DNA from: Halobacteriovoraceae bacterium
GTDB lineage: Bacteria; Bdellovibrionota; Bacteriovoracia; Bacteriovoracales; Bacteriovoracaceae
Reading direction: 5' to 3'
DNA length: 64,000 nucleotides
Assembly: GCA_963719505.1 (NCBI GenBank)
Contig: CAVRCF010000001.1
Coordinates: forward strand, 960,001 to 1,024,000
Positions 1 to 64,000 of the stretch are shown one piece after another. The position numbers and the translations under genes were made by a program. Numbering within the stretch: position 1 is the stretch's first letter; each line of letters opens with the position of its first letter. Under the pieces are notes generated by a model. It ran no database searches and was not told the DNA's origin. It saw nothing but the letters and a program-made list of their open reading frames with translations.

Positions 1-309
1 TTTTTGAGTTGCTAAATCGATAAAGGGTATGCCAGCAAAAGCTGTGTTGACGAAAAGAGAGTTTGAGATATGAAAGGTAAATATCCTAGGACTCATTGGT
101 TATCAAAAAGAGGAAAAATTTATCGATCAATAGCTTAGACTAGGGCCCTCCCACAAGATAAATAGTAGGTTCATAGCTATTTATTCTTTTCGCTTCGTTC
201 TCCCGAGAAGGTGTTGTAAATACTCAGTTTTAAGCCGGATTAACAAGAATACCAAACCATGTTATCATGTAGAATTGATAGTCATCAAAATGAAAATATT
301 ATTTTGGAC

Positions 310-1308
310 TCATATCATTGTATGCTGCTGAAGTGGAGATTTAATATTTCTCACTTGATCTTTTTTTAGCTTTGGTGGTGTTGTTAGTCTACTCATAAAG
401 GTAAGATAAATTTTTTCAGGTAAATTAAATTTCACCCATGAAAAAACGTTTGCATCGTATGTACCTTTAATTCTTAGAGGTAAAGTAGGTCGGTCAATTA
501 AATTAACAATCTTATCTGCAATAATATCTGGAGTGAATTTAGTTAGCCTTAAGTGGAGGCGAATAAGTTTTTCTAAAAATAGAAAACGTTCATTTTCGAG
601 AGTATCCATATTGTGAGTCTCATTGGGCAATATCATTTTGTCGTATGCATTTGATGCTACCACTCCAGATTCAAATAGAGAAACCTGTATACCATCTTTT
701 TTAAGTTCGTAATAAATAGACTCTACCTCACCATCTAGAGCGTGCTTAGAGGCAGCGTATGCGCCTTTAAAGGGGCATGATACGAATGCTATTGCAGATG
801 AGTGAAAGATTAGCTTTCCTTTCGATTTTTTTAGATGGGGAAGGGCTAGTTTTGTAAGCTCAATTGGCCCAATGTAGTTAACGGCCATTAACAGTTCTCT
901 TGTTTGTCGTGTTATTGAGTGAAATGGTGATCTCGCTGAAATTCCAGCGTTATGAATCAGAGTGTCTATACGTCCAAAGTGATGTATTGCTTTATTTATG
1001 GCATCTTTTCTCTCTTGTTCATTAGAAATATCAAGAGGGAGAATCAATACACTTCCTTCTTTGCTCTTAATGCCTGCTTTTAGAAGAGAGCTTAATGAAC
1101 CTTTTCGCCCTGTTAACACAATCTTATTTCCACTTAAAACTAATTTTTTAGCAATACTTAAGCCTATTCCTGAGGTGGCGCCGGTGAGAAATATAACTTT
1201 TTGGTCATTAAGTCCTTTTTTGACAGTGGCAGATCTATCGCCTGATGTTGTAATTTGAGTCAATAGTGATAAAAGTCTTGATACTTCCGTAAAGTAATTT
1301 CTTTTCAT
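310..1308 (-). CDS. SDR family oxidoreductase
   Basis: TGATSGIG Rossmann motif, HNAG, catalytic YAASK. Confidence 0.9.
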   Translation of the reverse strand: MKRNYFTEVSRLLSLLTQITTSGDRSATVKKGLNDQKVIFLTGATSGIGLSIAKKLVLSGNKIVLTGRKGSLSSLLKAGIKSKEGSVLILPLDISNEQERKDAINKAIHHFGRIDTLIHNAGISARSPFHSITRQTRELLMAVNYIGPIELTKLALPHLKKSKGKLIFHSSAIAFVSCPFKGAYAASKHALDGEVESIYYELKKDGIQVSLFESGVVASNAYDKMILPNETHNMDTLENERFLFLEKLIRLHLRLTKFTPDIIADKIVNLIDRPTLPLRIKGTYDANVFSWVKFNLPEKIYLTFMSRLTTPPKLKKDQVRNIKSPLQQHTMI

Positions 1309-1440
1309 GTGATCCCTCTCTGAGCCTATTTAGATTTCTTAAGCTTTATTTTATGCAAGGTCTTATTAGAAAGTGGAAAAAGATTGTGACTCCTTGAATA
1401 CTGCGTTGTTTTGAATGGTAATTTAAGATAAAATAAAAAA

Positions 1441-1467
1441 TAAAGAAAAAATTTATATTACCGATAG
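1441..1467 (+). promoter_or_regulatory. putative sigma28 (FliA)-type promoter
   Basis: TAAA-N15-ACCGATAG, 6 nt before ATG 1474. Confidence 0.55.
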
Positions 1468-1473
1468 GAAATT

Positions 1474-1929
1474 ATGAAAAGCTTCAAGAGGGTTGTTTTA
1501 TTTACTTTTTTCATTAGTTTCAATACTCTTTCTCAGACTCACACTACTGGTGGGACGGGACCTGATCCTACTGTGACTAATGCTGAGACAGATCGTATTT
1601 GTTTCTTATTTGATCAAAAAGTAGACAAGATTGAAGATAAGCTCTTGGGAAAAACCTTGGTTTGGAGCGAGAGAAAAGTCGCTATTGTTAGATACATTGA
1701 CGAAGCTGTAGTTAGGGCTCGGGTTAACAGAACCCAAGGCTCTCTTAAGGTTGATGGGGATTTTTCTAGTCCTTGTCAGTGTGATAATGTAGCGGACTTA
1801 CACTCTCAGCTATTAGGCCTTTATACCCAGTTGAAAGACTGTCCAGCTCAAAAAAATCGATATCAATTCATTCAAAAGAACAATTTGATCAAGAAGTTAT
1901 TTGAAATAACAAGGGAATTGAGTTTGTGA
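1474..1929 (+). CDS. secreted hypothetical protein
   Basis: Sec-like N-terminus (MKSFKRVVLFTFFISFNTLSQ), 4 Cys, 4-nt overlap with next ORF. Confidence 0.7.
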   Translation: MKSFKRVVLFTFFISFNTLSQTHTTGGTGPDPTVTNAETDRICFLFDQKVDKIEDKLLGKTLVWSERKVAIVRYIDEAVVRARVNRTQGSLKVDGDFSSPCQCDNVADLHSQLLGLYTQLKDCPAQKNRYQFIQKNNLIKKLFEITRELSL

Positions 1930-3104
1930 AGGAAAGTCGTGAAACGAGATTTTTATCTGTTTTTAACTTAGCAAGATCAAACTATGCACAGTTCAAGACG
2001 AGAATCACTAAAAAGGATCTCTCTCAAGTAGAAAAAAAACTTCTAACGGCTTATCTACTCTATACAAAAAAAAATAAAACAGAATGCCTAGATCTTCTTA
2101 AGTCTACCTCCACTGACTCTAATTATTTCTTTGAAGGTGTTCGCCTTTATTTTATAGGGTTAGCCTTGAATCATTTTGGTACCTATCGTTTTGCGATGGA
2201 GCATCTCTTGCAGTCTGTTTCGACTTTAGAACAAGTGGGTAATAGGGACTTTATTATTAACCCTCTAGCCCTAATTATTGTTACTTTGGCAAATCAAAAA
2301 AAGAGGAAAGAGCTTTTGATTTATAACGCCATTTTAGAAAATCAACAACCTTATGATGATTACACCACTATCATGAAATACCATGCTCAGTCTGTTGCCT
2401 ATTTAGAACTAGGGGAATTACAAAGAGCGGAGCAGCTAGCTCTAAGTGGCTTAGAAGGGAAGAAAAAGGCATCAAAGTATTTTGGGTCAGGTTTTTTATT
2501 AGTTCTTTTCTCTATCTATATAAAGCAAAAGAAGTTTTCAAAATGTTGGCTAATCTTAGACCAGTATAAAGCCTCAAGAGGTTTTATGGTAAAAGAGAAC
2601 TACAAGTATATGAAGATCCTTTTGGGATTTATCAGTAAAAGTGCTCCTCTGTATGTTTATGCAAATGACTTTAAAGAGATTCCAGAGCTTTTAGATCAAC
2701 TTGAGGTTATTAAGTTTCTCTCTGTTGGAAATATTAAGGGTGCTGAAGATTCTTGGAAAAGGCTCTCGATGAATAATAAAAGCCTTTATAAAAAGAATTT
2801 TACCTACAATGGAGAAGTAAGTCTGTTTTCTCTGTCACTCGATAAATTAATGAACGATAAAAAGTTAAGTTTTGAATTATCAGATGTCGAAACTGATGGT
2901 AAAAAGCCAATTGAGATTATCCATGAAGTTATTGTCATTCATAATGTTACGATCTCTAAGAATGATCTAGTCTCTCTCATTTGGGGAGAAGATCCCGATG
3001 AAAAAAATCTAGCTCGCCTTAGAAAAATAATTTCCCGTTATAATAGTAAGAGAGGAGAAAGAGAGATCATATCTTTTCAAGATACCTACAAGAAAGCGAG
3101 CTAA
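1926..3104 (+). CDS. helical-repeat (TPR-like) protein with C-terminal winged-helix-like segment; putative regulator
   Basis: Helical repeats; C-terminal ISKNDLVSLIWGE...RLRKIISRYN resembles OmpR-type wHTH. Confidence 0.55.
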   Translation: MKESRETRFLSVFNLARSNYAQFKTRITKKDLSQVEKKLLTAYLLYTKKNKTECLDLLKSTSTDSNYFFEGVRLYFIGLALNHFGTYRFAMEHLLQSVSTLEQVGNRDFIINPLALIIVTLANQKKRKELLIYNAILENQQPYDDYTTIMKYHAQSVAYLELGELQRAEQLALSGLEGKKKASKYFGSGFLLVLFSIYIKQKKFSKCWLILDQYKASRGFMVKENYKYMKILLGFISKSAPLYVYANDFKEIPELLDQLEVIKFLSVGNIKGAEDSWKRLSMNNKSLYKKNFTYNGEVSLFSLSLDKLMNDKKLSFELSDVETDGKKPIEIIHEVIVIHNVTISKNDLVSLIWGEDPDEKNLARLRKIISRYNSKRGEREIISFQDTYKKAS

Positions 3105-3274
3105 GCTTTTCTTTAGCAGCATCGAGCAAAGTTAAAGGTAATGACTGCCTCTTTAGTAGGTAGAGTCGGTTCCCAGATAGGCAAGAAACTCCACAAATTC
3201 TTTAGAAAACTTTATATTTTTAGAACTCGAGTCTTTTTGTCGATAGAGAGGAGTAGTAAAGAATAGGGATTTTT

Positions 3275-4261
3275 ATGTTTAAAATTGTGATATTCATTCT
3301 TTCATTATCAGCTTTAAGCCAAAGTTTGCCTAAACCTCAATGTGTTCCCTTTAAAAAAGAGAAAATTAATGATCTTTTTGGAAGGGATAAAGTTTCATTT
3401 CTAGAGTTTATGAAAGTTATGAGCTCAAGAAAAATGAAATTGAAAGCCGGCAGAAGCTTGGACTCAATTATTCAACAAGATCAATACTCCTATGGAAGCC
3501 AAAAACAAGCCTTAAAACTGTATAAGATGGCCAACGGCTTAAGAAAAAATAAATATAAAAATGAACAGACAATTGTTCTTCCTTTTTGTTTTGATGAAAC
3601 TTTTAGAGAGTTAGCATCTGTTGGAAATATTGAAACCAGTATAAAAGAGGAAACTAGACGAAAAATAGAAAAGTTTTCGTTAAACGTTTCAGCTCAATAC
3701 GGTAATCTAGATGTTGAGAGCAATGATGGTGACATCTCCATGCAATTTTTGAAAGCCTCTTTAGGAGCTAACTATAATATCAATAGCGACTATTTTCTAA
3801 CTTCAATTGTCTCAGCCGTTCAGTTCCGAAATATCGAACACACTGAAACAGATAGAACTGTAGAGGCTTCAGACCTTTTTCCTGAGGTTGGTATTAGTGG
3901 CTTTAGAAGACTCGATAGATTTAATGTTGGTGTTGGATATGATTTTCTCCAATACTTTGTAAGAGATACAAGTATTTCTGGAGTAAGCCTGAGTCCATCT
4001 TCAACTCATAGGGTGTCTGGAAAACTCTCATACTCTTTTAGCTCAAGCCTATTGGCTTTCGCAAACTTAGGATATTTAAAAAGTTTTGAAGAGAATAATA
4101 TTTCGGGAATTGATTCATCTTTGGGTGTTAACTATTCATTTGGAAATAATAAAAAGTATTCAATCGCGCCAATTTACTATAGAGGATCAGTGGAAAGAGA
4201 TTCAAGTTCTGATGCTGACTCTTCTAGCGTTCTCGCAGTGAAGCTTGGATATCGGTTCTAG
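3275..4261 (+). CDS. putative outer-membrane beta-barrel protein
   Basis: Signal peptide, alternating amphipathic strands, C-terminal VKLGYRF beta-signal. Confidence 0.7.
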   Translation: MFKIVIFILSLSALSQSLPKPQCVPFKKEKINDLFGRDKVSFLEFMKVMSSRKMKLKAGRSLDSIIQQDQYSYGSQKQALKLYKMANGLRKNKYKNEQTIVLPFCFDETFRELASVGNIETSIKEETRRKIEKFSLNVSAQYGNLDVESNDGDISMQFLKASLGANYNINSDYFLTSIVSAVQFRNIEHTETDRTVEASDLFPEVGISGFRRLDRFNVGVGYDFLQYFVRDTSISGVSLSPSSTHRVSGKLSYSFSSSLLAFANLGYLKSFEENNISGIDSSLGVNYSFGNNKKYSIAPIYYRGSVERDSSSDADSSSVLAVKLGYRF

Positions 4262-4863
4262 TTAACCTGATGTGTTCTTGTTTCCATAACTTTATCATTC
4301 ATGACTTTTAAAATGCGTAAGAGTTCCTCTCCTGAACTTTTTTCATTGAGCCCAATTAGAGCATAAGCTATTGCCTCTATAGTACAGACTCCCTCGTCAA
4401 ATTTCTGCTTTCTAAGCTCGTAGATGCTTTTGAACTTACCGCTCAGTTTTAAGTGAGGAATACCTTTCAGGGCCTGTTCTCTTTTATGAAACTTTTTTGT
4501 TTGTCGCCAAGTAGCATCTGGAACGATGAGGTTAAGGGGCTTCGTTTGTTTCGATAAAAAATCATCGTCTAGAACTTGGGCATCAGCAGATGGATAAAGA
4601 TAGTAAGGAGAATACTTTCCATCTAGGCTGTAGTCTTCAGTTATTGGTTCGTCTTTTAGTCCGCGGATAGTATAAGATGAATTCGAAAGGGCTAGGTTGG
4701 CAATCTTTCCCGTGTTTGATGTTAAAAAGTACTCTTTGATATGAAAAATAAGAGAGACGCGATTAAGCGTCTCTATTTTTGTAAGTGAATCGCAAAAGCA
4801 CATGGCCATATTAATTGAGCACCTTGGGCATCGGCGCTCAATTGTCTCTCTTCTTTTACTCAT
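4258..4863 (-). CDS. DTW-domain tRNA-uridine aminocarboxypropyltransferase (TapT-like)
   Basis: N-terminal RCPRC...CFC, SNTG, DATW, YELRK, CTIEA. Confidence 0.85.
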   Translation of the reverse strand: MSKRRETIERRCPRCSINMAMCFCDSLTKIETLNRVSLIFHIKEYFLTSNTGKIANLALSNSSYTIRGLKDEPITEDYSLDGKYSPYYLYPSADAQVLDDDFLSKQTKPLNLIVPDATWRQTKKFHKREQALKGIPHLKLSGKFKSIYELRKQKFDEGVCTIEAIAYALIGLNEKSSGEELLRILKVMNDKVMETRTHQVN

Positions 4864-4865
4864 TT

Positions 4866-5837
4866 CTATTTAAAGAATTTTAAAAATTCACTATCAATCG
4901 AAAGAATCATTTTGGAGTCTGGCTTGATCGCTTTCTTGTACGCTTCCATTGATTGGATGAAGTCGTAGAACTGAGGATCTTGCTTTAAAGACTGGGCGTA
5001 TATAGCAGCGGACTTAGCTTCTGCCTGTCCTTTGATTGTCTGTGCTTTTCTATAGGCTTCTGACTCAATTCTTTGAAGGTCTTTTGTGAGCCTTCCTTCT
5101 ATAACTGCTTTTTCACCTTTACCAATTGATCTAATCTTTTGGGCAATTCTCTCTCTCTCCGAAATCATTCTTTCGTAAACTTTCTTCTCTACACTTTTTT
5201 CGTAAGAAATTCTTCTAAGTTGAACGTCGATAAGATTAATCCCGAGAGCGTTACATTCATCTTGAGCTTTTTCAACAATAAGTTGAGAGAGTTTTTCTCT
5301 TCCCACTTGAATTTCGTCAATTTCACCAGCAATTTCTTCTTCTAAAATAGCTTCGCCTTTATCTTTACGGCTTTTGATTGAGTCCTTTCTGTCTTGAAGA
5401 TTTTTAACAATATCGTTGGAGTTTCTTACGGCTTCAACGAGATTGTGGTTGGAGATAATGTCACGGGTATGGCCGTCGAGAATAGTATCCAGTCTCGCTT
5501 TTGCACCTTGTTCATTTTGCACCGTTTGAATAAATTTTAGAGCATCAACAATCCTCCATCTAGCGGTTGTATCTACTTTTATATACTTTTTATCTTTTGT
5601 TGGAATCTGATTCGGTTCCCCGTCCCAAGAAAGAATTCTTTTGTCTACATATCGAACATCTTGTGTGATCGGATTTTTAAAAAACATTCCAGCCTCAGTC
5701 TTTGGATCACCAACGGGCTTTCCAAATTGGGTGACTATAGCTTGCTGTCCCTCTGTCAGAATGAAAAAAGATCGAGAGAAGCCGATAACGGCAATAAAGA
5801 GAACGATTATTAGGACTGTTTGTTTCGCTTGGCTCAT
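4866..5837 (-). CDS. hflC: FtsH protease modulator HflC
   Basis: SPFH domain, VYERMISER, DPQFYDFIQSMEAY; follows hflK. Confidence 0.93.
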   Translation of the reverse strand: MSQAKQTVLIIVLFIAVIGFSRSFFILTEGQQAIVTQFGKPVGDPKTEAGMFFKNPITQDVRYVDKRILSWDGEPNQIPTKDKKYIKVDTTARWRIVDALKFIQTVQNEQGAKARLDTILDGHTRDIISNHNLVEAVRNSNDIVKNLQDRKDSIKSRKDKGEAILEEEIAGEIDEIQVGREKLSQLIVEKAQDECNALGINLIDVQLRRISYEKSVEKKVYERMISERERIAQKIRSIGKGEKAVIEGRLTKDLQRIESEAYRKAQTIKGQAEAKSAAIYAQSLKQDPQFYDFIQSMEAYKKAIKPDSKMILSIDSEFLKFFK

Positions 5838-6859
5838 TTCGCTACTCCTTGAGGTGATGAGTAGATTGGTAGGAGACCTTTCACTTTTGGGTCTATAATA
5901 GTTATGTTATCCAGTTTTGAATAAAGCTCTTCCATTGTCTGTAAGAAAATTCGTTTACGAGTGATAGATGGGGCTTTTCTGTATTCTTTGTAAAAAGCTG
6001 TAAATCTTACGGCGTCACCGTAGGCGCGGTTTATTTTTGCTTCAGCAAAACCCTCTGCCTCAGCTATAAGTTTGTCCGCTTTCCCTCTCGCCTCTGGAAT
6101 GATCTTGTTATAAGACTCCTCCGCTTGGTTAACCATTTTTTCTTGATCTTGCTTTGCAGAGTTTACTTCATTAAAAGAATCTTGAACAAGTTTAGGGGGG
6201 TTAACATCTTGAAGCTTTATACTTCTAATATTAACTCCAAGGTCGTACTTATCAAGGACATCTTGCATTAGTACTTTTGCTGTTGAGGCAATCTCTACTC
6301 TTCCAGTCGTAAGAACGTCAGTGACAAGCTTGTCTCCAACGACACGCCTAATGATAGACTCTGAAACATCACGAATATTTCTTATCGGCTCGCTTGTTTG
6401 GAATAAATATTTAAAGGGATCTGATATCTGATACTGAACAACCCATTGCACTTCTGCAACATTTAGGTCACCTGTGAGCATAAGAGATTCATTTTCAAAG
6501 TTTCCTGAAGAGTATGTGGTTCTTCTCGTGGCGGTGTTTGATGTTCTAAATCCAAACTCTTCTTGATGAACAATCTTAGTTTTTACTTTTATCACTTTCT
6601 CAACTCCAAAAGGGAGCTTGAAGTGAAGACCTGGTTGGGAGGTTTTAATATAGCGCCCAAATCTTATAAGAACAGCTTCTTCGTCAGGCTCAACAGTATA
6701 GTAGGAGGTCCAACCCACAATGATGACCAAAAGAACAAGGAAAAGGCTTGAGAATGTACCTTTAAACTTTTTTAAAGTTGCTTTTAGTTGTTGCAGTTCG
6801 TAATTAATATCAGGCTGTTGCTGATTAAAACTCATAAAATCTCCTCGTTTAAGGGTCAC
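5834..6859 (-). CDS. hflK: FtsH protease modulator HflK (start probably ATG 6835)
   Basis: PGLHFKLPFG, MLTGDLN, IIPEARG, EYRKAPSITRKRIFLQTMEE. Confidence 0.93.
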   Translation of the reverse strand: MTLKRGDFMSFNQQQPDINYELQQLKATLKKFKGTFSSLFLVLLVIIVGWTSYYTVEPDEEAVLIRFGRYIKTSQPGLHFKLPFGVEKVIKVKTKIVHQEEFGFRTSNTATRRTTYSSGNFENESLMLTGDLNVAEVQWVVQYQISDPFKYLFQTSEPIRNIRDVSESIIRRVVGDKLVTDVLTTGRVEIASTAKVLMQDVLDKYDLGVNIRSIKLQDVNPPKLVQDSFNEVNSAKQDQEKMVNQAEESYNKIIPEARGKADKLIAEAEGFAEAKINRAYGDAVRFTAFYKEYRKAPSITRKRIFLQTMEELYSKLDNITIIDPKVKGLLPIYSSPQGVAK

Positions 6860-6954
6860 TCTATCGAGTATTTCTCGTTATAAAAAGGATAATCAAATAG
6901 TATTCAACATATTATTAACTTTGTGTTAGATATAAAGAAATTTGCATTGCTTTT

Positions 6955-7440
6955 GTGCATCGCTCGAGGGAAACGTTTATGTTCACAGACCACCTTAAGG
7001 TCGGCAATTTTTATTTAGAGTTTAGAGCAAGTGATAGTGGCTTAAAAAGTGTGAGTCTTAAAGAAGAACTTGAATTAAGAAAACCTAATTCAATTACAGA
7101 TAACTTCAAAATCGAGTTATCAGAATATTTTTCTGGAAGGCAAAAAGAATTTAAGACCCCTGTTGATATTGAAGGAACAACATTCCAAAAACAGGTCTGG
7201 CAAAGTTTAAGAGATATCCCTTATGGTGAAACAAAATCATATAAGGAAATCGCCCTAAGGGTTGGGGGAGAGAACTACGCCAGAGCCGTGGGGATGGCCA
7301 ATAACAAAAACCCTTTGCCGATCATCATTCCCTGTCATCGAGTGGTTGGAAGTAATGGAAGTCTCGTGGGTTATGCCCTAGGGCTCGAATTAAAGCGTAA
7401 GCTTATTGAATTAGAAAGCAGCAAAAGGATCGGCCAGTGA
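6955..7440 (+). CDS. ogt: methylated-DNA-protein-cysteine S-methyltransferase
   Basis: GTTFQKQVW, IPYGETKSY, ARAVG, active-site PCHR. Confidence 0.93.
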   Translation: MHRSRETFMFTDHLKVGNFYLEFRASDSGLKSVSLKEELELRKPNSITDNFKIELSEYFSGRQKEFKTPVDIEGTTFQKQVWQSLRDIPYGETKSYKEIALRVGGENYARAVGMANNKNPLPIIIPCHRVVGSNGSLVGYALGLELKRKLIELESSKRIGQ

Positions 7441-7835
7441 ATTACCGTTTAGATAAATACATAAAATTGAAATTTTTAAAGATTTCTGAAGATCTCGTGA
7501 AAAATCCCGGAGGGCTTAAAGTTCGCTTGAGTAAAGCCAAAGAGAAAATGAACAAAGAAAGTGTGAAGGATGCACTTGGCTCATACGTAGATGATCTAAA
7601 ACTTTTTATGAGAATGATCTCTTGTTGGATAACGAGAAAATATACTAATATTTCTAATGAAGCTCTCGTTTATACAGTGTTGGCCATTATATACTTTGTG
7701 ACGCCAACAGACTTTGTTCCTGATTTTATATTAGGTTTAGGTTTCGTTGACGATATTACAGTGATTGCTTGGGTGATGGAAAAAATAAAAACAGATATAG
7801 AGGAGTTTAAAAAATGGGAATCAGAAGTTCATTAA
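7437..7835 (+). CDS. YkvA / DUF1232 family membrane protein
   Basis: YFVTPTDFVPDFILGLGFVDD signature. Confidence 0.88.
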   Translation: MNYRLDKYIKLKFLKISEDLVKNPGGLKVRLSKAKEKMNKESVKDALGSYVDDLKLFMRMISCWITRKYTNISNEALVYTVLAIIYFVTPTDFVPDFILGLGFVDDITVIAWVMEKIKTDIEEFKKWESEVH

Positions 7836-8410
7836 TTATTTTAAGTACAGCAGCGCTTTTCGTTTCATGTGCAACAGCTAATTTATCATTAGATCAAAAA
7901 GAGTTTAAGCCATTCAAAGAGTATGAAGCCAAGACTGAATTTCCAAGCGGTAGTAATGTTCTGGATGTGAAAGTCATCGATGGTAGAGAGTCGAAGCAAT
8001 TTTTAGGGATGGGGAAAACGGGAGCGAGCTATACAGATACGCCACTATCAACTCCACAAGGAGCCTCCGCTTTTATTACAAATTACTTTTCAGAAAACTT
8101 AAAAGCCAGAGGGTTAAATTTGTCAGATGAATCAAACGTAGAGCTTGAGGTTATCGTAAACAAGCTTTGGGTCGATGAGCTTATCGTTAAGTACAAAGGA
8201 GAAAGAGCGAAGTGCCATGTCGAGTTTGAAGTGTATGGAAAAAAAGATCTTGAGACTTTTAAAGGTTCTTATTGGACTAAAATAACTTCTGGTGGAGACT
8301 TAAGTGATGGAACAGATTTACTTTCTCCAACGCTTGCATCTTGTTTGAATGACTCCATCGAAAAAATTGTTAACGACCAAAAGCTGGTTGATTTTATTAG
8401 TACTAAATAA
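7814..8410 (+). CDS. lipoprotein, YajG-like
   Basis: Lipobox FVSC; VKVIDGR motif. Confidence 0.6.
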   Translation: MGIRSSLIILSTAALFVSCATANLSLDQKEFKPFKEYEAKTEFPSGSNVLDVKVIDGRESKQFLGMGKTGASYTDTPLSTPQGASAFITNYFSENLKARGLNLSDESNVELEVIVNKLWVDELIVKYKGERAKCHVEFEVYGKKDLETFKGSYWTKITSGGDLSDGTDLLSPTLASCLNDSIEKIVNDQKLVDFISTK

Positions 8411-8433
8411 GAATAAAGAGAAAGGAATAAAAG

Positions 8434-9063
8434 ATGAGTGATTTGATTGAAAGTTTAAAGTGGCGCTATGCCTGTAAAGAGTTTGATAAAACAAAAAAGA
8501 TTCCGAAAGACCAACTCGACAATATATTAGAAGGCCTTGTTCTAACAGCGAGCTCTTATGGCGCTCAACCTTGGGAGTTTGTTGTTGTTAAGAATGAACA
8601 GCTTAGGGAAAAGCTTGTCGGAGCTTGTTATAATCAAGCGCAAGTTAAAGATGCCTCTGATCTTATTGTTATGTGTCGCCCAAAAGTTATCGATGAAGCT
8701 TTCTTAGATGGCTATATAGCAAATATCTGTCAAGTTAGAGATCAACAGCCAAGTGAACTGGCTGGCTTAAAGGGCATGATCATGCACACAATTAATAAAA
8801 CTGAAGATCAGAAAGCTCACTGGGCAAAAAACCAGATTTATATTGCTCTTGGAAACCTTTTAACTCTTTGCGCCTCCATGAAAATTGACTCTTGTCCAAT
8901 GGAAGGTTTCGTTCCATCAAAGGTTGATGAGATTTTAGGTTTGGAGCAGATGGGACTCAAATCAGTTGTTATCTGTCCAATTGGATATCGAGCAGACAGC
9001 GATAAGTATTCTGGCCTCAAGAAGGTTCGTCAAAGTCTCGATAAAGTTGTTAAAATTATCTAG
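8434..9063 (+). CDS. NAD(P)H-dependent nitroreductase (NfsB-like)
   Basis: WRYACKEFD, ASSYGAQPWEF, NQAQV, DSCPMEGF. Confidence 0.92.
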   Translation: MSDLIESLKWRYACKEFDKTKKIPKDQLDNILEGLVLTASSYGAQPWEFVVVKNEQLREKLVGACYNQAQVKDASDLIVMCRPKVIDEAFLDGYIANICQVRDQQPSELAGLKGMIMHTINKTEDQKAHWAKNQIYIALGNLLTLCASMKIDSCPMEGFVPSKVDEILGLEQMGLKSVVICPIGYRADSDKYSGLKKVRQSLDKVVKII

Positions 9064-9096
9064 GAGTTCCGAAGCCTCCTAACAAAAACTTAACAG

Positions 9097-9141
9097 GTCT
9101 TCTCCAGCTCGATAGTTTACTATTGATCTATCGGAGGAGAC
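9097..9141 (+). promoter_or_regulatory. hairpin that would occlude the RBS of the 9145 ORF
   Basis: GTCTTCTCC (9097-9105) complements GGAGGAGAC (9133-9141); inner GATAG/CTATC stem. Confidence 0.4.
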
Positions 9142-9144
9142 TTT

Positions 9145-9933
9145 ATGAAGATTGAAGTTGATATTGTTAAGTACCCAGGAAAAACTCTTTCCCCACAAAA
9201 GCTAAAAGAATTTGTTCAAGACCTCAGAAAAGTCGCATCCACGTGTTTTACACAGATACCTGACTACCAGATTCTCTCCGGAAATAAAGACGATTGTGAC
9301 CGTGCTATAGTCTCTGTAGCAAGAAATAAAAAAGGAGAAATCCTGGGCTTTTGTTCCGCTTTAATCCTCCCATTAAGCGATAAGGAAAATTTCTTTCACA
9401 CAGGTTTAACATGCGTAAAGCCAAGTGCCAGAGGCCTCAAGCTTACTCACAAATTAACGAGTAAGGTTCTCATCTCCTACATCTTAAGAGAGTCATTCTT
9501 CAAGAAGATCTGGGTTTCAAACTGTGCATGTGTTATTTCAAGTATTGGCAATATTGCTAAGCACTTCGACGAAGTTTATCCCTCTCCATATTTCAATGAT
9601 GTACCGACTGCCAAGCATAAAGCTATCGCGACAAAGATTTCTCAGTGTTATAGAGAGCAAATTGCTATCAACGATAGTGCCGTTTACAATCCCCAATCTT
9701 TTGTCTTTGAAGGGTCTGTAAACAACTCAGAATTCCAAAAAGAAGCATCGGATACTCGCTTTCATCATAGGGATGAGAGACTGACTGAATACTACAAATC
9801 TCTTCTTAATTTTGATCGAGGTGATGAAATTATTCAGGTGGCTAGTTGTAGCCTATTAACATTTCCTCGCTACTTTATGGGAAAATTAAAATTCAAAAAG
9901 AAAAAGAAACCTCTAAGGATTATTCATGCTTGA
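9145..9933 (+). CDS. GNAT-fold hypothetical protein (putative N-acyltransferase)
   Basis: HTGLTCVKPSARGLKLTHKL resembles GNAT motif A; strong RBS. Confidence 0.55.
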   Translation: MKIEVDIVKYPGKTLSPQKLKEFVQDLRKVASTCFTQIPDYQILSGNKDDCDRAIVSVARNKKGEILGFCSALILPLSDKENFFHTGLTCVKPSARGLKLTHKLTSKVLISYILRESFFKKIWVSNCACVISSIGNIAKHFDEVYPSPYFNDVPTAKHKAIATKISQCYREQIAINDSAVYNPQSFVFEGSVNNSEFQKEASDTRFHHRDERLTEYYKSLLNFDRGDEIIQVASCSLLTFPRYFMGKLKFKKKKKPLRIIHA

Positions 9934-11098
9934 ATCAATACAATCTTCAGATATTGAGTTGAGCTCTCTGTTTGACTTTGAGTCTTTAGAGAAGTTGGTG
10001 AATCAAAATAGTCAAAGTGCCAATAGTGCAGGTGTGAATTTTGTTCAACTCCATCTTGCAAATCTTCTTTCGAATATCGGATTTGAAAATCAATTTTTTG
10101 AAAATGAATTCTTTAATTCAGGAGAGCTTCTTGTTGGAAGTCTAAAGGGCACAACGGATTTTACAATTAGTACTATTGGTCACGCCGATACTATTATTGG
10201 GCCGGAAAACAACACCTTTAGAGAAAAAGATCATCGTCTCTATGGTGCAGGGATTGCGGACAATAAATCAGGTCAACTCATAGCTATGGGTGGCATTAAG
10301 TATTACTTAGGAAAGGTAAAGACACCCAAAATTTCTTTCAATTTTATTTCATCTCCAAACGAAGAAGTTGGCTCTCCTGGCTTTCAGGAAAAACTCGGAC
10401 AACTTGGAGCTTTGAGTGATCTTTGTATCGGCTTTGAGCCCTCGCTACCAGATGGGAGTATTATTAGCTCAAGAAAAGGAAATTATTGGGCAGAGATATC
10501 AGTTGAGGGAGAGAGTTTTCACTCTGGACGAGCAGCTAAGGGGCATATGAATAGCGCCATGGATCTTTGTCGAGCCCTTGTTAGACTTGAAGAAGATTTT
10601 CAACGTATCGACGATATTACAATGAATATTGGAATGATAAGTGGGGGAAGTTCTATTAATACAATTTGTGAAAGTGCCAAAGCGACAGTGGATTTTCGAT
10701 TTTCCTCCTTTGAGAGTCTCGAGCTTATCAAAAGTAAATTAGATAAAATTGAGGAGACCTTTGAAGTTTGCCGTGTTCACCAAAAGAGAGCGAACCTCAA
10801 CATCGGTGTTCTCGATTTATGTCCTCCTATGGATAGAAATCCCCAAGGTGAGGGCTTAATAAATCTCTATAAAGATATTGCGGGTATAAAAAATGACGTC
10901 CACTGTGGTGGAGCTGCGGATATCAATCACATGAGCTCAAAGAACTCAATATGCTTTGATGGTTTTGGAGCTGTCGCAGACTTTATGCATCTCAAAGAAG
11001 AATACGTGGAGACTGAAAGTCTCACTTTAAAAACTAAAGCTTTTGGAGACTTCCTAGTCGTCATTGATCAAAGCTTGGGCCAGGAGAAATTTCAATGA
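9926..11098 (+). CDS. M20 family metallopeptidase/amidohydrolase (carboxypeptidase G2-like)
   Basis: GHADT, GIADNKSG, NEEVGS, FEP, GGAAD, MHLKEEY. Confidence 0.88.
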   Translation: MLESIQSSDIELSSLFDFESLEKLVNQNSQSANSAGVNFVQLHLANLLSNIGFENQFFENEFFNSGELLVGSLKGTTDFTISTIGHADTIIGPENNTFREKDHRLYGAGIADNKSGQLIAMGGIKYYLGKVKTPKISFNFISSPNEEVGSPGFQEKLGQLGALSDLCIGFEPSLPDGSIISSRKGNYWAEISVEGESFHSGRAAKGHMNSAMDLCRALVRLEEDFQRIDDITMNIGMISGGSSINTICESAKATVDFRFSSFESLELIKSKLDKIEETFEVCRVHQKRANLNIGVLDLCPPMDRNPQGEGLINLYKDIAGIKNDVHCGGAADINHMSSKNSICFDGFGAVADFMHLKEEYVETESLTLKTKAFGDFLVVIDQSLGQEKFQ

Positions 11099-11910
11099 TG
11101 GGGATTATCAAGTTTTTTTTTGCTTGTTTTGGAGTCTTACTGTTCTTGGTTTGCTCTTTGCCCTCTCTTATTTTTATCAACTTCTTTCCAAAGCTGACTC
11201 AGATTTGGATTTCAAAAACAGTTTCGACTTTTTCGACAATTTTACTCTTTATTCTGAGAGTGAGGGTTAGGGCGATAGGTGACTTCAACTCCCAAAAAGC
11301 CTACTTTATTGTTTCAAACCATTTGTCCTATATTGATATTTTAATTATCAGTAAATTTATGCCCTGCCTTTTCGTGACTAGTATGGAGATGAAGAAAACT
11401 CCTGTGCTTGGGCAGATTGTAACTCTCGCAGGCTGTCTTTTCGTTGAAAGAAGATCAAAAGCGAATATAAAAAATGAGATCCTCTCTATTCAAGAATCAA
11501 TGCAACAAGGGATAAACATCACTGTCTTTCCAGAAGCGACAAGTTCCAATGCTGATTCAGTACTCCCTTTTAAACGATCTTTGTTTGAAGCAGCAACACT
11601 CGCTGGTGTTGATGTGAAACCTGTGGTCATAAACTATACTCATATCTCTGGGGAAGTACTGAGTGAAAAAAATAGAGATACTATATGTTGGTATGGAGAG
11701 ATGGAGTTTGCTTCTCATCTTTTTAAACTGAGTTTTGAAAAGGGTATTGATGCGACAATCACATTTGGCGACTCTATTCAGGTTCAAAACAGTGGAGATC
11801 TTAGAGATCAATCCTTTCAATATATTAAAAAGCACTTCCAAGGCTTAGAAAAACAATTTGTACCCGAGATAAAAGAAAATCGAAATCAATGCACCGTAGA
11901 TCAAATTTAA
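11095..11910 (+). CDS. lysophospholipid acyltransferase (PlsC/OlsA family)
   Basis: NHLSYID (Hx4D), FVER, VFPEATS. Confidence 0.9.
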   Translation: MMGIIKFFFACFGVLLFLVCSLPSLIFINFFPKLTQIWISKTVSTFSTILLFILRVRVRAIGDFNSQKAYFIVSNHLSYIDILIISKFMPCLFVTSMEMKKTPVLGQIVTLAGCLFVERRSKANIKNEILSIQESMQQGINITVFPEATSSNADSVLPFKRSLFEAATLAGVDVKPVVINYTHISGEVLSEKNRDTICWYGEMEFASHLFKLSFEKGIDATITFGDSIQVQNSGDLRDQSFQYIKKHFQGLEKQFVPEIKENRNQCTVDQI

Positions 11911-13296
11911 TTTAAACCCAAGTTTCATCATATCTTTCATTTCTACTAATTCACTTCCATAGACGATAGCATTCGGAGGTGTCGCTACCGGCAGCATAAA
12001 AGCCAGACTACAGGCCAAAGAGATGGCAATGGCAAAGATCTGAGGTGGCTCACCTAGATTGAGGCTCATGGCTATGATAATAGGAATCAAAATACTTGCC
12101 GTAGCCGTGTTTGAAGCAACCTCAGTTGAGAAGATGGTAAAAAAGACCAGAGCTGTGAGTAAGACAAAAACACCGCTAGAGCTAAACATATTGAGTATTC
12201 CAGACCCCATGATATCGGCAAGTCCGGTATCAAAAAGTACTTTTCCAAGACTCAATCCGGTTCCAAAAAGAAGCAACGAAGGCCAGTCAATATTTTTTAT
12301 ATCATTTTGTTGAAGTGTTTTTCTCTCTTGTCCAAACGGGAAGATAAAGAGGAAACTGCTAAAGAAAAGCGCTACAATTCCAGCATCAAATCGCTCTTTC
12401 GCAAATATGGTAATGAGGTGGCTTTGCCCTAAAATTAGCTTACACAAGCTTGGAAAAAACCAAAAGAAGATTGTCAGGAGAAAAAAGACTCCAATAATTT
12501 TTTCTTTTTGAGAAAAACGGGGAAGTTCCTTGTATTGGGTAAGGATGAAACTGTTGTCAAAGTGATCAAGCGAAGATGGTATGTATTTAAAAATATATTT
12601 GACGAGAATAAAGAGAAAAACGATCACGAGTGGGAAACCGAACATAACCCATTCAAAGAAACTGATATCAATTTGGGCTGTCTCACTCAATAATCCTACT
12701 GCGATAATATTCGGAATAGATCCAATAGGAGTCGCCAGTCCCCCAATACTTGCCGAGTAGGCAATGCCCAGAAGTATCACCGTGGTTATCTTTCGATCCG
12801 TAACTTTAAGGCTAGAGAGGATTCCGATAGTTATTGGCAACATCATAGCAGCGGTCGCAGTATTAGAGACCCACATTGAGAAAAATGCAGTAAGCCCTAT
12901 AAGAGCCATGACGATTCTTTTAAAGGATCCCTTTAAGAATTTTCTGGAAAGGATATAGAGCGAAATTCTCTGATCGAGCCCATTTTCGTGCATGGCTTTC
13001 GCAAAGAGAAATCCTCCAAGGAAGAGGAATATAATACTGTGAGCAAATGGAGCGAGAGCCTCCTGTGCGGTGGTAACACCCATAAAAACACTTGCACCAA
13101 CACCAATAAATCCCGAAATAAACAGAGGAAAGGAGCTTAAGAGCCAATTGGCGACAACAAAAGAGAAGATGGCGAGAAATTTCTTTTGCGTTGGCAAAAG
13201 ATCTATTGGCAAAAGTAGAATAGTAAAAAAAAGAATTGGCCCAACAAGATGGGCCAAGGCTTTCATTATAGATTTATCCATTAAATGTTGGGGCAC
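11845..13296 (-). CDS. DASS/SLC13 Na+:di/tricarboxylate or sulfate symporter
   Basis: SMWVSNTAT, TEVASNTAT, AFMLPVATPPNAIVY. Confidence 0.92.
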   Translation of the reverse strand: MPQHLMDKSIMKALAHLVGPILFFTILLLPIDLLPTQKKFLAIFSFVVANWLLSSFPLFISGFIGVGASVFMGVTTAQEALAPFAHSIIFLFLGGFLFAKAMHENGLDQRISLYILSRKFLKGSFKRIVMALIGLTAFFSMWVSNTATAAMMLPITIGILSSLKVTDRKITTVILLGIAYSASIGGLATPIGSIPNIIAVGLLSETAQIDISFFEWVMFGFPLVIVFLFILVKYIFKYIPSSLDHFDNSFILTQYKELPRFSQKEKIIGVFFLLTIFFWFFPSLCKLILGQSHLITIFAKERFDAGIVALFFSSFLFIFPFGQERKTLQQNDIKNIDWPSLLLFGTGLSLGKVLFDTGLADIMGSGILNMFSSSGVFVLLTALVFFTIFSTEVASNTATASILIPIIIAMSLNLGEPPQIFAIAISLACSLAFMLPVATPPNAIVYGSELVEMKDMMKLGFKLNLIYGALISIFFYLGYKLFF

Positions 13297-14848
13297 CTTT
13301 TATGTTTTCGTCATAAAATGAGCCAAACTTTTTCATTTGCTTGTGATAAGAAGAGGCAAGATCTTTTGCTTTGGCAATATAAGCACTTTGATCCTTCCAG
13401 GTTTTTTGAGGCTGCAACATTTCTGAGTCAACACCATTGATCGCCAAAGGAATGTTAAGACCAAAAATTGGATCCGCTTCTGTTTGGATATCGTTTAAAT
13501 TATTAGCCTGAACCTGTCTAATAATTTGTCTCGTTACCTTGATAGGAAATCTCTTTCCTTCACCGTAAGCCCCACCAGTCCAACCTGTATTAACAAGCCA
13601 AACATTGATATTATTTTTATCCAAATACTCACCTAAAAGTTTCGCATAGACACTAGGATGCCTTAGCATAAAAGGTGCTCCAAAACACGGAGAGAATGTT
13701 GCTTGTGGTTCAGTGACTCCAATTTCGGTCCCTGCTAACTTCGCTGTGTAGCCAAGAACAAAATAAAACATGGCTTGCTCTTTAGTTAGACTACTTACTG
13801 GTGGAACAACACCAAAAGCATCAGCTGTTAAAAAGAAAATATGCTTTGGAATATCACCTTTACTCGAAGGCTCAAGGTCTTTGATAAAGTCTAACGGGTA
13901 AGCACTTCGTCCATTCTCTGTAAGACTTGTATCGTCAAAATTTATTTCTCCCGTTGCTTCATCTAAAACTACGTTTTCGACCATGGCTCCAAAGCGATTG
14001 GTCGCTGCATAGATCTCAGGTTCATCTTCTTTAGAGAGGTTAATCGTTTTTGCGTAACATCCACCTTCAAAATTAAAAACACCCTCATTACTGAGGCCAT
14101 GCTCATCATCCCCAATAATAAGACAACCTTCATCTGTTGAAAGAGTAGTCTTACCAGTTCCTGAGAGCCCAAAAAAGACTGATGTTTCATTGTTCTTCAT
14201 TTTTGATGCACCAGCATGCATAGGCAAAATGCCAACTTCTGGTAATCGGTAGTTCATCGCTGCAAACATTGATTTTTTTATCTCTCCTGCGTAGCGAGTT
14301 CCACATATTATCGTTGTATTGGTGTCAAAACATGTTGTGATAACAGTACCAGTTTTTGTTTCAAATTCATTGGGATCAACAGTCAAGTTTGGAGCATGAA
14401 GAATAGTAAAGTCGCTTTCATTAAATTCTCTTAGCTGATCTCTAAAGAGGTGGTTTGTAAAAAGGCAATACTGGGGGCTAGGTGTAACGAGTCTTGCTCC
14501 GATATTTTGAGTTTTATGAGCACCAACACTTCTTTCATTTATATAAACAGTGTCAAATGAATTTAGATGCTCAATGACTTTGGCTTTGAGTTTTGAAAAG
14601 ATTTCTGGGCTCATTGGCTTGAGGTTATTTTCCCACCAGACGGTATTTTCAGTTGTTGGCGATTTAACGATGTACCTGTCATTGGCAGAGCGACCAGTGT
14701 GTTTTCCGGTTTCAACAACACAGGCACCATCTTTGGATAGTTTTCCATTTCCTGTTCTAACAGTCTCTTGAATATAGAAACTTGTCGGCTTGTTTTGATG
14801 GTAATTTTTCTTTGGCGAAAGCCCAAGATCTTTGTAAAACTTGTCCAT
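13274..14848 (-). CDS. pckA: phosphoenolpyruvate carboxykinase (ATP)
   Basis: TGRSA, YAGEIKK, FFGLSGTGKTTLS, IIGDDEHG, FNFEGGCYAK. Confidence 0.97.
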   Translation of the reverse strand: MDKFYKDLGLSPKKNYHQNKPTSFYIQETVRTGNGKLSKDGACVVETGKHTGRSANDRYIVKSPTTENTVWWENNLKPMSPEIFSKLKAKVIEHLNSFDTVYINERSVGAHKTQNIGARLVTPSPQYCLFTNHLFRDQLREFNESDFTILHAPNLTVDPNEFETKTGTVITTCFDTNTTIICGTRYAGEIKKSMFAAMNYRLPEVGILPMHAGASKMKNNETSVFFGLSGTGKTTLSTDEGCLIIGDDEHGLSNEGVFNFEGGCYAKTINLSKEDEPEIYAATNRFGAMVENVVLDEATGEINFDDTSLTENGRSAYPLDFIKDLEPSSKGDIPKHIFFLTADAFGVVPPVSSLTKEQAMFYFVLGYTAKLAGTEIGVTEPQATFSPCFGAPFMLRHPSVYAKLLGEYLDKNNINVWLVNTGWTGGAYGEGKRFPIKVTRQIIRQVQANNLNDIQTEADPIFGLNIPLAINGVDSEMLQPQKTWKDQSAYIAKAKDLASSYHKQMKKFGSFYDENIKGAPTFNG

Positions 14849-14979
14849 GATTTCTCCTCATTTTATCTATTGTCCCATAGTAAGCTCTACGGCATGGCAA
14901 AGCTAGGGGTGAAAAAATTTCAAAAATGATGCAATTAATATGTGTCTTTGATATGCTGCGCAAAAAATAAGGAGTTTAT

Positions 14980-15351
14980 ATGAAAAGGTTTGTGGTCCTC
15001 GTGGGTCTTTTGATGAGTTTTATCAGTGTTGCTGACTCTAAGCCCCAAGTTGTGGATATTGAACAGTTTGATAAAATGATGTCAGTAGAGACTGGCTCTG
15101 AAAAGGCTATTTACCCGTGGCAATACAGTGCTACAACATGCCAAGCTTATACTCGTTGTCCAAATGGTTATGTAGCGAGATGTCAGACGTTTGGATATGC
15201 TTATTCTACTATTCCTGCTCAAATGAGAAATACATGTTCATACTTCGTTCTTCCAGGTCGAGGAGTTAGATGTACAGGTTATGCTCAGGTAAGAGATTTC
15301 TACGGTCGATCTATTTGGACATACGTCGATGTACCAGTTTCTTGCTATTAG
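14980..15351 (+). CDS. small secreted Cys-rich hypothetical protein
   Basis: Signal peptide, AGGAG RBS, 6 Cys in C-terminal half. Confidence 0.7.
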   Translation: MKRFVVLVGLLMSFISVADSKPQVVDIEQFDKMMSVETGSEKAIYPWQYSATTCQAYTRCPNGYVARCQTFGYAYSTIPAQMRNTCSYFVLPGRGVRCTGYAQVRDFYGRSIWTYVDVPVSCY

Positions 15352-15967
15352 TTTCGCTGTTTTGACGGTGAGCTCAGCTTATTCTAAACATATTGTTCTT
15401 TCGGGCTTTGATACCTTTCACGGTGGAACAGGTAACAACTCGAGTGTTGTGGCTGAAAAACTTGTTAAAAGGTTTGCCTCTACTGATATAAAAATAACAT
15501 TTTGTCCTTTGAGAACTGTCTACTTTAAGGCGGCTGAAAGTCTAAAAGATTGTATTGCTTCAGCTGAAACTAAGCCTGATTTCATCCTAAGTTTGGGAGA
15601 GGCATTTTGCAAAGATGTAAAATTTGAAACCTCGGCCATAAACATAATGAGTGACTACGGTGGAGATAATGATGGAGTTCATTACACCGGAGAAGAAATT
15701 ATTCCCGGAGCTAATAAATACGTTCCAATGAGCTTAAATCTGAGACCTCTTAAGCGGATGCTACCACGGTCAATGAAAAAATACATTAAGGTGTCTTCAG
15801 ATGCTGGGACATTTGTTTGTAATAATACAGCTTATCTCATGGCCCGAGAAAGTGATATTCCTTTTGCTTTTATTCATGTGCCGGCTCACAAATGTGCTCA
15901 AAGTACAATGCTTGTCGAGAGGTCCACTCAGATTCTTGAAGCGACAATTAAAAATCTTTATCGATAA
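15329..15967 (+). CDS. pyroglutamyl-peptidase I (C15) with apparent signal peptide
   Basis: LSGFDTF, FET (Glu), SSDAGTFVCN (Cys), FIHVP (His). Confidence 0.88.
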   Translation: MYQFLAISFAVLTVSSAYSKHIVLSGFDTFHGGTGNNSSVVAEKLVKRFASTDIKITFCPLRTVYFKAAESLKDCIASAETKPDFILSLGEAFCKDVKFETSAINIMSDYGGDNDGVHYTGEEIIPGANKYVPMSLNLRPLKRMLPRSMKKYIKVSSDAGTFVCNNTAYLMARESDIPFAFIHVPAHKCAQSTMLVERSTQILEATIKNLYR

Positions 15968-15970
15968 AGA

Positions 15971-16939
15971 TCACATGATGACTCTGTGCCTTCCAGACTT
16001 TAAATAGTTCCGTGTAAGGACTTCTAACTCCCTTTCAAGACTCTTGCGTCTCTTTATCACGAGGTTTACACCTTGAGGAGATGGCTCTACATGAGTGAGC
16101 TCTCTGATGAGTTTGTCGGTGACAAACTGATTGCCTGTAAGTGATTTAATAATTTTTTTAGAATCATTTTTATAGGTTTGAATAAAAGCACAAAGGTCAG
16201 AGTGGCTTTTATCAAAAGCAGGTGAGCGATTGAGCCTTAGCTCTTTTTTACGATCATGATAATACTCATCTAATGTTCTATGATCATTTGTTATGCACTC
16301 GACATATCTCACACGTTTTAATTTCGGAGAAAGATGTTTGATTTTTTTCATGACTGAATCAAGGTAGGTGAGCTTCTCTATTGCTCCCCAGTTTTTGTAT
16401 TTTGATTGCCAGTCAACCTTAGGGTTGAGCCAAGTGGCAAAGGTCTCTGCCCAGTCTTCATCGGGATGAGATTGAGCATAGTACTCGTCTAGGTTTATGA
16501 CATAATCTCTACTTTTTGGATCTGGAAGGTAATCATTTGGGTATTTCGTCTGGGAAATTCCAAAAAGTTTTTGGCGCACCTTGAGCTTTCTCAGGAGGAA
16601 GACGTTATCTAGCGCATGAGCTGTCTCATGACGAAGAAGTTTCATTATTCCTTGGTAAGTATGTCCCTCCAAGCGTTTCGTATTCTCTTTTTCAAGCTTT
16701 ATAAGCCTAGGATGAAGCAGGTAGAAAGGAAGAGCGAACCCACCTATCCCGTCGGGCGAGAACCAGTCAGTTGACACCCATGTACTGGGTAAAAAATTAA
16801 TCCCTTTAGCATTTAATTCAAACTTCAAATCGTTTAAAGGCCTCATAAGAGGAGATGCTTTAAGATCAAAGTTTATAGAAGACAGAGGTGTATTGAGGAG
16901 TGATTTTTTATCTAGTGAATTGAGATGGTCTAAGTTCAT
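15971..16939 (-). CDS. putative zinc-binding metallopeptidase
   Basis: LRHETAHA (HExxH), YAQSHPDEDWAETFATWL. Confidence 0.82.
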   Translation of the reverse strand: MNLDHLNSLDKKSLLNTPLSSINFDLKASPLMRPLNDLKFELNAKGINFLPSTWVSTDWFSPDGIGGFALPFYLLHPRLIKLEKENTKRLEGHTYQGIMKLLRHETAHALDNVFLLRKLKVRQKLFGISQTKYPNDYLPDPKSRDYVINLDEYYAQSHPDEDWAETFATWLNPKVDWQSKYKNWGAIEKLTYLDSVMKKIKHLSPKLKRVRYVECITNDHRTLDEYYHDRKKELRLNRSPAFDKSHSDLCAFIQTYKNDSKKIIKSLTGNQFVTDKLIRELTHVEPSPQGVNLVIKRRKSLERELEVLTRNYLKSGRHRVIM

Positions 16940-16963
16940 TGGAGGTCCGTTTCAATTTTTAGT

Positions 16964-17003
16964 AAAAAAAAAGGGATATCTGAACGAATCGAAATATCCC
17001 TTT
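16964..17003 (-). terminator. probable intrinsic terminator
   Basis: AAAGGGATAT...ATATCCCTTT stem followed by a T-run on the minus strand. Confidence 0.55.
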
Positions 17004-17126
17004 AAAACTTTTTTCTTACCCCTAAGAAAAACTTATGGGTCTTTCTAACAGGGGTTTGTATTTTACACAAGTGGGCTTCAATTAAATGTGTTTCACTTTT
17101 ACTCTTTTCTTTGGAACAGATACTTC

Positions 17127-18053
17127 TTACATATTACAGGTATTGATATTATCCATTATCTTGCCTTTCATCTGGGTAAAAAGCTTGTGAGCTCTCTTTC
17201 TAATCCCCGAGGCTACTTGCATATCTGTAAAAACATTCTTATTGGTGTAATTGTCTTTGAGTTGTGAGTACACTCCACAAGTCACAGAAAGAGTCCCTCT
17301 ATTACAAGTCGTCGCGATGTTGAGTTCATAGCGAGTTGTCTCTACAGAGTTCTTTAAAGAGTATCTCTTCTTTTCAAGGTCGTTAACAATAAGGCTTTTT
17401 ACGTTTTGCTCATCTGAGTTTTCACTAATTTTTATACTGCACGGTAGAGGAAGAGCTTCATGTTTTGACAACTTTGAAAGATCGATGCCTTTGTGCTTCA
17501 ACATGCTATACACTTTCATAGAGTATTGATAGTGATCGCTACTGTCGAGTTCAAGAACAGAAAAAATCTCATGAAGAACAAGGTTAATTAAACTAGCATC
17601 ATCATTGATATCTCTCCAAGCATTGGCATTGATGACGATGAGGTTCTTACCGTCATTGCACGCTTGTCGGACACTATCGTCAATCTGGCAGCTGTGGGGA
17701 GCTTCAGTGGTTAGCTCTTCGGCTTTAACTTTTACATAACGTGAAGAGTCCTTATCGAGAGTGTTTTTAAAATCCGGAAGGTAGGCACAAAATGCGTCTG
17801 TATCCTTTTTATTTTTACAAGTGTCTTCCCAGACTAAGGCGATATTACTTGCAATTGTGGTAAAGTGAGAAGCCACACTATGGCCACCATTTCCAACTCT
17901 GTGACCAGCGACAGCGAATTGAGAGACAGTTCCTAACATGATACCGAGAGTGAGCTTACTGATAACTTTCATAGACTTTATCCTTTTGAACATTTGAACG
18001 TGGGAATATTTGCATACTAACTTCATAGACTTCTTTTTTTTCTCCAGACTCAA
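17127..18053 (-). CDS. secreted hypothetical protein (true start probably MKVISK, about 17972)
   Basis: Signal peptide then GHRVGNGG; LVLHE motif; paired Cys. Confidence 0.65.
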   Translation of the reverse strand: MSLEKKKKSMKLVCKYSHVQMFKRIKSMKVISKLTLGIMLGTVSQFAVAGHRVGNGGHSVASHFTTIASNIALVWEDTCKNKKDTDAFCAYLPDFKNTLDKDSSRYVKVKAEELTTEAPHSCQIDDSVRQACNDGKNLIVINANAWRDINDDASLINLVLHEIFSVLELDSSDHYQYSMKVYSMLKHKGIDLSKLSKHEALPLPCSIKISENSDEQNVKSLIVNDLEKKRYSLKNSVETTRYELNIATTCNRGTLSVTCGVYSQLKDNYTNKNVFTDMQVASGIRKRAHKLFTQMKGKIMDNINTCNM

Positions 18054-18747
18054 GAAAGGCGATAAGCTGATCTTGAAAATCTCTAATCATCTTCTTTGCA
18101 GCGGGGAGTTTTTTTGGGTCAATAGCTATAGTTGCGCTACTCATATCTCTAAGAAGAACATCATCTGTATAGAGTGATTCCTTTGCAGCTTCAAGAGTTT
18201 CAGCGTGGCGCTTTTTTATTGATGTATTTGGAACATCTTCAGATGTTACGATTTCGACATCTTGATACTTTAAATAACCATCTTTATCGTATTCAAGAAG
18301 ACCAATTCTTAGCAATCTTTCTAAGGCATCAGAAACCTTACTTTTACTCGTTTTGAGTCTATCTGCAATCCATCCGGAGTCACTTTTAAAGTCTTTTGTC
18401 TCGGCCAAACATAGGATTGCATAGTAGTGCCAGTCAGCGATGAGAAAGTATTGATCATTTTGGATTTGAATTTTCTTATTGGAGACATTTGTCTCAATGC
18501 CATTTTTGTCTCTCGTCAGTTTATCGCTTAAGGTTGTGAATTCATCTGGAGAGAGGCAGAGCCTGTCGGCCATTTTTAGGATCATTTTTTGTGAAAGAAC
18601 TCTTTTACCGTTGAGAAACTCTGATAGGGAAGCTGGAGAGACTCCAAGCAGACGAGAGAAAGCGCGCAAAGAAAAACTATTGTTCTTTGTCTTTAACTCG
18701 TCTAATCGCTCACGCAAAGTTTTTTGCAGATATATTTGTGCTTCCAT
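17956..18747 (-). CDS. TIGR02147/DUF4423-type XRE-HTH protein
   Basis: FSLRAFSRLLGVSPASLSEFLNGKR HTH; IADWHYYAI; C-terminal VYEVSMQIFP. Confidence 0.85.
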   Translation of the reverse strand: MEAQIYLQKTLRERLDELKTKNNSFSLRAFSRLLGVSPASLSEFLNGKRVLSQKMILKMADRLCLSPDEFTTLSDKLTRDKNGIETNVSNKKIQIQNDQYFLIADWHYYAILCLAETKDFKSDSGWIADRLKTSKSKVSDALERLLRIGLLEYDKDGYLKYQDVEIVTSEDVPNTSIKKRHAETLEAAKESLYTDDVLLRDMSSATIAIDPKKLPAAKKMIRDFQDQLIAFLESGEKKEVYEVSMQIFPRSNVQKDKVYESYQ

Positions 18748-18817
18748 AGTGGAAAGAGTCTATCTAATTAATTGACGCGCCGCTATATATTCACAGGAAC
18801 CCTGTAAAAAGGATAGG

Positions 18818-19528
18818 CTACATCATCCAGTTATACTCATAGTGGTCATGTTTTGGGTTTTTTAGAATAGAGTAAATCGTATCTTTATCGTGATTTTGAG
18901 GGTTTAGCCATTGATCTAAGCTTCTTTCATCAAGAGAGATAGGTGTTCTATCGTGGCCCATTTCAAGCACTTCTGGACGAGGATCATCGGTGATGATGGC
19001 GAAAGACTGGATGATCTTGGACTTGTCACTCGAGAACCAATTGTCATAGAGACAGGGGGCCAATAGGTAGTCGTTGTTTTGAGGTTTAAAACTGATCATT
19101 GATTTATGACCATTTTTTGGGACCCACTCATAAAACTGCTTGATGGGAAGAACGGCATGAAAGTTCATAAATGGTTTCTTCCAAGCGTGTGCCGTCTCGA
19201 GTGAATCGATTCTTGCGTTGAAGGTATTTTTAACTTCAACCTCACGTTTTGTTTCTGGATTTACTCTTTTGTAAATTTCATCTTCACAGAAATGAGGCAA
19301 AAGTTGGTAGCGCATTGGTCTTATTTGGCGCTCTCCTTTAACCATACAGATGACTGGAGCCCATATTTTTGAAAATATTCTATCATCCTCATCAAAGACA
19401 TATTTATACTTACCTGGGTCACTATTTTCTAAAGCCTTTAAATTATCAAAGGCTTTCTCATTAACCACAGCATCAAAGCGTTGTGATAGGTTTTTTAAAT
19501 CTTTATCAACTTTTACGGAAAAACACAT
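18818..19528 (-). CDS. SOS response-associated peptidase (SRAP/HMCES-like)
   Basis: N-terminal Met-Cys, FNAR, FYEW, SFAIIT, HDRTP. Confidence 0.88.
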   Translation of the reverse strand: MCFSVKVDKDLKNLSQRFDAVVNEKAFDNLKALENSDPGKYKYVFDEDDRIFSKIWAPVICMVKGERQIRPMRYQLLPHFCEDEIYKRVNPETKREVEVKNTFNARIDSLETAHAWKKPFMNFHAVLPIKQFYEWVPKNGHKSMISFKPQNNDYLLAPCLYDNWFSSDKSKIIQSFAIITDDPRPEVLEMGHDRTPISLDERSLDQWLNPQNHDKDTIYSILKNPKHDHYEYNWMM

Positions 19529-19601
19529 AGATAAAGCTTATAGGAGCATAAGCTGTTTGCAAATAGATCTTTTAAAAAGTCTAAAATTTGTTAAAGTATA
19601 G

Positions 19602-20153
19602 GTGATGAAAAAGACGATCCTCTTACTTCTTATTTCCACTTGTTTGTTTGCTAAAATTAGGAATCCTAAAAAACTATATAAAAAAGTTTTTCCCGCGTTT
19701 AGTGATTCTAAAAGCTATACCGTTGAGGATAATATTTCAGAGGAGCCTGTGAACACCACACTTTTAAAGGCCCTAGATAGTGACAATAAAACGTTGGGAT
19801 TCATTAGAGAGTTGGCAACGACAACAGGTTGTAATAGCCAGTGCCTGCCAATTATAGTGACATTATTTTACGACAAAGATAAAAACTTCTTAACTCTCAA
19901 AAGTCGTCCCGGTCTGACTAAAAAGGATCATGTTCCTTTCACAGAGTCCGATTATAAAGAACTCGAATTTATTCTTGTCCAAAACCCCAAGCCTTTTAAA
20001 AGTGTTGTTCATCCAAAGATGATGGTGGATGCCATCACAAGTGAAACTCTCAAGGTTTATAAGCCCTTTGTGGTAGAGAATGCTGCCTACACAAGTCTGC
20101 GTTTAAATCTTTATAATCAAGACACTCTTAAACAGCTTCAAGATATTAACTAA
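19602..20153 (+). CDS. secreted protein, FMN-binding-like
   Basis: Signal peptide, CNSQC, VDAITSET resembles the DxxSGAT FMN-attachment motif. Confidence 0.5.
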   Translation: MMKKTILLLLISTCLFAKIRNPKKLYKKVFPAFSDSKSYTVEDNISEEPVNTTLLKALDSDNKTLGFIRELATTTGCNSQCLPIIVTLFYDKDKNFLTLKSRPGLTKKDHVPFTESDYKELEFILVQNPKPFKSVVHPKMMVDAITSETLKVYKPFVVENAAYTSLRLNLYNQDTLKQLQDIN

Positions 20154-20154
20154 T

Positions 20155-20706
20155 TTAATAAAATCTATTTTGGTATTGCTGTATAAACTTTAGCGGATTC
20201 AATGACTCTTGATAAATTTCATTTTGATCTATCTCAATAGCATATAAAGCTGCTTCAAAAGTAGAGAGATAATTGTCTTTGGGCTCTTTCCTTAAAAAGT
20301 ACTGTGACTTGATTTCACTCGTAAAACTTACTTTTGGCAAAGAATGCAAAAACTGATTCTCAAAATATATTCGGTTTGCCTTTTTCCAAGTAGCATCGAT
20401 AAAGACAAAGGTATCAAAGTCTTGGTGTGAACTCTCAAAGCTTTTGGCGTCGAGGTGGGGCTTGAAAAGGCAGGCACGGGAAGACTCTATTTGTTCCTTC
20501 AAGTCTCCCGAGATATTAAAGTCTTCTTCTTGATATAAAGAGATATTGTTAAAGGTCAGTTTGGCCATAATTCCAGTATTGAGAATATGTTTAGACTCAT
20601 CTTTACTTTGTAAAATAATAATTTTTTTCTTATTGCTGATGGGAACAATACATTGGCAAAAGCATGCTGCAGTAAGCTTCAGGCATTCGCCACATCTATC
20701 TCTCAT
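20155..20706 (-). CDS. second DTW-domain protein
   Basis: RCGEC...CFC, NTG, DATW, YFLRK, LSTFEA. Confidence 0.85.
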   Translation of the reverse strand: MRDRCGECLKLTAACFCQCIVPISNKKKIIILQSKDESKHILNTGIMAKLTFNNISLYQEEDFNISGDLKEQIESSRACLFKPHLDAKSFESSHQDFDTFVFIDATWKKANRIYFENQFLHSLPKVSFTSEIKSQYFLRKEPKDNYLSTFEAALYAIEIDQNEIYQESLNPLKFIQQYQNRFY

Positions 20707-20712
20707 GGTTGT

Positions 20713-21411
20713 TTAGAATGGCAGAGAGTTTGTCGAAGAGACTTGATATGCTGGATTTATAAAAGCATGAGGGGCAAAAATTCTATTTTGAATCGTGCTA
20801 AGAAGATTATAGAAAGCATTCATATCTGTGCCACTACTAATATGACCAGCATTATATTTTGATGGCTCTACGAAAAGATCATGCATAGGTTTCACTTGCG
20901 AGTTAAACTGAGCAATAACACCCTCTTTCGTTCTTCCTCTTTCAACAACATCTCTTTCTAGCCTTCGTTGAAATCGGATATCCTCAGGAGTTTCTATAAA
21001 GATTGTTTCATCACAGATTTCTAAAATTTGTGGTTGGTTAAGAATTAAGATTCCATCAATGATGACAACTTTTTTTGCTTTTTGGAATTTTGTTCTGTGG
21101 AGCCTTTTGTGAGTAGAAAAATCGTAAAGTGGAATTTCAATATCAAAGCCCAGCTTTAAATCTTGAAGCTGATTGGCCATTAAATCAAAGTCTAAAGAGT
21201 CAGGGTGATCAAAATTAACGGAGCCTCCGTCGTGATCAAACTTCGCAGACTGGTCTATATAGTAATTGTCTTGGTAGAGAACAAATGAAATCTCTGGCCC
21301 TAGCTTTTTTGCTAAAGACTCAGCAAAGAATGTTTTTCCCGAACCACTTCCACCGCCAACACCGAGGATAAATACATCATTCATAATTTCACCTAGTTTG
21401 ATTTTTGTCAT
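20713..21411 (-). CDS. udk: uridine kinase
   Basis: GGGSGSGKT, DNYY, NFDHPDS, RRLERDVVERGR, VKPMH. Confidence 0.93.
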   Translation of the reverse strand: MTKIKLGEIMNDVFILGVGGGSGSGKTFFAESLAKKLGPEISFVLYQDNYYIDQSAKFDHDGGSVNFDHPDSLDFDLMANQLQDLKLGFDIEIPLYDFSTHKRLHRTKFQKAKKVVIIDGILILNQPQILEICDETIFIETPEDIRFQRRLERDVVERGRTKEGVIAQFNSQVKPMHDLFVEPSKYNAGHISSGTDMNAFYNLLSTIQNRIFAPHAFINPAYQVSSTNSLPF

Positions 21412-21531
21412 TGTTATGCAAACTCAATATTTTTGCAAGGCAATATAAAAAGGTGTGTAATATTTATCTTTTGAATATTAGATACTTAGAGGTTTTGAAT
21501 TTAGATTCTCTCTGAGCTAAGATAATCCATT

Positions 21532-22467
21532 ATGCTAAGAAGACTTTTTAACAACCGACATTTTGCTACAATTGTTCCTTCTCTTTTTAGAAAAGTAGAG
21601 CCTTTGGATTTTCAAAGGGTTGAGTTTAAAACATGGGATAATGATTTTATTCATTTGGATGAGATCAGAAAAAATAACAAACGAGTTGTGATCATTCTCC
21701 ATGGACTGGAAGGTTCAGCGAAACAGCATTACGTTTTATCTCAGGCGCGATCTTTGTCAGCAGAGAATTTTGATATTATCGCCGTTAACTTTAGAACCTG
21801 CAGTGGAGTGATGAATAAAACAACAACACTTTACCATTCTGGTGAAACAAAAGATCTGGCAAGTGTTGTCGAGTACGCAAAAGAAACATACAAAGAGCTT
21901 CACCTCATCGGCTTTAGCCTAGGGGGGAATGTACTTTTAAAGTACTTGGGAGAGACTAAGACCAAGGCTATAAAGTCAGCCGCCGCTTTCTCAGCTCCAA
22001 TTAGTTTGGAAAGTTGTGCCGAAGAACTCGACCTAGGTTTTAATAAGGTTTATGCTAGGCACTTCATGTTTACACTTTCAAAAAAAGTCTCTTATATTCA
22101 AAAGACCTATCAAGATAACAAGATAAGATCAGTAAATCCAAAAGAGCTCAAGTCGTTCTTTGATTTTGACCATCTCGTAACGGCACCTCTTCACGGTTTT
22201 GAAAGTGCAAAAGACTACTGGGATAAATCCAGCTCACTCCAGTTTTTAAAAGACATAGAGATTCCCACTCTTTTGATGAATGCAAAAGATGATCCTTTTT
22301 TGGGGCGAAAGTGCTATCCAAAACCACAGGCTATTGGCAATCCAAATATGTTTTTTGAGTACCCAAAAGTAGGTGGCCACGTGGGATTTACCAACGGATC
22401 TTTGCACGGCGAAAATCTTATGGATATGAAGGCAAAATCTTTTCTGATGAAACACTCAAGTTATTGA
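21532..22467 (+). CDS. YheT-family alpha/beta hydrolase
   Basis: HGLEGS, YHSG, GFSLGG, AKDDPF, GGHVGF. Confidence 0.9.
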   Translation: MLRRLFNNRHFATIVPSLFRKVEPLDFQRVEFKTWDNDFIHLDEIRKNNKRVVIILHGLEGSAKQHYVLSQARSLSAENFDIIAVNFRTCSGVMNKTTTLYHSGETKDLASVVEYAKETYKELHLIGFSLGGNVLLKYLGETKTKAIKSAAAFSAPISLESCAEELDLGFNKVYARHFMFTLSKKVSYIQKTYQDNKIRSVNPKELKSFFDFDHLVTAPLHGFESAKDYWDKSSSLQFLKDIEIPTLLMNAKDDPFLGRKCYPKPQAIGNPNMFFEYPKVGGHVGFTNGSLHGENLMDMKAKSFLMKHSSY

Positions 22468-22569
22468 AATGACAAAAGCCATTTCCACTGAGTTGATTTA
22501 CAGAATCACAGCTTTTTGAGATACTCAAATCTTTCACACACCAGTTTTTAAGAGGCATCGAGGCAATTA

Positions 22570-25500
22570 ATGAAGAATCCTTTGCAGTATCCAGAGCACT
22601 CGGTTGAGAAATCCCATCCAGACAGCTTTGTTCACCTACATTTGCACACTCAGTATTCTCTTCTCGATGGAGCTCTAAGACTTGATGATCTGTTTGAGAC
22701 GGCCAAGCAACAAGGTGTGCCTGCGATAGCGATGACCGATCATGGAAATATGTTTGGGGCGATTGACTTTTATAAGAAGGCTTTAAAAGCTGGTATCAAA
22801 CCCATTCTTGGATCTGAGGTTTATTTTACACCTGGTTCCAGATTTGACAGGCGTGCTCCAAAAAATACTAAAACGATTGACTCTCAAGATGAAGTCGAGG
22901 GTAAGACATCAGATTCACCACTTGGTTATTCTTTGTAAAAACTATAAGGGATATCAAAATCTCTGTAAGCTTCTGTCTCAAGCTTATCTTGAAGGTTTTT
23001 ATTATAAACCAAGAATTGATATTGAACTTCTTAAAGAGTATTGCGAAGGTCTTATCGCCACAACAGCGTGTTTGAAAGGAGAGGTGGCGTATAACTTTTT
23101 TACCGGACAGCGATGATAAAGCGCACAAGCAATTCAAAAGCTTCACGATGTTTTCCAAGACGATTTTTATTTAGAAATCCAAAGACATGGTCTCGAGGAA
23201 GAAGCCGTTTACGATCAAATAATTGATTACTCTAAAGAAACATAATATAAAACTTGTCGCCACTAACGACTGCCATTATTTGACTAAAGAAGATGCAGCG
23301 GCTCAAGAAGTCCTTCTTTGTGTCCAGACGGGTAAAACATTTGTAGACGAAAAACGGATGAGCTTAACGACGGATGAGTTTTATTTTAAATCTCCTGAAC
23401 AAATGCGCGAAGCTTTTAAAGATATTCCAGAAGCTTGTGACATACTTTAGAAATTGCTGACAAATGTAATATCGAAATTACTTGGCAGGATGATGATGGA
23501 AATCAAATTTATCACCTTCCAGACTTTGATCGTTTTATTGATACAGGTGAGACGACAGAGCCTTACTTTATTCGTACCTCAAAAGAGGGGCTTGAGAAAA
23601 GATTTAAAGGTCCCCACTTTAGAGACATCGTCTCTCAAGATAATTGGGAGAGTGAACTCAAGCAGGTTTATTACGATAGGTTGCAAGTTGAGCTTGATAC
23701 TATCCTACAGATGGGGTTTCCAGGCTACTTTCTGTATCGTTGCGGACTTTATTCAGTGGTCAAAGGATAATGATATTCCGGTAGGTCCTGGTCGTGGTTC
23801 TGGAGCTGGTTCACTTGTGGCTTATTCTCTTCATATTACCAACATGAATCCGCTTCCTTATAACCTTCTCTTTGAGCGATTTATAAATCTTGAACGTATT
23901 TCTATGCCAGACTTTGATATTGATTTCTGCCAAGATAGAAGGCCTGAAGTTATTGAGTATGTGACACAAAAATATGGTGCAAGAGAAAGTCGGACAAATT
24001 ATTACCTTTGGAAAGCTGCAACCAAAAGCTGTTATTCGAGATGTATCAAGGGTTTACGGTCTTCCTTATGCAGAGACTGATGCTCTCGCTAAACTTAGTT
24101 CCGGATGAACTTGGGATGACTTTGACTAAAGCTCTTGAGATGGAGCCAAGTTTCAAGTGAGCTCGACAGAAAAAGATCCAAAGATCAGACGAATTATTCA
24201 AATTTCTAAAAGGCTAGAAGGACTCCTAAGGCATGCCTCAATTCACGCAGCCGGGGTTATCATTACTAATGAGCCACTTGTTAACTACTGTCCACTTTAT
24301 AAAGGAAGAGAAGGGGAGCAGGTTGTTCAGTTTGATAAAGATTTCTCTGAAGAGATTGGACTCGTTAAAGTTTGACTTTTTAGGACTTAAAACTCTGACC
24401 GTTATTCAAAATGCACAGAAATTTATTAAAAGAGATCATGATAAAAGACTTTGATATTGAATCTATTGATATGGAAGATCAAAAGTGTCTATGACTATAT
24501 TTCAAAAGGTAACACTACTGGTGTCTTCCAACTAGAGTCTTCTGGAATGAAAGATCTGTGCTCGAGACTTCAGCCGGGAACGATTGACGATATTACCGCT
24601 ATCAATGCTCTCTACCGACCAGGTCCTATGGGTCTTGGAATGCACGATGAGTTTATTGAAAGAAAATTTGGAAGAAAAGAAGTTGATTATTTCTTTGAAG
24701 GTGAAAAAAGTTTAGAGCCTGTTCTCTATGACACTTACGGGATTATTGTTTATCAAGAGCAGGTTATGAACATTGCTCGAACAGTTGGTGGATACTCCCT
24801 TGGTGAAGCTGATATGCTCAGACGTGCCATGGGGAAAAAGAAAGAAGAAGAGATGGCCAGCCATCGAGAAATTTTTCTTAAAGGTGCAAAAGAGCGAGGC
24901 TATGACCTTAAAAAAGCGGAAGAGATTTATGACCTTATGGCCGAGTTTGCTAAATATGGATTTAATAAGTCCCATGCTGTGGCCTACGCTGTTATTGCCT
25001 ATCAAACGGCTTTTCTAAAACTTTATTACCCAGCTTCTTTCTACGCAGCACTGCTTGGAACAGAGATGAACAATATGGACAAGGTCACGATGTATATCAA
25101 CGATGCTAGAGTCATGATATTGAAATTCTTCCACCAGATGTCAATGAATCTCTCTATCTGTTTAACGTTATTGGTAATGATGTAAGATTCGGTATGGGTG
25201 CCATTAAAAACGTTGGAGCCTAGTCCGGTTGCAGCTATCATTGCTGAAAGAGATAAGAACGGACCATTTAAAGGCTTTATTGATTTCTGTGATCGAGTGA
25301 GCATGAGAATCAATCAATAAGAGAACAATTGAATCTTGATTAAAGTAGGGGCTTTTGATGAGTGTGAAAAACTGAATCGAAAAACCTTACTTGAAAACGT
25401 TGAGACAATCGTTGCTTTTGCGAAGAAAAAACAAGATGAAAAAGCTCAACGGTCAGGTGAATCTTTTTGATATGGGGGATGACTTTGGTGAAACTAAAGA

Positions 25501-26260
25501 AGAGATGCTTGGATATCAATGAAGTCACGACTTTGATGAAAAAGAAAAACTTGGTTATGAACAAGAGCTTTTAGGTATTTATGTTTCGGGCCATCCTCTA
25601 GATAAGTTCGGAGATATTTTAACAGAAGCTTGTTTCAATGCCAATATCTGAAATTCACGAGTTGCCAAAAATGGCAAGCTCCACCATTTGATTTTAGAAA
25701 TAAGGATGCAAGGAAAAATGATCCATCCAAAAGAAACCTTACCATCGCAGGTTTGATCAGTGAGAAGAAAGCCATTATCACCAAAAAAGGTGACAGGATG
25801 GCTTTTGTCACAATTGAAGATCTGTCGGGAAAAATTGAGTGTTTAGTTTTTCCAAAAACATATGCGGAGTATTTTGAAGTTTCTTGAAAGTGATGAACCT
25901 TTGGTCATTGAAGGTTATGTAAGACTTTCAGAAGATAGAAGAAGTTTCTTCGTCAATAAGATCAGGCTCGTAGACGATGAAGCGGATGCACGAGTGACGG
26001 CAGTTGTAGTGAAACTTGAAACAGCAAATCTAAACGATTATACGCTACCAAAGCTCAAGCAGGTTCTCTTAAGTTATAGAGGCTCTGTGCCAGCTCACCT
26101 TGTCTTTGAATCAGTTGAGGGTAAAGCTAAGATGAATCTTGGGGAAAACTTTCTTGTAAACCCAACACCTCAGTTAGCGGCGAAAATAAACGAGATTACA
26201 AATACAAGTTCAGTTAGTTTTTTTACTGATGGTAAAATGGAAGAAATTACGCCACAATAA
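22570..26260 (+). pseudogene. dnaE: DNA polymerase III alpha subunit (replicative type), frameshifted about 20 times as given; likely sequencing/assembly error
   Basis: Fragments join into a full-length Dna[73 protein letters not shown] fold; single-base indels between about 22900 and 25880. Confidence 0.93.
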
Positions 26261-26285
26261 GATTGAAAATAGATAAAGGATTATT

Positions 26286-27602
26286 ATGTTTAAGTACCTT
26301 GTTATAGGACTTCTTTCACTCTCGGTTTTTGCTGCCTCAGACTTTATTAAGGGTGAAGGTCGATTTTACGCCTCGAGCAGTGATTCTTTAACATTTATAA
26401 AAGAACAAGTTATTCATAATGGCTTTCTTGACGTTATTTCCAAAGAGCTTGAATCGATGGGATTATCAAAGGAAGTTTTTTGGAAAAAGATTGATGAGAA
26501 GTTTGACGCCTCTTTTGCTTCAGTAGAAGCGAGTTTGAAAGAAAGATACTCCATCGATTCTAAGGATGGAAAAGCTGACCGAGCAGGATATAATAAAGCG
26601 CTTAGAGAGAAAAAATTAATCGCAAAGAAAAACTTTGCAAATTTAAAACGAGTTATTCAGTCTTTTAGTATACAAAGATATACTCGTTCTCAGCAAGACC
26701 CCAATGCTCGTTATGTTAAGCTGCAGGCCAGGGTAAACAGAACGCTGCTAAGAGAAATCTATTATATTTATACTAGGGGAAAGAGATCCTCGGACTATGG
26801 AAGCCTTTTTATCGATGTTGACTATAAGCTTGTTGATGCAGACTACACTGATTTGGGAGTAGAGCAAGGTGAAGACTTTACAAGTGTCGTAAATGAAAAT
26901 TGGCTTAAGTGGTTTAGTGAAAACAAACCTGGAAATATTGCTAATATTCAGATTCTTTCTCAAGATAAAAAATCAAGGCTTGATGAGTTTTTTAAACTTC
27001 CATATGAGCAGATGATAATAGATATTCCGGAGATGTTTGTCAATTCTCTTTATTTGAAAATTGAAATTGTGATTGAAAAAGTTTCTGCAAATCCAAAACT
27101 TAAAGAGTATAGTTATATTTTCTCTGGTGGAGGTTATCTCCTTGATCTGCAATCAAATAATATTATCGGGTCGATGACTTTTGAAAAAGAAGAAAAGAAG
27201 TATAGAAAGCTAGAGTTTTCTAAACTTTCAACTGTCTTGGCAAACTATGTTTACAGAATGCCTTTTGGAAAGTTTGAAAAATTAAAAAGAAGAATTAAAA
27301 ATATTCCACCTATTAATAGTATTCAGCGTATCTCACTTTTTGATTTTTCCAATATGGATGTCGTAGACGATTTCCTCGAACTTCTTAAAGGAAGGGGCAT
27401 AAAGTATTCACTTAATGCAAGACTTGAGTCAATTGGTTCAAACAGGGCTGAGATTGTTGTTTTCATGGATGGCGAAACAGCTGACTTAAAGACTCTCTTA
27501 TCTGAGCTTCAAGCGGCAAAAAGTGATCTAAAATTCGACTTTATTGATACAGATAACACTCTTGGGGTAAAATTTATTAAGGCAGAGCCCGTTAAAAAAT
27601 AA
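26286..27602 (+). CDS. secreted hypothetical protein
   Basis: Signal peptide (SVFA), AGGA RBS. Confidence 0.7.
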   Translation: MFKYLVIGLLSLSVFAASDFIKGEGRFYASSSDSLTFIKEQVIHNGFLDVISKELESMGLSKEVFWKKIDEKFDASFASVEASLKERYSIDSKDGKADRAGYNKALREKKLIAKKNFANLKRVIQSFSIQRYTRSQQDPNARYVKLQARVNRTLLREIYYIYTRGKRSSDYGSLFIDVDYKLVDADYTDLGVEQGEDFTSVVNENWLKWFSENKPGNIANIQILSQDKKSRLDEFFKLPYEQMIIDIPEMFVNSLYLKIEIVIEKVSANPKLKEYSYIFSGGGYLLDLQSNNIIGSMTFEKEEKKYRKLEFSKLSTVLANYVYRMPFGKFEKLKRRIKNIPPINSIQRISLFDFSNMDVVDDFLELLKGRGIKYSLNARLESIGSNRAEIVVFMDGETADLKTLLSELQAAKSDLKFDFIDTDNTLGVKFIKAEPVKK

Positions 27603-27623
27603 ATTTAAACCTAAGGTTTTCAA

Positions 27624-28556
27624 ATGGTTAGATCAGCTTCATTACTCATTTTAGTATTTCTATTTCAGTCATGTGCGGCCCTTTTTCCAAAGCCCGAAAG
27701 ACCTAGGTATCCGCGATACAATCAAGCTTATAAAAAGCCACCTCGTGGCTTCGATTCTATTAAAAAGAAAGTTGCTCTGTTGCCTTTTTTCAATGAGTCT
27801 CCTTTTGGAAAAGAAGATCTGGCAGTCACAGCGAGCGAGGAGTTTAGAAAAGAACTCTCTCGTGCTCGCGATTATATTTTTGATGATGAGGGCGCAAGTA
27901 TTTTTGGTGAAAGTCGCGATATCTATGCTGGTGGGGGAATGAAGCTTGCCACGTTAGCAAGGAAAGCAAAGATCTCTGGAATAAATTTAGTTATCTACGG
28001 CCGTATTGTCGATGCGAAAGTAACTCAAAAAGCTGATGAGATCGGGCTTGTAAGAAAGACTCGCTCATATGCTGAATCCATTTTGGAAGTTAAAGTCTTT
28101 GATGTTCAAGCAAATAAAGAAGTTTACTCAAATAAAAAAGATGGGAATGTTAATGACTCCTCTTATAGGCTTTTTAATGCTGAAAGGGAGCAAGCCATTG
28201 AATATCAAAGAGGACTTTTAAGGTACTCCATAAAGGTTGCTGCAAGAAGGTTCGTCCCTGACGTTGCAAAGCTGGGGGCAAAGCTTGATTGGACAGGTAG
28301 AGTCGCAAAGATCATTGGATCTAAAATTTATATCAATGCAGGAAGGATTTCAGGAATTAACAAAGGTGATATTTTAAGAGTTCTAACTGAAGGCTCAGAT
28401 GTCTTTGATCCCGAAACAGGAGCTATGCTTGGTGTAAGTAAGGGACAAGTGAAAGGAACCCTTGAAGTTATAGATTACTTTGGTGAAGATGGCTCTGTGG
28501 CCGTTCTTCACTCCGGAGGAAGCGTCACTGAAGGTGACTTCGTGCAATTGTATTAA
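27624..28556 (+). CDS. lipoprotein with CsgG-like core and FlgT-C-like C-terminal domain
   Basis: Lipobox FQSC; KVALLPF; GRVAKIIGSKIYINAG...GINKGD, DPETG. Confidence 0.6.
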   Translation: MVRSASLLILVFLFQSCAALFPKPERPRYPRYNQAYKKPPRGFDSIKKKVALLPFFNESPFGKEDLAVTASEEFRKELSRARDYIFDDEGASIFGESRDIYAGGGMKLATLARKAKISGINLVIYGRIVDAKVTQKADEIGLVRKTRSYAESILEVKVFDVQANKEVYSNKKDGNVNDSSYRLFNAEREQAIEYQRGLLRYSIKVAARRFVPDVAKLGAKLDWTGRVAKIIGSKIYINAGRISGINKGDILRVLTEGSDVFDPETGAMLGVSKGQVKGTLEVIDYFGEDGSVAVLHSGGSVTEGDFVQLY

Positions 28557-28681
28557 ATTGCTTGTGCTGACCGACTTCTCGGACCTCTTTAATTCCCATG
28601 CCTTGTAAAATATTCTAATGCCTTTCATGAAATGCTCTTAGGTGGTAAAAAGCTATAACTAAGAACTCAAAGGTTTTATTT

Positions 28682-29062
28682 ATGAAAAAGATTCTATTTC
28701 TTTCACTCTTATTAGTGAGCTCATATTCATTTGCAAATCAACTTTGTACCATTCATATCGATGCCAAGGGCTTTAGCTCTGCTCAAGTATCAAGAGTTGC
28801 AAAACTATTGGATAGATTAAATTATGATGTTGTAAGCAGATCTGAAAAAGCAAACTACAAAGTGAAGCTTGAAAAAAAGAAATACTTTAATATATATGGA
28901 TACCCTTCTTTTTTCATGAGAGAGATTAGTTTAGATTTTTATAGTAATGGGGTTAAGCTTTACGAAACATTTTCAAGTGATGGCTTTCCTGTTTATCAAG
29001 CTTTAGGTGAAGTGCTAGATGATCTTGAAGTAAATGAAAAATTCTGTTCAAAATACTATTAA
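28682..29062 (+). CDS. secreted hypothetical protein
   Basis: Signal peptide SYSFA, terminal Cys pair. Confidence 0.65.
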   Translation: MKKILFLSLLLVSSYSFANQLCTIHIDAKGFSSAQVSRVAKLLDRLNYDVVSRSEKANYKVKLEKKKYFNIYGYPSFFMREISLDFYSNGVKLYETFSSDGFPVYQALGEVLDDLEVNEKFCSKYY

Positions 29063-29121
29063 TTTAAAATTGTTTGGTTGTTTTAGTTCCTCATTCATTT
29101 ATCTTGTACGGATTAAGACTT

Positions 29122-29151
29122 AAAAAAAAAGCCCACTAAATAAGCGGGCTT
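29122..29151 (-). terminator. intrinsic terminator
   Basis: AAGCCC...GGGCTT stem with T9 on the minus strand, between convergent genes. Confidence 0.7.
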
Positions 29152-29177
29152 CAAAAACTCTTTATTATATCTTTTTT

Positions 29178-29939
29178 CTATAATTCATCTATAAGGTCGC
29201 CAATGATACTCCCTATGGCGTAGGGAACGGTGTAGGGCCTGTCTGAGTTATTGCCAGAAGTGTGTCCAAATCCAATTTTGTGGGTCCATTCATGAACCAC
29301 ATTACGAGCAACATCTGCGTAATCATAGTTTCTAAAAAATTTATTATTGACCCAAGTTCTAGTTGTATTTGGGTAAGTGTATCCCACAGTTGAATTATTC
29401 TTGTAGTACATTGTAACGTCGACATCGAGTTCATAATCTACTTCAGGAAGAAGGTCTTCTGCCCCTAACATGATTTTATTATATATTTCCTCATTTGTGA
29501 GACCTTCGTTCCAGTTGAACTGTCTCTCGCCCCTCCAAGTATGAGCTAGGACTCTGTCCTTGAATTCCATACTGTTGATAACAATTTTTATCCTCTCGAC
29601 AGCCTCAAGCATTTTCGCTTGCTGATCATCATCAAAGTTTGTCATCTTTATATTTACCGTTAGAGGGTTATCTTCTTGTCCTGGGTCGACTGTAAGAGCA
29701 TTACACTCTCTTGGTTGTTCCGTGGCTGGGTCAATTGATCCATCCGCAATTCCCTGATCGTACTCAAGCATGGCTTCTTCTATATTTAATACACAAGCGG
29801 TTTGATCACCTGTTCCAATTCCTATCGTTCCATCACCTGGTGCTTGTTCACAGGCCACTACTGCTACCAAACTTAATATCATCCCTAATCGTTTCATCCC
29901 GCTCTCCTTAGCTATTGAACTTTCAGTTTTGCATTGCAT
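29178..29939 (-). CDS. zinc metalloprotease lipoprotein (metzincin motif); start may be ATG 29897
   Basis: HEWTHKIGFGH = HExxHxxGxxH; lipobox VVAC; AGGAG before 29897. Confidence 0.78.
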   Translation of the reverse strand: MQCKTESSIAKESGMKRLGMILSLVAVVACEQAPGDGTIGIGTGDQTACVLNIEEAMLEYDQGIADGSIDPATEQPRECNALTVDPGQEDNPLTVNIKMTNFDDDQQAKMLEAVERIKIVINSMEFKDRVLAHTWRGERQFNWNEGLTNEEIYNKIMLGAEDLLPEVDYELDVDVTMYYKNNSTVGYTYPNTTRTWVNNKFFRNYDYADVARNVVHEWTHKIGFGHTSGNNSDRPYTVPYAIGSIIGDLIDEL

Positions 29940-29946
29940 AAACTCT

Positions 29947-29973
29947 ATATCGAAAAGTATAGTGGGATGTTTA
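29947..29973 (-). promoter_or_regulatory. putative sigma28-type promoter
   Basis: TAAA-N15-TTCGATAT on the minus strand. Confidence 0.45.
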
Positions 29974-30101
29974 GTGGTGCGTCATGGGACGGAAATATAT
30001 TCCTAAAAAAGAAATAATTTTGTGTTTTAATCTACACATGAGATAGGGGCAGTTCTACGTGACATAAAGCTGAATGATTTCAGTGCCTTGTAAAGACAGT
30101 G

Positions 30102-30211
30102 AGAGCTAGAAAAAGAAGAGAATTTAAAGAAGTGTAGTGTGAGGTTAAACTTATTCAAGTGTAACCGTAAGGTGGGGTAGTGGAAGAGAAAAGATCCTTT
30201 CTCTAGCTCTA
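30102..30211 (-). ncRNA. candidate structured small RNA or long leader
   Basis: 14-bp terminal helix 30197-30210/30102-30115, apical hairpin 30143-30166, begins at predicted sigma54 +1. Confidence 0.5.
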
Positions 30212-30221
30212 CCCTATATAA

Positions 30222-30238
30222 AGCAAGTGATATGCCAA
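30222..30238 (-). promoter_or_regulatory. sigma54 (-24/-12) promoter
   Basis: TTGGCATATCACTTGCT: TGGCA(T)-N5-TTGC with exact GG-N10-GC spacing. Confidence 0.7.
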
Positions 30239-30331
30239 TTTAAAAGTACCTAAAGCACTAATTTTATTAGAGTTGAAACCAGTCATTCTGAAACCAGGGC
30301 CGTCGGGGCACTGGAGTGGTCCTACAATGAT

Positions 30332-30634
30332 TTATTTTGCGTACTTTTTAATAATATCTACTTTTGATGAGATAAGCGTGGCTTTCTGCTCTGGGGTGAG
30401 GGTGATGGTTCCAAGTTTATTGCTTTGTTTTTCAATAAATGCAAGTTGTTGCTTGTAGTTAGTGCAGCACAAACATAAAAAAGTATGGAGCTTAATTTTA
30501 TACTTTAAAGAGCCAGTTAATTGGTTTTCGTTGGCAAGATAGAGGGCTGCCTGCTCACAATTGATCATTCTTTTAGACATAAAAGGAGGAATGAAGCTTG
30601 TGAGAAAATGGATTATTCTTCTTAATAAGTTCAT
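30332..30634 (-). CDS. zinc-binding (zf-HC2/ZAS) soluble anti-sigma factor
   Basis: CEQAALYL...HTFLCLCC (Hx3Cx2C); 4-nt overlap with ECF gene. Confidence 0.75.
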   Translation of the reverse strand: MNLLRRIIHFLTSFIPPFMSKRMINCEQAALYLANENQLTGSLKYKIKLHTFLCLCCTNYKQQLAFIEKQSNKLGTITLTPEQKATLISSKVDIIKKYAK

Positions 30635-31200
30635 CTTTCTAATTCATCCTTGAGGGCCAAGCGAAGATTATTTTTTGCTCTGTAAATGAGAACCCCTAAA
30701 TTAGTGCTTGTTATGTTCAATATCTTACATATATCTTCCGTCTTTTCACCTTCGATTTCTTTTAAAATAAAAGCCATTCTTTGGTTTTCTGGAAGTTTGT
30801 TAATCTCAATGGATAGAATCTCAGCAGTCTCTTTTGAGTCTAGCCAAGAGTGAGGACTAACTGGAACCTTGTAGTGCCCATCATCAGCAAATAAGTTACT
30901 TAGCTTAGATTCGTCATAATCAGCAGTGTATTTCTTATTCTCTCTGAAGGTTTCTTTGGCTTTATTATACATGATGCCAAAAAGGTATGTTCTTATATGA
31001 CTTCGACCTTCAAAATTTTCTATGCTTTCAAAAAAACTTCCCCAGGTATTTTGTACGACGACCTCGGCTTGATCCGCAGCCAATCCTTGTTTTATAGCCC
31101 CTCTAAAAAGAGCATCATGATACAAATTAACTAAATAGCTTACAGTCTCATGATCTCTATTCTTGAGAGATTTTAAAAATTGGGGTGAACTCAAATTCAT
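30631..31200 (-). CDS. ECF RNA polymerase sigma factor
   Basis: VVQNTW, FEGRSHIRTYLFGI, LPENQRMAFILKE, EDICKIL...LIYRAK. Confidence 0.92.
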   Translation of the reverse strand: MNLSSPQFLKSLKNRDHETVSYLVNLYHDALFRGAIKQGLAADQAEVVVQNTWGSFFESIENFEGRSHIRTYLFGIMYNKAKETFRENKKYTADYDESKLSNLFADDGHYKVPVSPHSWLDSKETAEILSIEINKLPENQRMAFILKEIEGEKTEDICKILNITSTNLGVLIYRAKNNLRLALKDELER

Positions 31201-31265
31201 CTAAACCTTTATTTTAAATTTAAGTATAGGGTTAGAAACTGAAAAGACAATCCGAATAAATTTAA

Positions 31266-31293
31266 ATTGGAAGGTAAATTCTTACCTTCCAAT
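31266..31293. terminator. 12-bp perfect inverted repeat, probable terminator of the lexA transcript
   Basis: ATTGGAAGGTAA-attc-TTACCTTCCAAT. Confidence 0.55.
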
Positions 31294-31378
31294 ATAAAAA
31301 TGTGTGTTTATTTCGATGGGAGTATTTTAGAAATAAAAAGTAGTAGTGTTGTGATAATAAATAAGCTCTCGAACATAT

Positions 31379-31570
31379 TTAATTATTATTTATATAGTAT
31401 TTGTTAAGAATGGCTATATTTGAATCTGAAAGTGTCAGTAGCTCTAGTATTTCTAGTGCGATATCATTTGCCGCAAAATTATCTAGTGAAAAATTTGTTT
31501 GTAGATTGTTTTTAACTTTAATTAAGAATTCGTCTTCGCAATAAAATGGTGTCTCATAAAAATTTGGCAT
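31379..31570 (-). CDS. small acidic hypothetical protein downstream of lexA
   Basis: Strong AAGGAGG RBS 7 nt before ATG. Confidence 0.55.
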   Translation of the reverse strand: MPNFYETPFYCEDEFLIKVKNNLQTNFSLDNFAANDIALEILELLTLSDSNIAILNKYYINNN

Positions 31571-31628
31571 AGTGTGTCCTCCTTGACATTGGTCAATGCT
31601 AAAAAAAATAAATGTTTGTGTTGTTTCC

Positions 31629-32237
31629 TTAGTAAGCTCGGATTAAGCCGACTAAAACCCCTTTAATCTGAAAGTTCCCATCTTTGACAATTATTGGTTT
31701 CATAGAACTATTTGCAGGATGTAATTCTATTTGTTTTGTATGCTGATAAAATCTTTTTACTGTGGCTTCGTTATCGATAACTGCAACTACAGTATCTCCG
31801 TTTTTAGCCGTATTCTGCTCTTTGACGACGATTAAGTCTCCATCAAGAATTCCATCCTCGATCATAGATTCACCAGAGATCGTTAGAGCGTAATGATTTC
31901 CATATCCAATCATTGAGCTTGGTACACTTATAGTCTCAGTGCCCTCCATTGCTTCAATAGGGCTACCCGCTGCAACCTTTCCGTGGAGAGGGATGTCGAT
32001 AACATTCTCGCTAGAACCTAGAGCTTGTGGATTGATTGGCGTAAGACCTCTTACAGAATTTGAATCGGCCTCTAAGTAACCAGAGCTTTTTAAGTACTTA
32101 ATATAGTCTTGAACCGACCCAAGAGATTTAAAACCAAAGAACTCTTGTATTTCAACTTGTGTTGGAGAAACTGAATGCTCTTCAATGTACTCGACAATGT
32201 AGTCGTAAACCTGTTTTTGTTTTTTAGTTAAGCTCAT
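31629..32237 (-). CDS. lexA: SOS repressor LexA
   Basis: LTKKQ N-terminal wHTH, VAAG cleavage site, GESM (Ser), TVKR (Lys). Confidence 0.96.
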   Translation of the reverse strand: MSLTKKQKQVYDYIVEYIEEHSVSPTQVEIQEFFGFKSLGSVQDYIKYLKSSGYLEADSNSVRGLTPINPQALGSSENVIDIPLHGKVAAGSPIEAMEGTETISVPSSMIGYGNHYALTISGESMIEDGILDGDLIVVKEQNTAKNGDTVVAVIDNEATVKRFYQHTKQIELHPANSSMKPIIVKDGNFQIKGVLVGLIRAY

Positions 32238-32254
32238 ATTTTTTCCTAGTTGAT

Positions 32255-32305
32255 TTCCGTATCATTTCCGTAGTATGTTAATACTGTATCCGTAATAATT
32301 CCGTA
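32255..32305. promoter_or_regulatory. phased direct repeats (T/A)TCCGTA x4; candidate LexA operators
   Basis: Copies at 32255, 32266, 32288, 32299 (11-bp grid) in the lexA-dinB divergent spacer. Confidence 0.65.
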
Positions 32306-32339
32306 GGTCAATAACTTTTTTTGGATAGGTTAAAAAAAA

Positions 32340-33395
32340 ATGAAGATAAGAAAGATCATACATATCGACATGGACTATTTCTTTGCTCAAGTAGAGCTGT
32401 TAGATAAACCACATCTTAAAGACAAGCCTGTGGCCATTGGGGGGATAAGTTCTAAGGGCAGAGGTGTTTTGTCGACGTGTAACTATGTTGCACGAGAATT
32501 TGGTGTCCGTTCGGCCATGCCAAGCTTTATAGCTCTTCAAAAATGTCCTAACCTTATCTTTTTAAAGTCTAATTACAGTAAGTACTCACAGATTAGTTCT
32601 CAAATTTTTGAAATTTTTAAGCGCTATACAGATACCGTGCAAGTTGTCTCTGTTGACGAAGCTTATCTCGATGTTACAGATTCACCGTTGTTTTTTAATT
32701 CTGCGACCCTTATTGCGATAGATATTCGAAGAGCAATTTTTGAGGAAACGGGTCTTACTGCAAGCGCTGGAGTGTCATTTAATAAAATGCTCGCGAAAAT
32801 CAGCTCGGAGATAAATAAACCCGACGGCCTTTTTGTCATTGATCCCGCTAGTGCAGAATCTATTATCCCAAAGTTTGATGTCGCGCTCATCAATGGTGTT
32901 GGAAAGGTGACAAAGGCGAGATTAAATGACAGCGGAATCTTTACTTTTGCCGATTTAGAAAAGTATACCAAACTTGATTTAATAAACCTGATGGGATCTT
33001 ATGGTCCAACTCTTTATAATTTTTGTCGAGGTATCGATTCAAGAGAGGTGGTGACGAGTCGACAGAGAAAGTCATTAAGTGTAGAGAGGACATTCTTCGA
33101 GGATCTTTTAGACGAAAGTGAATTGAAGCATAAACTACAAATGTGTTTTGAAGAGATGATGGAAAGATTAAAAAAGCACACGGAAAGGGTAGTAAAAACT
33201 ATCTTTATAAAAATAAAATACTCGAACTTTGAACAAACGACTATTGAGCAGGGACTTGAGACACTCACGTTTGACTCTTTCTATTCTTTATTTGAACAGA
33301 GGTTTTCACAGTGTAAGCAGAAGGTTCGCTTGCTAGGTCTTGGTGTTAAGTTTCACAGTCTTGATCAAGAAGGACAATTAGCTTTTACTCTCTAG
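32340..33395 (+). CDS. dinB: DNA polymerase IV
   Basis: IIHIDMDYFFAQVE, NYVAREFGVRSAM, SVDEAYLD, KPDG, C-terminal QLAF clamp motif. Confidence 0.96.
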   Translation: MKIRKIIHIDMDYFFAQVELLDKPHLKDKPVAIGGISSKGRGVLSTCNYVAREFGVRSAMPSFIALQKCPNLIFLKSNYSKYSQISSQIFEIFKRYTDTVQVVSVDEAYLDVTDSPLFFNSATLIAIDIRRAIFEETGLTASAGVSFNKMLAKISSEINKPDGLFVIDPASAESIIPKFDVALINGVGKVTKARLNDSGIFTFADLEKYTKLDLINLMGSYGPTLYNFCRGIDSREVVTSRQRKSLSVERTFFEDLLDESELKHKLQMCFEEMMERLKKHTERVVKTIFIKIKYSNFEQTTIEQGLETLTFDSFYSLFEQRFSQCKQKVRLLGLGVKFHSLDQEGQLAFTL

Positions 33396-34100
33396 TTTTT
33401 TTGAAATAGAGTCAAAAAGTAAACCGATCGAGGCTCCCATTGAGTCAAAGACTTGGCCTACAGAAATAGATTTATTTAAAAGCCAGTGATCAGTTTCGCT
33501 TGAGTAGTAATAGCTTAGCACGGTACTTTTATCATTTACTTCTGTAATGGTGTATTTAGCAAAAGCTTTCTTAAAAGCTGAGTCTTGCTTTAGGGGATTT
33601 TCAACGAGAGCTTTTGCTTTCTTATCTGTAAGCATCTCTTGGGTAATTGTGAGAATCCTTTTACCGGAGCTATTTTTTGTCTCATAGACACGAACTAAGT
33701 CCATATGAGAGAAGCTTTCTCTATTATAAATTCGTCTTGCTATAAGGTAGCGATCAATTTCATCTTTTTCTTTTACGAAAGCTTTAGTGACTTTGTAGAC
33801 CTTCGACTCGACAAGGTTACTGTTGTGGTAGGGACATACATATTTTTTATCAGTGAGTTCTCTTTTGTCTTTTAGTTCATTATTGCACTTCTCTGTAAAG
33901 TTAGAGACTGCGGCTACAACGCTTTCAAAAGGAGCTGGAAATACTTGGGATAAGTTGCCTTGATAAAATCGATTACTATCTTTCTTGCCTGAAATCATTT
34001 TAACTTTAGTTTCTTCATGAGTCTCTTTGTCATCAACTTCATATGAGGAATAGTCAGCAAAGGCTGATAGCGATATAAGCACAAGAGAAAGTAGCTTCAT
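33378..34100 (-). CDS. secreted hypothetical protein
   Basis: Signal peptide SAFA; GGAG RBS. Confidence 0.65.
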   Translation of the reverse strand: MKLLSLVLISLSAFADYSSYEVDDKETHEETKVKMISGKKDSNRFYQGNLSQVFPAPFESVVAAVSNFTEKCNNELKDKRELTDKKYVCPYHNSNLVESKVYKVTKAFVKEKDEIDRYLIARRIYNRESFSHMDLVRVYETKNSSGKRILTITQEMLTDKKAKALVENPLKQDSAFKKAFAKYTITEVNDKSTVLSYYYSSETDHWLLNKSISVGQVFDSMGASIGLLFDSISKKLESKS

Positions 34101-34139
34101 AGGTTTAACTCCGTTTGTATTATTAAAAGAAAAATTCTA

Positions 34140-34484
34140 TCAGAAAACTCTGTTGATAGTAAGGTGACCACTTATTTGCTTGGTTAATTCTGAGTAAAAT
34201 TCTCCGAGCTCTTCGTTCAAACAAGAAGGGTCAAGTTCTAGGATAGCGATGACATTGAGAACCTGAAAATGCTCTTCGAAACTCTCAGTAAATTGATTAA
34301 GCTTTTGATCTTCAGCTCTTTGTTCTGTTAATTTATTGAGCTCAAAGCGAAAATTTTCTAAATCTTGAATTATTTCTTGGCGACTGACACGAATGATCTT
34401 TCTGCGTTGGAAAAAATAATAAATTCCTCCCAAGGTTGCTAATATACCAATATCAATAAGAATGCTCATCATCGGGCTCATCAA
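34140..34484 (-). CDS. hypothetical membrane-anchored protein
   Basis: Single N-terminal TM followed by QRRK. Confidence 0.6.
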   Translation of the reverse strand: MMSPMMSILIDIGILATLGGIYYFFQRRKIIRVSRQEIIQDLENFRFELNKLTEQRAEDQKLNQFTESFEEHFQVLNVIAILELDPSCLNEELGEFYSELTKQISGHLTINRVF

Positions 34485-34590
34485 TAAAATTCCTTTGTCT
34501 GCCTGTGTCCAAGCAAAGGTTATCTAAAAAAGAGTTAATTTACCATCTGAAACTACCGATATAGTGAGTGAGCGATAAAAAAGAGGTATT

Positions 34591-34839
34591 ATGTCATATT
34601 TTGCTAGAGGTTTAAGAGACCTTCTAAGAACAACTCAATTAAACGAAGAATTTTTTCAAGATTTAGATAGTTTTCAAAAGAATTTCATAGACATGTGCTT
34701 TAAGCAAAGCTTAGATGAGAAAATGGGAATGATGGGAGATGTTGAAAGTTACAACTATCATCTTTTTCAAGAGTTTAGGCTGAGGGAATTTGAAACTCAA
34801 TTTGGTTTAGAAGAGAACTACTGGAAGAAGACCGCTTAG
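34591..34839 (+). CDS. small hypothetical protein
   Basis: GAGG RBS; upstream TAAT-N15-ACCGATAT. Confidence 0.65.
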   Translation: MSYFARGLRDLLRTTQLNEEFFQDLDSFQKNFIDMCFKQSLDEKMGMMGDVESYNYHLFQEFRLREFETQFGLEENYWKKTA

Positions 34840-35708
34840 GAAATCTTTTCAAAACGAAGGTCGAGCTTAGACTTGTAGAATTTCATTTCTGTGTCAACGC
34901 CGACCATCTCGCCCGCTTCAATTTTTTTCCATACATTGACACCCGAGAGTTTTTCACTTGAGAGAATAAGGTGATTGACCAATCCGTCTTCCCCCGGTGC
35001 AGCTTCACAATTATTAGCATAGAAGGGACAGTGATCTCTTTCAGGACAAACAGTTTTGTAGGTACAATAGTAGAGGTCTTGACCACCATTGACGGCAATC
35101 ATTTTTTTTCCATTGGTTAGAATAAATGAGAAGTAATTCTCTGTTGGTGTTGGATCATTCCTGTGAGTGGGAATCCCAGTTATTGCAGTTATTTTTCTCA
35201 ACGCTTTATTGATATAGAGCTTCATCTGCTCAAGTGGAATATGGTGATCTTTCAAAGAGTGATTCTCTTTTATAAAGGTGAGAATAATATAGAAAATAAT
35301 CTCACTATCTGTTGTTCCCAAAATATATCTTCTTAGCTCAAGGTCTACCAATTTTAAAAGCTCTTCTTTTTTATCTTCGAAATTTTTAATATTTCCATTG
35401 TGAGCAAAAATCCATTTACCATACTGGAAGGGATGGGAGTTTAAAATTGTCTGGTTTCCTTGGGTTGCTTTCCTAATATGGGCAAGGACTGTGTTGGAGC
35501 TGACGACGCCGGAGACCTTATGGAAGAGCTGGTCTTCCATGGCGCAATTTGTAGATCTTATGAGGTGAGGAGTCTCCTCAACATAATAGCCCACTCCCCA
35601 GCCATCGGGATGCTTTTGTGAGAGGTCATGGAGGGTATTATCTGCTTCCACTAAACTTGAGTGAACTTGGCTTGTAATGACGGAATGGAAAGCGAACAGT
35701 CTACACAT
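34836..35708 (-). CDS. class II glutamine amidotransferase (YafJ/EgtC-like)
   Basis: MCRL, HPDGWG, AHIRKAT, HPF, FAHNG, GTTDSE. Confidence 0.92.
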   Translation of the reverse strand: MCRLFAFHSVITSQVHSSLVEADNTLHDLSQKHPDGWGVGYYVEETPHLIRSTNCAMEDQLFHKVSGVVSSNTVLAHIRKATQGNQTILNSHPFQYGKWIFAHNGNIKNFEDKKEELLKLVDLELRRYILGTTDSEIIFYIILTFIKENHSLKDHHIPLEQMKLYINKALRKITAITGIPTHRNDPTPTENYFSFILTNGKKMIAVNGGQDLYYCTYKTVCPERDHCPFYANNCEAAPGEDGLVNHLILSSEKLSGVNVWKKIEAGEMVGVDTEMKFYKSKLDLRFEKIS

Positions 35709-35784
35709 GTTATAAGTGTGTCAAAGTTCAAGAAATTATCAAGCTTGAAAATCTGACCGAGTAGCTAATATCAGTGACTTATGT

Positions 35785-37536
35785 ATGATGTTAACTAAAG
35801 GAACTTTAATGAGAAAACTAATACCTTTACTACTTTTTGTAGCAGCAATTTTTGTTGGGCTAAACTTTAGAAAGTCACTCTTTCCGAAAAGTATACCAAA
35901 TACACTGGATTTAGTCGTCGCGAATCAAGTTAAATCATTTGATCCGGCAATTGCCTTCAATGATGATTCATTGTCTGTGGTGGGGCAGTCTCTCGATACT
36001 CTTTATCAATACCACTATTTGAAAAGACCCTACGAGATCATTCCCTCTCTTGCTGAGGGAATGCCATTGATTTCAGATAATGGTAAAAGGTACACAATAA
36101 AAATCAAAAAAAATATTCTCTATCATCAAAAGACTCCATTTTTTGAGGGGAAGAGAATGGTAGAGGCCCGCGATTTTGAACTTCAAATTAAACGATTAGC
36201 TTTTGCTCCAGTGAAAAGTGTCGGCTCTTGGTTGTTCTCTGGAAAAATTGAAGGTTTTGATGATTTTACAAAGGAAGTAGGAGATAATCAGGATCTTTTT
36301 TATAAAACGAAAATGAAAGGTGTGAGCGTTTTAGATAAGCAAACAATTCAAATCGATCTTGTTAAGCCTGAGCCCAATCTTTTGTATTTTTTATGCATGA
36401 CTTTTACTTCTCCAACTCCCGAAGAGCTTTTGAAGAAATACAATAATGACCTTTCAAAAGTTTTAGTTGGTACTGGTGCATATTATCTTTCTAAAATGAC
36501 AAAAAAGAAATATGTCTTTGAAAGAAATGATCAGTTCAGAGAAGAACAATATCCAAGCACCGGTGATCGCTTTGCCAATACGCAAGACCTTTTGCGCTCA
36601 TCAAGTGAGAGGCTTCCTTTTATTGATGAGATAACATTCCATGTTGCCGACTCGGAAACTGAGGCTTGGGATATGTTTATGGAGGGTGAACTCGATATTC
36701 TGAGTGTGCCTAAAAAGTTTCTTTCAGAAGTTTCAAGTGATATTGAAGCTTTCGATAAACTCAAAGAAGAAAAAGGGTTCATGAGTAAATATTCGACGAC
36801 GATTTCTTCGCGTTGGCTTGGCTTTAATATGCAAGACCCTGTTCTTGGAAGTAATATCAATCTTAGAAAGGCGATTGCCCACGCTATAGACTTCGATAAA
36901 TATATTGAAATAATGTCTAATAACACGAATCTTAAAGCAAACTCTATCTACAACCCAAGCATTCCAGGTTATGACCCAAGCTATAAGAAGTCTTATCATT
37001 ACGACCTAAAAAAAGCGAAAAAGTACTTAAAGAAATCTAATATTGACCTTTCTAAATATACCCTTATTTATTCCACTCGTGGAGATCAACTTATCAATTT
37101 CAACGAAGCAGAGTTTATTAAAAATCAGCTAAGTTTAATTGGTATAAAGGTTAAAATTCAAATACTAACCTTTACTGAATTTATTAAAATGGGAAGGGCC
37201 GGAAAGCTTCAATTTTTTACAGATCAATGGATTTATGACTACCCTGATGCTGAAAATGTTTTGCAATTATTGATTTCAAAAAATGCTCCTGGAATTAACA
37301 AAAGTGGATACAAAAATAAAAGAGTTGATACGCTTTATCAAAAACTCTCATATACTTTAGATAGGGAAGAGAGATTTGAGATCATGAAAGATATTGAAAA
37401 AATAGTTGATAACGAACTTCCCTGGATAATGCTGATGTATGAGAGCTCTTATGTCTTGCACTCCAGAAGTTTGCAAAATTTTCGGCGCTCCTTTTTCATA
37501 AGAAATTATTTAAAATACCTTAAGAAAAAGTTATAG
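35785..37536 (+). CDS. peptide/nickel ABC transporter substrate-binding protein (family 5)
   Basis: SFDPA, LYQYHYLKRPY, VGTGAY, LRKAIAHAID, WIYDYPDAEN. Confidence 0.9.
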   Translation: MMLTKGTLMRKLIPLLLFVAAIFVGLNFRKSLFPKSIPNTLDLVVANQVKSFDPAIAFNDDSLSVVGQSLDTLYQYHYLKRPYEIIPSLAEGMPLISDNGKRYTIKIKKNILYHQKTPFFEGKRMVEARDFELQIKRLAFAPVKSVGSWLFSGKIEGFDDFTKEVGDNQDLFYKTKMKGVSVLDKQTIQIDLVKPEPNLLYFLCMTFTSPTPEELLKKYNNDLSKVLVGTGAYYLSKMTKKKYVFERNDQFREEQYPSTGDRFANTQDLLRSSSERLPFIDEITFHVADSETEAWDMFMEGELDILSVPKKFLSEVSSDIEAFDKLKEEKGFMSKYSTTISSRWLGFNMQDPVLGSNINLRKAIAHAIDFDKYIEIMSNNTNLKANSIYNPSIPGYDPSYKKSYHYDLKKAKKYLKKSNIDLSKYTLIYSTRGDQLINFNEAEFIKNQLSLIGIKVKIQILTFTEFIKMGRAGKLQFFTDQWIYDYPDAENVLQLLISKNAPGINKSGYKNKRVDTLYQKLSYTLDREERFEIMKDIEKIVDNELPWIMLMYESSYVLHSRSLQNFRRSFFIRNYLKYLKKKL

Positions 37537-37649
37537 TATCTTCCGTCTAAGTGGTTAATAATAAACCAATTAGTGTCACTCTGACACTTTTTCAGAACTT
37601 GCTTTTGAACATTTAATAATCTAGATTATCTATAAATCGAAGATGTTTT

Positions 37650-38714
37650 TTGTACGTGACCAAAGGTAAATTCATGAAGATTATAATCTGTTTAATTGTC
37701 TGTTTAATAAGTACTGCAAGTTTTGGAAAGACAATTAGTTTAATGAACTATAATGCAGAGAACTTATTTGATACTACCCACGATCAAGGAAAAGAAGATT
37801 ACACATACCTGCCCTTGAAAATTAAACAAGCGTCTGAAGAAATTCAAAATTACTGTAATGGTCTAAGTGTAGAATCTTGGAAAAATGATTGTCTTTACAC
37901 AGATTACAGCGAAGAAGTTTTAAAAGTAAAAATTCAAAACTTAGCGAAAGTTATCCGAACCTATAATAAGGGCAGAGGTGCAGATATTGTCGTTCTACAG
38001 GAAGTTGAAAATTTAAATGTTTTAAAAATTTTAGTAAATACGGGCTTAAAGAACCTAGGTTATAAGTATATTGCTCTTGTTGAAGGTCCTGATAGCAGAG
38101 GGATTGATGTTGGAGTGTTGAGTAAGTATCCGGTTGAATCTAAAAAACTGCATGAGATCGATTTAAGTCACCTAGGGCAATCGACTCGCGGAATCCTAGA
38201 GGTGAATCTAAAAATCGATAGGAAGACAGTTACCGTGTTTGGAAATCACTGGCCGAGTCAGCACAACCCTTCAGAAGCTAGATTCGCTGCCTCGGAAAAG
38301 TTAAAGCAGTTGGCCCATGACAGTCAAAGCAATATCGTTATCGCAACTGGAGACTTCAATACGACACCCAAAGACATACCAAACGGAATCAATAACCTTT
38401 CAGATACATTTATAGACGTAGAAAGACAGGCCCGCATGAGAATCTTTAAAAATCTTTGGGCTGGGACTCATTGGTATAAAGGTGAGTGGGGCTCTCTTGA
38501 CAGAATTTTTGTCAAAAGAGACTTTCATAATGCGAAGTTAAAGTTTAGATCTTTTCATATCTTGGCTTATAAATTTTTACTTGCACCAAAGACTTTAACT
38601 GACCTTGAGACTGGGGAAGTTTCAGTTTATCAAAATGTTCCAAATAGTTTTAGCATTGAAAATAAAACGGGATTTTCGGATCATCTACCAATCGTTTTTA
38701 AGTTTAAGCTTTAA
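37650..38714 (+). CDS. secreted endonuclease/exonuclease/phosphatase (start probably 37674)
   Basis: YNAENLFD, LQEVEN, NHWPS, GDFN, LDRI, GFSDHLP. Confidence 0.9.
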   Translation: MYVTKGKFMKIIICLIVCLISTASFGKTISLMNYNAENLFDTTHDQGKEDYTYLPLKIKQASEEIQNYCNGLSVESWKNDCLYTDYSEEVLKVKIQNLAKVIRTYNKGRGADIVVLQEVENLNVLKILVNTGLKNLGYKYIALVEGPDSRGIDVGVLSKYPVESKKLHEIDLSHLGQSTRGILEVNLKIDRKTVTVFGNHWPSQHNPSEARFAASEKLKQLAHDSQSNIVIATGDFNTTPKDIPNGINNLSDTFIDVERQARMRIFKNLWAGTHWYKGEWGSLDRIFVKRDFHNAKLKFRSFHILAYKFLLAPKTLTDLETGEVSVYQNVPNSFSIENKTGFSDHLPIVFKFKL

Positions 38715-39102
38715 TCTCAATTTTCAAAACAACTGATATTTTTGAAATCAATGCCCTTACACTTGTGGGCTTAGTGATAATATGGCGCAAGCCAAGCTCT
38801 ATAATCTCATTTACTCGAGGACCAGTTACCTCTCCGGACATCACAATTATTTTTGTTTGGGAGGCCTTGGGATCCATTAAGACATTTTTAATAAAGTTTA
38901 TACCATCCATTTTAGGCATATTGAGATCGGTAATTATGAGATCAAAGCTTTGATTTCTCATTTTCAAGATCGCCTCCGCGCCATCACTGGAAGCAGTAAC
39001 CGACGAAAAAACTTTGAGATCATTTAAAACTTCTGTTATTAAGTCCCTAATTTCACTATCATCTTCTACTAATAAAACATTAAAATCGCTTTTCTTACCC
39101 AT
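38704..39102 (-). CDS. single-domain response regulator (CheY-like)
   Basis: LLVEDD, TDLNMPKMDG, MSG, KP. Confidence 0.9.
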   Translation of the reverse strand: MGKKSDFNVLLVEDDSEIRDLITEVLNDLKVFSSVTASSDGAEAILKMRNQSFDLIITDLNMPKMDGINFIKNVLMDPKASQTKIIVMSGEVTGPRVNEIIELGLRHIITKPTSVRALISKISVVLKIEIKA

Positions 39103-39226
39103 GCGTTCTAGTCACCTTTAAAAACTAACTTTTTCTAACCTTCGTTCAATTTTAAATTCTTTTCGATTTTCATTTATTATACTGATCCTCTGAAATAAAT
39201 AAATAACAAAAGACACGGAGGTTCCT

Positions 39227-40489
39227 TTGAAAAATATTATCAGTAGCGCTCTTGTATTAATTTCTCTTAATGCGGTAGCGGGTTTTAATTTAACCAAAAC
39301 AACAACGATACCATCACTAGACGTCTACAAAATGCATGATCAAGACGTATTGAATGAAAAGCTTGGAAATGCTCCACGTTTTGCTATTGAGCATGATGTT
39401 GACACTAAAAGCGAAAATGGTAAGTGGATTGAGCAAGGATCTTACTTAATAAAAAGAGAGCGAATCTCTGCTCCTAACTCTGTTTCAATTAATATTGCGA
39501 TGGATTTCAAAATGACTGAGAATTCAGTTGTTAGAATTTACTCAAGAGATATGACACAAACGATTCGGGATTTTACAGCGAATGACAATAACTCCGCTAA
39601 CGAGCTTTGGTCGCCAGTTGTTATGTCTGACGATATTATTGTTGAGCTTGTCGCTCCTAAAGCAGAAGCTGCAAAGGTAGTCTTTAACGTAAAACAAATT
39701 AACCAAGGTTATAGAACATTTTCTCAAACAACTCTAAAGTCTGGATCATGTAATGTTGATGTTGCCTGTACTGAAAGTGTAGGTTGGGAAAATGAAGTTA
39801 ACTCTGTTGGTGTCATCTCAACAGGTGGTTCAACTTTTTGTACAGGTTTTATGGTTAACAACACCTCAAATGATAGAACTCCTTACTTTATGACGGCTAA
39901 CCACTGTCGAATTAACTCTAGAAACGCACAAAGTTTAGTTGTTTATTGGAACTATCAGGCTTCATCATGTGGTGGTAGACGTGACGGATCAAAAGTCCAA
40001 TTTAACACTGGAAGCCAATTTTTATCTGCAAGTAGCAAGAGTGATTTTGCTCTAGTAAAACTTAATCAGCAACCGGAACCAAGCTTTAATGTTACCTATG
40101 CAGGATGGGATAGATCTGGAGTCGATGCAACAAGTGCTACGGCCATTCACCACCCAGCGACAGATGAAAAGTCAATCAGCTTTGAGTATGAGCCGACAAC
40201 GATTACAAATTACCTAGGAGAAGACATTCCTGGAGATTCAACTCACGTTAGAGTAGAAGACTGGGATGTTGGAACGACAGAGCCTGGTTCAAGTGGATCT
40301 CCGTTATTTGATCAAAACCACCGTGTTATTGGTCAGCTTCATGGTGGTTACGCATCATGTTCAAGCCAAACTTCAGATTGGTATGGAAGAATTTTTACGT
40401 CTTGGGATGGAGATGGAAGTTCAAGCTCAAGACTGAGAGATCATCTTGACGCTGCCGGAACAGGTGACTTAACAACAGATACTCTTTAA
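39227..40489 (+). CDS. secreted S1 serine protease (lysyl endopeptidase-like)
   Basis: Signal and pro-region, TANHC, SDFAL, IHHP, TEPGSSGSP. Confidence 0.9.
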   Translation: MKNIISSALVLISLNAVAGFNLTKTTTIPSLDVYKMHDQDVLNEKLGNAPRFAIEHDVDTKSENGKWIEQGSYLIKRERISAPNSVSINIAMDFKMTENSVVRIYSRDMTQTIRDFTANDNNSANELWSPVVMSDDIIVELVAPKAEAAKVVFNVKQINQGYRTFSQTTLKSGSCNVDVACTESVGWENEVNSVGVISTGGSTFCTGFMVNNTSNDRTPYFMTANHCRINSRNAQSLVVYWNYQASSCGGRRDGSKVQFNTGSQFLSASSKSDFALVKLNQQPEPSFNVTYAGWDRSGVDATSATAIHHPATDEKSISFEYEPTTITNYLGEDIPGDSTHVRVEDWDVGTTEPGSSGSPLFDQNHRVIGQLHGGYASCSSQTSDWYGRIFTSWDGDGSSSSRLRDHLDAAGTGDLTTDTL

Positions 40490-40501
40490 TTTAAATACGA
40501 C

Positions 40502-40535
40502 AAAGCCCTCCGATATCTCGGAGGGTTTTTCTTTT
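40502..40535 (+). terminator. intrinsic terminator
   Basis: CCCTCCGA-tatc-TCGGAGGG followed by TTTTTCTTTT. Confidence 0.85.
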
Positions 40536-40566
40536 CAGCTTCCTTAATCTTTCGTAAAATACCTGC

Positions 40567-42570
40567 ATGTTAACCTTAAAGAAAGCCATAAGAGTTTATC
40601 TTGTGCTCATTGTTTTATTCTTTGTTTATCGAGTTGTATTTACTGCGTACTTTGGTGGAATGCAGTTTATCGAGCAGAACTCTAGTGAACTTTTTGAAGC
40701 TTTTATCATGGGATTTCGTTATGATTCTTTAGTGGCTTGTTATGGGCTTATTCCCTTTTTTCTCTTAAGTCTCTTAAAATTCTTAGCACCTTTTAAATTT
40801 TTAAAAAAGTTTGTTGAAAAAATCAATCTCACATACCTTGTCTTCTTTACACTGCTTATTACCATTTTGCTTATTGCCGATTTAGGTTTCTACTCCTATT
40901 TTCAAGATCATCTTAATATTTTGGCTTTTGGATTTTTTGAAGACGATACCATGGCCCTTTTAGAGACGATGAGAAAAAACTATCCGCTGGTTCCGGGGCT
41001 TTTTGGTCTGGCAGTTTTTCTTGTCTTTCTCTTTTATCTTTTTGGTAAAATTTTAAAAAAGACTCAGGTCAAAAGAAGAAATATCTTTTCAAAAATGCTT
41101 ATCACTCTTTTCGCTTTTGTTCTTTTTGTTGGTGGGATAAGAGGTGGTTATGGTGTGCTCGTTTTATCACCTAAGTACTCAGACTTCTCAACCGTTCAAC
41201 TTGTGAATGATATTTCTCTTAACGGCGTTGTAACCTTTGAAAAAGCCTATAAGCTTAGAAAAACTCGCTCGTCATTGGAATTCAATATGGCCCAAGCTAT
41301 GGGCTATGGAGAGGATGTTCATAAAGCCTTTTCTGACTATCTTGGGTTAGATGTGAGTTCTACTAGTCGAGATCAACTTGTGAAACTTGTTGAGAGAAAA
41401 ACTCCTATCAACCCAGAAGCGGCAAAACTGAGACCCCATGTTATAGTCCTATTGATGGAGAGTTTTGGCTCTCACTGGATGCAGTTTAACAGCGAGAACT
41501 TTAATTTTTTAGGTGAGCTTCAAACTCATTTTAATGACGATATATTCTTTAATAAAATCATCTCAGGTGATAATGGAACCATCGGCTCCCTAATGGTTTT
41601 ATCAACAAATATTCCTCATCGAAATGGTGCAAGGTTTATCTCTGAGAGTCGTTATATGCGGTTGCCGCTAAAAACATCCGCTCATATTCCCTATACAAAA
41701 GAAGGCTATGATACAAATTTTCTCTACGGAGGAAAGCTGTCTTGGCGCGATATTGGACGCTTTTTTGAGGCTCAAGGCTATACAAATGTGGAAGGAGAGT
41801 CTCACATTAAAGAGAGTCTCAATCTTACTGATCGACAAGGCACTGAGTGGGGCTTGTACGATGAACATTTCTTTAGTCATATTTATAAGAAATTAGAGAC
41901 TTCAAAAAAACCTCAGTTTCTTGTTGGTCTTTCTACGACTAATCATCCGCCCTTTGAAGTACCAAGCTCGTTTAGTGCTCCGGTACTTTCTCTACCAGAT
42001 AAGTTAAAAAATAAAATTAGTAGAGAAGAAGATCTTTTTATGGAAAGGTTTAAAGCTTTTCAATATTCTAATTATAAACTTGCTGAATTTATTAAAAAGG
42101 TAAAGAGTTCTAAGTTAGGTAAGAATACGATTATTGTTGTTACGGGAGATCACAATTTTTGGGGTTTCATGAACTACACAAATAAAGAGAGTTATTCCAA
42201 ATTCAGAGTTCCACTTTATTTTTATATTCCAGAAAGTATAGCGCCAAAGAAATTTGATAAAAGTATTGTTGGTGGGCATGAAGATATTATGACGACTCTC
42301 TACAATATTAGTCTTTCAAACAAAGCTTTCTACTCTTTTGGGGATGACCTTTTTAATAGTCAAAATTCAAATGCCCTTGGGGGAAGTATTTATGCTGGAG
42401 AGTTCGGTGGCTTTTACAAAGGAAAAAAGTTTGTCTTTGATGACATGGATACTGACTTCTCGCCAAACGCAACAGTTCTGCTTGAACAGTTAAAAACCCA
42501 GTATCGATCGACTCTAACTGTTTCAGATTATTTTTTGCGCTCAGAATACGAAAATAATAAGTCAAAATGA
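40567..42570 (+). CDS. LTA synthase family / sulfatase-like phosphoglycerol transferase
   Basis: 5 N-terminal TMs, LLMESF, STTNHPPF, VTGDH, HEDI. Confidence 0.88.
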   Translation: MLTLKKAIRVYLVLIVLFFVYRVVFTAYFGGMQFIEQNSSELFEAFIMGFRYDSLVACYGLIPFFLLSLLKFLAPFKFLKKFVEKINLTYLVFFTLLITILLIADLGFYSYFQDHLNILAFGFFEDDTMALLETMRKNYPLVPGLFGLAVFLVFLFYLFGKILKKTQVKRRNIFSKMLITLFAFVLFVGGIRGGYGVLVLSPKYSDFSTVQLVNDISLNGVVTFEKAYKLRKTRSSLEFNMAQAMGYGEDVHKAFSDYLGLDVSSTSRDQLVKLVERKTPINPEAAKLRPHVIVLLMESFGSHWMQFNSENFNFLGELQTHFNDDIFFNKIISGDNGTIGSLMVLSTNIPHRNGARFISESRYMRLPLKTSAHIPYTKEGYDTNFLYGGKLSWRDIGRFFEAQGYTNVEGESHIKESLNLTDRQGTEWGLYDEHFFSHIYKKLETSKKPQFLVGLSTTNHPPFEVPSSFSAPVLSLPDKLKNKISREEDLFMERFKAFQYSNYKLAEFIKKVKSSKLGKNTIIVVTGDHNFWGFMNYTNKESYSKFRVPLYFYIPESIAPKKFDKSIVGGHEDIMTTLYNISLSNKAFYSFGDDLFNSQNSNALGGSIYAGEFGGFYKGKKFVFDDMDTDFSPNATVLLEQLKTQYRSTLTVSDYFLRSEYENNKSK

Positions 42571-42581
42571 TTCAGAGAAGA

Positions 42582-44057
42582 CTAGGGAGTGCCCCATTTA
42601 TTTTTTAAATAAGTCTTTAGCTGGTTGAGCTCTGGTGATGTGAGTTCTCTGTCAAAAACGAGAAACTCCGCGATGTATCCATTGAGCTGGTCTCCACTTG
42701 TTGAGTCATCTCCTAAGACATAAGCTCCACTTCCAGTAAAGGCAGTTGATTGGCCACTATTCCAATTTGGTCGATTCGTGTAAATTGTTTGATTGTTTTC
42801 ATACATATCAGTATGAGTACCATTGTCATAGGCATGCCAAAGATTAAAACTAGTATCATCGAGGTTAAAGTTTGTATTCGCCTCGTTCATGCCGTAATTA
42901 AAAAAGAATCCTCTTCGCGTTACTGTCTTGGAATAAAACTCAAAAAAGCATTCTCTGGTATTATTGGAGTCCATTTTTCCAACAAGTATAACGGTAAGCC
43001 CTCCGTTATTAATTCTATTGAAAGTACCCTCAAGACCTTTAGTGTGATTGTCGAATCTGACAGCGGGAAGACCATTAAAAACATTTGTTTCATAGGTCGG
43101 TTGATTAGTCGTATTGTCCTCTGTTGCATCTCCAGCAACTCCTGTTAAGTCTGACCAACTAGAAATTTTATCTCCATGTTGAGGCTCTGTGCCACCATTT
43201 GAGATATCAGTGGCACTAAGCCAAGCTATTGGATCGAGAGAGGAAATATCAAAAATACTTGTTTGTGAAACTTCTGAATATTTACCGAGAAGACCATTGT
43301 TTGCGGCAACTCTAAATTCATAGGTTACTCCGCTTGTCAGCCCTGTTATTCGAGTAGAATTCGATGTCGGGTTAACTCCGTTGTTTATCCATGTCTCTGT
43401 TCCTTGCTCTCTATATTGGACAGAGTAATTCGTTATGCTTGTTCCGTTATCATTGGGAGTAGACCAGGCGACACTTAAATCACTATTACTTGTAGTAGGA
43501 GCTGTCGTGACTCCTGTTACTTGATCTGGAGCTATCACTCCAGACGTTGTATCCACGAGCACAGAGTTCAAAGAAATTGTTAGTGAACTAAAGCTTGGAG
43601 AGATATTTGAGTCGTCAGACACCTTTGTGAGTTCACCTCCATTTAAGTCCACTGAGTCGGTATTCAATTCAATACCATCAGTATCTAGAAGACCGGATTC
43701 TACAATATAGAGGAACTCTACACCCCTTGTCCCACTACCTGTTTTATACTGAGCGTACTTTGTAGTTTCTCCAATATTGAGAGAAAGTCTCGAACTGGAG
43801 CTTATGTTTACCTCTTCTAAAAAATTAATTTGAAAAAGAATTTCTCCGCCTTCTCCATAAGTTGCACTAGCTGGCTGTATAAAAGAAGTGATAAGGTTTT
43901 CCAAACTTGTTTCGGAACTTGTCTCATCTTGATTTTCCTGAAAGAGTGATTCATCTTCTTCGGGCTTTTGGGCACACGAAAGAGAAATTAGCAAAAGAGC
44001 TAAAATTACGAATACTTTTTTTAAATAGAGTTGGTTTAAAAGTTTTATTTTCACCAT
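42582..44057 (-). CDS. lipoprotein with fibronectin type III and LamG/ConA-like domains
   Basis: Lipobox SLSC; WSTPNDNGTSITNY...GLTSGVTYEFRVAA; AWLSA...GYIAEFLVFDREL. Confidence 0.78.
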   Translation of the reverse strand: MVKIKLLNQLYLKKVFVILALLLISLSCAQKPEEDESLFQENQDETSSETSLENLITSFIQPASATYGEGGEILFQINFLEEVNISSSSRLSLNIGETTKYAQYKTGSGTRGVEFLYIVESGLLDTDGIELNTDSVDLNGGELTKVSDDSNISPSFSSLTISLNSVLVDTTSGVIAPDQVTGVTTAPTTSNSDLSVAWSTPNDNGTSITNYSVQYREQGTETWINNGVNPTSNSTRITGLTSGVTYEFRVAANNGLLGKYSEVSQTSIFDISSLDPIAWLSATDISNGGTEPQHGDKISSWSDLTGVAGDATEDNTTNQPTYETNVFNGLPAVRFDNHTKGLEGTFNRINNGGLTVILVGKMDSNNTRECFFEFYSKTVTRRGFFFNYGMNEANTNFNLDDTSFNLWHAYDNGTHTDMYENNQTIYTNRPNWNSGQSTAFTGSGAYVLGDDSTSGDQLNGYIAEFLVFDRELTSPELNQLKTYLKNKWGTP

Positions 44058-44442
44058 GCCTTTCTTTATCGGTAAAGGGAGGTAACTTACTTAATTTAAA
44101 CGCCATTTGTTGGAAACGAGAAAAAGTCATTGTCTTAGGGATTCACTCAAGCTTAAGCGATGAGTAAGATTGCTTAGCAGCTCGTAGCTGAGATTTACGA
44201 CCTTAGATGAAAACGACTCACTAAAATTGGTACTGCTCTTGTTGGAGGCAAACTTTGGACATAGTCCTAGGTAAACTGGCCAAACTTATTGATAGCCTCA
44301 AAAAATAGCCAACTTTAAGTCCAATTCTCTCCCCATTATTTCTTTAAGTGCCCGATATTACAAATGAATATCTTGCCCAAGCTATATAAATACTCGAAAT
44401 AAGCTAAAATTAAAGTATTAAGATTAACTAAAGAGAGAAATT

Positions 44443-47400
44443 ATGAAAAATCTATTTTTATTGAGTTTTGTTTTGATGTCTAGCTTGGCCTTTAGTCAGC
44501 AAGCCCAATTTCCAAGTGACTTGGATAATGATTCAAATCAAAAAGCACTTGTAAAAAACATGATTGATGATACGACAGCCGGAAAGTATAAGGCTGAGGA
44601 TGTTGCTCTTGAGCTGGTAAACCTTGCGGACTCTCTTTACTCAAATGGAGTTTCAAAACTTGAAACCTTTAATCTTTTAAGTTGTAAAGTTAAAGAGCTT
44701 ATCAATATTGATAAAGTCATGGAGGCGATGAGTCCTGCAAACAGATATATTTGTGGCAAAAACTTTTTTGTAAAGTTTCAAGAATCATCTTGTAATGATA
44801 GTCTTACTTTTGACGATTATTTTCCATTAACTGGAGCACCAGTAAACGTCTTTCAATTGAAGTATCAGTGTGCTGGAAAATTAGAAACGCCAGGGAGTAT
44901 AGTCCATAACCCTTACAACGGTGATGGTGCAAAACAGTTCTCCTATATGATGTACCTGAGTTATGTAAAGAAGCTTGTTAATGAAGTAAAAAATAATAGA
45001 GAAAGCTTAGTGCCAGAGTATGCTTTGGCGACGACAAAACAATGTCAATCGGGGCTTTTAAGATTGCCTTTTGCTCGGTTTGAAGCAACGAACTCTTGTG
45101 AGATGTCTGGGAAGTCTTGTTCAAAGCACGAGGACTGTTGTTCTAGTCACTGCTTAAAGACAGATGATCTCTCTAGTGGTATTTGCTCCCAAGAGGTCGC
45201 TTGCTATAGACTTTTAAGTGACGGAGAATCTTGTGGAGAGCTTCCAAATAATAAATATAACCCTTACTGCGATAATAAACAAATTAGGCATGCCATCAAT
45301 CCTACAAGTAACCCCGCTCCCGCTCCCGGAGAGAAAGTAACGACCTGTACAGAGACAAACTTTAACACCTCTGAAATAGGAGAGTGCACCAATGTTGGTG
45401 CTACTCCAACAGGTAATAAGCCATGTTGCTCAGATAAAATTGGTGCTGGAGGGAAGTGTGTCGATAATTTCACCTGTGATATTTGTTACAAAGATGGCGA
45501 GGTTCCGGAAAATAACAAGGGATGTTGTCCAGGCTATTATAAATCTTTGAGCGGTAAGTGTATTCAAGACTTTCCACCACTAGTGCCAACAACTAAAGTT
45601 AAGAAAAATATTTTTCAAAATATACTTAATATCATTCTTCCAAGTGCGCACGCTCAAGATCAAGATTCATCATCGCTCACCTCTGAAGAGAGAGCTGCTT
45701 TCGATGAAAGAAGAACTCAATGTTTGACCTCATACCCAGGTGATGATGACAGTGAAGATAGATCAACTTGTTTATCCAATGTGAGTAAGGAAGAGTCGGC
45801 GCTTATATCACAAAGACTTAATGACCCAAACTCTAATCCAAATCTTATGAGTAGAGCAGAGTACAAAAAGAAATTTAATCGAGCTGTCATTATTGAAAAG
45901 AAGAGTTCTGATTTTGAAAAATGTGAGTTCCATTCTTTTAATGATAACTGGAATTCTGGATCTGATACTTATAGAAATGCTGAAATCGTTTTAAGGGGGT
46001 TCGAGTACCTTTACTCTGGTAAGGGAACTGTTGATTACTGGATCGATGACCGAGGAAAAAGTATTTACGAAAGAGCGCAAGCAATTGCTCTTCAGCTGCG
46101 TCAAAATAGAAGACTTCTTATTGATCGATATAGAGAAATAGATGAGCAAATGACAGCCGAATGTAAAGAGTATTTCACACAAGCAAAGTGGAAAGATGAA
46201 AATGGAGCTGACACTTCTTCAGGTGATAAAAGAGAAAAAAATGAAGATATAGATAAGGGAGCTTCAGGTATTAAGCATACTCAAATGATGGTTAAGTTTT
46301 TGAGGTTGCGCTCTGAAGCTCAGATGCAGCACTTTACGAACAACTCCCAAGGTGAGGCACAAATGACTGAGCTGAGTGACTATATCAGCGGAAATCAATG
46401 GGAGCAGTCTTGGTCACAAGAAGTTAAGCTTTACGATTTTACTGTAAAAAAACCACGTGGTTGGCTTGTTGTCGTTTTGATTATTATTGCCGTTGCTGCG
46501 ATTGTCGCATTAACCTTTTTTACTGCCGGTCTTGGTACTCTTGCAGTTGCAGCTATTGCAACGGCAGGTGGTCTTTCTGTGGTGGGAGTTTTGGTCGCAA
46601 CGATTGGACCATCAGTTAAGATGGGATTAGAAAATTATACAGCTGAAGTTGTTGCTAAGTCGATGTATCAGGATACTCCAAGAGAGATTAAAGATATAAA
46701 AGGACCTTGGGAAGGAAGTGGCCTTTTCAAAAAGAAACAAAGAATTAAAAGATGGTACCTAGGTCCCTACTTTAGAACGGGTGATTCTCGCTCGTTAATG
46801 AGTAGTGGAGTCAACGGGCTTGGAGGAAATCCACAGTGTGAGACTCGTTCAAGTTCAAGGCTATGTGTTAAAAATGTTCACATGACTTCGTACGATGAAC
46901 AATTAAGATTTCTTCTGGATGTAAAGACTCCAGTATTTTTATCAGATAATGTTTATGAGAAAGATTCAGGTCTTTTGAAAATGATTAGAGATGGTCATTC
47001 AAGAGGGATGCAGAAACTTATTGCGACTAATCCCGGAACTACAAGACAAAAATTTCTTGAAAGAGACCTTTTAGCTGAGGGGGATATTGCAATCTCTTTC
47101 CTTCCAAAGTTTGGAAAATGGCTACCTAAATTAACGGTTCAGCAAATGAAGGATAAAGTTATTGAAGCGGCTGCAAAGTATGCAAAATGTGAAAAGCTCT
47201 CTGAATGTGGAGCTTCAAATGCTTCCGATGGAGACTATGGATTTGGACTTCTTATTTCAAATGATGAGGATGCAAGAGAGTTTGGTGACTATTTTTATCA
47301 ACATCACTTTCTTTGGCCTTCGCTTTCTTCATCTGGGACAATTGGATATCCTTCTATGGCCCAAGCTTCTTATTTTGAAACGGTCTCTTATTATTTAAAA

Positions 47401-48315
47401 ATTGTAGGATCACTAGCTGCTTCAAAAAGTTTAGACTTTGGTAACCTTGCTGATAAATATCAAAGTCATCTCGATGACTTAGAAGGTGAGTATGATCAAG
47501 GTAGTGGAGCTTATCAGGGAAGAGGAAGTTCAAATGTCGCTTACTCATCGGAGTTTAGAGCAAAATTTGGCTTGCTAGACTTTAATACTGGAGCTGGTGC
47601 AGATCAATTCGTAGGAGAGGGGGGAATACCTAAAATTCCAAAAGGATTCAGTTCCGCCGAATCAACCGCTTTTGCAGCTGGTGTAAATAAGGCGTTAAGA
47701 GCAAAGAAACAAAAAGAGAAAGCTGACCATTATGAGAAAACTGTTGGTCAAACGAAGAGAGGAAAACTTAAAAAGTCTGCTCAAGGAAGCTTTATGCAGT
47801 CTTTTGGTAAACCGGTGGATAGAATGTCGGCGTCTTTAAGACAAGGTCTCGACTCCTCTTCAACTAGTGCTGCTCAAGGTGAAGGAGCAAAGGGTAATAA
47901 GGAAAGCTCAGCTACAACAGCAAGTTCTTTGACACCTCCTAACTTTGCAAGCTATCAGCAGCCACAGATACCAAGCTATAATAGTTCTAGCTATTCAAGG
48001 TCTAATCAGTCTTCGAGTGGACAAAATTCAGCTAGTGGACAAGCCTCTACTGGAACTGGGCAAAGTGACGCGGCTAAAAATAAAATGTTACTGGATAGTG
48101 CAGATAAAATCTCTAGAGAGTTAAAAAGAGATGATAGTGATAGTTTATTTAAAATTGTAACGAAAGCTTACTTTCGAAATTTAGACTTAATCTTAGAGAG
48201 GACAACAAGTGCCAAGGCTAAGGTTGATAGTAAAAAAGTTCTCGAGTTTAAAGCGAAAGAGGACGAAATTTCGAATGACAAAAAAAATGAATTAAAGAAG
48301 CTACTTAATGAATAA
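44443..48315 (+). CDS. large secreted Cys-rich protein with central hydrophobic hairpin
   Basis: Signal peptide, Cys clusters at aa about 200-380, 50-aa hydrophobic segment, Ser/Gly-rich C-terminal region. Confidence 0.8.
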   Translation: MKNLFLLSFVLMSSLAFSQQAQFPSDLDNDSNQKALVKNMIDDTTAGKYKAEDVALELVNLADSLYSNGVSKLETFNLLSCKVKELINIDKVMEAMSPANRYICGKNFFVKFQESSCNDSLTFDDYFPLTGAPVNVFQLKYQCAGKLETPGSIVHNPYNGDGAKQFSYMMYLSYVKKLVNEVKNNRESLVPEYALATTKQCQSGLLRLPFARFEATNSCEMSGKSCSKHEDCCSSHCLKTDDLSSGICSQEVACYRLLSDGESCGELPNNKYNPYCDNKQIRHAINPTSNPAPAPGEKVTTCTETNFNTSEIGECTNVGATPTGNKPCCSDKIGAGGKCVDNFTCDICYKDGEVPENNKGCCPGYYKSLSGKCIQDFPPLVPTTKVKKNIFQNILNIILPSAHAQDQDSSSLTSEERAAFDERRTQCLTSYPGDDDSEDRSTCLSNVSKEESALISQRLNDPNSNPNLMSRAEYKKKFNRAVIIEKKSSDFEKCEFHSFNDNWNSGSDTYRNAEIVLRGFEYLYSGKGTVDYWIDDRGKSIYERAQAIALQLRQNRRLLIDRYREIDEQMTAECKEYFTQAKWKDENGADTSSGDKREKNEDIDKGASGIKHTQMMVKFLRLRSEAQMQHFTNNSQGEAQMTELSDYISGNQWEQSWSQEVKLYDFTVKKPRGWLVVVLIIIAVAAIVALTFFTAGLGTLAVAAIATAGGLSVVGVLVATIGPSVKMGLENYTAEVVAKSMYQDTPREIKDIKGPWEGSGLFKKKQRIKRWYLGPYFRTGDSRSLMSSGVNGLGGNPQCETRSSSRLCVKNVHMTSYDEQLRFLLDVKTPVFLSDNVYEKDSGLLKMIRDGHSRGMQKLIATNPGTTRQKFLERDLLAEGDIAISFLPKFGKWLPKLTVQQMKDKVIEAAAKYAKCEKLSECGASNASDGDYGFGLLISNDEDAREFGDYFYQHHFLWPSLSSSGTIGYPSMAQASYFETVSYYLKIVGSLAASKSLDFGNLADKYQSHLDDLEGEYDQGSGAYQGRGSSNVAYSSEFRAKFGLLDFNTGAGADQFVGEGGIPKIPKGFSSAESTAFAAGVNKALRAKKQKEKADHYEKTVGQTKRGKLKKSAQGSFMQSFGKPVDRMSASLRQGLDSSSTSAAQGEGAKGNKESSATTASSLTPPNFASYQQPQIPSYNSSSYSRSNQSSSGQNSASGQASTGTGQSDAAKNKMLLDSADKISRELKRDDSDSLFKIVTKAYFRNLDLILERTTSAKAKVDSKKVLEFKAKEDEISNDKKNELKKLLNE

Positions 48316-49284
48316 TGCTTTATTTATTAAGGAATGATCAGCTAGAACAATTTTAATCATCGATTCTATAACGGGCACGACTCTTGGTAAAATACAGGGG
48401 TCGTGTCTTCCTTCTTTGGCATTGTCTCCAACGGTGGACGGTGCTTTAAAAATCAATGAGAGATGAATATCATCTCCATTTGAAATGCCACCTTCAACTC
48501 CACCAAAGACGCTTTTATCTTTAGATATTTCCGATCCGAGAGCGGACTTAAAAGACTCACCAATTCCAAAACTAATTCCCATGCAGCTGCCAATACTCAT
48601 AAGTCCGTGAGAGAGAGTTGCTTTTAATTTATCAAAACATGGGTCTCCTAGCCCTTTGGGAACATTGGTAACCCTAACTTTGACCTCTCCACCACAGGAT
48701 TGTCCCGTTTTTTTGAGCTCAAGAAGATATTTAGAGATTTTACTATCAAGCAACTGATCACCTAGGCTTAAAGATGAGTTAGAGTCATAGTTTAGTCCTG
48801 TTTGGTGGGGACCTAGTTGTGTGATAATGGCATTTACTTTTACGTTTGGAATAATGAGTTGAGCAAAGTAGCCAGCAACTACGCGAGAGACAGTTTCTCG
48901 TCCAGATGCTCGTCCGCCTCCGCGATGATCTCGAATGCCATATTTATCGAGAGTTGTTTGGTCAGCGTGCCCAGGTCTTGGTTTTGATTTTAAAGTCGCG
49001 TAGTCTTTTGATCTTTGATTTGAATTTTCTATGGTAACGCAAATTGGAGTTCCCAAGGTTTTGTTTTCAAAGATTCCCGATAAGACGATGGCTTTATCTT
49101 TTTCATCTCTGGAAGTTGATTCCTTTAGGCGACCGGGACGTCTCCTGTCCAATTCACCTTGCAGGCTTTCTAGATCAAAATTAAGGTTTGAGGGGATACC
49201 ATCAATAACGACACCCATGGCGGGTCCATGAGATTCACCAAAAGTTGTGACTTTAAATAGTTTGCCAATCGTACTTCCGCTCAT
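48301..49284 (-). CDS. aroC: chorismate synthase
   Basis: TFGESHG, RRRPG, RPGHAD, GGGRASGRET, GRHDPC. Confidence 0.96.
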   Translation of the reverse strand: MSGSTIGKLFKVTTFGESHGPAMGVVIDGIPSNLNFDLESLQGELDRRRPGRLKESTSRDEKDKAIVLSGIFENKTLGTPICVTIENSNQRSKDYATLKSKPRPGHADQTTLDKYGIRDHRGGGRASGRETVSRVVAGYFAQLIIPNVKVNAIITQLGPHQTGLNYDSNSSLSLGDQLLDSKISKYLLELKKTGQSCGGEVKVRVTNVPKGLGDPCFDKLKATLSHGLMSIGSCMGISFGIGESFKSALGSEISKDKSVFGGVEGGISNGDDIHLSLIFKAPSTVGDNAKEGRHDPCILPRVVPVIESMIKIVLADHSLINKALFIK

Positions 49285-49294
49285 CGTGTCCTCT

Positions 49295-50332
49295 CTAAAG
49301 TTCGTCTAATGCGTGAATTAAGGATAGATCAATTGAAAAATTAACCTTCTTCCCATGTGGATATCTCATTTTTTTATCAGTATAAAGCCAAATCTTTTGC
49401 TCTCCAGCAACTTCAAGTTGGGTTAAAAAGTGTCCCCCTTGATATATCTGCCTGTGGACTTTTCCTTTAAATCTACCAGAGTCGTCAATTTTTATATTCT
49501 CTGGCTTTATCAGTAGAATAAGATCTTTATGATCTTTGACATTGAAGTCTTTGGGTTTTGGTATTGTTATATCTCTGGAAAAAAGCTTCGTTTGTAGCTC
49601 TTTGTCACTACTGTCCAAAACTTTTGTCACCAGTGTGTTGGTTCGTCCCATAAATTGTGCCGTAAACAGATTTTTGGGTTTTTCATAAACTTCCTCACAA
49701 GGGCCTTCTTGCATGACCTTACCGTGATTAAGAACAATAATGCGGCTTGAAAAAGCCAGAGCTTCACTTGTTTCATGAGTCACCCACAAAACACTAATCC
49801 CACTTTGTTTAAAGAGTTCGAAAAGTTCATTCATAAGATCGAATCGTAATTTTTCATCGAGGTGCCCAAAAGGCTCATCTAAAAGAATAATCGTTGGATT
49901 TTTAACCAAGGCTTTTGCAATAATAAGTCTCTGCTTTTGTCCCCCAGATATCTCATGTGTCTTAGAGTTGATCTCATTGGTGATATTTAGTAAAGCAAGT
50001 GTTGTTCGAGCTTGATTTTCTCTCTTCTCGTCATCAACTTCATTTGTTATTTCATCTTTTAGTATCTGTAAAACTGTTTTGTCTGCTGGAAGCTGTGTTA
50101 ATTGTGGGACGTAAGCTAAAACTTGCTCTCCATTAAATCTGATTTCTCCGTGTTGGGGGGAAAGTTTATTAGCGATGACAGAGAGTGCAGTAGACTTCCC
50201 CGAACCGGATGGGCCAATAAGAGAGACGCATTCACTTTTAAATAAAGAAAAATTTAAAGAGTCTATGCCTTTTACCGAACGAGCATCGTATTTGTAAGTT
50301 AAGTCTATGACTTCAAATAGCTTTTCTTTCAC
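49295..50332 (-). CDS. ABC transporter ATP-binding protein (PotA/FbpC-like, TOBE tail)
   Basis: GPSGSGKS, ISGGQKQR, LLDEPF, VTH. Confidence 0.9.
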   Translation of the reverse strand: MKEKLFEVIDLTYKYDARSVKGIDSLNFSLFKSECVSLIGPSGSGKSTALSVIANKLSPQHGEIRFNGEQVLAYVPQLTQLPADKTVLQILKDEITNEVDDEKRENQARTTLALLNITNEINSKTHEISGGQKQRLIIAKALVKNPTIILLDEPFGHLDEKLRFDLMNELFELFKQSGISVLWVTHETSEALAFSSRIIVLNHGKVMQEGPCEEVYEKPKNLFTAQFMGRTNTLVTKVLDSSDKELQTKLFSRDITIPKPKDFNVKDHKDLILLIKPENIKIDDSGRFKGKVHRQIYQGGHFLTQLEVAGEQKIWLYTDKKMRYPHGKKVNFSIDLSLIHALDEL

Positions 50333-51566
50333 TCTGAATCCTTAAAAGAATTTTATAAACATGGCGACATCCAAAAATAACCAGGAATGATAAAAAGATA
50401 GAGAAATAACCCACATGATCAAACCCTGAGAGAGTACCCCTATCATTTTCAAAAATAAAGATTCCAGCAAAAATTGTCGCCACGGCGGAACCCAAAGATC
50501 TAATGGAGTTGAGCAGTCCCATGAAAGTTCCTCGATCTCTTGTTTCAGAAATTTCAGAAACCATTGTCATAAGTGGAATCATTCTCCCTGAGACCATGGC
50601 CATAAAAAAAGTCGATATAACGAGGAACATATAAAGGGGAAGGGGCCCTGAGGTAGAATAAAAATAAATAGGGATAAAAGATAAAATCAACAGAAAGGTC
50701 ATGACTTTATACGGATTAAACCTGTCTGTATATTTTCCAACAATTTTTGCCGTTATAACGGTAAAAAAGCCTCCAACGAAGTACATATACTTTAAGTCTG
50801 TCTCAAGAATTCCAACATTTTTTACAGCAAATGGTGCCAAGTATGGGATGAGAACAAAGATGGAAAAGACATTAGCGAAAATAAGAAAATAAGACTTAAA
50901 GTATTCTGGACGAACAAGGAGAGACCAAAGTCTTGTGAGGTTTTCTTTAATTTTCGATGGCTGAATATGATCCGAAAGTTTCGGAAAAACGAGACTGCTT
51001 AGAATTAAAATAAGAGTTGAAAAAGCCGCGATAAAGTAAAAAGTGAAGTGCCAGTCAAATTTCTCGGCGATAAATAACCCAATAGGTACACCTAAAACAC
51101 TGGCAACGCTGAAAGATGACATGACTGTCCCCATGGCGCTTCCTCTTCTTTCAAAGGGAATGAGGTCAGAGACCATTGCGAGGACGACGGCGGTTAAAGT
51201 TCCACCGAAACCACCAGCTATGATTCTCGCTATGACAAGCGTCTCAAAGTCAGTAGATAATCCACAGGCAACTGTACCTAGAATAAAACCCACAAAATTG
51301 AGCTGAAGCATAAATTTTCTATCATATTTATCGGCAATGATTCCAAAGAATAATCCCGTAACAGCTGCACTTATATTGTACGATGAAACAAGAGTTCCAA
51401 ATTGAAGAGGATTAATGGAAAGAGTCCTCATTAGCACAGGTCCCAGTGGCATCATAACGACAAAGTCGACGATGTGTGAAAACTGAATCGCTGCTAATAA
51501 CAGGACGTAGAATCTTTCATTCTTGAGGCTGGATATTTTAATCGCGAAGTCCTTTAACGTCATCAA
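50313..51566 (-). CDS. MFS transporter
   Basis: About 12 TMs, GIIADKYDRK motif A, ERRGSAMG. Confidence 0.9.
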   Translation of the reverse strand: MMTLKDFAIKISSLKNERFYVLLLAAIQFSHIVDFVVMMPLGPVLMRTLSINPLQFGTLVSSYNISAAVTGLFFGIIADKYDRKFMLQLNFVGFILGTVACGLSTDFETLVIARIIAGGFGGTLTAVVLAMVSDLIPFERRGSAMGTVMSSFSVASVLGVPIGLFIAEKFDWHFTFYFIAAFSTLILILSSLVFPKLSDHIQPSKIKENLTRLWSLLVRPEYFKSYFLIFANVFSIFVLIPYLAPFAVKNVGILETDLKYMYFVGGFFTVITAKIVGKYTDRFNPYKVMTFLLILSFIPIYFYSTSGPLPLYMFLVISTFFMAMVSGRMIPLMTMVSEISETRDRGTFMGLLNSIRSLGSAVATIFAGIFIFENDRGTLSGFDHVGYFSIFLSFLVIFGCRHVYKILLRIQSERKAI

Positions 51567-53070
51567 TGGACGAGCTATTATCTAAAGTTTCCAGACTTGC
51601 TACAGTTGAGACTGTGTGATCGACCATGCTTACAGCTGCTGGGTGATGGTTGCCAGAGTTTTTAACACCACCAAAAGGTAGACGCGAGCTGGCCCCAACT
51701 GTTGATCTGTTGAGATTAATAATCCCTGCATCAATATCGCGAAGACATAGATTATAAATATCTTGATCTTGTGTGAAAACACTCGCCGCAAGACCGTAGT
51801 CAGAAATATTTGAAATTTCTATAGCCCTTTCAATATCCTCGTAGGGCGTGAAAGTACAATTGGGCCCAAAGATCTCTTCTTGGGTAAAGGGATTAGATTT
51901 TAAAACATCTTTTTCATTGAGATAGTGAATGGTCGGGTTTACATAGTGACCTTCATACTTCATCTCTAGGTTTTTAAGACCAATGATATCAGTCGCTCCA
52001 TTTTCAGTTCCAAGTTTACAGAACTTCTCATAAAGATCTTTTGCGCCTTTATCAATCAAAGGACCCATAAAAGGATCAATATCGTACTTAGTTGGATGAT
52101 CGATGAGAATTCTTTCTGTAATCGCTTTAAACTTATCAATAAATTCTTGTTCAATTGATTTGTGAACAATCACCATAGAGGTGGAAGTGCATCGCTGACC
52201 CGAAGAGAGATAGCAAGCGCGTAGAAGCTCAGGGATAGCATGATTGATATCTGTGTCCTTATGTAAAATAGTTGAGTTTTTACCACCCAATTCAAGAGCG
52301 ACTAGTTTATTGAGGTCTGTTCCGACTGACTCGAGAATCTTTTTTCCAACGGCTACACTTCCGGTAAAGAAAATACCTTTTATCGCTGGATGTTTGAGAA
52401 TGTCTTGGGTTGTTTTTACTGTACCGTTGATAAAGTTAATAACACCTTTTGGAAAACCTGCCGAATGAAAACACTCGATAAGAAGTTGTGACGAATACAT
52501 CGTCTTCTCACTTGGTTTAAAAATAATACTATTACCTGTAAGCAGGGCTGAAAGTATTTGTCCATTTGCAAGGTGACATGGAAAGTTAAATGGTCCTATA
52601 ACGAGACTAGGTCCCAGAGGTTTCTTCACAATATGTCCATCAATCTTTGGAAGGACGTCCTTGATCGTTTCTTTTTCGATTCTTTTGAGTGAGTCCGTAA
52701 TAGTGACAGCAACTTTCGCGCTTAGTGCACCAGCTTCCGTCAATGACTCCCAAAGTGGCTTACCAGTTTCTAAGGCGATGGCCATCCCAATTTCATCTTT
52801 TCTTTTTGTTACTTCGTCTTGGAATTTTTTTAAGTAATTTATTCTCTCTTCAAAGCTCAGCTTTCGCCATAGGTCAAAGCCTGAAACACTCGAATCGATA
52901 ACTTTTTCGATATTGTTATAGTCTATTTTTGCATCCCATAGTTTGTGAGAAAGATCACCTGGACAGAATTTTTCTATTTTTTCAGAGCTTTTCGAAATAT
53001 CGGATTCAGACAGTCCCGATTGATTGGTAAATGATCCATGAAAGTAGTCGCCACGAAGTGTTAATTCCAT
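51538..53070 (-). CDS. astD: aldehyde dehydrogenase, N-succinylglutamate 5-semialdehyde dehydrogenase type
   Basis: GPFNFPCHLANG, FKPSE, FTGS, LELGG, SGQRCT, EEIFGP, PFGGVKNSGNH. Confidence 0.8.
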   Translation of the reverse strand: MELTLRGDYFHGSFTNQSGLSESDISKSSEKIEKFCPGDLSHKLWDAKIDYNNIEKVIDSSVSGFDLWRKLSFEERINYLKKFQDEVTKRKDEIGMAIALETGKPLWESLTEAGALSAKVAVTITDSLKRIEKETIKDVLPKIDGHIVKKPLGPSLVIGPFNFPCHLANGQILSALLTGNSIIFKPSEKTMYSSQLLIECFHSAGFPKGVINFINGTVKTTQDILKHPAIKGIFFTGSVAVGKKILESVGTDLNKLVALELGGKNSTILHKDTDINHAIPELLRACYLSSGQRCTSTSMVIVHKSIEQEFIDKFKAITERILIDHPTKYDIDPFMGPLIDKGAKDLYEKFCKLGTENGATDIIGLKNLEMKYEGHYVNPTIHYLNEKDVLKSNPFTQEEIFGPNCTFTPYEDIERAIEISNISDYGLAASVFTQDQDIYNLCLRDIDAGIINLNRSTVGASSRLPFGGVKNSGNHHPAAVSMVDHTVSTVASLETLDNSSSIDDVKGLRD

Positions 53071-53164
53071 CTTTATTCCTTGTATTGTTTAGTTTTGAGG
53101 GCAAATTAAGTAAAACAATACTACATTTATTTGTCTGTTATTTACAGGGCCAATCGTTAGATTT

Positions 53165-54019
53165 ATGATCTGTGCTGTAAGTAAACACAATCGTTATGTA
53201 TTGGAGAAAATCATGCTTGATGCACCTATTAATAAGTTATTAGATAAGATGTGGACAGACTATGTCGCACTGAATCCACAAGCTGAGAAGATTGTTAAGC
53301 TCATGGAAGATAACGGTGACACGGTGAAAAACGACCATATCGCCCTTCGTACTTTTAATCATAAAAGAGTGAGTTTAGAGGTTATAGCTAGGCCATTTCT
53401 CGAGGCTGGGTATACGCATAATGGAGACTATGACTTTCCAGATAAGAAGCTCTCCGCAAAGCACTTTGAACATTCTAACCCAGATCTTCCTCTGATCTTT
53501 ATCTCTGAACTTAGGCTTGAAGATTTCTCTGAAAGGTTTAATGAAATAGTTGAAGGCTTAGTCGACCAAGTTAGTGACGAGACCATAAGAGACTTTAATT
53601 TCACTTCAATAGGAAGACCCTGGGATATCAGTTCTGAAGAATACTTCGCCCTTAAAGAAGAAAGTGACTATGGTGCTTGGATGGGAGCCATAGGATTTCG
53701 TCCAAATCACTTTACCGTTTCTGTTAATGAGCTTGGTTCATTTAAAGAATTGGAAGACTTAAACAAATTTTTAAAAAGTAATGGTTTTAAATTAAATGAT
53801 AGTGGCGGAGAAATTAAAGGAAGTCCTGAAGTTTTTCTTGAACAGTCTTCTACTCTTGCTGACAGTGTCGAAGTTGTGTTTTCTGATAAAAAAATTACAA
53901 TTCCTTCATGCTATTTTGAATTCGCCAAAAGGTATCCAATGCAAGATGGAAAGCTATATACAGGTTTTGTGGCCACGTCGGCTGATAAGATCTTCGAATC
54001 GACGGACAAAACTCAATGA
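53165..54019 (+). CDS. DUF1338 / HglS-like 2-oxoadipate dioxygenase-decarboxylase family protein (start probably 53213)
   Basis: NDHIALRT, FISEL, PNHFT, LEQSST, YFEFAKRY, ADKIFEST (His-His-Glu). Confidence 0.88.
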   Translation: MICAVSKHNRYVLEKIMLDAPINKLLDKMWTDYVALNPQAEKIVKLMEDNGDTVKNDHIALRTFNHKRVSLEVIARPFLEAGYTHNGDYDFPDKKLSAKHFEHSNPDLPLIFISELRLEDFSERFNEIVEGLVDQVSDETIRDFNFTSIGRPWDISSEEYFALKEESDYGAWMGAIGFRPNHFTVSVNELGSFKELEDLNKFLKSNGFKLNDSGGEIKGSPEVFLEQSSTLADSVEVVFSDKKITIPSCYFEFAKRYPMQDGKLYTGFVATSADKIFESTDKTQ

Positions 54020-54693
54020 TAAAACGATCGATACTTTTTAGCTTTATTCTTTTTTCCGTAACAGGCCATGCTCAAGAATATGTTCAGGCCTGTTTTACCA
54101 ATGAGATCCTCGCAACAAAAGCGCTAAAGAGAGTCGATTTCATTCTCCTTCCTGTGGATACCAAAGAGAAAATAGGAAAGTGTATTGATTTTAATGTTCC
54201 CCAAACAAGAGCAAAGACCTTAAAAAAGTTTCTTCAGACAAATTATGCTGGTTCTCATGTTCTAACAACAGAGGCCGTAGATGCTGAGGAATGTGATCTA
54301 AAGATCACTCAGCTAGGTCAACTTGATTTAAAAGAGATTAGAGGGTCTATAAAGAACCTTCCCAGTCTCAATCAAACTGATCTTGGTAAAAAAACTTTTG
54401 AAACTCAGTCTGTTAGAGTGTTAAGTGGAAAAACGGCTTCTATTCAAGTCGCTTTCGAATCTGTTGATGTGAGCTGCGATAAAAGAGGTAATGAGTATAT
54501 CGTTGGTCTTAAAACTCAAAGTGAAAAGCTATCGGTATCAACTGCAGTTCGTCTAAAAAAAGGATCTACTGTAGATGTCGGCCACTTTAAAAAAGATATT
54601 GTAAAAAAGAAAAAAGAACTTGGCCTCTTTAAAGCCAGTGGTATTGATTCGAAAAAGGTTGAGACTGGAACTTTAAAAATTACTTTGCAATAA
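54016..54693 (+). CDS. secreted hypothetical protein, weakly secretin-fragment-like
   Basis: Signal peptide GHAQ; QSVRVLSGKTASI. Confidence 0.5.
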   Translation: MIKRSILFSFILFSVTGHAQEYVQACFTNEILATKALKRVDFILLPVDTKEKIGKCIDFNVPQTRAKTLKKFLQTNYAGSHVLTTEAVDAEECDLKITQLGQLDLKEIRGSIKNLPSLNQTDLGKKTFETQSVRVLSGKTASIQVAFESVDVSCDKRGNEYIVGLKTQSEKLSVSTAVRLKKGSTVDVGHFKKDIVKKKKELGLFKASGIDSKKVETGTLKITLQ

Positions 54694-55561
54694 CTTTCTT
54701 TATTTCTTTCTTTAAAGATGAAAGGATATTTCCCTCAGCGTATCCTGTCTCTGAATCAGTGTGCCATTCGTTACACTCTCGTCCATATTTGGCCCAATTG
54801 GGTCCTGTTCCACGAACAAGCACTCCTATAATCTCTTGGCTTGTTTTATCAAAGATAGCTGAACCAGAATTAACTGAAAAAGTATCGAGATGATGACGAA
54901 AAGAATTTGTTTTAAGATTCACACTAGAGATCTGGCCTTCGTCTGTTAGTTTTTGTGATATTCCCAGTGGGTAACCAATCATAAAAAGCTCAAGACCTTT
55001 GGCATAGTTGTAACTCAAGTTTAGCTTTAATGGTTTTCTATCAACGACCTTTCTTTTCAACTTTAATATCGCCACATCATGCATTGATCCCCAGTCAAAT
55101 ATATAAAAGGGCATGCTTTCTATTTCATAAGTATCTTTCGCCTTGAGAGATTTCAGTTCACTCGCATCCTTATCTTTTTTGTAATCAAAAGCGATAACAT
55201 ATTTTGATTTATGATAGGGAGAGGTGGGAGACTTTTCTAAGCAGTGAGCTGCCGTTAGTACTAAGTCATCGGCAATTAAAGACGCTGAGCAATTTGCAAG
55301 TTGAGCTTCTGCTGCAAACGCAGTGTCCGGGCAAAAATCCACAAGTTTGCTAAGGCTATCAGCTTTAATGTCATAGTGATCACCATTTTTAATGAGTTTA
55401 TTCTTTTGAATAAGGGCCGGAATACTTCTTGAGATTGTCTTGTATGATTCAAGGGGGTAGTCGTAAACATCCTTCCTATCATCACCATCAAAAATGCTGG
55501 CCATCGTTTGAAAAGAGAAAAGAATACAGCCAGAGACCATTGCAAATTTACGTAATTTCAT
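54680..55561 (-). CDS. secreted trypsin-like (V8-type) serine protease
   Basis: CSASLI...LTAAHC, DVAILKL, IGYP, DTFSVNSGS. Confidence 0.88.
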   Translation of the reverse strand: MKLRKFAMVSGCILFSFQTMASIFDGDDRKDVYDYPLESYKTISRSIPALIQKNKLIKNGDHYDIKADSLSKLVDFCPDTAFAAEAQLANCSASLIADDLVLTAAHCLEKSPTSPYHKSKYVIAFDYKKDKDASELKSLKAKDTYEIESMPFYIFDWGSMHDVAILKLKRKVVDRKPLKLNLSYNYAKGLELFMIGYPLGISQKLTDEGQISSVNLKTNSFRHHLDTFSVNSGSAIFDKTSQEIIGVLVRGTGPNWAKYGRECNEWHTDSETGYAEGNILSSLKKEIKKVIAK

Positions 55562-55617
55562 CCCTATAATATAGCGCAGGAATGGGGGGGGATAGGGATA
55601 ACTTGAAAAGATTTTAA

Positions 55618-55640
55618 AGGTGTCTAAAAACTAGACACCT
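55618..55640 (-). terminator. hairpin that followed the astA stop before the IS insertion
   Basis: AGGTGTCTA-aaaac-TAGACACCT overlapping the left TSD. Confidence 0.55.
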
Positions 55641-55645
55641 ATAGG

Positions 55646-57395
55646 GTAACTGCTCAATATTGTGTTTAAATTTATAGGATTTAAATAGCTTGAACTAGCT
55701 TGCCCAGGTATGGAATTTCTTCTCGTTGGGAGATTCGATCTTCTAAATATCGCCAAAAACTCAAATTTATTTTTCTACAAGTTGAGGCCAGTGAAAGCAT
55801 CAAGTCCCAAGACTTCATTCCTTTCAATGAGCGGTTTTGAAGTGAGATTTTTCTTTTTATCACTCGTTCTCGAAGGTCTCTTTCGCAAAGGTTATTATCC
55901 AGAGGAAGTTGTGGGTATTTCAAAAATAGTAAAAGTTTATCTCTATTCTTTCTTGTTCTTCCAAGCTGTGCATCCAGTGGTTTAACTAATGTTTTTAAAG
56001 ACGTGATCCTCTCAAATTCTGATCGAATCTGTATTCTCTTAACGGTGTCAGGATTATTCCTGTACCTCTTCATGAGCTTATAAAAAGCTCTCCACTGACG
56101 AACCAATTTCTCAAGGGTTTCACTCTCTATTCTTTTGAAAACCTCACATAGCTTATATTTACGAATCTCATGCACCCAACAAAGCTGATGGTTCCTATGA
56201 AGCCCATTAAAATTTGTCCCTTCATCTGAGATTAAAAATCTTATTGGTGGTCCATTCGCTCTAGAGTTCGCATAACTAAGTGCACCAGCAGTTCTAACGA
56301 TATCTTTTTGTTTTTTAGTTACATCTGAGAAAGTCGAATCTTCAAAAAAGACCTCTAATTCTTCTCGACTAAAACTTATCTTCTTTTCTAGAAGGTTAAA
56401 AAATACTGTAACCTTGGGACGTTTTAGTTTCTTACCAATAAAATCAATTGCAGCTCTATCGAAAATAAACCTTTGCTCACCTCCAAAGAGTGCTCCCACC
56501 GATGCCCAACGATTCTTTTCAAAACTCGTAGTGAAGCTAGTAAAGTACTTATGGCTTACTCCAAATGTGTAAGCTTTTACTCCATTAACTTTCGCCCCAG
56601 TATCATCGATATGAACTTTCGAATCTCTTTTTAGTCCTGCATGTCTTGCGGATTCCAGATCAACCTGAAAGTCATCAGTCAGGTTATTTAGAATTGAATT
56701 TATAGTTCCAGCACTAATATCAATTTTTAGCTCAGAGAGCATTTCTCTAATCTTTTCGTGGGGAACTCTTAATTTGTAATTCAAATAAAGAATGTGGGCC
56801 CGAAGTTTAGGACCAAACTGATGGCCCTTGAAACCTGAAGGTATCTCACCTTCGATAACTCTACTAAGACTTTCAGAGTAATATCTCTTAATAGAGAATT
56901 TTATATTTCTGCGATTAAATACTATTTCTTGGACCACAACATCTCTAGAACCGATGAATTTAGCGTCTTTAGGGAGTTCATTTTTATCTGGAGAAATTTC
57001 AATCTCTTCATCAACTTCGATATCTTTCTTTTTAGACTTTTTCTTATGTTCTTTCTTCGGAGGTGGATTTAGGTCACTAGTATTTGTTGGCTTTATTTTA
57101 GGTTTTTCTTTTTCACCTTTGAGACGACGAACTTCATCTATGAGTTCACTATTCTTTTTTTCCAACTCTGAATTTTCTATAGTAAGGTCTACAGCACGCT
57201 GAGCAGTCTCTTTTAACTTTCTTTTGAGTTTGCCTTTATTCCAAGTATTTACCCATCCCATTGCCATGTTTTTTAATTCATCAAATGCCATGGAGATATA
57301 TTTACAAAAAAGAGATGGATGGCCAAACAATTTCTGATGTTTAGTTCAAAATAAATATTTTTAAAGATTTGAAGAACACTTTATTGAGCAGTTAC
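55646..57395 (-). mobile_element. IS66-family insertion sequence, single-ORF (ISBst12-like), 1750 bp
   Basis: Perfect 14-bp TIR GTAACTGCTCAATA (19/21 extended); 8-bp TSD CCTATAGG at 55638-55645 and 57396-57403. Confidence 0.93.
55681..57330 (-). CDS. IS66-family DDE transposase (start probably ATG 57291)
   Basis: N-terminal coiled coil, FGPKL, HIDDTG, ISD, HQLCWVHEIR, DNNLCERDLR. Confidence 0.92.
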   Translation of the reverse strand: MFGHPSLFCKYISMAFDELKNMAMGWVNTWNKGKLKRKLKETAQRAVDLTIENSELEKKNSELIDEVRRLKGEKEKPKIKPTNTSDLNPPPKKEHKKKSKKKDIEVDEEIEISPDKNELPKDAKFIGSRDVVVQEIVFNRRNIKFSIKRYYSESLSRVIEGEIPSGFKGHQFGPKLRAHILYLNYKLRVPHEKIREMLSELKIDISAGTINSILNNLTDDFQVDLESARHAGLKRDSKVHIDDTGAKVNGVKAYTFGVSHKYFTSFTTSFEKNRWASVGALFGGEQRFIFDRAAIDFIGKKLKRPKVTVFFNLLEKKISFSREELEVFFEDSTFSDVTKKQKDIVRTAGALSYANSRANGPPIRFLISDEGTNFNGLHRNHQLCWVHEIRKYKLCEVFKRIESETLEKLVRQWRAFYKLMKRYRNNPDTVKRIQIRSEFERITSLKTLVKPLDAQLGRTRKNRDKLLLFLKYPQLPLDNNLCERDLRERVIKRKISLQNRSLKGMKSWDLMLSLASTCRKINLSFWRYLEDRISQREEIPYLGKLVQAI

Positions 57396-57396
57396 C

Positions 57397-58443
57397 CTAT
57401 AGGAGTGATTCTTGAGTTTGAACTTTGTTTTTTAACGTCACAAAACGCAGCTTATCACCAAATCTAAGCTTTAAAGCTGTTGCGGTAACTGCTGAGATCT
57501 TGGCCTTTCCATTTTCAAGCTTTTCAACATGTCCTAGGCAGGCAATAAAGTCTGTTCCTGAAGTAGAGATCACAAAGACTTCTCCTGTCATTTTATCGTC
57601 ACTAATCTCGCCGACCTCTAAGACTTTACTATCTTTAACAGCACGCACCTCATCGATCTGTGCTTTTAATACAGGTCCTGGTTCAAAAATTCCCACGAGA
57701 CCACTAAACTCAAAACCTTCTTGTTCCAGAATTCTCTTCGCAGGCTCAGTGTGGGGGTGAACCTGTGCAACCACATCTTGAGCATCTTGTGGAAGAAGAT
57801 CAACTAAGATCGCATCTTCTGGGAGAAGTTCTTCAATAAATTTTTTACTTTTCATGGTGAGGTAGTCTGCTTGAACAAAGTCGATGTCCATAAACTTTCT
57901 TCCAACGGCTTCCCAAAAAGGTGAATGGCCATTGTCGTTAACTTTTCCGCGCATCTCTGCAATAACTTGATCTTCAAAATATTTTCTATCTTCTGCTAAA
58001 AATAAAAACCTTGAGAGTGAGAGAAACCTTCCGTTTTGACTATTTCTAAACTCAGGAGAAAGAAAGAGAGAACATATCTCAGCAGGCCCTGCGTGAATTT
58101 TTTCAAAGTGCAAAGACCTAATATCTTTTGTTATCCCCAGCATCTTAGAGACTCTGGTCTCTTCTTTTAGGCGATAAAAGTAGTAGGGCTCAAAACCACC
58201 AATCTTGGAAATGATTCCACTAACACCGACGATCTTCCCAGTAAAAAGTTCTTCCATCACAAAGAGATAAGATTCACCATTGGGTCTTTCGCCTCTATGT
58301 TCAAAGCTTCTTTGGGAGTAGATGATTTTGTTTTTTATAATCACTTCATCTTTAGGAAGAGAGGTCAACCCGTGCCCAGAGTCTTCTAGAAGTCTCATGA
58401 GCCCAGGGAGATCACTTTCTTTTATAGGTCGTATAACAAACAA
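57397..58443 (-). CDS. astA: arginine N-succinyltransferase
   Basis: GLTSLP, YLFVME, EICSLFL, LSLSRFLF, AEMRG, SPFWEAVG, LEQEGF. Confidence 0.93.
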   Translation of the reverse strand: MFVIRPIKESDLPGLMRLLEDSGHGLTSLPKDEVIIKNKIIYSQRSFEHRGERPNGESYLFVMEELFTGKIVGVSGIISKIGGFEPYYFYRLKEETRVSKMLGITKDIRSLHFEKIHAGPAEICSLFLSPEFRNSQNGRFLSLSRFLFLAEDRKYFEDQVIAEMRGKVNDNGHSPFWEAVGRKFMDIDFVQADYLTMKSKKFIEELLPEDAILVDLLPQDAQDVVAQVHPHTEPAKRILEQEGFEFSGLVGIFEPGPVLKAQIDEVRAVKDSKVLEVGEISDDKMTGEVFVISTSGTDFIACLGHVEKLENGKAKISAVTATALKLRFGDKLRFVTLKNKVQTQESLL

Positions 58444-58464
58444 GGTTTTTCCTTTTGGTTGACT

Positions 58465-59871
58465 CTAGTCAATCTCGCCTAATGTCTTCTCTATAAGAGC
58501 ACAAACATTATCTATATCTTTTTCAGTAACAGCACCTACGGGAACAAGAAACCTCACTCGTGTCGGCTTAGAACCTGCAATAAATGACAGACAGCCATTT
58601 TCAAAAAGTTTGAACGTAAATTGTTTCGATTTTTCCATATCTCCCTTAAAGAGAGTCATTCCAACCATTGCTCCAAGTCCCCAAGGGCCTTGAATCTTCT
58701 CTGGGTGTTTAGCCGCAAGTTTTTCAAGGTTTCCTTTGAAATGTTCATGGATACGATTAATTTTACCATCTTTTCCAAGGTAGCCATTATTAACAACTTC
58801 ACTAATTATATAATGAGCGGCATTAATAGCAGCTCCACTTGATGTGAATGTTTGAGAAATCAGTCCAGGTTTTGGTTTGTGATCTGCTCTATAGAAAGTT
58901 GCACAAATCTGTGAGTTCTTTCCAATATTAACAAAGTCTACATGCTTATCAAGTTTGAAGTATTGGAAAGCAAAAAGCTCTTCTGTCCTCATAAACGATT
59001 GAACCTCGTCAACGATAATAGAGACGCCATGCTTGTGGCATATATCACAAATAGCTTTAAAGTACTCTTCATTACCTACCCAGTAACCACCTTCACCTTG
59101 AACAAGCTCTAAGCACATTGCTGCGTATTCACCTGGGTACCTTTCGAAATACCACTCAAGGTGTTTTACGGCCATTTCAATACTTCTTTCGTGTTGATCT
59201 GGTTTATAAAAGGGAATGTAGTCAACAGATAGGGTTTTAGGGAGACCGGCTCGATATGCGGCCTTATCCGTGATTTGTGAAACAGCGAGTGTTCGTCCCA
59301 TAAAGCACTTTTCAAAAGCGATAACTCGATGAGCGGGGTGATTTTTTTGAAAAGCCATTTTTAATGCATTCTCAGCGGCCATAACTCCACTTGAGGTCAT
59401 AAACATGTGATCAAACCCTGCATCGTACTTATTGGCTTGTGTTAATAAAAGGTCGAAAAGTTTTGGTGAGTCAACATTTTGCTGAAGGTTTCCACTCATC
59501 GTCGTGTTCGTTATAGAACCATCAACTTCTGCGGCAATAACTCCTGGATGTGAATGACCAAAGTAGTGAACCCCAATACCCGTGATAAAGTCATACTTTA
59601 CAGAACCATCTGCAAGCTCAACAAGTGCGCCATTTCCAATTCCCGAACCAATATAATCATAAAAGAGTTTTCCTCCGCGATCTTCGGCAAATTCTTTTAA
59701 AAGCTTCTCATAGCTTTCTTTCAACTCCGGATCACCGGCTTTAACTTCAGTGATTTTGCTTTGATGCTCTTTGACGGCTTCAGCAATAAGTTTTTTTGCT
59801 TCCTCGAGACGAGGATCTTCCAGGTATGATTGTCCGATAGACTTCTTAGTCATAATATCTCCAAAGTTCAT
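58465..59871 (-). CDS. class III PLP aminotransferase (AstC/ArgD-like)
   Basis: YDFITGIG..FGHSHP, FMGRT, ELVQGEGG, DEVQ, GK; upstream of astA. Confidence 0.85.
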   Translation of the reverse strand: MNFGDIMTKKSIGQSYLEDPRLEEAKKLIAEAVKEHQSKITEVKAGDPELKESYEKLLKEFAEDRGGKLFYDYIGSGIGNGALVELADGSVKYDFITGIGVHYFGHSHPGVIAAEVDGSITNTTMSGNLQQNVDSPKLFDLLLTQANKYDAGFDHMFMTSSGVMAAENALKMAFQKNHPAHRVIAFEKCFMGRTLAVSQITDKAAYRAGLPKTLSVDYIPFYKPDQHERSIEMAVKHLEWYFERYPGEYAAMCLELVQGEGGYWVGNEEYFKAICDICHKHGVSIIVDEVQSFMRTEELFAFQYFKLDKHVDFVNIGKNSQICATFYRADHKPKPGLISQTFTSSGAAINAAHYIISEVVNNGYLGKDGKINRIHEHFKGNLEKLAAKHPEKIQGPWGLGAMVGMTLFKGDMEKSKQFTFKLFENGCLSFIAGSKPTRVRFLVPVGAVTEKDIDNVCALIEKTLGEID

Positions 59872-59897
59872 TGTTTTTAAAACATGTATATACGATT

Positions 59898-59994
59898 TTA
59901 TCGGCTTAATCAGCTAAAATCATTAGAATATATTCAAATTTAGAGTTTGTTCAGGGTATGAAAACACTCAAGTAAACGAAACCCTTACCGATAG
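59898..59994. promoter_or_regulatory. divergent sigma28-type promoter candidates
   Basis: Minus strand GCCGATAA at 59898-59905; plus strand TCAAG-N14-ACCGATAG at 59968-59994. Confidence 0.5.
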
Positions 59995-60001
59995 GAATCT
60001 G

Positions 60002-60526
60002 ATGAATTTATTTTTAACAGTTTTCTGTCTATTTTTGAGTACAAATCTCTTCTCAAAAGAAGTGAAGCTCTCTTCTGATGGTGGAGTCATCATCTTTGAG
60101 TCCTCTGACTCTTGGGAGTTGCGCCATGATCTTTTTGGCATGGAGAATTGGCTGTTTTCACCGAAAGAGAATAATTCAAGAAGCAATATCACTGTGACCA
60201 ACACAAAAACGAAAATAAAGTTAGATATTGAAAAGATCAAAAAAAATCAGAAAAGTTATGAAGCGCTTAAGCGCAATTGGGCTGATGGTGTACAGGCTAA
60301 AGTTATTAGTTTTATCCCGATGAGTTCACGAAAAAATAGTCATGGAAACACAGTGAATACTATAGGGTTTAGATACTTCTTTAAAGACAAAAACTATAGA
60401 GAGGACTCTTATTATATAGACTGTCGAGGAACACTTATTTTCGCCAAGTCTTTAAGGTTAGAGGTAAACGCCAACCATCAAAATGATATCGATAAAATGA
60501 TTAACTCTATGGACTGTTCACTGTGA
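60002..60526 (+). CDS. secreted protein, possible PsbP/DcrB(Mog1)-like fold
   Basis: Signal peptide; pattern of an early Trp, NITV strand, beta meander and terminal helix; 4-nt overlap with next ORF. Confidence 0.55.
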   Translation: MNLFLTVFCLFLSTNLFSKEVKLSSDGGVIIFESSDSWELRHDLFGMENWLFSPKENNSRSNITVTNTKTKIKLDIEKIKKNQKSYEALKRNWADGVQAKVISFIPMSSRKNSHGNTVNTIGFRYFFKDKNYREDSYYIDCRGTLIFAKSLRLEVNANHQNDIDKMINSMDCSL

Positions 60527-63500
60527 AAATACTCTTAACGATTCTCCTTTGTTTTTGTAGTCTTCAAGCTTTTGCTCAATTGCCGGCTAATTGTACTGAA
60601 GGTGAATGCGTAGCAAATCTTGTAGAAGAATTAGAGGAACTCAATTCTGTTTTTAATAAAGAGTGTATGGCCCAAAAAGATTCAGATCAAAGTGTCGATG
60701 ATTACTTTGAGCAAAATGGGATCTCTGAGAAATGCTATGTTATGCTCAGTGAGATTTCTGTCAAACAACAGAAGCTTCAAAGTATTGCGACACAGTTGGA
60801 GGTCGCCGTTGGTGAGAATGAAGTTCGAAGCTGTCAGGTTCCGGACTCGGGAAATCTCTTAAACTCTCAAATTCAAGATATAAACGCCGTCAATTCGCAA
60901 GCTTCATGCTCTGAAGAAAGAAAAAAAGAAGTTAAAAAATCGTGTAGTTCAGACTTGAATTGTTTTATGTTCGCCTCAGCGATGGGAATGGGCGGTGATG
61001 TCGCTGAAAAACTTATCCCTGACTCGATGAAAATCCCAAATTGCAACTTAGGTGATGACTCATGTACGACACAACTTGTAAGTGGATTCATAGATTCCGT
61101 TATGACTTTCTTTTCAGGAGCATGGGATCTTTTAAAGATGGCAAAAAATGGCGTCGAAAAACAGTGGAATAAATTCTGGGGTTGGGTGACGGATGCCGAA
61201 GACCATTCTTCAACTTCTCAGTTGGCCATGGCGGAGGCTTCTGAAGATGATGGCGTTTTCTCCATGCTTGTGGATGACTTCTCTGGAACGATGAGCAGGA
61301 TGTGGCAAGGGCTTGTGGGCTCAATTAAAGAGTGGCTAAAAACTGATATTTTTTGTGAAAAATGGGAAGGAATACCGCGAGCAAGTAAATGTATCCAGCC
61401 TTACACAGACTTTGACTGTGCAAGTTGTAAGACTTTCGCAACGGGTCTATGTGCCGCAACTGGCGTTATTGTAGCAGAGATCGTGCCAGCATTTTTAACT
61501 GGTGGTATCGTGACAGCGGCGAAGCATGGAATTAACGGAGCCGCCAAAATTGCCAAAGTCTTTAAGGTTTCATCCAAGGCAGCTCAAGCACTCAAAAAAA
61601 CAAAAATTGTCTCAAAGGTCTCTAAGAAGGTCTCAAAAATAGATGACATCATCTCTTTGTCTTCAACTGTGTCAAAAATTGGAGCTAAACTTAAAACGGC
61701 ACTTTCAGTTGCTGGTAAATATCTACTTTCTCCATTGGCAAAAAAGACAACCGCGATCGGTAAGAGTCTAAAGGCGCTTTCTTCGAAATCGAAGATGTTT
61801 ATGGCCGAAACATCCTCGGGCAAGATGATCGTTTTCTCTCTCAAGGCTTTAAAGAAGACAGGTAAAGTTATTATTTATCCTATTGATAACCCAATGACGA
61901 CCTTTGCGTTTAAAAAGGGGATGACTTCTTTTGATAAAGCGCTTGTTCTTGGAGCAAAGAAAATTGGTCTCGCAACGAAAACAATAGTGGGAGTTGAAAA
62001 GGCAAGCTCAAGCGCTTACAGATCACTTCTAAAAATGGAAGAAGCTAAAATATTAAATAAAGTTGATAATGCTGAAAACGTCAAAATAAGTAGACTCTAT
62101 CTTGATGAGGTTAAGCCGCACCGGAAAAAAATTGTCTCAGATGTTTTTGAAAGTCAATCGGAGAACTTTAACGATATTGTTGAGACTCTTTACCCCGAAC
62201 TTAAATACGGAAAGCTCTCGGATAATATTCCAGAAGGCGAAATTATCGCAGCAGAGAAAGAGATCTGGGAACAAATTAAAAATGTAAGAGATGGACCTTA
62301 TAAAGATAAGCTCATAGAAAGCTTTCACTTTAAAATTGTCGGGTCAACTGCTAGAGCAAGGCTTGTTAGTAAAACTCCTCTTTATACAGATATCGTTAGA
62401 AATACAAAGCTTAATAGTGCAGACAGACTCTCTGAAGCTCTCAGGATAACGGGGAGATCTAAAGGCACCCAAAAACTTGAAGAAGCCTTGGAAAAAGCCC
62501 ATCTTGTTGGCGAAGAAGGTGGCGTTTATAACTATACATGGAGAGAACTTCGAGAAAAATATCGCCATCTTACAGACGGAGGCTTCTCCCAGGATGAAGC
62601 TGATCTTCTTATCAGGCAAGGTCTCGCTGGCCGTCCTCCTACAAGACAGCTTTTAACTGAAACAGAATCTAAGTTCATGGGACATAATGCAGATATTCTC
62701 GACAAAAAATATCTACAAAAAAGAGATCAACTATTAAAAATAGATAAAGTTGATGAGCCAGTATCAAAGTCAAAAAATATTTTTTCTCGTACGAGAAATT
62801 GGATTAACAAGCGAATGAATGGACCTTCATTGGTTAAAAATCCAAAAATCGTCGATCAAATTGAATCGATATACTTTATAGACAATCGTCATGGTCATAC
62901 AGGTCTTCAAAGTATCATGGATGGTAAGAGCACCATAAAGGCATCCCAAGTTGGGACTCGCTACGGAGAAAAAGAGTTTAAAAATTATCTCAACGCCAAA
63001 AAATATCTTCTAGAAGAAAGTCCAGAACTTTCCATACAAACGTTAAAGAATGTTCAAGCGAAAATGATGGAAGGAGGAGTCGAGGGACTTTCAGAAGCCT
63101 ATATTGGTAACTTTAGAAAGGGTGGTGTTTATGGAAATGTTCCGCCAAGCCATGCCATAACGGAACAAATCAAAGAGGAGATCGTTAAAAACCCTTATCT
63201 CCACTGGATAGAGACAGAAAAAATTGCAAAAGGCGATACTTTTGAATACGCAGGAAAAATTATCTACCCCAATGCAAAAACTATTGAGCCTCGTGGACTT
63301 GAAATTATTACCCAAAGAAATCCAAGTCTCGTTGCGGAGATTGAAGAATTTCAAGCATTACAGAAATTAAAAAGTAAAATCGGTGTTGATCTTGCGGATA
63401 AAAAATATTCTGACCTCGACCTTCCTGATTTTATAAAATCAAAATACAAAAATACCTCTGATCTAGAGATTGCAATTAGAAAAGTTGAACTCGATGAGTT

Positions 63501-64000
63501 TGTTCTAAACGAAAAGCTTATTGGAGAAATGGTTGAAGAGCGTTTTGAATGGTTTAAAAAGGCTCGCTCAGAACTTGGTGATATAGATTCACCTGCAAAG
63601 CTTGATGAGTATGTCGATATGGTTTCGAACCTACAAAGAGATCTTGTTTCAATTCATCCTTTTGGAAACGGTAATGGAAGAACGACAAGAGAGGTGGCCT
63701 TAAATTACCTTCTCGTAAAAGAAGGCTTTCCACCGCCAAGATTAGTTAATCCCAATGCAGATATATATAAAAGTGCTAAACAGTGGTCTGATGAAGTTAA
63801 AGAGGGAATCATTGCCTCTGATCACCTTATGGATGATCTCATTGAAAGACAGCGTATGGGCCTCAAGTTGGAAAACTCTTCAGAGCTTGTTATTCCATTT
63901 AGAACTCCAGCTGTTTCTTTAAATTTAAAAACTGGAACTAAGTTTAAAAATATGGAAGGGGTCGAATACATTGATCCAAAACTTTACCGTGAAATTGTGA
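60523..64000 (+). CDS. large secreted Fic-domain protein, 3' end beyond window (absent from ORF track)
   Basis: GTG 60523, open to window end (>1150 aa); signal MKILLTILLCFCSLQAFAQ; HPFGNGNGRTTR at 63655-63690; upstream Fic element IGNFRKG. Confidence 0.88.
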   Translation, partial: MKILLTILLCFCSLQAFAQLPANCTEGECVANLVEELEELNSVFNKECMAQKDSDQSVDDYFEQNGISEKCYVMLSEISVKQQKLQSIATQLEVAVGENEVRSCQVPDSGNLLNSQIQDINAVNSQASCSEERKKEVKKSCSSDLNCFMFASAMGMGGDVAEKLIPDSMKIPNCNLGDDSCTTQLVSGFIDSVMTFFSGAWDLLKMAKNGVEKQWNKFWGWVTDAEDHSSTSQLAMAEASEDDGVFSMLVDDFSGTMSRMWQGLVGSIKEWLKTDIFCEKWEGIPRASKCIQPYTDFDCASCKTFATGLCAATGVIVAEIVPAFLTGGIVTAAKHGINGAAKIAKVFKVSSKAAQALKKTKIVSKVSKKVSKIDDIISLSSTVSKIGAKLKTALSVAGKYLLSPLAKKTTAIGKSLKALSSKSKMFMAETSSGKMIVFSLKALKKTGKVIIYPIDNPMTTFAFKKGMTSFDKALVLGAKKIGLATKTIVGVEKASSSAYRSLLKMEEAKILNKVDNAENVKISRLYLDEVKPHRKKIVSDVFESQSENFNDIVETLYPELKYGKLSDNIPEGEIIAAEKEIWEQIKNVRDGPYKDKLIESFHFKIVGSTARARLVSKTPLYTDIVRNTKLNSADRLSEALRITGRSKGTQKLEEALEKAHLVGEEGGVYNYTWRELREKYRHLTDGGFSQDEADLLIRQGLAGRPPTRQLLTETESKFMGHNADILDKKYLQKRDQLLKIDKVDEPVSKSKNIFSRTRNWINKRMNGPSLVKNPKIVDQIESIYFIDNRHGHTGLQSIMDGKSTIKASQVGTRYGEKEFKNYLNAKKYLLEESPELSIQTLKNVQAKMMEGGVEGLSEAYIGNFRKGGVYGNVPPSHAITEQIKEEIVKNPYLHWIETEKIAKGDTFEYAGKIIYPNAKTIEPRGLEIITQRNPSLVAEIEEFQALQKLKSKIGVDLADKKYSDLDLPDFIKSKYKNTSDLEIAIRKVELDEFVLNEKLIGEMVEERFEWFKKARSELGDIDSPAKLDEYVDMVSNLQRDLVSIHPFGNGNGRTTREVALNYLLVKEGFPPPRLVNPNADIYKSAKQWSDEVKEGIIASDHLMDDLIERQRMGLKLENSSELVIPFRTPAVSLNLKTGTKFKNMEGVEYIDPKLYREIV

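Follow-up and report, generated by a model that had tools for sequence, protein, structure and literature searches.

A predicted sigma-54-dependent, rod-shaped small RNA in the Bacteriovoracaceae and the structured RNA family to which it belongs

Introduction

Does the non-coding stretch upstream of a metalloprotease-like lipoprotein gene in a Halobacteriovoraceae bacterium carry an RNA gene of its own, or is it a leader of the gene behind it? The question arises from a 64,000-nucleotide stretch of DNA that was analysed as a whole (hereafter the window, to which all coordinates refer). The original prediction placed on its minus strand a sigma-54 promoter firing into a symmetric rod-shaped RNA, read either as an undescribed sigma-54-dependent small RNA (with anti-Shine-Dalgarno-like seeds, as a protein sponge or as a 6S-like bubble) or as a switchable leader.

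The Bacteriovoracaceae are obligate predators of other bacteria, and our literature search found no paper on any small RNA in this group. Few small RNAs are known to depend on sigma-54 (Qrr, CrcZ/Y, GlmY, Pxr and a handful of others), and each of these has proved to stand at a key decision point: in quorum sensing, in carbon catabolite control, in the supply of cell-wall precursors or in development. Judged from sequence comparison, the minus-strand region 30213-30100 belongs to a family of small, structured non-coding RNAs, about 115 nt in length, that had not been described before. The family appears confined so far to part of the predatory Bacteriovoracaceae, and its function is so far inferred. 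That the family is real, conserved, structured and promoted by sigma-54 we regard as very probable.

Structure of the rod-shaped element in the window

The element and its promoter comprise the following features, listed in the direction of the predicted transcription.

30222..30238, minus strand: sigma-54 (-24/-12) promoter TTGGCATATCACTTGCT (TTGGCAT-N5-TTGCT), predicted +1 near 30211
30100..30213, minus strand: structured RNA core, an end-to-end covariance-model match over 119 model positions
30197..30210, minus strand: 5' strand of the closing helix P1, AGAGCUAGAGAAAG (from sequence and fold)
30167..30196, minus strand: J1, the 5' internal loop, C/U/A-rich and nearly G-free, with a GGAUCU turn and a ..CUACCCCACCUUAC motif
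30143..30166, minus strand: P2, the central hairpin with a GAAU loop (from fold and family covariation)
30116..30142, minus strand: J2, the 3' internal loop, C/U/A-rich and G-free (UCACACUAC...AAAUUCUCUU)
30102..30115, minus strand: 3' strand of P1, CUUUUUCUAGCUCU (from sequence, fold and family covariation)
30070..30098, minus strand: two small hairpins 3' of the rod (from fold), not conserved in the family, with no convincing terminator

The promoter TTGGCATATCACTTGCT was found at 30238-30222, where it had been predicted, and the 12-nt distance between its GG and GC places +1 near 30211. The 14-bp pairing of AGAGCUAGAGAAAG (30210-30197) with CUUUUUCUAGCUCU (30115-30102), including one G-U, was confirmed, as was the central GAAU-loop hairpin at 30166-30143. 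The mutually exclusive local hairpin that AGAGAAAG and UUUUCUCU could form instead also exists in the sequence, and the two small hairpins behind the rod are present, with no terminator-like site found at 30070-30098. The CACUAC noted in both arms does occur in the window copy, but it is specific to that copy and absent from the family arm consensus. The statement that the region contains no ORF did not hold, since a 43-codon ORF with a TTG start overlaps it on the minus strand (30027-30158). This ORF is not conserved: 12 of the 30 family members described below have no ORF of at least 20 codons starting inside the element, and in the remaining members the ORFs start at differing positions.

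RNAfold returned the rod as both the MFE and the centroid structure of the minus strand (-31.3 kcal/mol), with a z-score of -3.87 and none of 200 dinucleotide shuffles as good. The plus strand gave a z-score of -1.32, and 23 of 200 shuffles were as good. The element matched no known RNA family: when region 29500-30800 was searched with Rfam 15 (4227 models) at E values up to 10, the best overlapping model was FsrA, with 15.1 bits against a gathering score of 80, and twenty other element-bearing loci gave no match at E <= 0.1.

Distribution and covariation of the RNA family

Homologues of the element emerged by synteny with the protease gene and then by covariance models. A model was built from five loci, and the models R1 and R2 were searched over Bacteriovoracaceae genomes (up to 151 genomes for each family search, with Infernal's stricter filters). 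The model search returned 27 copies in 18 of 151 genomes, among which the 22 non-seed matches constitute the independent evidence. In total, 30 distinct copies were obtained, three of them in the source genome, and seven genomes hold two or three copies each. The family is defined by two helices, P1 of 16 bp and P2 of 10 bp with a GAAU-type loop, and by the G-poor internal loops J1 and J2 between them; the window copy has this arrangement over model positions 1-119. Its score with R1 (88.8 bits, E 5.9e-17) is a match by construction, because the copy is one of the five seed sequences; with R2 it scored 75 bits.

Model searches of 127 genomes from 24 other families of the phylum returned no copy. 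Among the loci of metalloprotease homologues, 13 of 80 bear the RNA element. A DNA search with the 401-nt intergenic region against 60 relatives gave short partial matches only, the longest of 42 nt. Several of these short matches consisted of the promoter only, for example in G002, downstream of groEL.

Across the 30 copies, 94.4% of the alignment cells in P1 and P2 were paired, compared to 34-49% when the partners were slid against each other. Compensatory change on both sides was found in 26 of 27 pairs (208 cells), and none of 500 shuffles reached any of five covariation measures. Both helices contribute: P1 (helix 1; 16 pairs) has 96.5% of its cells paired and both-sided change in 15 of 16 pairs, and P2 (helix 3; 10 pairs) has 92.9% paired and both-sided change in all 10. 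The structure that had been predicted from one sequence is borne out by strong compensatory covariation. The helix cells contain 70 G-U pairs versus 14 A-C combinations, which indicates selection on the minus strand, as RNA.

The loops are conserved in composition and, to a moderate degree, in motif. In the loop columns of the 30 copies, G makes up 2.4% of the letters, and the consensus of the P2 loop is GAAU. The family arm consensus reads CCUACCU.AA...CC.ACC and UC.CAA...CUAAA..AUUCUU, from which the motifs CCUACCU / CACCU(C/U) and UC(C)CA(A) can be extracted; the position of UCCCAA is UCACAA or UCACAC in the three copies of the source genome. An all-versus-all column screen for extra tertiary or pseudoknot pairs, including the GAAU loop with AUUC in J2, mostly picked up effects of purine/pyrimidine composition and yielded no convincing pair. 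The alternative 5' hairpin has 61.9% of its cells paired across the family, a mean z-score of -0.78 and a z-score below -2 in 5 of 30 copies; it is possible at -5 kcal/mol or better in 13 of 30.

The sigma-54 promoter and a candidate activator site

The pattern TGGC[AG]-N6-NTGC occurs at a fixed distance from the element in all 29 copies with upstream sequence, which places the predicted +1 at 1-4 nt ahead of P1. Promoters of the -24/-12 type require an enhancer-binding protein. The source genome encodes rpoN and about ten strong bEBP matches, and it contains 36 strict sigma-54 promoter matches (about 4-11 expected), 32 of which lie outside crude ORF calls. Together with the 30 homologous copies, their covariation and the absence of an Rfam match, the promoter in 29 of 29 copies and the presence of rpoN and enhancer-binding proteins support the original prediction of an undescribed sigma-54-dependent small RNA.

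Gibbs sampling of the 29 upstream regions yielded a 16-nt motif, AGtGcCAataTGatCc, with 12.9-13.4 bits as opposed to 8.7-9.3 bits in eight shuffled sets. In the window, two features lie upstream of the promoter.

30297..30312, minus strand: best match to the family upstream motif, a candidate enhancer-binding protein site (weak, 13.9 bits)
30297-30289 and 30282-30274, minus strand: direct repeat, two copies of CTGGTTTCA, between the upstream motif and the promoter

The 13.9 bits at 30297-30312 compare with 11.9 bits for the 99th percentile of random windows, and the score is circular because the locus is part of the training set. The reverse complement of the CTGGTTTCA repeat resembles TGAACCAG half-sites found upstream of other copies. 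No gene for an enhancer-binding protein was present beside the copies among the flanking ORFs scanned. At locus L042, a hybrid kinase/receiver protein is encoded upstream. A candidate fourth copy in the source genome (G000:C2:151760), which had the best upstream-motif score, was rejected, as it is the sigma-54 promoter of a secreted-protein gene.

Genomic context and the predicted 3' end

The genes and the promoter flanking the element in the window are as follows.

29178..29897, minus strand: downstream gene, encoding a lipoprotein of 239 aa whose zinc-metalloprotease (metzincin-type) motif HEWTHKxGxxH is invariant
29948..29974, minus strand: sigma-28 (FliA)-type promoter of the downstream gene, CTAAAC-N15-TCGATA
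30634-30332, minus strand: 100-aa anti-sigma-like protein with an HxxxCxxC motif, upstream operon (30.1 bits, cut-off 50)
31200-30631, minus strand: ECF sigma factor, upstream operon

The likely start of the lipoprotein gene is the ATG at 29897, located behind AAGGAG, and scans of the protein against Pfam and NCBIfam gave no match. The claim that this gene has a sigma-28-like promoter of its own was supported, since CTAAAC-N15-TCGATA at 29974-29948 matches the pattern found ahead of both flagellin genes in the source genome. A metalloprotease homologue follows the RNA in 15 of the 30 loci, and a sigma-28-type promoter lies between the RNA and the next gene in 8 of 30. At 7 loci, the ECF sigma factor and anti-sigma-like genes lie together in conserved synteny upstream of the RNA.

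A same-strand gene begins 16-318 nt downstream of 21 of the 30 copies, so a role in cis is possible at those loci. All of the same-strand downstream products that were read begin with a signal peptide or lipobox; besides the 15 metalloproteases, they include a trypsin-like protein, a redoxin and a phosphoesterase. Eight of the 30 copies, among them both other copies of the source genome, face a convergent gene with a Pfam domain, at distances of 0, 1, 9, 18, 23, 36, 140 and 439 nt. These eight copies indicate an independent RNA gene and not only a leader.

The 3' end of the RNA is predicted. An intrinsic terminator was detected 26-79 nt downstream in 4 of 30 copies by script and in one more by eye; in most copies a recognisable terminator is missing. 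The downstream flanks cannot be aligned across copies, with no conserved sequence after P1; at about +4 to +9 behind the helix, T is enriched and reaches 50-70%. The possibility that P1 itself serves as an intrinsic terminator was rejected, with a run of at least four T within 25 nt in 9 of 30 copies against a background of 20%.

Proposed mode of action and its alternatives

The most likely mechanism would be that of an independent trans-acting regulator that base-pairs through its C/U-rich loops without a chaperone, a reading to which we assign a probability of about 0.45-0.5. Each copy would be transcribed from its own sigma-54 promoter upon activation by an enhancer-binding protein, for which the shared upstream motif AGtGcCAataTGatCc is the candidate site. 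The RNA is predicted to start nearly at the first base of the 16-bp helix P1, which would clamp the 5' end to the 3' part and keep two internal loops of about 30 nt open around the central GAAU-loop hairpin. The exposed pyrimidine-rich loops would then pair with purine-rich, Shine-Dalgarno-like mRNA sequences, without Hfq. The set of predicted targets would follow whatever signal activates the cognate enhancer-binding protein and may include the adjacent secreted hydrolases.

Among the options originally listed, anti-Shine-Dalgarno-like seeds fit best, given loops with 2.4% G and CACCU/UACCU/UCCC motifs. Hfq (PF17209) was found in none of 41 Bacteriovoracaceae genomes, 40 of which are at least 95% complete, and ProQ was not found in the source genome. 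When duplex energies between the loops and the starts of the adjacent protease genes were compared, cognate combinations had no advantage over non-cognate combinations (p = 0.84 and 0.79); this comparison, in which the start at the window locus was set at the upstream ATG 29939 and not at 29897, has low power because both partners are conserved. A target scan of 3,647 crude start regions, all in the source genome, returned G-rich Shine-Dalgarno sites and no coherent set. Other sigma-54 transcripts have conserved GGGUAGAG leaders, which were considered as targets of the loops and found no support, with p = 0.0096 in one of six tests and 0.11-0.47 in the other five.

A sigma-54 RNA that is equally independent could act as a protein sponge, decoy or scaffold rather than by mRNA pairing. 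The protein would recognise the long helix that closes the rod, the hairpin with its invariant shape and the loops rich in pyrimidines and A. The rod architecture clamped at both ends, the large conserved loops, the several copies per genome and the lack of a specific mRNA in the target scans are consistent with this, and the source genome encodes CsrA, with one GGA conserved at the top of P1. That GGA is the single conserved one, however, and with 2.4% G in the loops the multi-GGA design of Csr/Rsm sponges, in which many GGA are exposed in loops, is absent. Neither Hfq, ProQ nor a TROVE/Ro protein was found (for the Y RNA system, PF05731 had no match in the source genome, which is 83.5% complete), and the proteins searched included no candidate partner. 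The 6S-like bubble of the original prediction is unlikely: nothing in the loops resembles a promoter, and the genome has a different full-length candidate for 6S RNA close to threshold (G000:C1:551486-551671, which scores 45.5 bits where the gathering score is 46.4). Protein binding as the main function appears doubtful to us. The same grade applies to a role mainly in cis, as a structured 5' leader or promoter-proximal module that tunes sigma-54 transcription into the downstream secreted-hydrolase gene. Transcription might terminate or Rho might load on the C-rich, G-poor loops, the sigma-28 promoter might be occluded, or the Shine-Dalgarno sequence might be sequestered in read-through transcripts, and the element could be a ligand- or protein-controlled switch. 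The same-strand genes behind 21 of 30 copies, fifteen of them from one metalloprotease family, speak for it, as do the attenuator-like terminators right after the element in 4-5 loci, the mutually exclusive 5' hairpin available to 13 of 30 copies and a C-rich block, UUCUUCCCCC.., that separates the RNA from the sigma-28 promoter in at least 8 protease loci. Yet a convergent gene follows 8 of 30 copies, including two of the three in the source genome, the downstream genes outside the protease group are mutually unrelated, and at 8 loci the downstream gene has its own sigma-28-type promoter. Support for the alternative hairpin is weak, with 61.9% of its cells paired and a mean z-score of -0.78. 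A riboswitch or cis leader would be expected to lie ahead of a regulated gene in the same orientation in every case, with an expression platform behind it; the copies are not always so placed, and no conserved platform follows P1. As a general role, the switchable leader is ruled out by the eight convergent neighbours together with the weak conservation of the alternative 5' hairpin.

At the level of DNA, a miniature inverted-repeat mobile element or a palindromic protein-binding site might mimic an RNA helix: about 85 nt are flanked by an inverted repeat of 14-16 bp, several copies occur per genome, and an IS481-type transposase gene adjoins one copy on another contig. But copies within a genome are diverged and not near-identical, a DNA search of the source genome returned the element's sequence as a single copy, and the arms covary rather than hold a fixed terminal sequence. 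The 70 to 14 ratio of G-U to A-C is a strand-specific RNA signature, and the copies keep a constant distance to the sigma-54 promoter ahead of them. This explanation is largely refuted, and we consider it highly improbable.

The base-pairing reading can be extended, quite speculatively, to a Qrr-like switch. Here, redundant small RNAs gated by sigma-54 and a bEBP, with G-free anti-Shine-Dalgarno loops on a clamped rod, would globally reprogram translation of a sigma-28 'attack-phase' secretome in Hfq-less cells, responding to a prey, nutrient or density signal through one dedicated enhancer-binding protein. If true, that secretome would comprise metalloproteases, trypsin-like proteases and other exported hydrolases. 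We consider this full scheme improbable. Independently of it, a well-supported new family with 30 sequences and strong covariation is a candidate for RNA family databases, and its inclusion could improve the annotation of Bacteriovoracaceae genomes, which are mostly from uncultured organisms. A multi-copy, enhancer-dependent RNA that often lies beside secreted proteases with flagellin-type promoters also offers a handle on regulation of the predator life cycle.

Comparison with known systems

6S RNA (RF00013) resembles the element in being rod-like with a large internal loop. It differs in length (about 185 nt, compared to about 115 nt for the rod RNA), the element gave no RF00013 match, and the loops of the rod RNA are G-free and not promoter-like.

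For titration of proteins by sigma-54-dependent, trans-acting non-coding RNAs there is precedent in CrcZ/CrcY of Pseudomonas, which depend on CbrB and act as an Hfq/Crc sponge, and in GlmY of enterobacteria, which depends on GlrR and acts as a RapZ decoy. Neither has homology to the rod RNA by Rfam; CrcZ has repeated A-rich Hfq motifs and needs Hfq, and GlmY mimics GlmZ.

Campylobacter jejuni has an RpoN- and FliA-dependent small RNA pair within the flagellar hierarchy (PMC11187230). The likeness is that an RpoN-dependent small RNA operates alongside late genes driven by sigma-28. The rod RNA in the window sits directly upstream of a sigma-28-type promoter. It has its own promoter, whereas the Campylobacter RNA is processed from a flagellar mRNA; homology between the two was compared through Rfam.

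RsaE/RoxS and the 'UCCC' motif RNAs of Staphylococcus are Hfq-independent small RNAs of Firmicutes with C-rich seeds. Their sequence and fold are unrelated to the rod RNA (no Rfam match), they have sigma-A-type promoters, and their seeds lie in hairpin loops and not in the internal loops of a clamped rod. Similar to the UCCCA and CACCU of the rod RNA are their unpaired, C-rich, G-free motifs, which could block a Shine-Dalgarno sequence without a chaperone.

Qrr1-5 of Vibrio are quorum-regulatory small RNAs that depend on sigma-54 and LuxO. They depend on Hfq, for which the 41 Bacteriovoracaceae genomes gave no match, and they consist of stem-loops ending in a terminator, unlike a rod clamped at both ends. 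The Rfam scan, which covers Qrr, gave no match to the rod RNA, and the upstream motif AGtGcCAataTGatCc differs from the LuxO site. In both systems the promoter is of the -24/-12 type and requires an enhancer-binding protein with sites further upstream (candidate sites for the rod RNA), and a genome has several copies that have diverged from one another (three in the source genome) and are mostly arranged as stand-alone genes.

Pxr of Myxococcus, a predatory former 'deltaproteobacterium', has a reported sigma-54-type promoter. Pxr is single-copy, has another taxonomic range and folds into three stem-loops, and the rod RNA matches no Rfam family. Both are lineage-restricted RNAs of about 100 nt with a predicted sigma-54 promoter in a predatory bacterium, Pxr as a regulatory small RNA and the rod RNA, by our reading, probably in a similar capacity.

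Fold of the element in the window

The candidate small RNA occupies window positions 30213-30100 on the minus strand, behind a sigma-54 promoter.

Features of the element and its surroundings, from sequence reading (window coordinates)
Between 30634-30332 and 29897/29939-29178, minus strand: 401-nt intergenic gap holding the element, between a 100-codon ORF and a 239/253-codon ORF
30238-30222, minus strand: sigma-54 promoter TTGGCATATCACTTGCT, GG to GC spacing 12 nt
30210-30197 with 30115-30102, minus strand: long-range helix of 14 bp with one G-U
30166-30143, minus strand: central hairpin with GAAU loop
Either side of the central hairpin, minus strand: two pyrimidine-rich arms

On the minus strand, the promoter, the helix, the hairpin and the arms all lie where the original prediction had placed them. 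The rod is the MFE and also the centroid structure (RNAfold, -31.3 kcal/mol); its z-score of -3.87 was equalled by none of 200 dinucleotide shuffles, and the plus-strand fold was unremarkable (z = -1.32; 23 of 200 shuffles equally good). A search of window positions 29500-30800 against Rfam 15 (E <= 10) found no family match; of the hits overlapping the element, FsrA came highest with 15 bits (gathering score 80). A 43-codon TTG ORF without a Shine-Dalgarno sequence (30027-30158, minus strand) overlaps the 3' half of the RNA and is not conserved across the RNA family. Elsewhere in the genome, a full-length 6S RNA candidate (G000:C1:551486-551671, minus strand) scores 45.5 bits against the Rfam gathering score of 46.4.

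Homologs and conserved structure

Searched as DNA against 60 relatives, the 401-nt gap gave only short matches (longest 42 nt), several of them the promoter alone. Of 80 other family genomes, 13 encode homologs of the downstream protein, and in four other genera a sigma-54 promoter and an RNA of this architecture stand before the protease homolog. The sequences have diverged between genera, yet the helices compensate (GAGCUGGAC/GUCCAGCUU, GAGUCGGUU/AACCGACUC, AGCUAACG/CGUUAGCU); RNAalifold on five sequences gave 27 pairs, 18 with double changes. A covariance model built from these five (R1) found 27 full-length matches (E 7e-25 to 2.5e-7) in 18 of 151 Bacteriovoracaceae genomes and 8 of 69 genera, including two further copies in the source genome (G000:C4:143869-143985 and 148135-148252). 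The RNA was also present at 13 of 80 loci retrieved via the protease family, whose records are titled Bacteriovoracaceae, 'Halobacteriovoraceae' or higher ranks, one naming another family, and all but one titled as MAGs. Removal of identical rows left 30 distinct copies. A second model, R2, had no match among 127 genomes from 24 other families of the phylum under Infernal's stricter filters.

The two C4 copies (G000:C4:143869-148252) lie 4.2 kb apart, with an IS481-type transposase gene, two small ORFs and a LysR gene between them. A congener (locus L043) has only one copy there, flanked by homologs of the same outer genes, pointing to a duplication or insertion in the source genome.

In the 30 rows, standard pairs fill 94.4% of 786 cells, compared to 34-49% after a shift of the 3' partners by 1-3 columns, and both sides change at 26 of 27 pairs (208 cells). 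None of 500 column shuffles reached the observed value on any of five measures. The closing helix P1 (16 pairs) is 96.5% paired with 15 compensatory pairs, and the central hairpin P2 (10 pairs) is 92.9% paired with all 10 compensatory. Fitting the alignment to the model biases it towards the structure; both the shifted controls and the first MAFFT/RNAalifold analysis argue for a real covariation signal. The helices contain 70 G-U cells and 14 A-C cells, so that the constraint acts on the minus strand as RNA. In the internal loops, C makes up 33%, U 32%, A 32% and G 2.4%, and no conserved ORF runs across the 30 copies.

Conserved motifs of the RNA
Top of P1: GGnAUCU turn
5' internal loop (J1): CC-UACCU.AA...CC.ACC
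Hairpin loop: GAAU
3' internal loop (J2): UC.CAA...CUAAA..AUUCUU

The mutually exclusive 5' hairpin that had been proposed alongside the rod can form in many copies (<= -5 kcal/mol in 13 of 30) but is weakly supported: a fixed-register test finds 61.9% of its cells paired, its mean z is -0.78 (z < -2 in 5 of 30), and the inner part of P1 that competes with it covaries well.

Sigma-54 promoter and upstream motif

RpoN is encoded in the genome, as are some ten proteins with strong Sigma54_activat matches. The strict pattern TGGCA[CT]-N5-TTGC[AT] occurs 36 times, versus ~4-11 expected from first-order Markov simulations, and 32 of these sites fall outside crude ORF calls covering ~87% of the genome. 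Most share an extended consensus 3' of the -12 element, TTGCTyyATATAGGGTAGAGAGA. Since an ATG follows many of the 36 within 20-40 nt, the GGAGAG-like start of the transcript may also act as the Shine-Dalgarno of very short sigma-54 leaders. The promoter of the element differs from the other matches only in the absence of a following start codon. Across the family, TGGC[AG]-N6-NTGC stands at a constant distance from P1 in each of the 29 copies whose upstream sequence is long enough (the 30th is cut by a contig end), and the predicted start therefore lies 1-4 nt before the helix, so that the RNA would open with its own clamp. The sigma-54 promoter of the element is credible.

Gibbs sampling of the 165 nt upstream of the copies returned a 16-nt motif, AGtGcCAataTGatCc, often palindromic (GGGGCAAAATGCCCC-like) and located 40-153 nt upstream of the -24 element, with 12.9-13.4 bits compared to 8.7-9.3 bits in eight shuffled sets. 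An enhancer-binding-protein site would be expected to look like this. Its top score in the source genome also lies upstream of one protein-coding sigma-54 promoter (G000:C2:151760).

Upstream sites in the window
30312-30297, minus strand: weak match to the AGtGcCAataTGatCc motif (motif scoring)
30297-30274, minus strand: direct repeat CTGGTTTCA x2, next after the motif site (sequence reading)

Most copies also have a conserved A/T-rich block, A.TT.AG..A.TTA (e.g. ..ACTTAG..), at about -15 to -45 (window 30243-30268), upstream of the -24 element; the block separates the promoter from the candidate enhancer site, the position at which one would look for an IHF-type bending site.

Gene context

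Downstream context of the 30 copies
15 of 30, same strand: metalloprotease lipoprotein family with invariant HEWTHKxGxxH
6 of 30: other exported proteins (trypsin-like, redoxin, metallophosphoesterase, beta-propeller lipoprotein, two unknown)
8 of 30: convergent gene with a Pfam domain, at 0, 1, 9, 18, 23, 36, 140 and 439 nt
1 of 30: contig end

Both other copies in the source genome are convergent, one meeting the stop codon of a TGase_elicitor-domain gene and the other facing a LysR gene. An intrinsic terminator lies 26-79 nt downstream in four copies by script, with one more by eye. A separate promoter, [CT]T[AT][AT]A[GC]-N15-[CT]CGATA, stands before the next gene in eight loci, this one included. 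We take this form as the local sigma-28 type because it precedes both flagellin genes of this genome; the sigma-28-like promoter originally assigned to the protease matches this form. From these contexts, terminators and separate promoters, we conclude that the element is an RNA gene in its own right. The flanks 3' of P1 could not be aligned across copies, and a run of at least four T within 25 nt after P1 occurs in only 9 of 30, compared to a 20% background.

The apparent sigma-28 (FliA)-type form, [CT]TAAAG-N15-[GT][CT]CGATA, occurs at window 29948-29974 (minus strand) and at G000:C1:449377 and 547850. Its presence before both flagellin genes and before the metalloprotease lipoprotein suggests that the protease belongs to a flagellar or 'attack-phase' late class. 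The protease lipoprotein family (29178-29897, minus strand) combines the invariant zinc-protease motif with three conserved Cys and has no Pfam or NCBIfam model; this genome has four paralogs and relatives have as many as six, the RNA lying upstream only in the closest ortholog group (13 of 80 loci). In protease-linked loci (L034, L036, L051, L057, L035, L095, L072, L078, L041; window ~30040-30055, GCCCCUAUC), but not in other copies, the stretch from the RNA to the sigma-28 promoter contains a block rich in C (UUCUUCCCCCC-like), which might extend the sRNA at its 3' end, load Rho or bind, as DNA, a regulator of that promoter. Seven loci have an ECF sigma factor gene immediately upstream of the RNA, together with a gene for an anti-sigma-like protein of 100 aa (HxxxCxxC; NF052368 scores 30 bits, less than its cut-off) (window 30332-31200, minus strand). 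Further upstream in six loci is lexA, in the window (31629-32237, minus strand) divergent from a dinB-type polymerase (32340-33395, plus strand).

Possible mode of action

The rod would keep two long, G-free, C/U/A-rich loops open, containing CACCU(C/U), UACCU and UCCCA. In the simplest reading, these loops would serve as a chaperone-independent platform for pairing with purine-rich sequences. The C-rich-seed sRNAs of Firmicutes use such seeds with the same pairing logic. Cognate duplexes between loop and protease start were no better than non-cognate pairs, a target scan of 3,647 start regions returned only generic strong Shine-Dalgarno sites, and sigma-54 leaders were not consistently preferred as loop targets. 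We therefore hold base pairing through the loops at a probability of roughly 0.45-0.5.

Action through a bound protein appears unlikely: Hfq (PF17209) was found in none of 41 Bacteriovoracaceae genomes, 40 of them at least 95% complete, and neither ProQ nor a Ro/TROVE protein was found in this genome (83.5% complete). CsrA is encoded, but only one GGA is conserved in the RNA. A mainly cis role draws on the 21 co-oriented loci, where read-through and a cis effect are possible, but the convergent arrangement of 8 of 30 copies with the next gene makes it an improbable account of the element. That the conserved unit is a repeat at the DNA level is very unlikely given the G-U to A-C ratio of 70 to 14, a strand-specific RNA constraint. 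Base pairing through the open loops is the reading we prefer.

Comparison with known sigma-54-dependent small RNAs

The 30 copies, their covariation, the promoter in 29 of 29 and the lack of an Rfam match support the main proposal of an undescribed sigma-54-dependent sRNA. As judged by comparative analysis, the RNA family is real and conserved, and it is apparently undescribed: in the accessible portion of the literature, no paper on small RNAs in Bacteriovoracaceae was found, and the sole co-mention of 'Bacteriovoracaceae' and 'small RNA' was in an unrelated phylogeny article. Membership of the Qrr, CrcZ/Y, GlmY or Pxr families was ruled out, with no Rfam match for this locus or 20 other loci. 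In kind, the element would resemble these four as a small RNA controlled by sigma-54 and an enhancer-binding protein (bEBP), and it shares with Qrr the organization into multi-copy, stand-alone genes. It differs from them in its hosts, in which Hfq was not found (0 of 41 family genomes), and in its clamped rod with G-free internal loops, a fold not known from any of the four. The family thus adds to a known kind, the sigma-54-dependent regulatory sRNA.

Follow-up and report, generated by a model that had tools for sequence, protein, structure and literature searches.

At the right-hand end of the window, by which we mean the whole 64,000-nucleotide stretch of DNA that was analysed, a gene for an exported partner protein overlaps a toxin gene by 4 nt, the two sharing GTGA at 60523-60526. 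This is the overlap with an upstream secreted gene that had been claimed in an initial, sequence-only reading of this DNA. The same reading had described an open reading frame of more than 1150 codons without a stop in the window, and the frame from 60523 to 63999 on the forward strand was found to encode 1159 residues, stop-free to the window edge. The 3' end, which the sequence-only reading had wanted retrieved, was taken from the genome sequence. There, the gene overruns the window by 920 nt and its stop codon lies at L002:5919-5921, which is window-equivalent to 64920. The full-length toxin thus has 1465 residues, of which aa 1-1159 are encoded in the window, and the last 306 residues, encoded outside it, contain a second enzyme domain, an ADP-ribosyltransferase (ART). 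An identical protein is present in a public protein collection. The next gene encodes a TetR-family regulator and is convergent. The open reading frame is therefore genuine and, as far as the predicted folds of its enzymes go, joins two enzymes and a conserved carrier region in one exported protein, with an exported helper alongside. The features of the locus are as follows.

59968..59993, + strand: FliA (sigma-28)-type promoter TCAAG-N15-CCGATA (sequence reading; B. bacteriovorus consensus)
60002..60526, + strand: partner gene, encoding a 174-aa exported protein with a predicted PsbP/Mog1/DcrB fold (ORF, alignment, AF2 model, fold searches)
60523..64000, + strand: toxin gene, GTG start, ending at window-equivalent 64920 (ORF reading in the window and genome)
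60523..60579, + strand: putative Sec-type signal peptide, aa 1-19, with an AFA/Q end (sequence reading; KD mean 1.89 at aa 3-21)
60580..61434, + strand: Cys-rich acidic N-domain, aa 20-304, the core of the N-module (composition and conservation)
61435..61515, + strand: hydrophobic segment, aa 305-331 (KD mean 1.81; conservation over 50 sequences)
61516..62082, + strand: cationic amphipathic Lys/Ala/Ser-rich region, aa 332-520 (charge, helical moment)
62083..62838, + strand: middle region, aa 521-772 (comparison with other N-module proteins)
62839..64000, + strand: predicted AnkX-type Fic domain, aa 773-1198, in the window to aa 1159 (AF2 model, VIA, profile search)
63130..63492, + strand: predicted insert domain in the Fic beta-hairpin, about aa 870-990 (model and AnkX profile alignment)
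63655..63690, + strand: Fic motif HPFGNGNGRTTR, aa 1045-1056 (alignment of 72 sequences)
L002:5232-5831, wholly beyond the window: predicted ART domain, aa 1237-1436 (AF2 fold and conserved triad)

The N-terminal part of the toxin was found to carry the elements that had been noticed at first sight, namely a Sec signal (a signal-like h-region ending in AFA/Q), a Cys-rich N-region, a hydrophobic stretch at aa 308-330, and a Lys/Ala/Ser-rich linker. All 17 Cys residues lie in aa 1-310, which leaves aa 311-1465 Cys-free. The acidic N-domain (aa 20-304) has 14 Cys and a net charge of -22. Over 50 proteins, 13 Cys of the N-module are conserved (11 invariant, 2 nearly so), 12 of them within aa 20-304 and the 13th being C310, and their spacing recurs in 18 N-module proteins of relatives, where the N-module proteins range from 709 to 1441 aa. 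The hydrophobic segment is only marginally hydrophobic. It contains a Pro, both in the present toxin and in the family consensus, as well as two adjacent Gly residues (Gly327-Gly328) and the nearly invariant Glu319. Among the 50 sequences, two of its positions never vary (C310 and G328), and G314, E319, T326 and G327 are kept in at least 90%. The region behind it (aa 332-520) has a net charge of +28 and consists for 44% of Ala, Ser and Lys. Its mean helical hydrophobic moment is 0.326 compared to 0.209 ± 0.027 for shuffled sequences, and none of 500 shuffles reached as high a value. The middle region (aa 521-772) gave no Pfam family and no usable match in an Atlas search. Part of it, aa 560-750, is met again in other proteins, where it forms the C-terminal end if the N-module protein is short, or lies in the interior of some very large proteins.

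A Fic domain with its His at about aa 1045 and Asn in place of the usual acidic residue had been proposed from the sequence. This view is supported by a Pfam Fic score of 25.6 bits (cut-off 24), and by the motif HPFGNGNGRTTR itself, in which the His is aa 1045 and Asn occupies position 5. Of 72 aligned sequences, 62 have the H of the motif, 62-67 the GNGR and 64 the final R, while 39 have D and 25 have N at position 5. That this position holds Asn rather than Asp or Glu in the present toxin counts against taking its Fic activity for granted. The AF2 model of aa 773-1465 has a pLDDT of 96.0 and a pTM of 0.91. In a VIA comparison, the Fic part matched AnkX (4bet_B) with Z 18.0 over 240 residues (rmsd 3.1, 20% identity), compared to about 14 for generic Fic proteins, and sequence searches found AnkX as well, at E 1e-4 when the toxin alone was the query and at 1.2e-14 when a family profile was run against the PDB. 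AnkX, the Legionella pneumophila phosphocholine transferase (PDB 4BET, 6SKU), is therefore the top Fic match by both sequence and fold. The large insertion that had been reported between IGNFRKG and the motif amounts to about 175 residues from GNFR (R865) to the motif, and corresponds to the AnkX insert domain: the family profile alignment spans AnkX 69-296, and the insert domain of AnkX is given as aa 110-179, bearing a 'thorn' (PMC7228754). Between R865 and the motif helix the model has strands E122-131 and E134-142 (model numbering) plus helices, with a predicted long two-stranded beta-hairpin at aa 894-914. Both proteins thus have a beta-hairpin insert domain of helices and a protruding two-stranded sheet, and both are without an inhibitory helix motif; no [ST]xxxE[GN] was found near the Fic core of the toxin. 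However, the toxin has no ankyrin repeats, carries a Sec signal where AnkX is exported by Dot/Icm, has Asn where AnkX has Asp at motif position 5, and scores only 28.4 bits against the 1400-bit cut-off of the AnkX NCBIfam equivalog. Since counterparts of the CMP-binding residues D28, R30, Y41 and R44 of AnkX are not alignable in the toxin, CDP-choline is not implied as the co-substrate.

The C-terminal domain is predicted from its modelled fold to be an ART of the cholera-toxin/TreX R-S-E clade, which together with Fic makes the toxin a predicted dual enzyme. When the model of the catalytic head was compared by fold with 48,161 chains, Z values of at least 6 were reached by Fic proteins and R-S-E ARTs and by no other chain. 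Residues 465-664 of the model matched TreX with Z 10.4 (127/128 residues, rmsd 2.8), followed by EcPltA (9.2), LT (8.3), Scabin (7.8), pertussis S1 (7.6), CARDS (6.9) and pierisin (6.4), and Foldseek concurred with the R-S-E ART fold. At the sequence level, searches of this part with Pfam, NCBIfam and a profile against the PDB returned no ART family or solved ART. The motifs R1248, S1331-T-S and Q1398-x-E1400 nevertheless lie on the predicted strands expected for ARTs, and the triad is conserved among the 72 sequences (R1248 in 67, S1331 in 68, E1400 in 69), with position 1398 being Q in 59 and E in 8. Q-x-E is found in C3-like and DNA-targeting ARTs. An E-x-E ARTT loop is described as the mark of arginine-modifying enzymes (PMC11606950), and the predominance of Q-x-E therefore suggests a target other than arginine. 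The toxin shares the fold and the Arg/Ser-Thr-Ser/x-E triad with TreX, EcPltA, LT/cholera toxin A1, Scabin and pertussis S1, and TreX is reported to be likewise a Cys-free, secreted toxin (PMC11606950). It differs from these toxins in that the ART is permanently fused to Fic, and in that no B subunit, Rhs cage or immunity gene accompanies it.

Fic and ART always occur together among the homologues, and 53 of the 78 matches (own protein excluded) form a family of full-length orthologues collinear from aa 1-34 to aa 1445-1465. The idea of a polymorphic-toxin-like protein is thus borne out in one respect, as the N-region occurs with other C-termini (classes of about 830-950, 1290-1325 and 2100-2350 aa), but cassette-style replacement of C-termini at the locus is ruled against by these near-full-length collinear matches. 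In one genome (G054) the N-module occurs both with Fic-ART and in a 1305-aa protein, and a separate partner goes with each; several C-termini within one genome are also seen for the Amoebophilus APD proteins. The N-module is best read, from these comparisons, as a lineage-specific carrier with differing C-termini. An intact partner gene adjoins the N-module at 18 of 19 non-self loci (13 upstream on the same strand, 5 divergent) and none of 11 loci with Fic-ART only. The partner thus tracks the N-region and not the enzymes, a distribution that suits a helper but not an immunity protein against Fic. An N-terminal hydrophobic leader, 12 times lipobox-like, was found in 53 of 66 complete stand-alone Fic-ART homologues, in a crude test that half of the control window ORFs (13 of 26) pass as well and that 13 of the 66 homologues fail. 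Of 72 sequences, 48 lack Cys altogether in the Fic-ART region, where Cys makes up 0.14% of residues compared to 1.06% in window ORFs. As most stand-alone homologues have the head directly behind a signal peptide or lipobox, it is probably exported there.

For the partner, a PsbP/DcrB-type fold and a dedicated, Eag-like chaperone role had been suggested. Pfam gave no family, and NCBIfam a single weak match, to a Tsx-type channel, whose 14.6 bits (E 0.015) fall far short of the 311-bit cut-off. The fold itself is supported by the AF2 model (pLDDT 90.7), for which the proposed Foldseek search returned PsbP 2xb3 (E 7.7e-6) and VIA returned 3lyd (Z 13.8), TplEi (13.1), cyanobacterial PsbP (13.0), LpqN (12.1), Tsi3 (10.6), EagT6/PA0094 (10.2), DcrB (8.3), SciW (8.3) and PA3488 (8.0). 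The partner shares this fold with Eag/DUF1795 proteins (EagT6, SciW), DcrB and PsbP, and resembles the Eag proteins further in that its gene adjoins, and mostly precedes, that of an effector with a hydrophobic segment. Eag proteins are cytoplasmic and act on prePAAR T6SS effectors. In contrast, the partner appears to be exported: all 20 aligned homologues, which are only 19-38% identical and, like the N-module, evolve fast, have a signal-like N-terminus and an invariant Cys pair (C141 and C172). A cytoplasmic Eag-type chaperone role therefore does not fit. In addition, the genome, which is 83.5% complete, yielded no T6SS sheath gene. The partner at the present locus has no lipobox.

A sigma28-like promoter had also been claimed, and its -10 hexamer ends 8 nt ahead of the partner ATG. 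For B. bacteriovorus, an attack-phase consensus of TTAAG-N16-CCGATA is given, which 92 of the 140 promoters of that phase have (PMC3627812). Of 18 regions upstream of a partner gene, 7 contain an exact CCGATA (7 copies in all, 0.28 expected), 10 a loose form of the promoter, and 5 the strict two-box pattern, which is absent from the remainder of the 254,528 nt of the same loci. This confinement places the promoter, which is conserved across loci, beyond chance. The closest fliA-like match in the assembly is broken across two frames.

A B. bacteriovorus homologue with a signal peptide is 35% identical over aa 780-1458 (E 5e-136) and carries the motifs HPVLNGNGRTTR, WRG, SYGYSTS and RQAEVM. Judging by gene length and the sizes of its neighbours, it is probably Bd2033 of strain HD100, a 770-aa protein annotated as 'hypothetical' or 'Fic family protein'. 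Our literature search returned no description of Bd2033 as a Fic-ART enzyme. It is listed among Tudor's transposon 'predatory genes' and as up at 30 min of predation (PMC2797640), and is placed in the predatory core common to Bacteriovorax marinus (PMC3526173). In RNA-seq it is classed as 'Silent', with RPKM values of 2.1 (attack phase) and 23.2 (3 h; PMC3627812, Table S1). As it rises at 30 min of predation and not in attack phase, it gives no backing to the attack-phase reading of the promoter. Bd2033 is the sole homologue with expression data; it has no N-module, and no partner gene occurs in its examined neighbourhood.

Taken together, the most probable reading, at roughly 60%, is that the toxin is exported by Sec as an effector with two enzymes directed at prey, built on a lineage-specific carrier and assisted by a periplasmic helper. 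The signal peptide, single hydrophobic segment and +28 stretch would, however, also fit a type-I membrane anchor with the enzymes in the predator cytoplasm. The toxin would then be a self-directed inner-membrane enzyme, with a periplasmic sensor made up of the Cys-rich domain and the partner, the hydrophobic segment (KD 1.81) as a stop-transfer anchor, and Fic-ART as a regulatory switch that modifies the predator's own proteins. This is favoured by the 40 residues behind the segment (9 K+R and no D or E, as in the positive-inside rule), by the recurrence of the layout in many N-module proteins, by the lack of an immunity gene, by the cytoplasmic location of ATP-type nucleotides and NAD+, and by PsbP, DcrB and LpqN being periplasmic accessory proteins. 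Nevertheless, we regard it as unlikely: stand-alone homologues mostly place the head behind a signal peptide or lipobox, the head is depleted of Cys like secreted proteins, the segment is only marginal and bears the Glu, Gly pair and Pro, the regulatory inhibitory helix is absent, and the Bdellovibrio homologue is tied to predation.

A surface contact toxin of the MafA/MafB type, with the partner tethering the N-module on the predator surface, the displayed toxin acting on prey or competitors that it touches and the hydrophobic segment having no translocating role, appears less probable still. Neisseria MafB and other Sec-dependent toxins (Zhang et al. 2012) are described as having the same layout of signal peptide, lineage-specific N-domain, variable C-termini and an upstream secreted, non-polymorphic companion, predicted for MafB to be an anchor (PMC3482391), and the partner adjoins the N-module at nearly all loci. 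An Atlas feature search did return MafB and PT-TG clusters, at a noise-level 0.78. However, no sequence relationship was found, the partner having a PsbP fold and no lipobox or detectable similarity to MafA; Fic and ART would still need cytoplasmic co-substrates; no cassette arrays or downstream immunity gene, unlike mafI, were seen; and the N-module has a hydrophobic segment and a cationic region. That the partner is a periplasmic immunity protein against a membrane-damaging N-module, as Tsi3, TplEi and Tli5 are against periplasm-acting T6SS effectors, is very improbable, because its export, its tracking of the N-module and its fold neighbours TplEi, Tsi3 and PA3488 are set against a generic fold (PsbP, LpqN, Mog1 and Eag proteins score similarly), an N-module without a recognisable enzymatic domain, a gene that is upstream or divergent and not downstream, and a fast evolution that suits any binding partner equally.

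The sequence-only reading had recommended looking for an immunity gene, but none was found, and the gene that follows the toxin is the TetR-family one. A missing immunity gene is atypical among interbacterial toxins. We propose that for a prey-directed effector none is needed, because the enzymes would be without co-substrates in the periplasm of the producer. The locus would be a two-gene operon of a Bacteriovoracaceae-type predator, read from a FliA promoter of the Bdellovibrio attack-phase kind. The first gene would yield an exported, disulfide-bonded protein of PsbP/Mog1/DcrB fold, and the second, translationally coupled to it via GTGA, the 1465-aa modular effector. Its carrier would comprise the Cys-rich domain, the hydrophobic segment with the nearly invariant Glu, cationic amphipathic helices and a helical middle region, and its head an AnkX-like Fic domain without inhibitory helix, packed on the R-S-E ART with its Q-x-E loop. 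Both proteins would reach the predator periplasm, where the partner may hold or escort the N-module. Upon attack on prey the effector would be released, and the hydrophobic and cationic region may carry the Fic-ART head over the prey inner membrane, so that in the prey cytoplasm, supplied with a nucleotide co-substrate and NAD+, both enzymes may modify prey targets.

The reading frame of the large protein (60523..63999, + strand) encodes 1159 amino acids inside the window and is still open at its end. The window corresponds to G000:C1:960001-1024000 of its own genome (G000), and the flanking sequence places the stop codon 920 nt beyond it, giving a full length of 1465 aa. The GTG start codon overlaps the stop codon of the upstream ORF for the exported 174-aa partner protein (60002..60526) in the tetranucleotide GTGA. 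The N-terminal part, of which there is one copy in the own genome, starts with the following regions, listed by amino acid position:

aa 1-19: signal-like leader, ending in AFA and followed by Q
aa 20-304: acidic Cys-rich region with 14 Cys
aa 305-331: moderately hydrophobic segment (KD mean 1.81)
aa 332-520: cationic region (net charge +28)

Together with a helical middle region, the parts behind the leader form a conserved putative carrier, here called the N-module, and the remainder (aa 773-1465) is referred to as the head. The 17 Cys of the protein are confined to aa 1-310, and the other 1155 residues are Cys-free. Across 50 N-module proteins, 11 of the N-module Cys occur without exception and two in nearly all sequences. 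In the hydrophobic segment, every sequence has C310 and G328, and at least 90% have G314, E319, T326 and G327. The helical hydrophobic moment of aa 332-520 (0.326) lies above those of all 500 shuffled versions (0.209 ± 0.027). Searches of the Protein Atlas returned only leads below 0.9 for the N-module (MafB, PT-TG and EndoU at 0.78) and no usable match for aa 540-772.

Pfam recognised a single family in the large protein, namely Fic (PF02661, aa 1025-1063), with 25.6 bits against a gathering cut-off of 24, which is marginal for a single sequence. The Fic motif is HPFGNGNGRTTR. The catalytic residues H1045, G1050-N-G-R1053 and R1056 are present and are kept in 62-67 of 72 homologues (the His in 62 of 72). 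An Asn in place of the usual acidic residue at motif position 5, as noted in the sequence-only reading, was confirmed (N1049); this position is occupied by D in 39, N in 25 and E in 2 of the 72 sequences, and it is likewise N in Bd2033, the Bdellovibrio bacteriovorus member discussed below. No inhibitory-helix motif was found near the Fic core. The sole match to such a motif, TPTAEN at aa 1450, is not conserved and was judged to be due to chance.

The best match of the Fic part is AnkX, which ranked first in the NCBIfam and PDB sequence searches with the large protein. A profile of alignment A1, comprising aa 773-1465 and 71 homologues, matched AnkX with an E-value of 1.2e-14 over AnkX residues 69-296 and FICD with an E-value of 2e-10. 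The AlphaFold2 model of this region has a pLDDT of 96.0 and a pTM of 0.91. In fold comparisons of the predicted Fic part, AnkX reached Z-scores of 16.4-18.0, and FICD, BT_2513 and SoFic 13.1-14.3; the best match of model residues 2-426 was AnkX (Z 18.0, 240 residues aligned, rmsd 3.1, 20% identity), the structural alignment reaching over AnkX 15-417. The insert domain of AnkX, described as residues 110-179, is located in a beta-hairpin and bears a two-stranded 'thorn' (PMC7228754). The profile alignment takes in this insert, and the predicted model has helices and a long beta-hairpin where AnkX has its insert domain. The large insertion before the Fic motif, pointed out previously, is therefore real and of the AnkX type. 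Nevertheless, the large protein is not an AnkX orthologue, because Pfam finds none of the ankyrin repeats that AnkX has, and because the score for NCBIfam NF043028 is 28.4 bits against a cut-off of 1400. The residues of AnkX reported to bind CMP are D28, R30, Y41 and R44 (PMC4454073), and the sequence alignment begins past them, at AnkX 69. In the region equivalent to the N-terminal part of AnkX, D787 (63 of 72) and Y814 (50 of 72) are conserved and are candidates for counterparts of these residues.

The C-terminal part of the head, which lies outside the window, is predicted to be a second enzyme domain, namely an ADP-ribosyltransferase (ART) of the R-S-E clade for which transfer from NAD+ is expected. 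In a fold search against 48,161 representative chains, model residues 465-664 (aa 1237-1436) matched only ARTs of this clade: the Rhs toxin TreX (Z 10.4, 127 of 128 residues, rmsd 2.8), EcPltA (9.2), heat-labile enterotoxin (8.3), Scabin (7.8), pertussis S1 (7.6), CARDS (6.9), pierisin (6.4) and MTX (6.2). Indeed, all matches with Z-scores of at least 6 that are not Fic proteins are ARTs, and Foldseek agreed on the ART families (TreX: E 4.7e-3, TMt 0.64). The catalytic residues are conserved as well: R1248 in 67, S1331, T1332 and S1333 in 68, 62 and 64, and E1400 in 69 of the 72 sequences. In the model, this triad is placed on strands 469-480, 557-561 and 628-632, which are the strands expected in ARTs. 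It should be noted that sequence searches revealed no ART family in Pfam or NCBIfam at E-values up to 1 and no ART chain in a PDB profile search at E-values up to 10; the assignment to this clade is thus based on the triad together with the fold of the model. Position 1398 is Q in 59 and E in 8 of the 72 sequences. An E-x-E motif is typical of arginine-modifying ARTs according to the paper on TreX (PMC11606950), and the presence of Q-x-E instead hints at an acceptor other than arginine.

An exhaustive search with aa 560-1465 yielded 427 proteins at E-values up to 1e-3, 97 of them at E-values up to 1e-30. The common core, in which Fic and ART stay together as a unit, spans aa 991-1462 and occurs in many proteins of 700-790 aa. 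Within the phylum, 43 of 301 genomes, from several families, contain a match. In the literature searched, a permanent fusion of Fic and ART was not described, and no paper dealt with the family as Fic plus ART. Parts of the large protein are shared by very large metagenomic proteins, with the small helical region of aa 620-710 occurring in P0214 (3703 aa) and P0216 (2741 aa), and the Fic core in P0212 (5508 aa). P0214 and P0216 have no Pfam family. For ten large proteins that share one of these two parts, Pfam reported no family in seven and Fic only in the other three.

The Fic-ART homologues that lack the N-module provide indications for the site of action. Among the 71 aligned stand-alone homologues, 66 start with Met; 53 of these 66 have an N-terminal hydrophobic leader, as judged by a crude test that 13 of 26 ORFs in the window also pass, and 12 have a lipobox-like site. 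In addition, 48 of the 72 sequences have no Cys in the catalytic region, for which the Cys content is 0.14% versus 1.06% in the ORFs of the window. These leaders and the Cys depletion suggest that the head acts outside the cytoplasm of the producing cell.

The 3' end of the gene, retrieved from the flanking sequence, did not reveal the cognate immunity gene that had been looked for there. Instead, a convergent gene of the TetR family begins 3 nt past the stop codon and is followed by ORFs resembling 2-oxoacid dehydrogenases, so that there is no room for an immunity gene on the same strand at this locus. At an orthologous locus, the gene for the large protein is followed by a photolyase gene. 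The stand-alone Fic-ART loci, most of them inspected with flanks of about 1.5 kb, are flanked by a Mur ligase, a beta-lactamase-like gene, a radical-SAM gene and similar genes; this housekeeping synteny included no conserved small immunity genes. A few kb downstream of the operon, outside the window, there are three ORFs with signal-like N-termini (coordinates of L002, the own locus with its flanks): a 108-aa protein of the Kazal protease-inhibitor type (L002:13046-13372, -), a 567-aa protein without a Pfam family (L002:9053-10756, -) and a YceI-like protein (L002:10834-11412, -). An ORF of 549 aa for an IS66-family transposase (Pfam DDE_Tnp_IS66, E 3.5e-26) is located 2.7 kb upstream of the operon at 55681-57330 (-).

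The explanation that is best supported, and to which we assign a probability of roughly 60%, is that the large protein is a prey-directed, Sec-exported effector with two enzymes, mounted on a predator-specific carrier and assisted by an exported helper. As parts of this explanation we infer export beyond the inner membrane, membrane translocation, binding of the partner, both enzyme activities and the targets. The main alternative is a type-I membrane enzyme that works in the cytoplasm of the predator itself. This would account for the signal peptide, the anchor-like segment, the positively charged stretch behind it and the missing immunity gene, but the stand-alone homologues, which are exported, and the depletion of Cys count against it, and we regard it as unlikely.

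Named members of the Fic-ART family occur in Peredibacter, in metagenome-assembled genomes of Bacteriovoracaceae and in B. bacteriovorus; the cultivable Peredibacter starrii has an orthologue of full length. The B. bacteriovorus member, CAE79880.1, has 770 aa, a signal peptide and the motifs of the Fic-ART head. From the gene length of 2313 nt and the sizes and types of the neighbouring genes, we infer that it corresponds to Bd2033 in Table S1 of PMC3627812. Bd1955, which is of similar length, was ruled out by its differing neighbours. Lambert et al. 2010 (PMC2797640) mention Bd2033 among the predatory genes that Tudor's screen identified by transposon insertion, and the array study of the same authors reports its up-regulation 30 min into predation (PMC2797640). 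In Crossman et al. (PMC3526173), it is a conserved hypothetical within a predatory core that also occurs in Bacteriovorax marinus. In the RNA-seq data of Karunker et al., however, Bd2033 is flagged as 'Silent', with RPKM values of 2.1 in the attack phase and 23.2 at 3 h in the growth phase (PMC3627812), which counts against a simple picture of a predation gene. The rise on the array at 30 min and the 'Silent' flag fit a brief early induction. For the present organism, a search of sequencing runs for expression listed no RNA run, the only entry being a marine metagenome DNA run with 0.05 of words.

The sigma28-like promoter proposed for the operon could be located upstream of the partner gene as TCAAG-N15-CCGATA at 59968-59993. 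In B. bacteriovorus, TTAAG-N16-CCGATA is reported for 92 of 140 attack-phase promoters and was assigned to FliA by Karunker et al. (PMC3627812). The pattern recurs upstream of partner genes in other loci: exact CCGATA is present in 7 of 18 partner-upstream windows, where 0.28 would be expected, and the strict two-box pattern in 5 of the 18 and nowhere else in the 254,528 nt of those loci (looser form, 10 of 18). A different pairing, TAAA-N10-CCGATA, was rejected as mis-spaced, since the alignment across loci gives TCAAG as the -35 box. At the own locus (L002) and four fetched loci (L052, L049, L050 and L053), the CCGATA-type -10 box, which is exact in three of them, begins 13-14 nt upstream of the annotated start codon. 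Such spacing points to transcripts with a minimal 5' leader or no leader at all; alternatively, the start codons may be wrongly placed. The intergenic region also contains a second FliA-like site in the opposite orientation, TAATG-N16-GCCGATA (59899-59925, -), which faces the genes for a class-III aminotransferase (58465-59871) and the arginine succinyltransferase AstA (57397-58443). The best match to a FliA/WhiG-type sigma factor in the own genome, at G000:C3:303559-304238 (L059/L060), is split over two frames (model positions 1-137 and 70-224). Both pieces score below the curated cut-off and the region contains only ORFs of 60-103 aa, and the split may be due to a frameshift or an assembly error.

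A further expectation of the sequence-only reading, that the N-region would be found with other C-terminal domains, was borne out. The N-module (aa 20 to about 620) occurs with the Fic-ART head, in a class of about 1290-1325 aa and another of about 825-950 aa, both of which were added by a database search with aa 20-560, and, in relatives, in proteins of 709-1441 aa; the overall size range is 709 to 2229 aa. The second class of N-module proteins (alignment A4, 22 proteins of 1274-1325 aa, mostly about 1290-1325; for example L044:2814-6731, -) has its own partner gene in each case. The C-terminal half of its consensus contains two GxGxxG-type dinucleotide-binding motifs and a FATGY-like motif. 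Pfam found only weak flavoprotein matches in this class, to Thi4 in 12 of 22 (best E 0.004) and to lysine/ornithine oxygenase in 7 of 22 (best E 0.083), and its profile had no match in the PDB at an E-value of 0.01. The weak matches and the dinucleotide-binding motifs suggest that an exported flavoenzyme may be a further head on this carrier. Among 14 other N-module proteins, no C-terminus had a credible Pfam match (one MS_channel_2nd match, E 5.4e-4, 20.5 bits, with no stretch passing alone). In one other genome (G054), the Fic-ART form occurs together with a form of 1305 aa, and both have a separate partner, which resembles the parallel deployment of toxin forms described for Amoebophilus (PMC3482391).

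Homologues of the partner were collected by iterative searches over the fetched loci. In other genomes, an intact partner gene adjoins the ORF with the N-module in 18 of 19 places, lying upstream on the same strand in 13 of these 18, often with an overlap, and divergently in the remaining 5; at the 19th place, the partner copy contains a stop codon. When only the places brought in by the toxin query are counted, the partner is present in 16 of 17. By contrast, it was found at 0 of 11 places with Fic-ART only, within the flanks examined. The partner follows the N-module and not the enzymes.

No Pfam family was found in the partner, and NCBIfam gave one weak match far below its cut-off. Its model (pLDDT 90.7) has the PsbP/Mog1/DcrB fold (Foldseek E 7e-6), with Z-scores of 13.8 for 3lyd, 13.1 for TplEi, 13.0 for cyanobacterial PsbP, 12.1 for LpqN, 10.6 for Tsi3, 10.2 for PA0094, and 8.3 for both DcrB and SciW. 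Nineteen chains have a Z-score of at least 8, and the top 20 (8.0-13.8) comprise PsbP, PPL, LpqN, MTC28, Apa, Tsi3, TplEi, Mog1, DcrB, SciW and related or uncharacterised entries. The proposed PsbP/DcrB fold therefore stands. The cytoplasmic role of an Eag-type chaperone, which had been proposed along with it, does not, because all 20 aligned partner sequences have a signal-like N-terminus and invariant C141 and C172. Eag/DUF1795 chaperones serve effectors of type VI secretion systems in the cytoplasm, whereas here the large protein has its own Sec signal and the partner a signal-like N-terminus. Furthermore, a search of the own genome (83.5% complete) for VipB/TssC revealed no sheath gene of such a system. 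The N-module and its partner resemble the MafB/MafA system, in which a Sec-dependent toxin with a lineage-specific N-domain has an upstream secreted companion (PMC3482391). Surface display in the manner of MafA/MafB is accordingly another way to read the pair, which we consider improbable. That the exported partner is a periplasmic immunity protein is the least probable of the alternatives and appears very doubtful.

With the exported, prey-directed effector as the preferred explanation, a broader proposal is that the N-module and its exported PsbP-fold partner represent a previously undescribed, predator-specific platform for effector delivery. We put this forward tentatively, since all of its parts taken jointly are rather unlikely to hold. 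The partner would be a periplasmic counterpart of Eag proteins that shields the hydrophobic segment of Sec-exported effectors until contact with prey. The hydrophobic and cationic regions would then carry varied enzyme heads over the inner membrane of the prey without a dedicated injection machine, among them the Fic-ART head of the present protein and, in the paralogues of about 1300 aa, a flavoenzyme-like domain, and the genes would be co-regulated by the attack-phase sigma-28 regulon. If this proposal is true, Fic-ART would be the first natural toxin in which a single rigid unit provides both ADP-ribosylation and Fic-type modification, and this head would account for the predation phenotype of Bd2033.

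To our knowledge, only few proteins are known that Bdellovibrio-like predators place into the cytoplasm of their prey, and how the inner membrane is crossed is an open question. The present locus offers a specific candidate in which two catalytic centres can be recognised, H1045 and E1400 being the evident sites for point mutants, as well as a candidate carrier and a candidate helper that can be tested separately. If both centres are active, it may be asked whether they cooperate on one target or have two different ones. With the partner, acting as a periplasmic escort becomes a possible role for the PsbP/DcrB/Eag fold. Lastly, a family that includes Bd2033, a gene so far left as 'hypothetical', receives a predicted biochemical identity, namely an AnkX-like Fic enzyme joined to a cholera-toxin-like ADP-ribosyltransferase.
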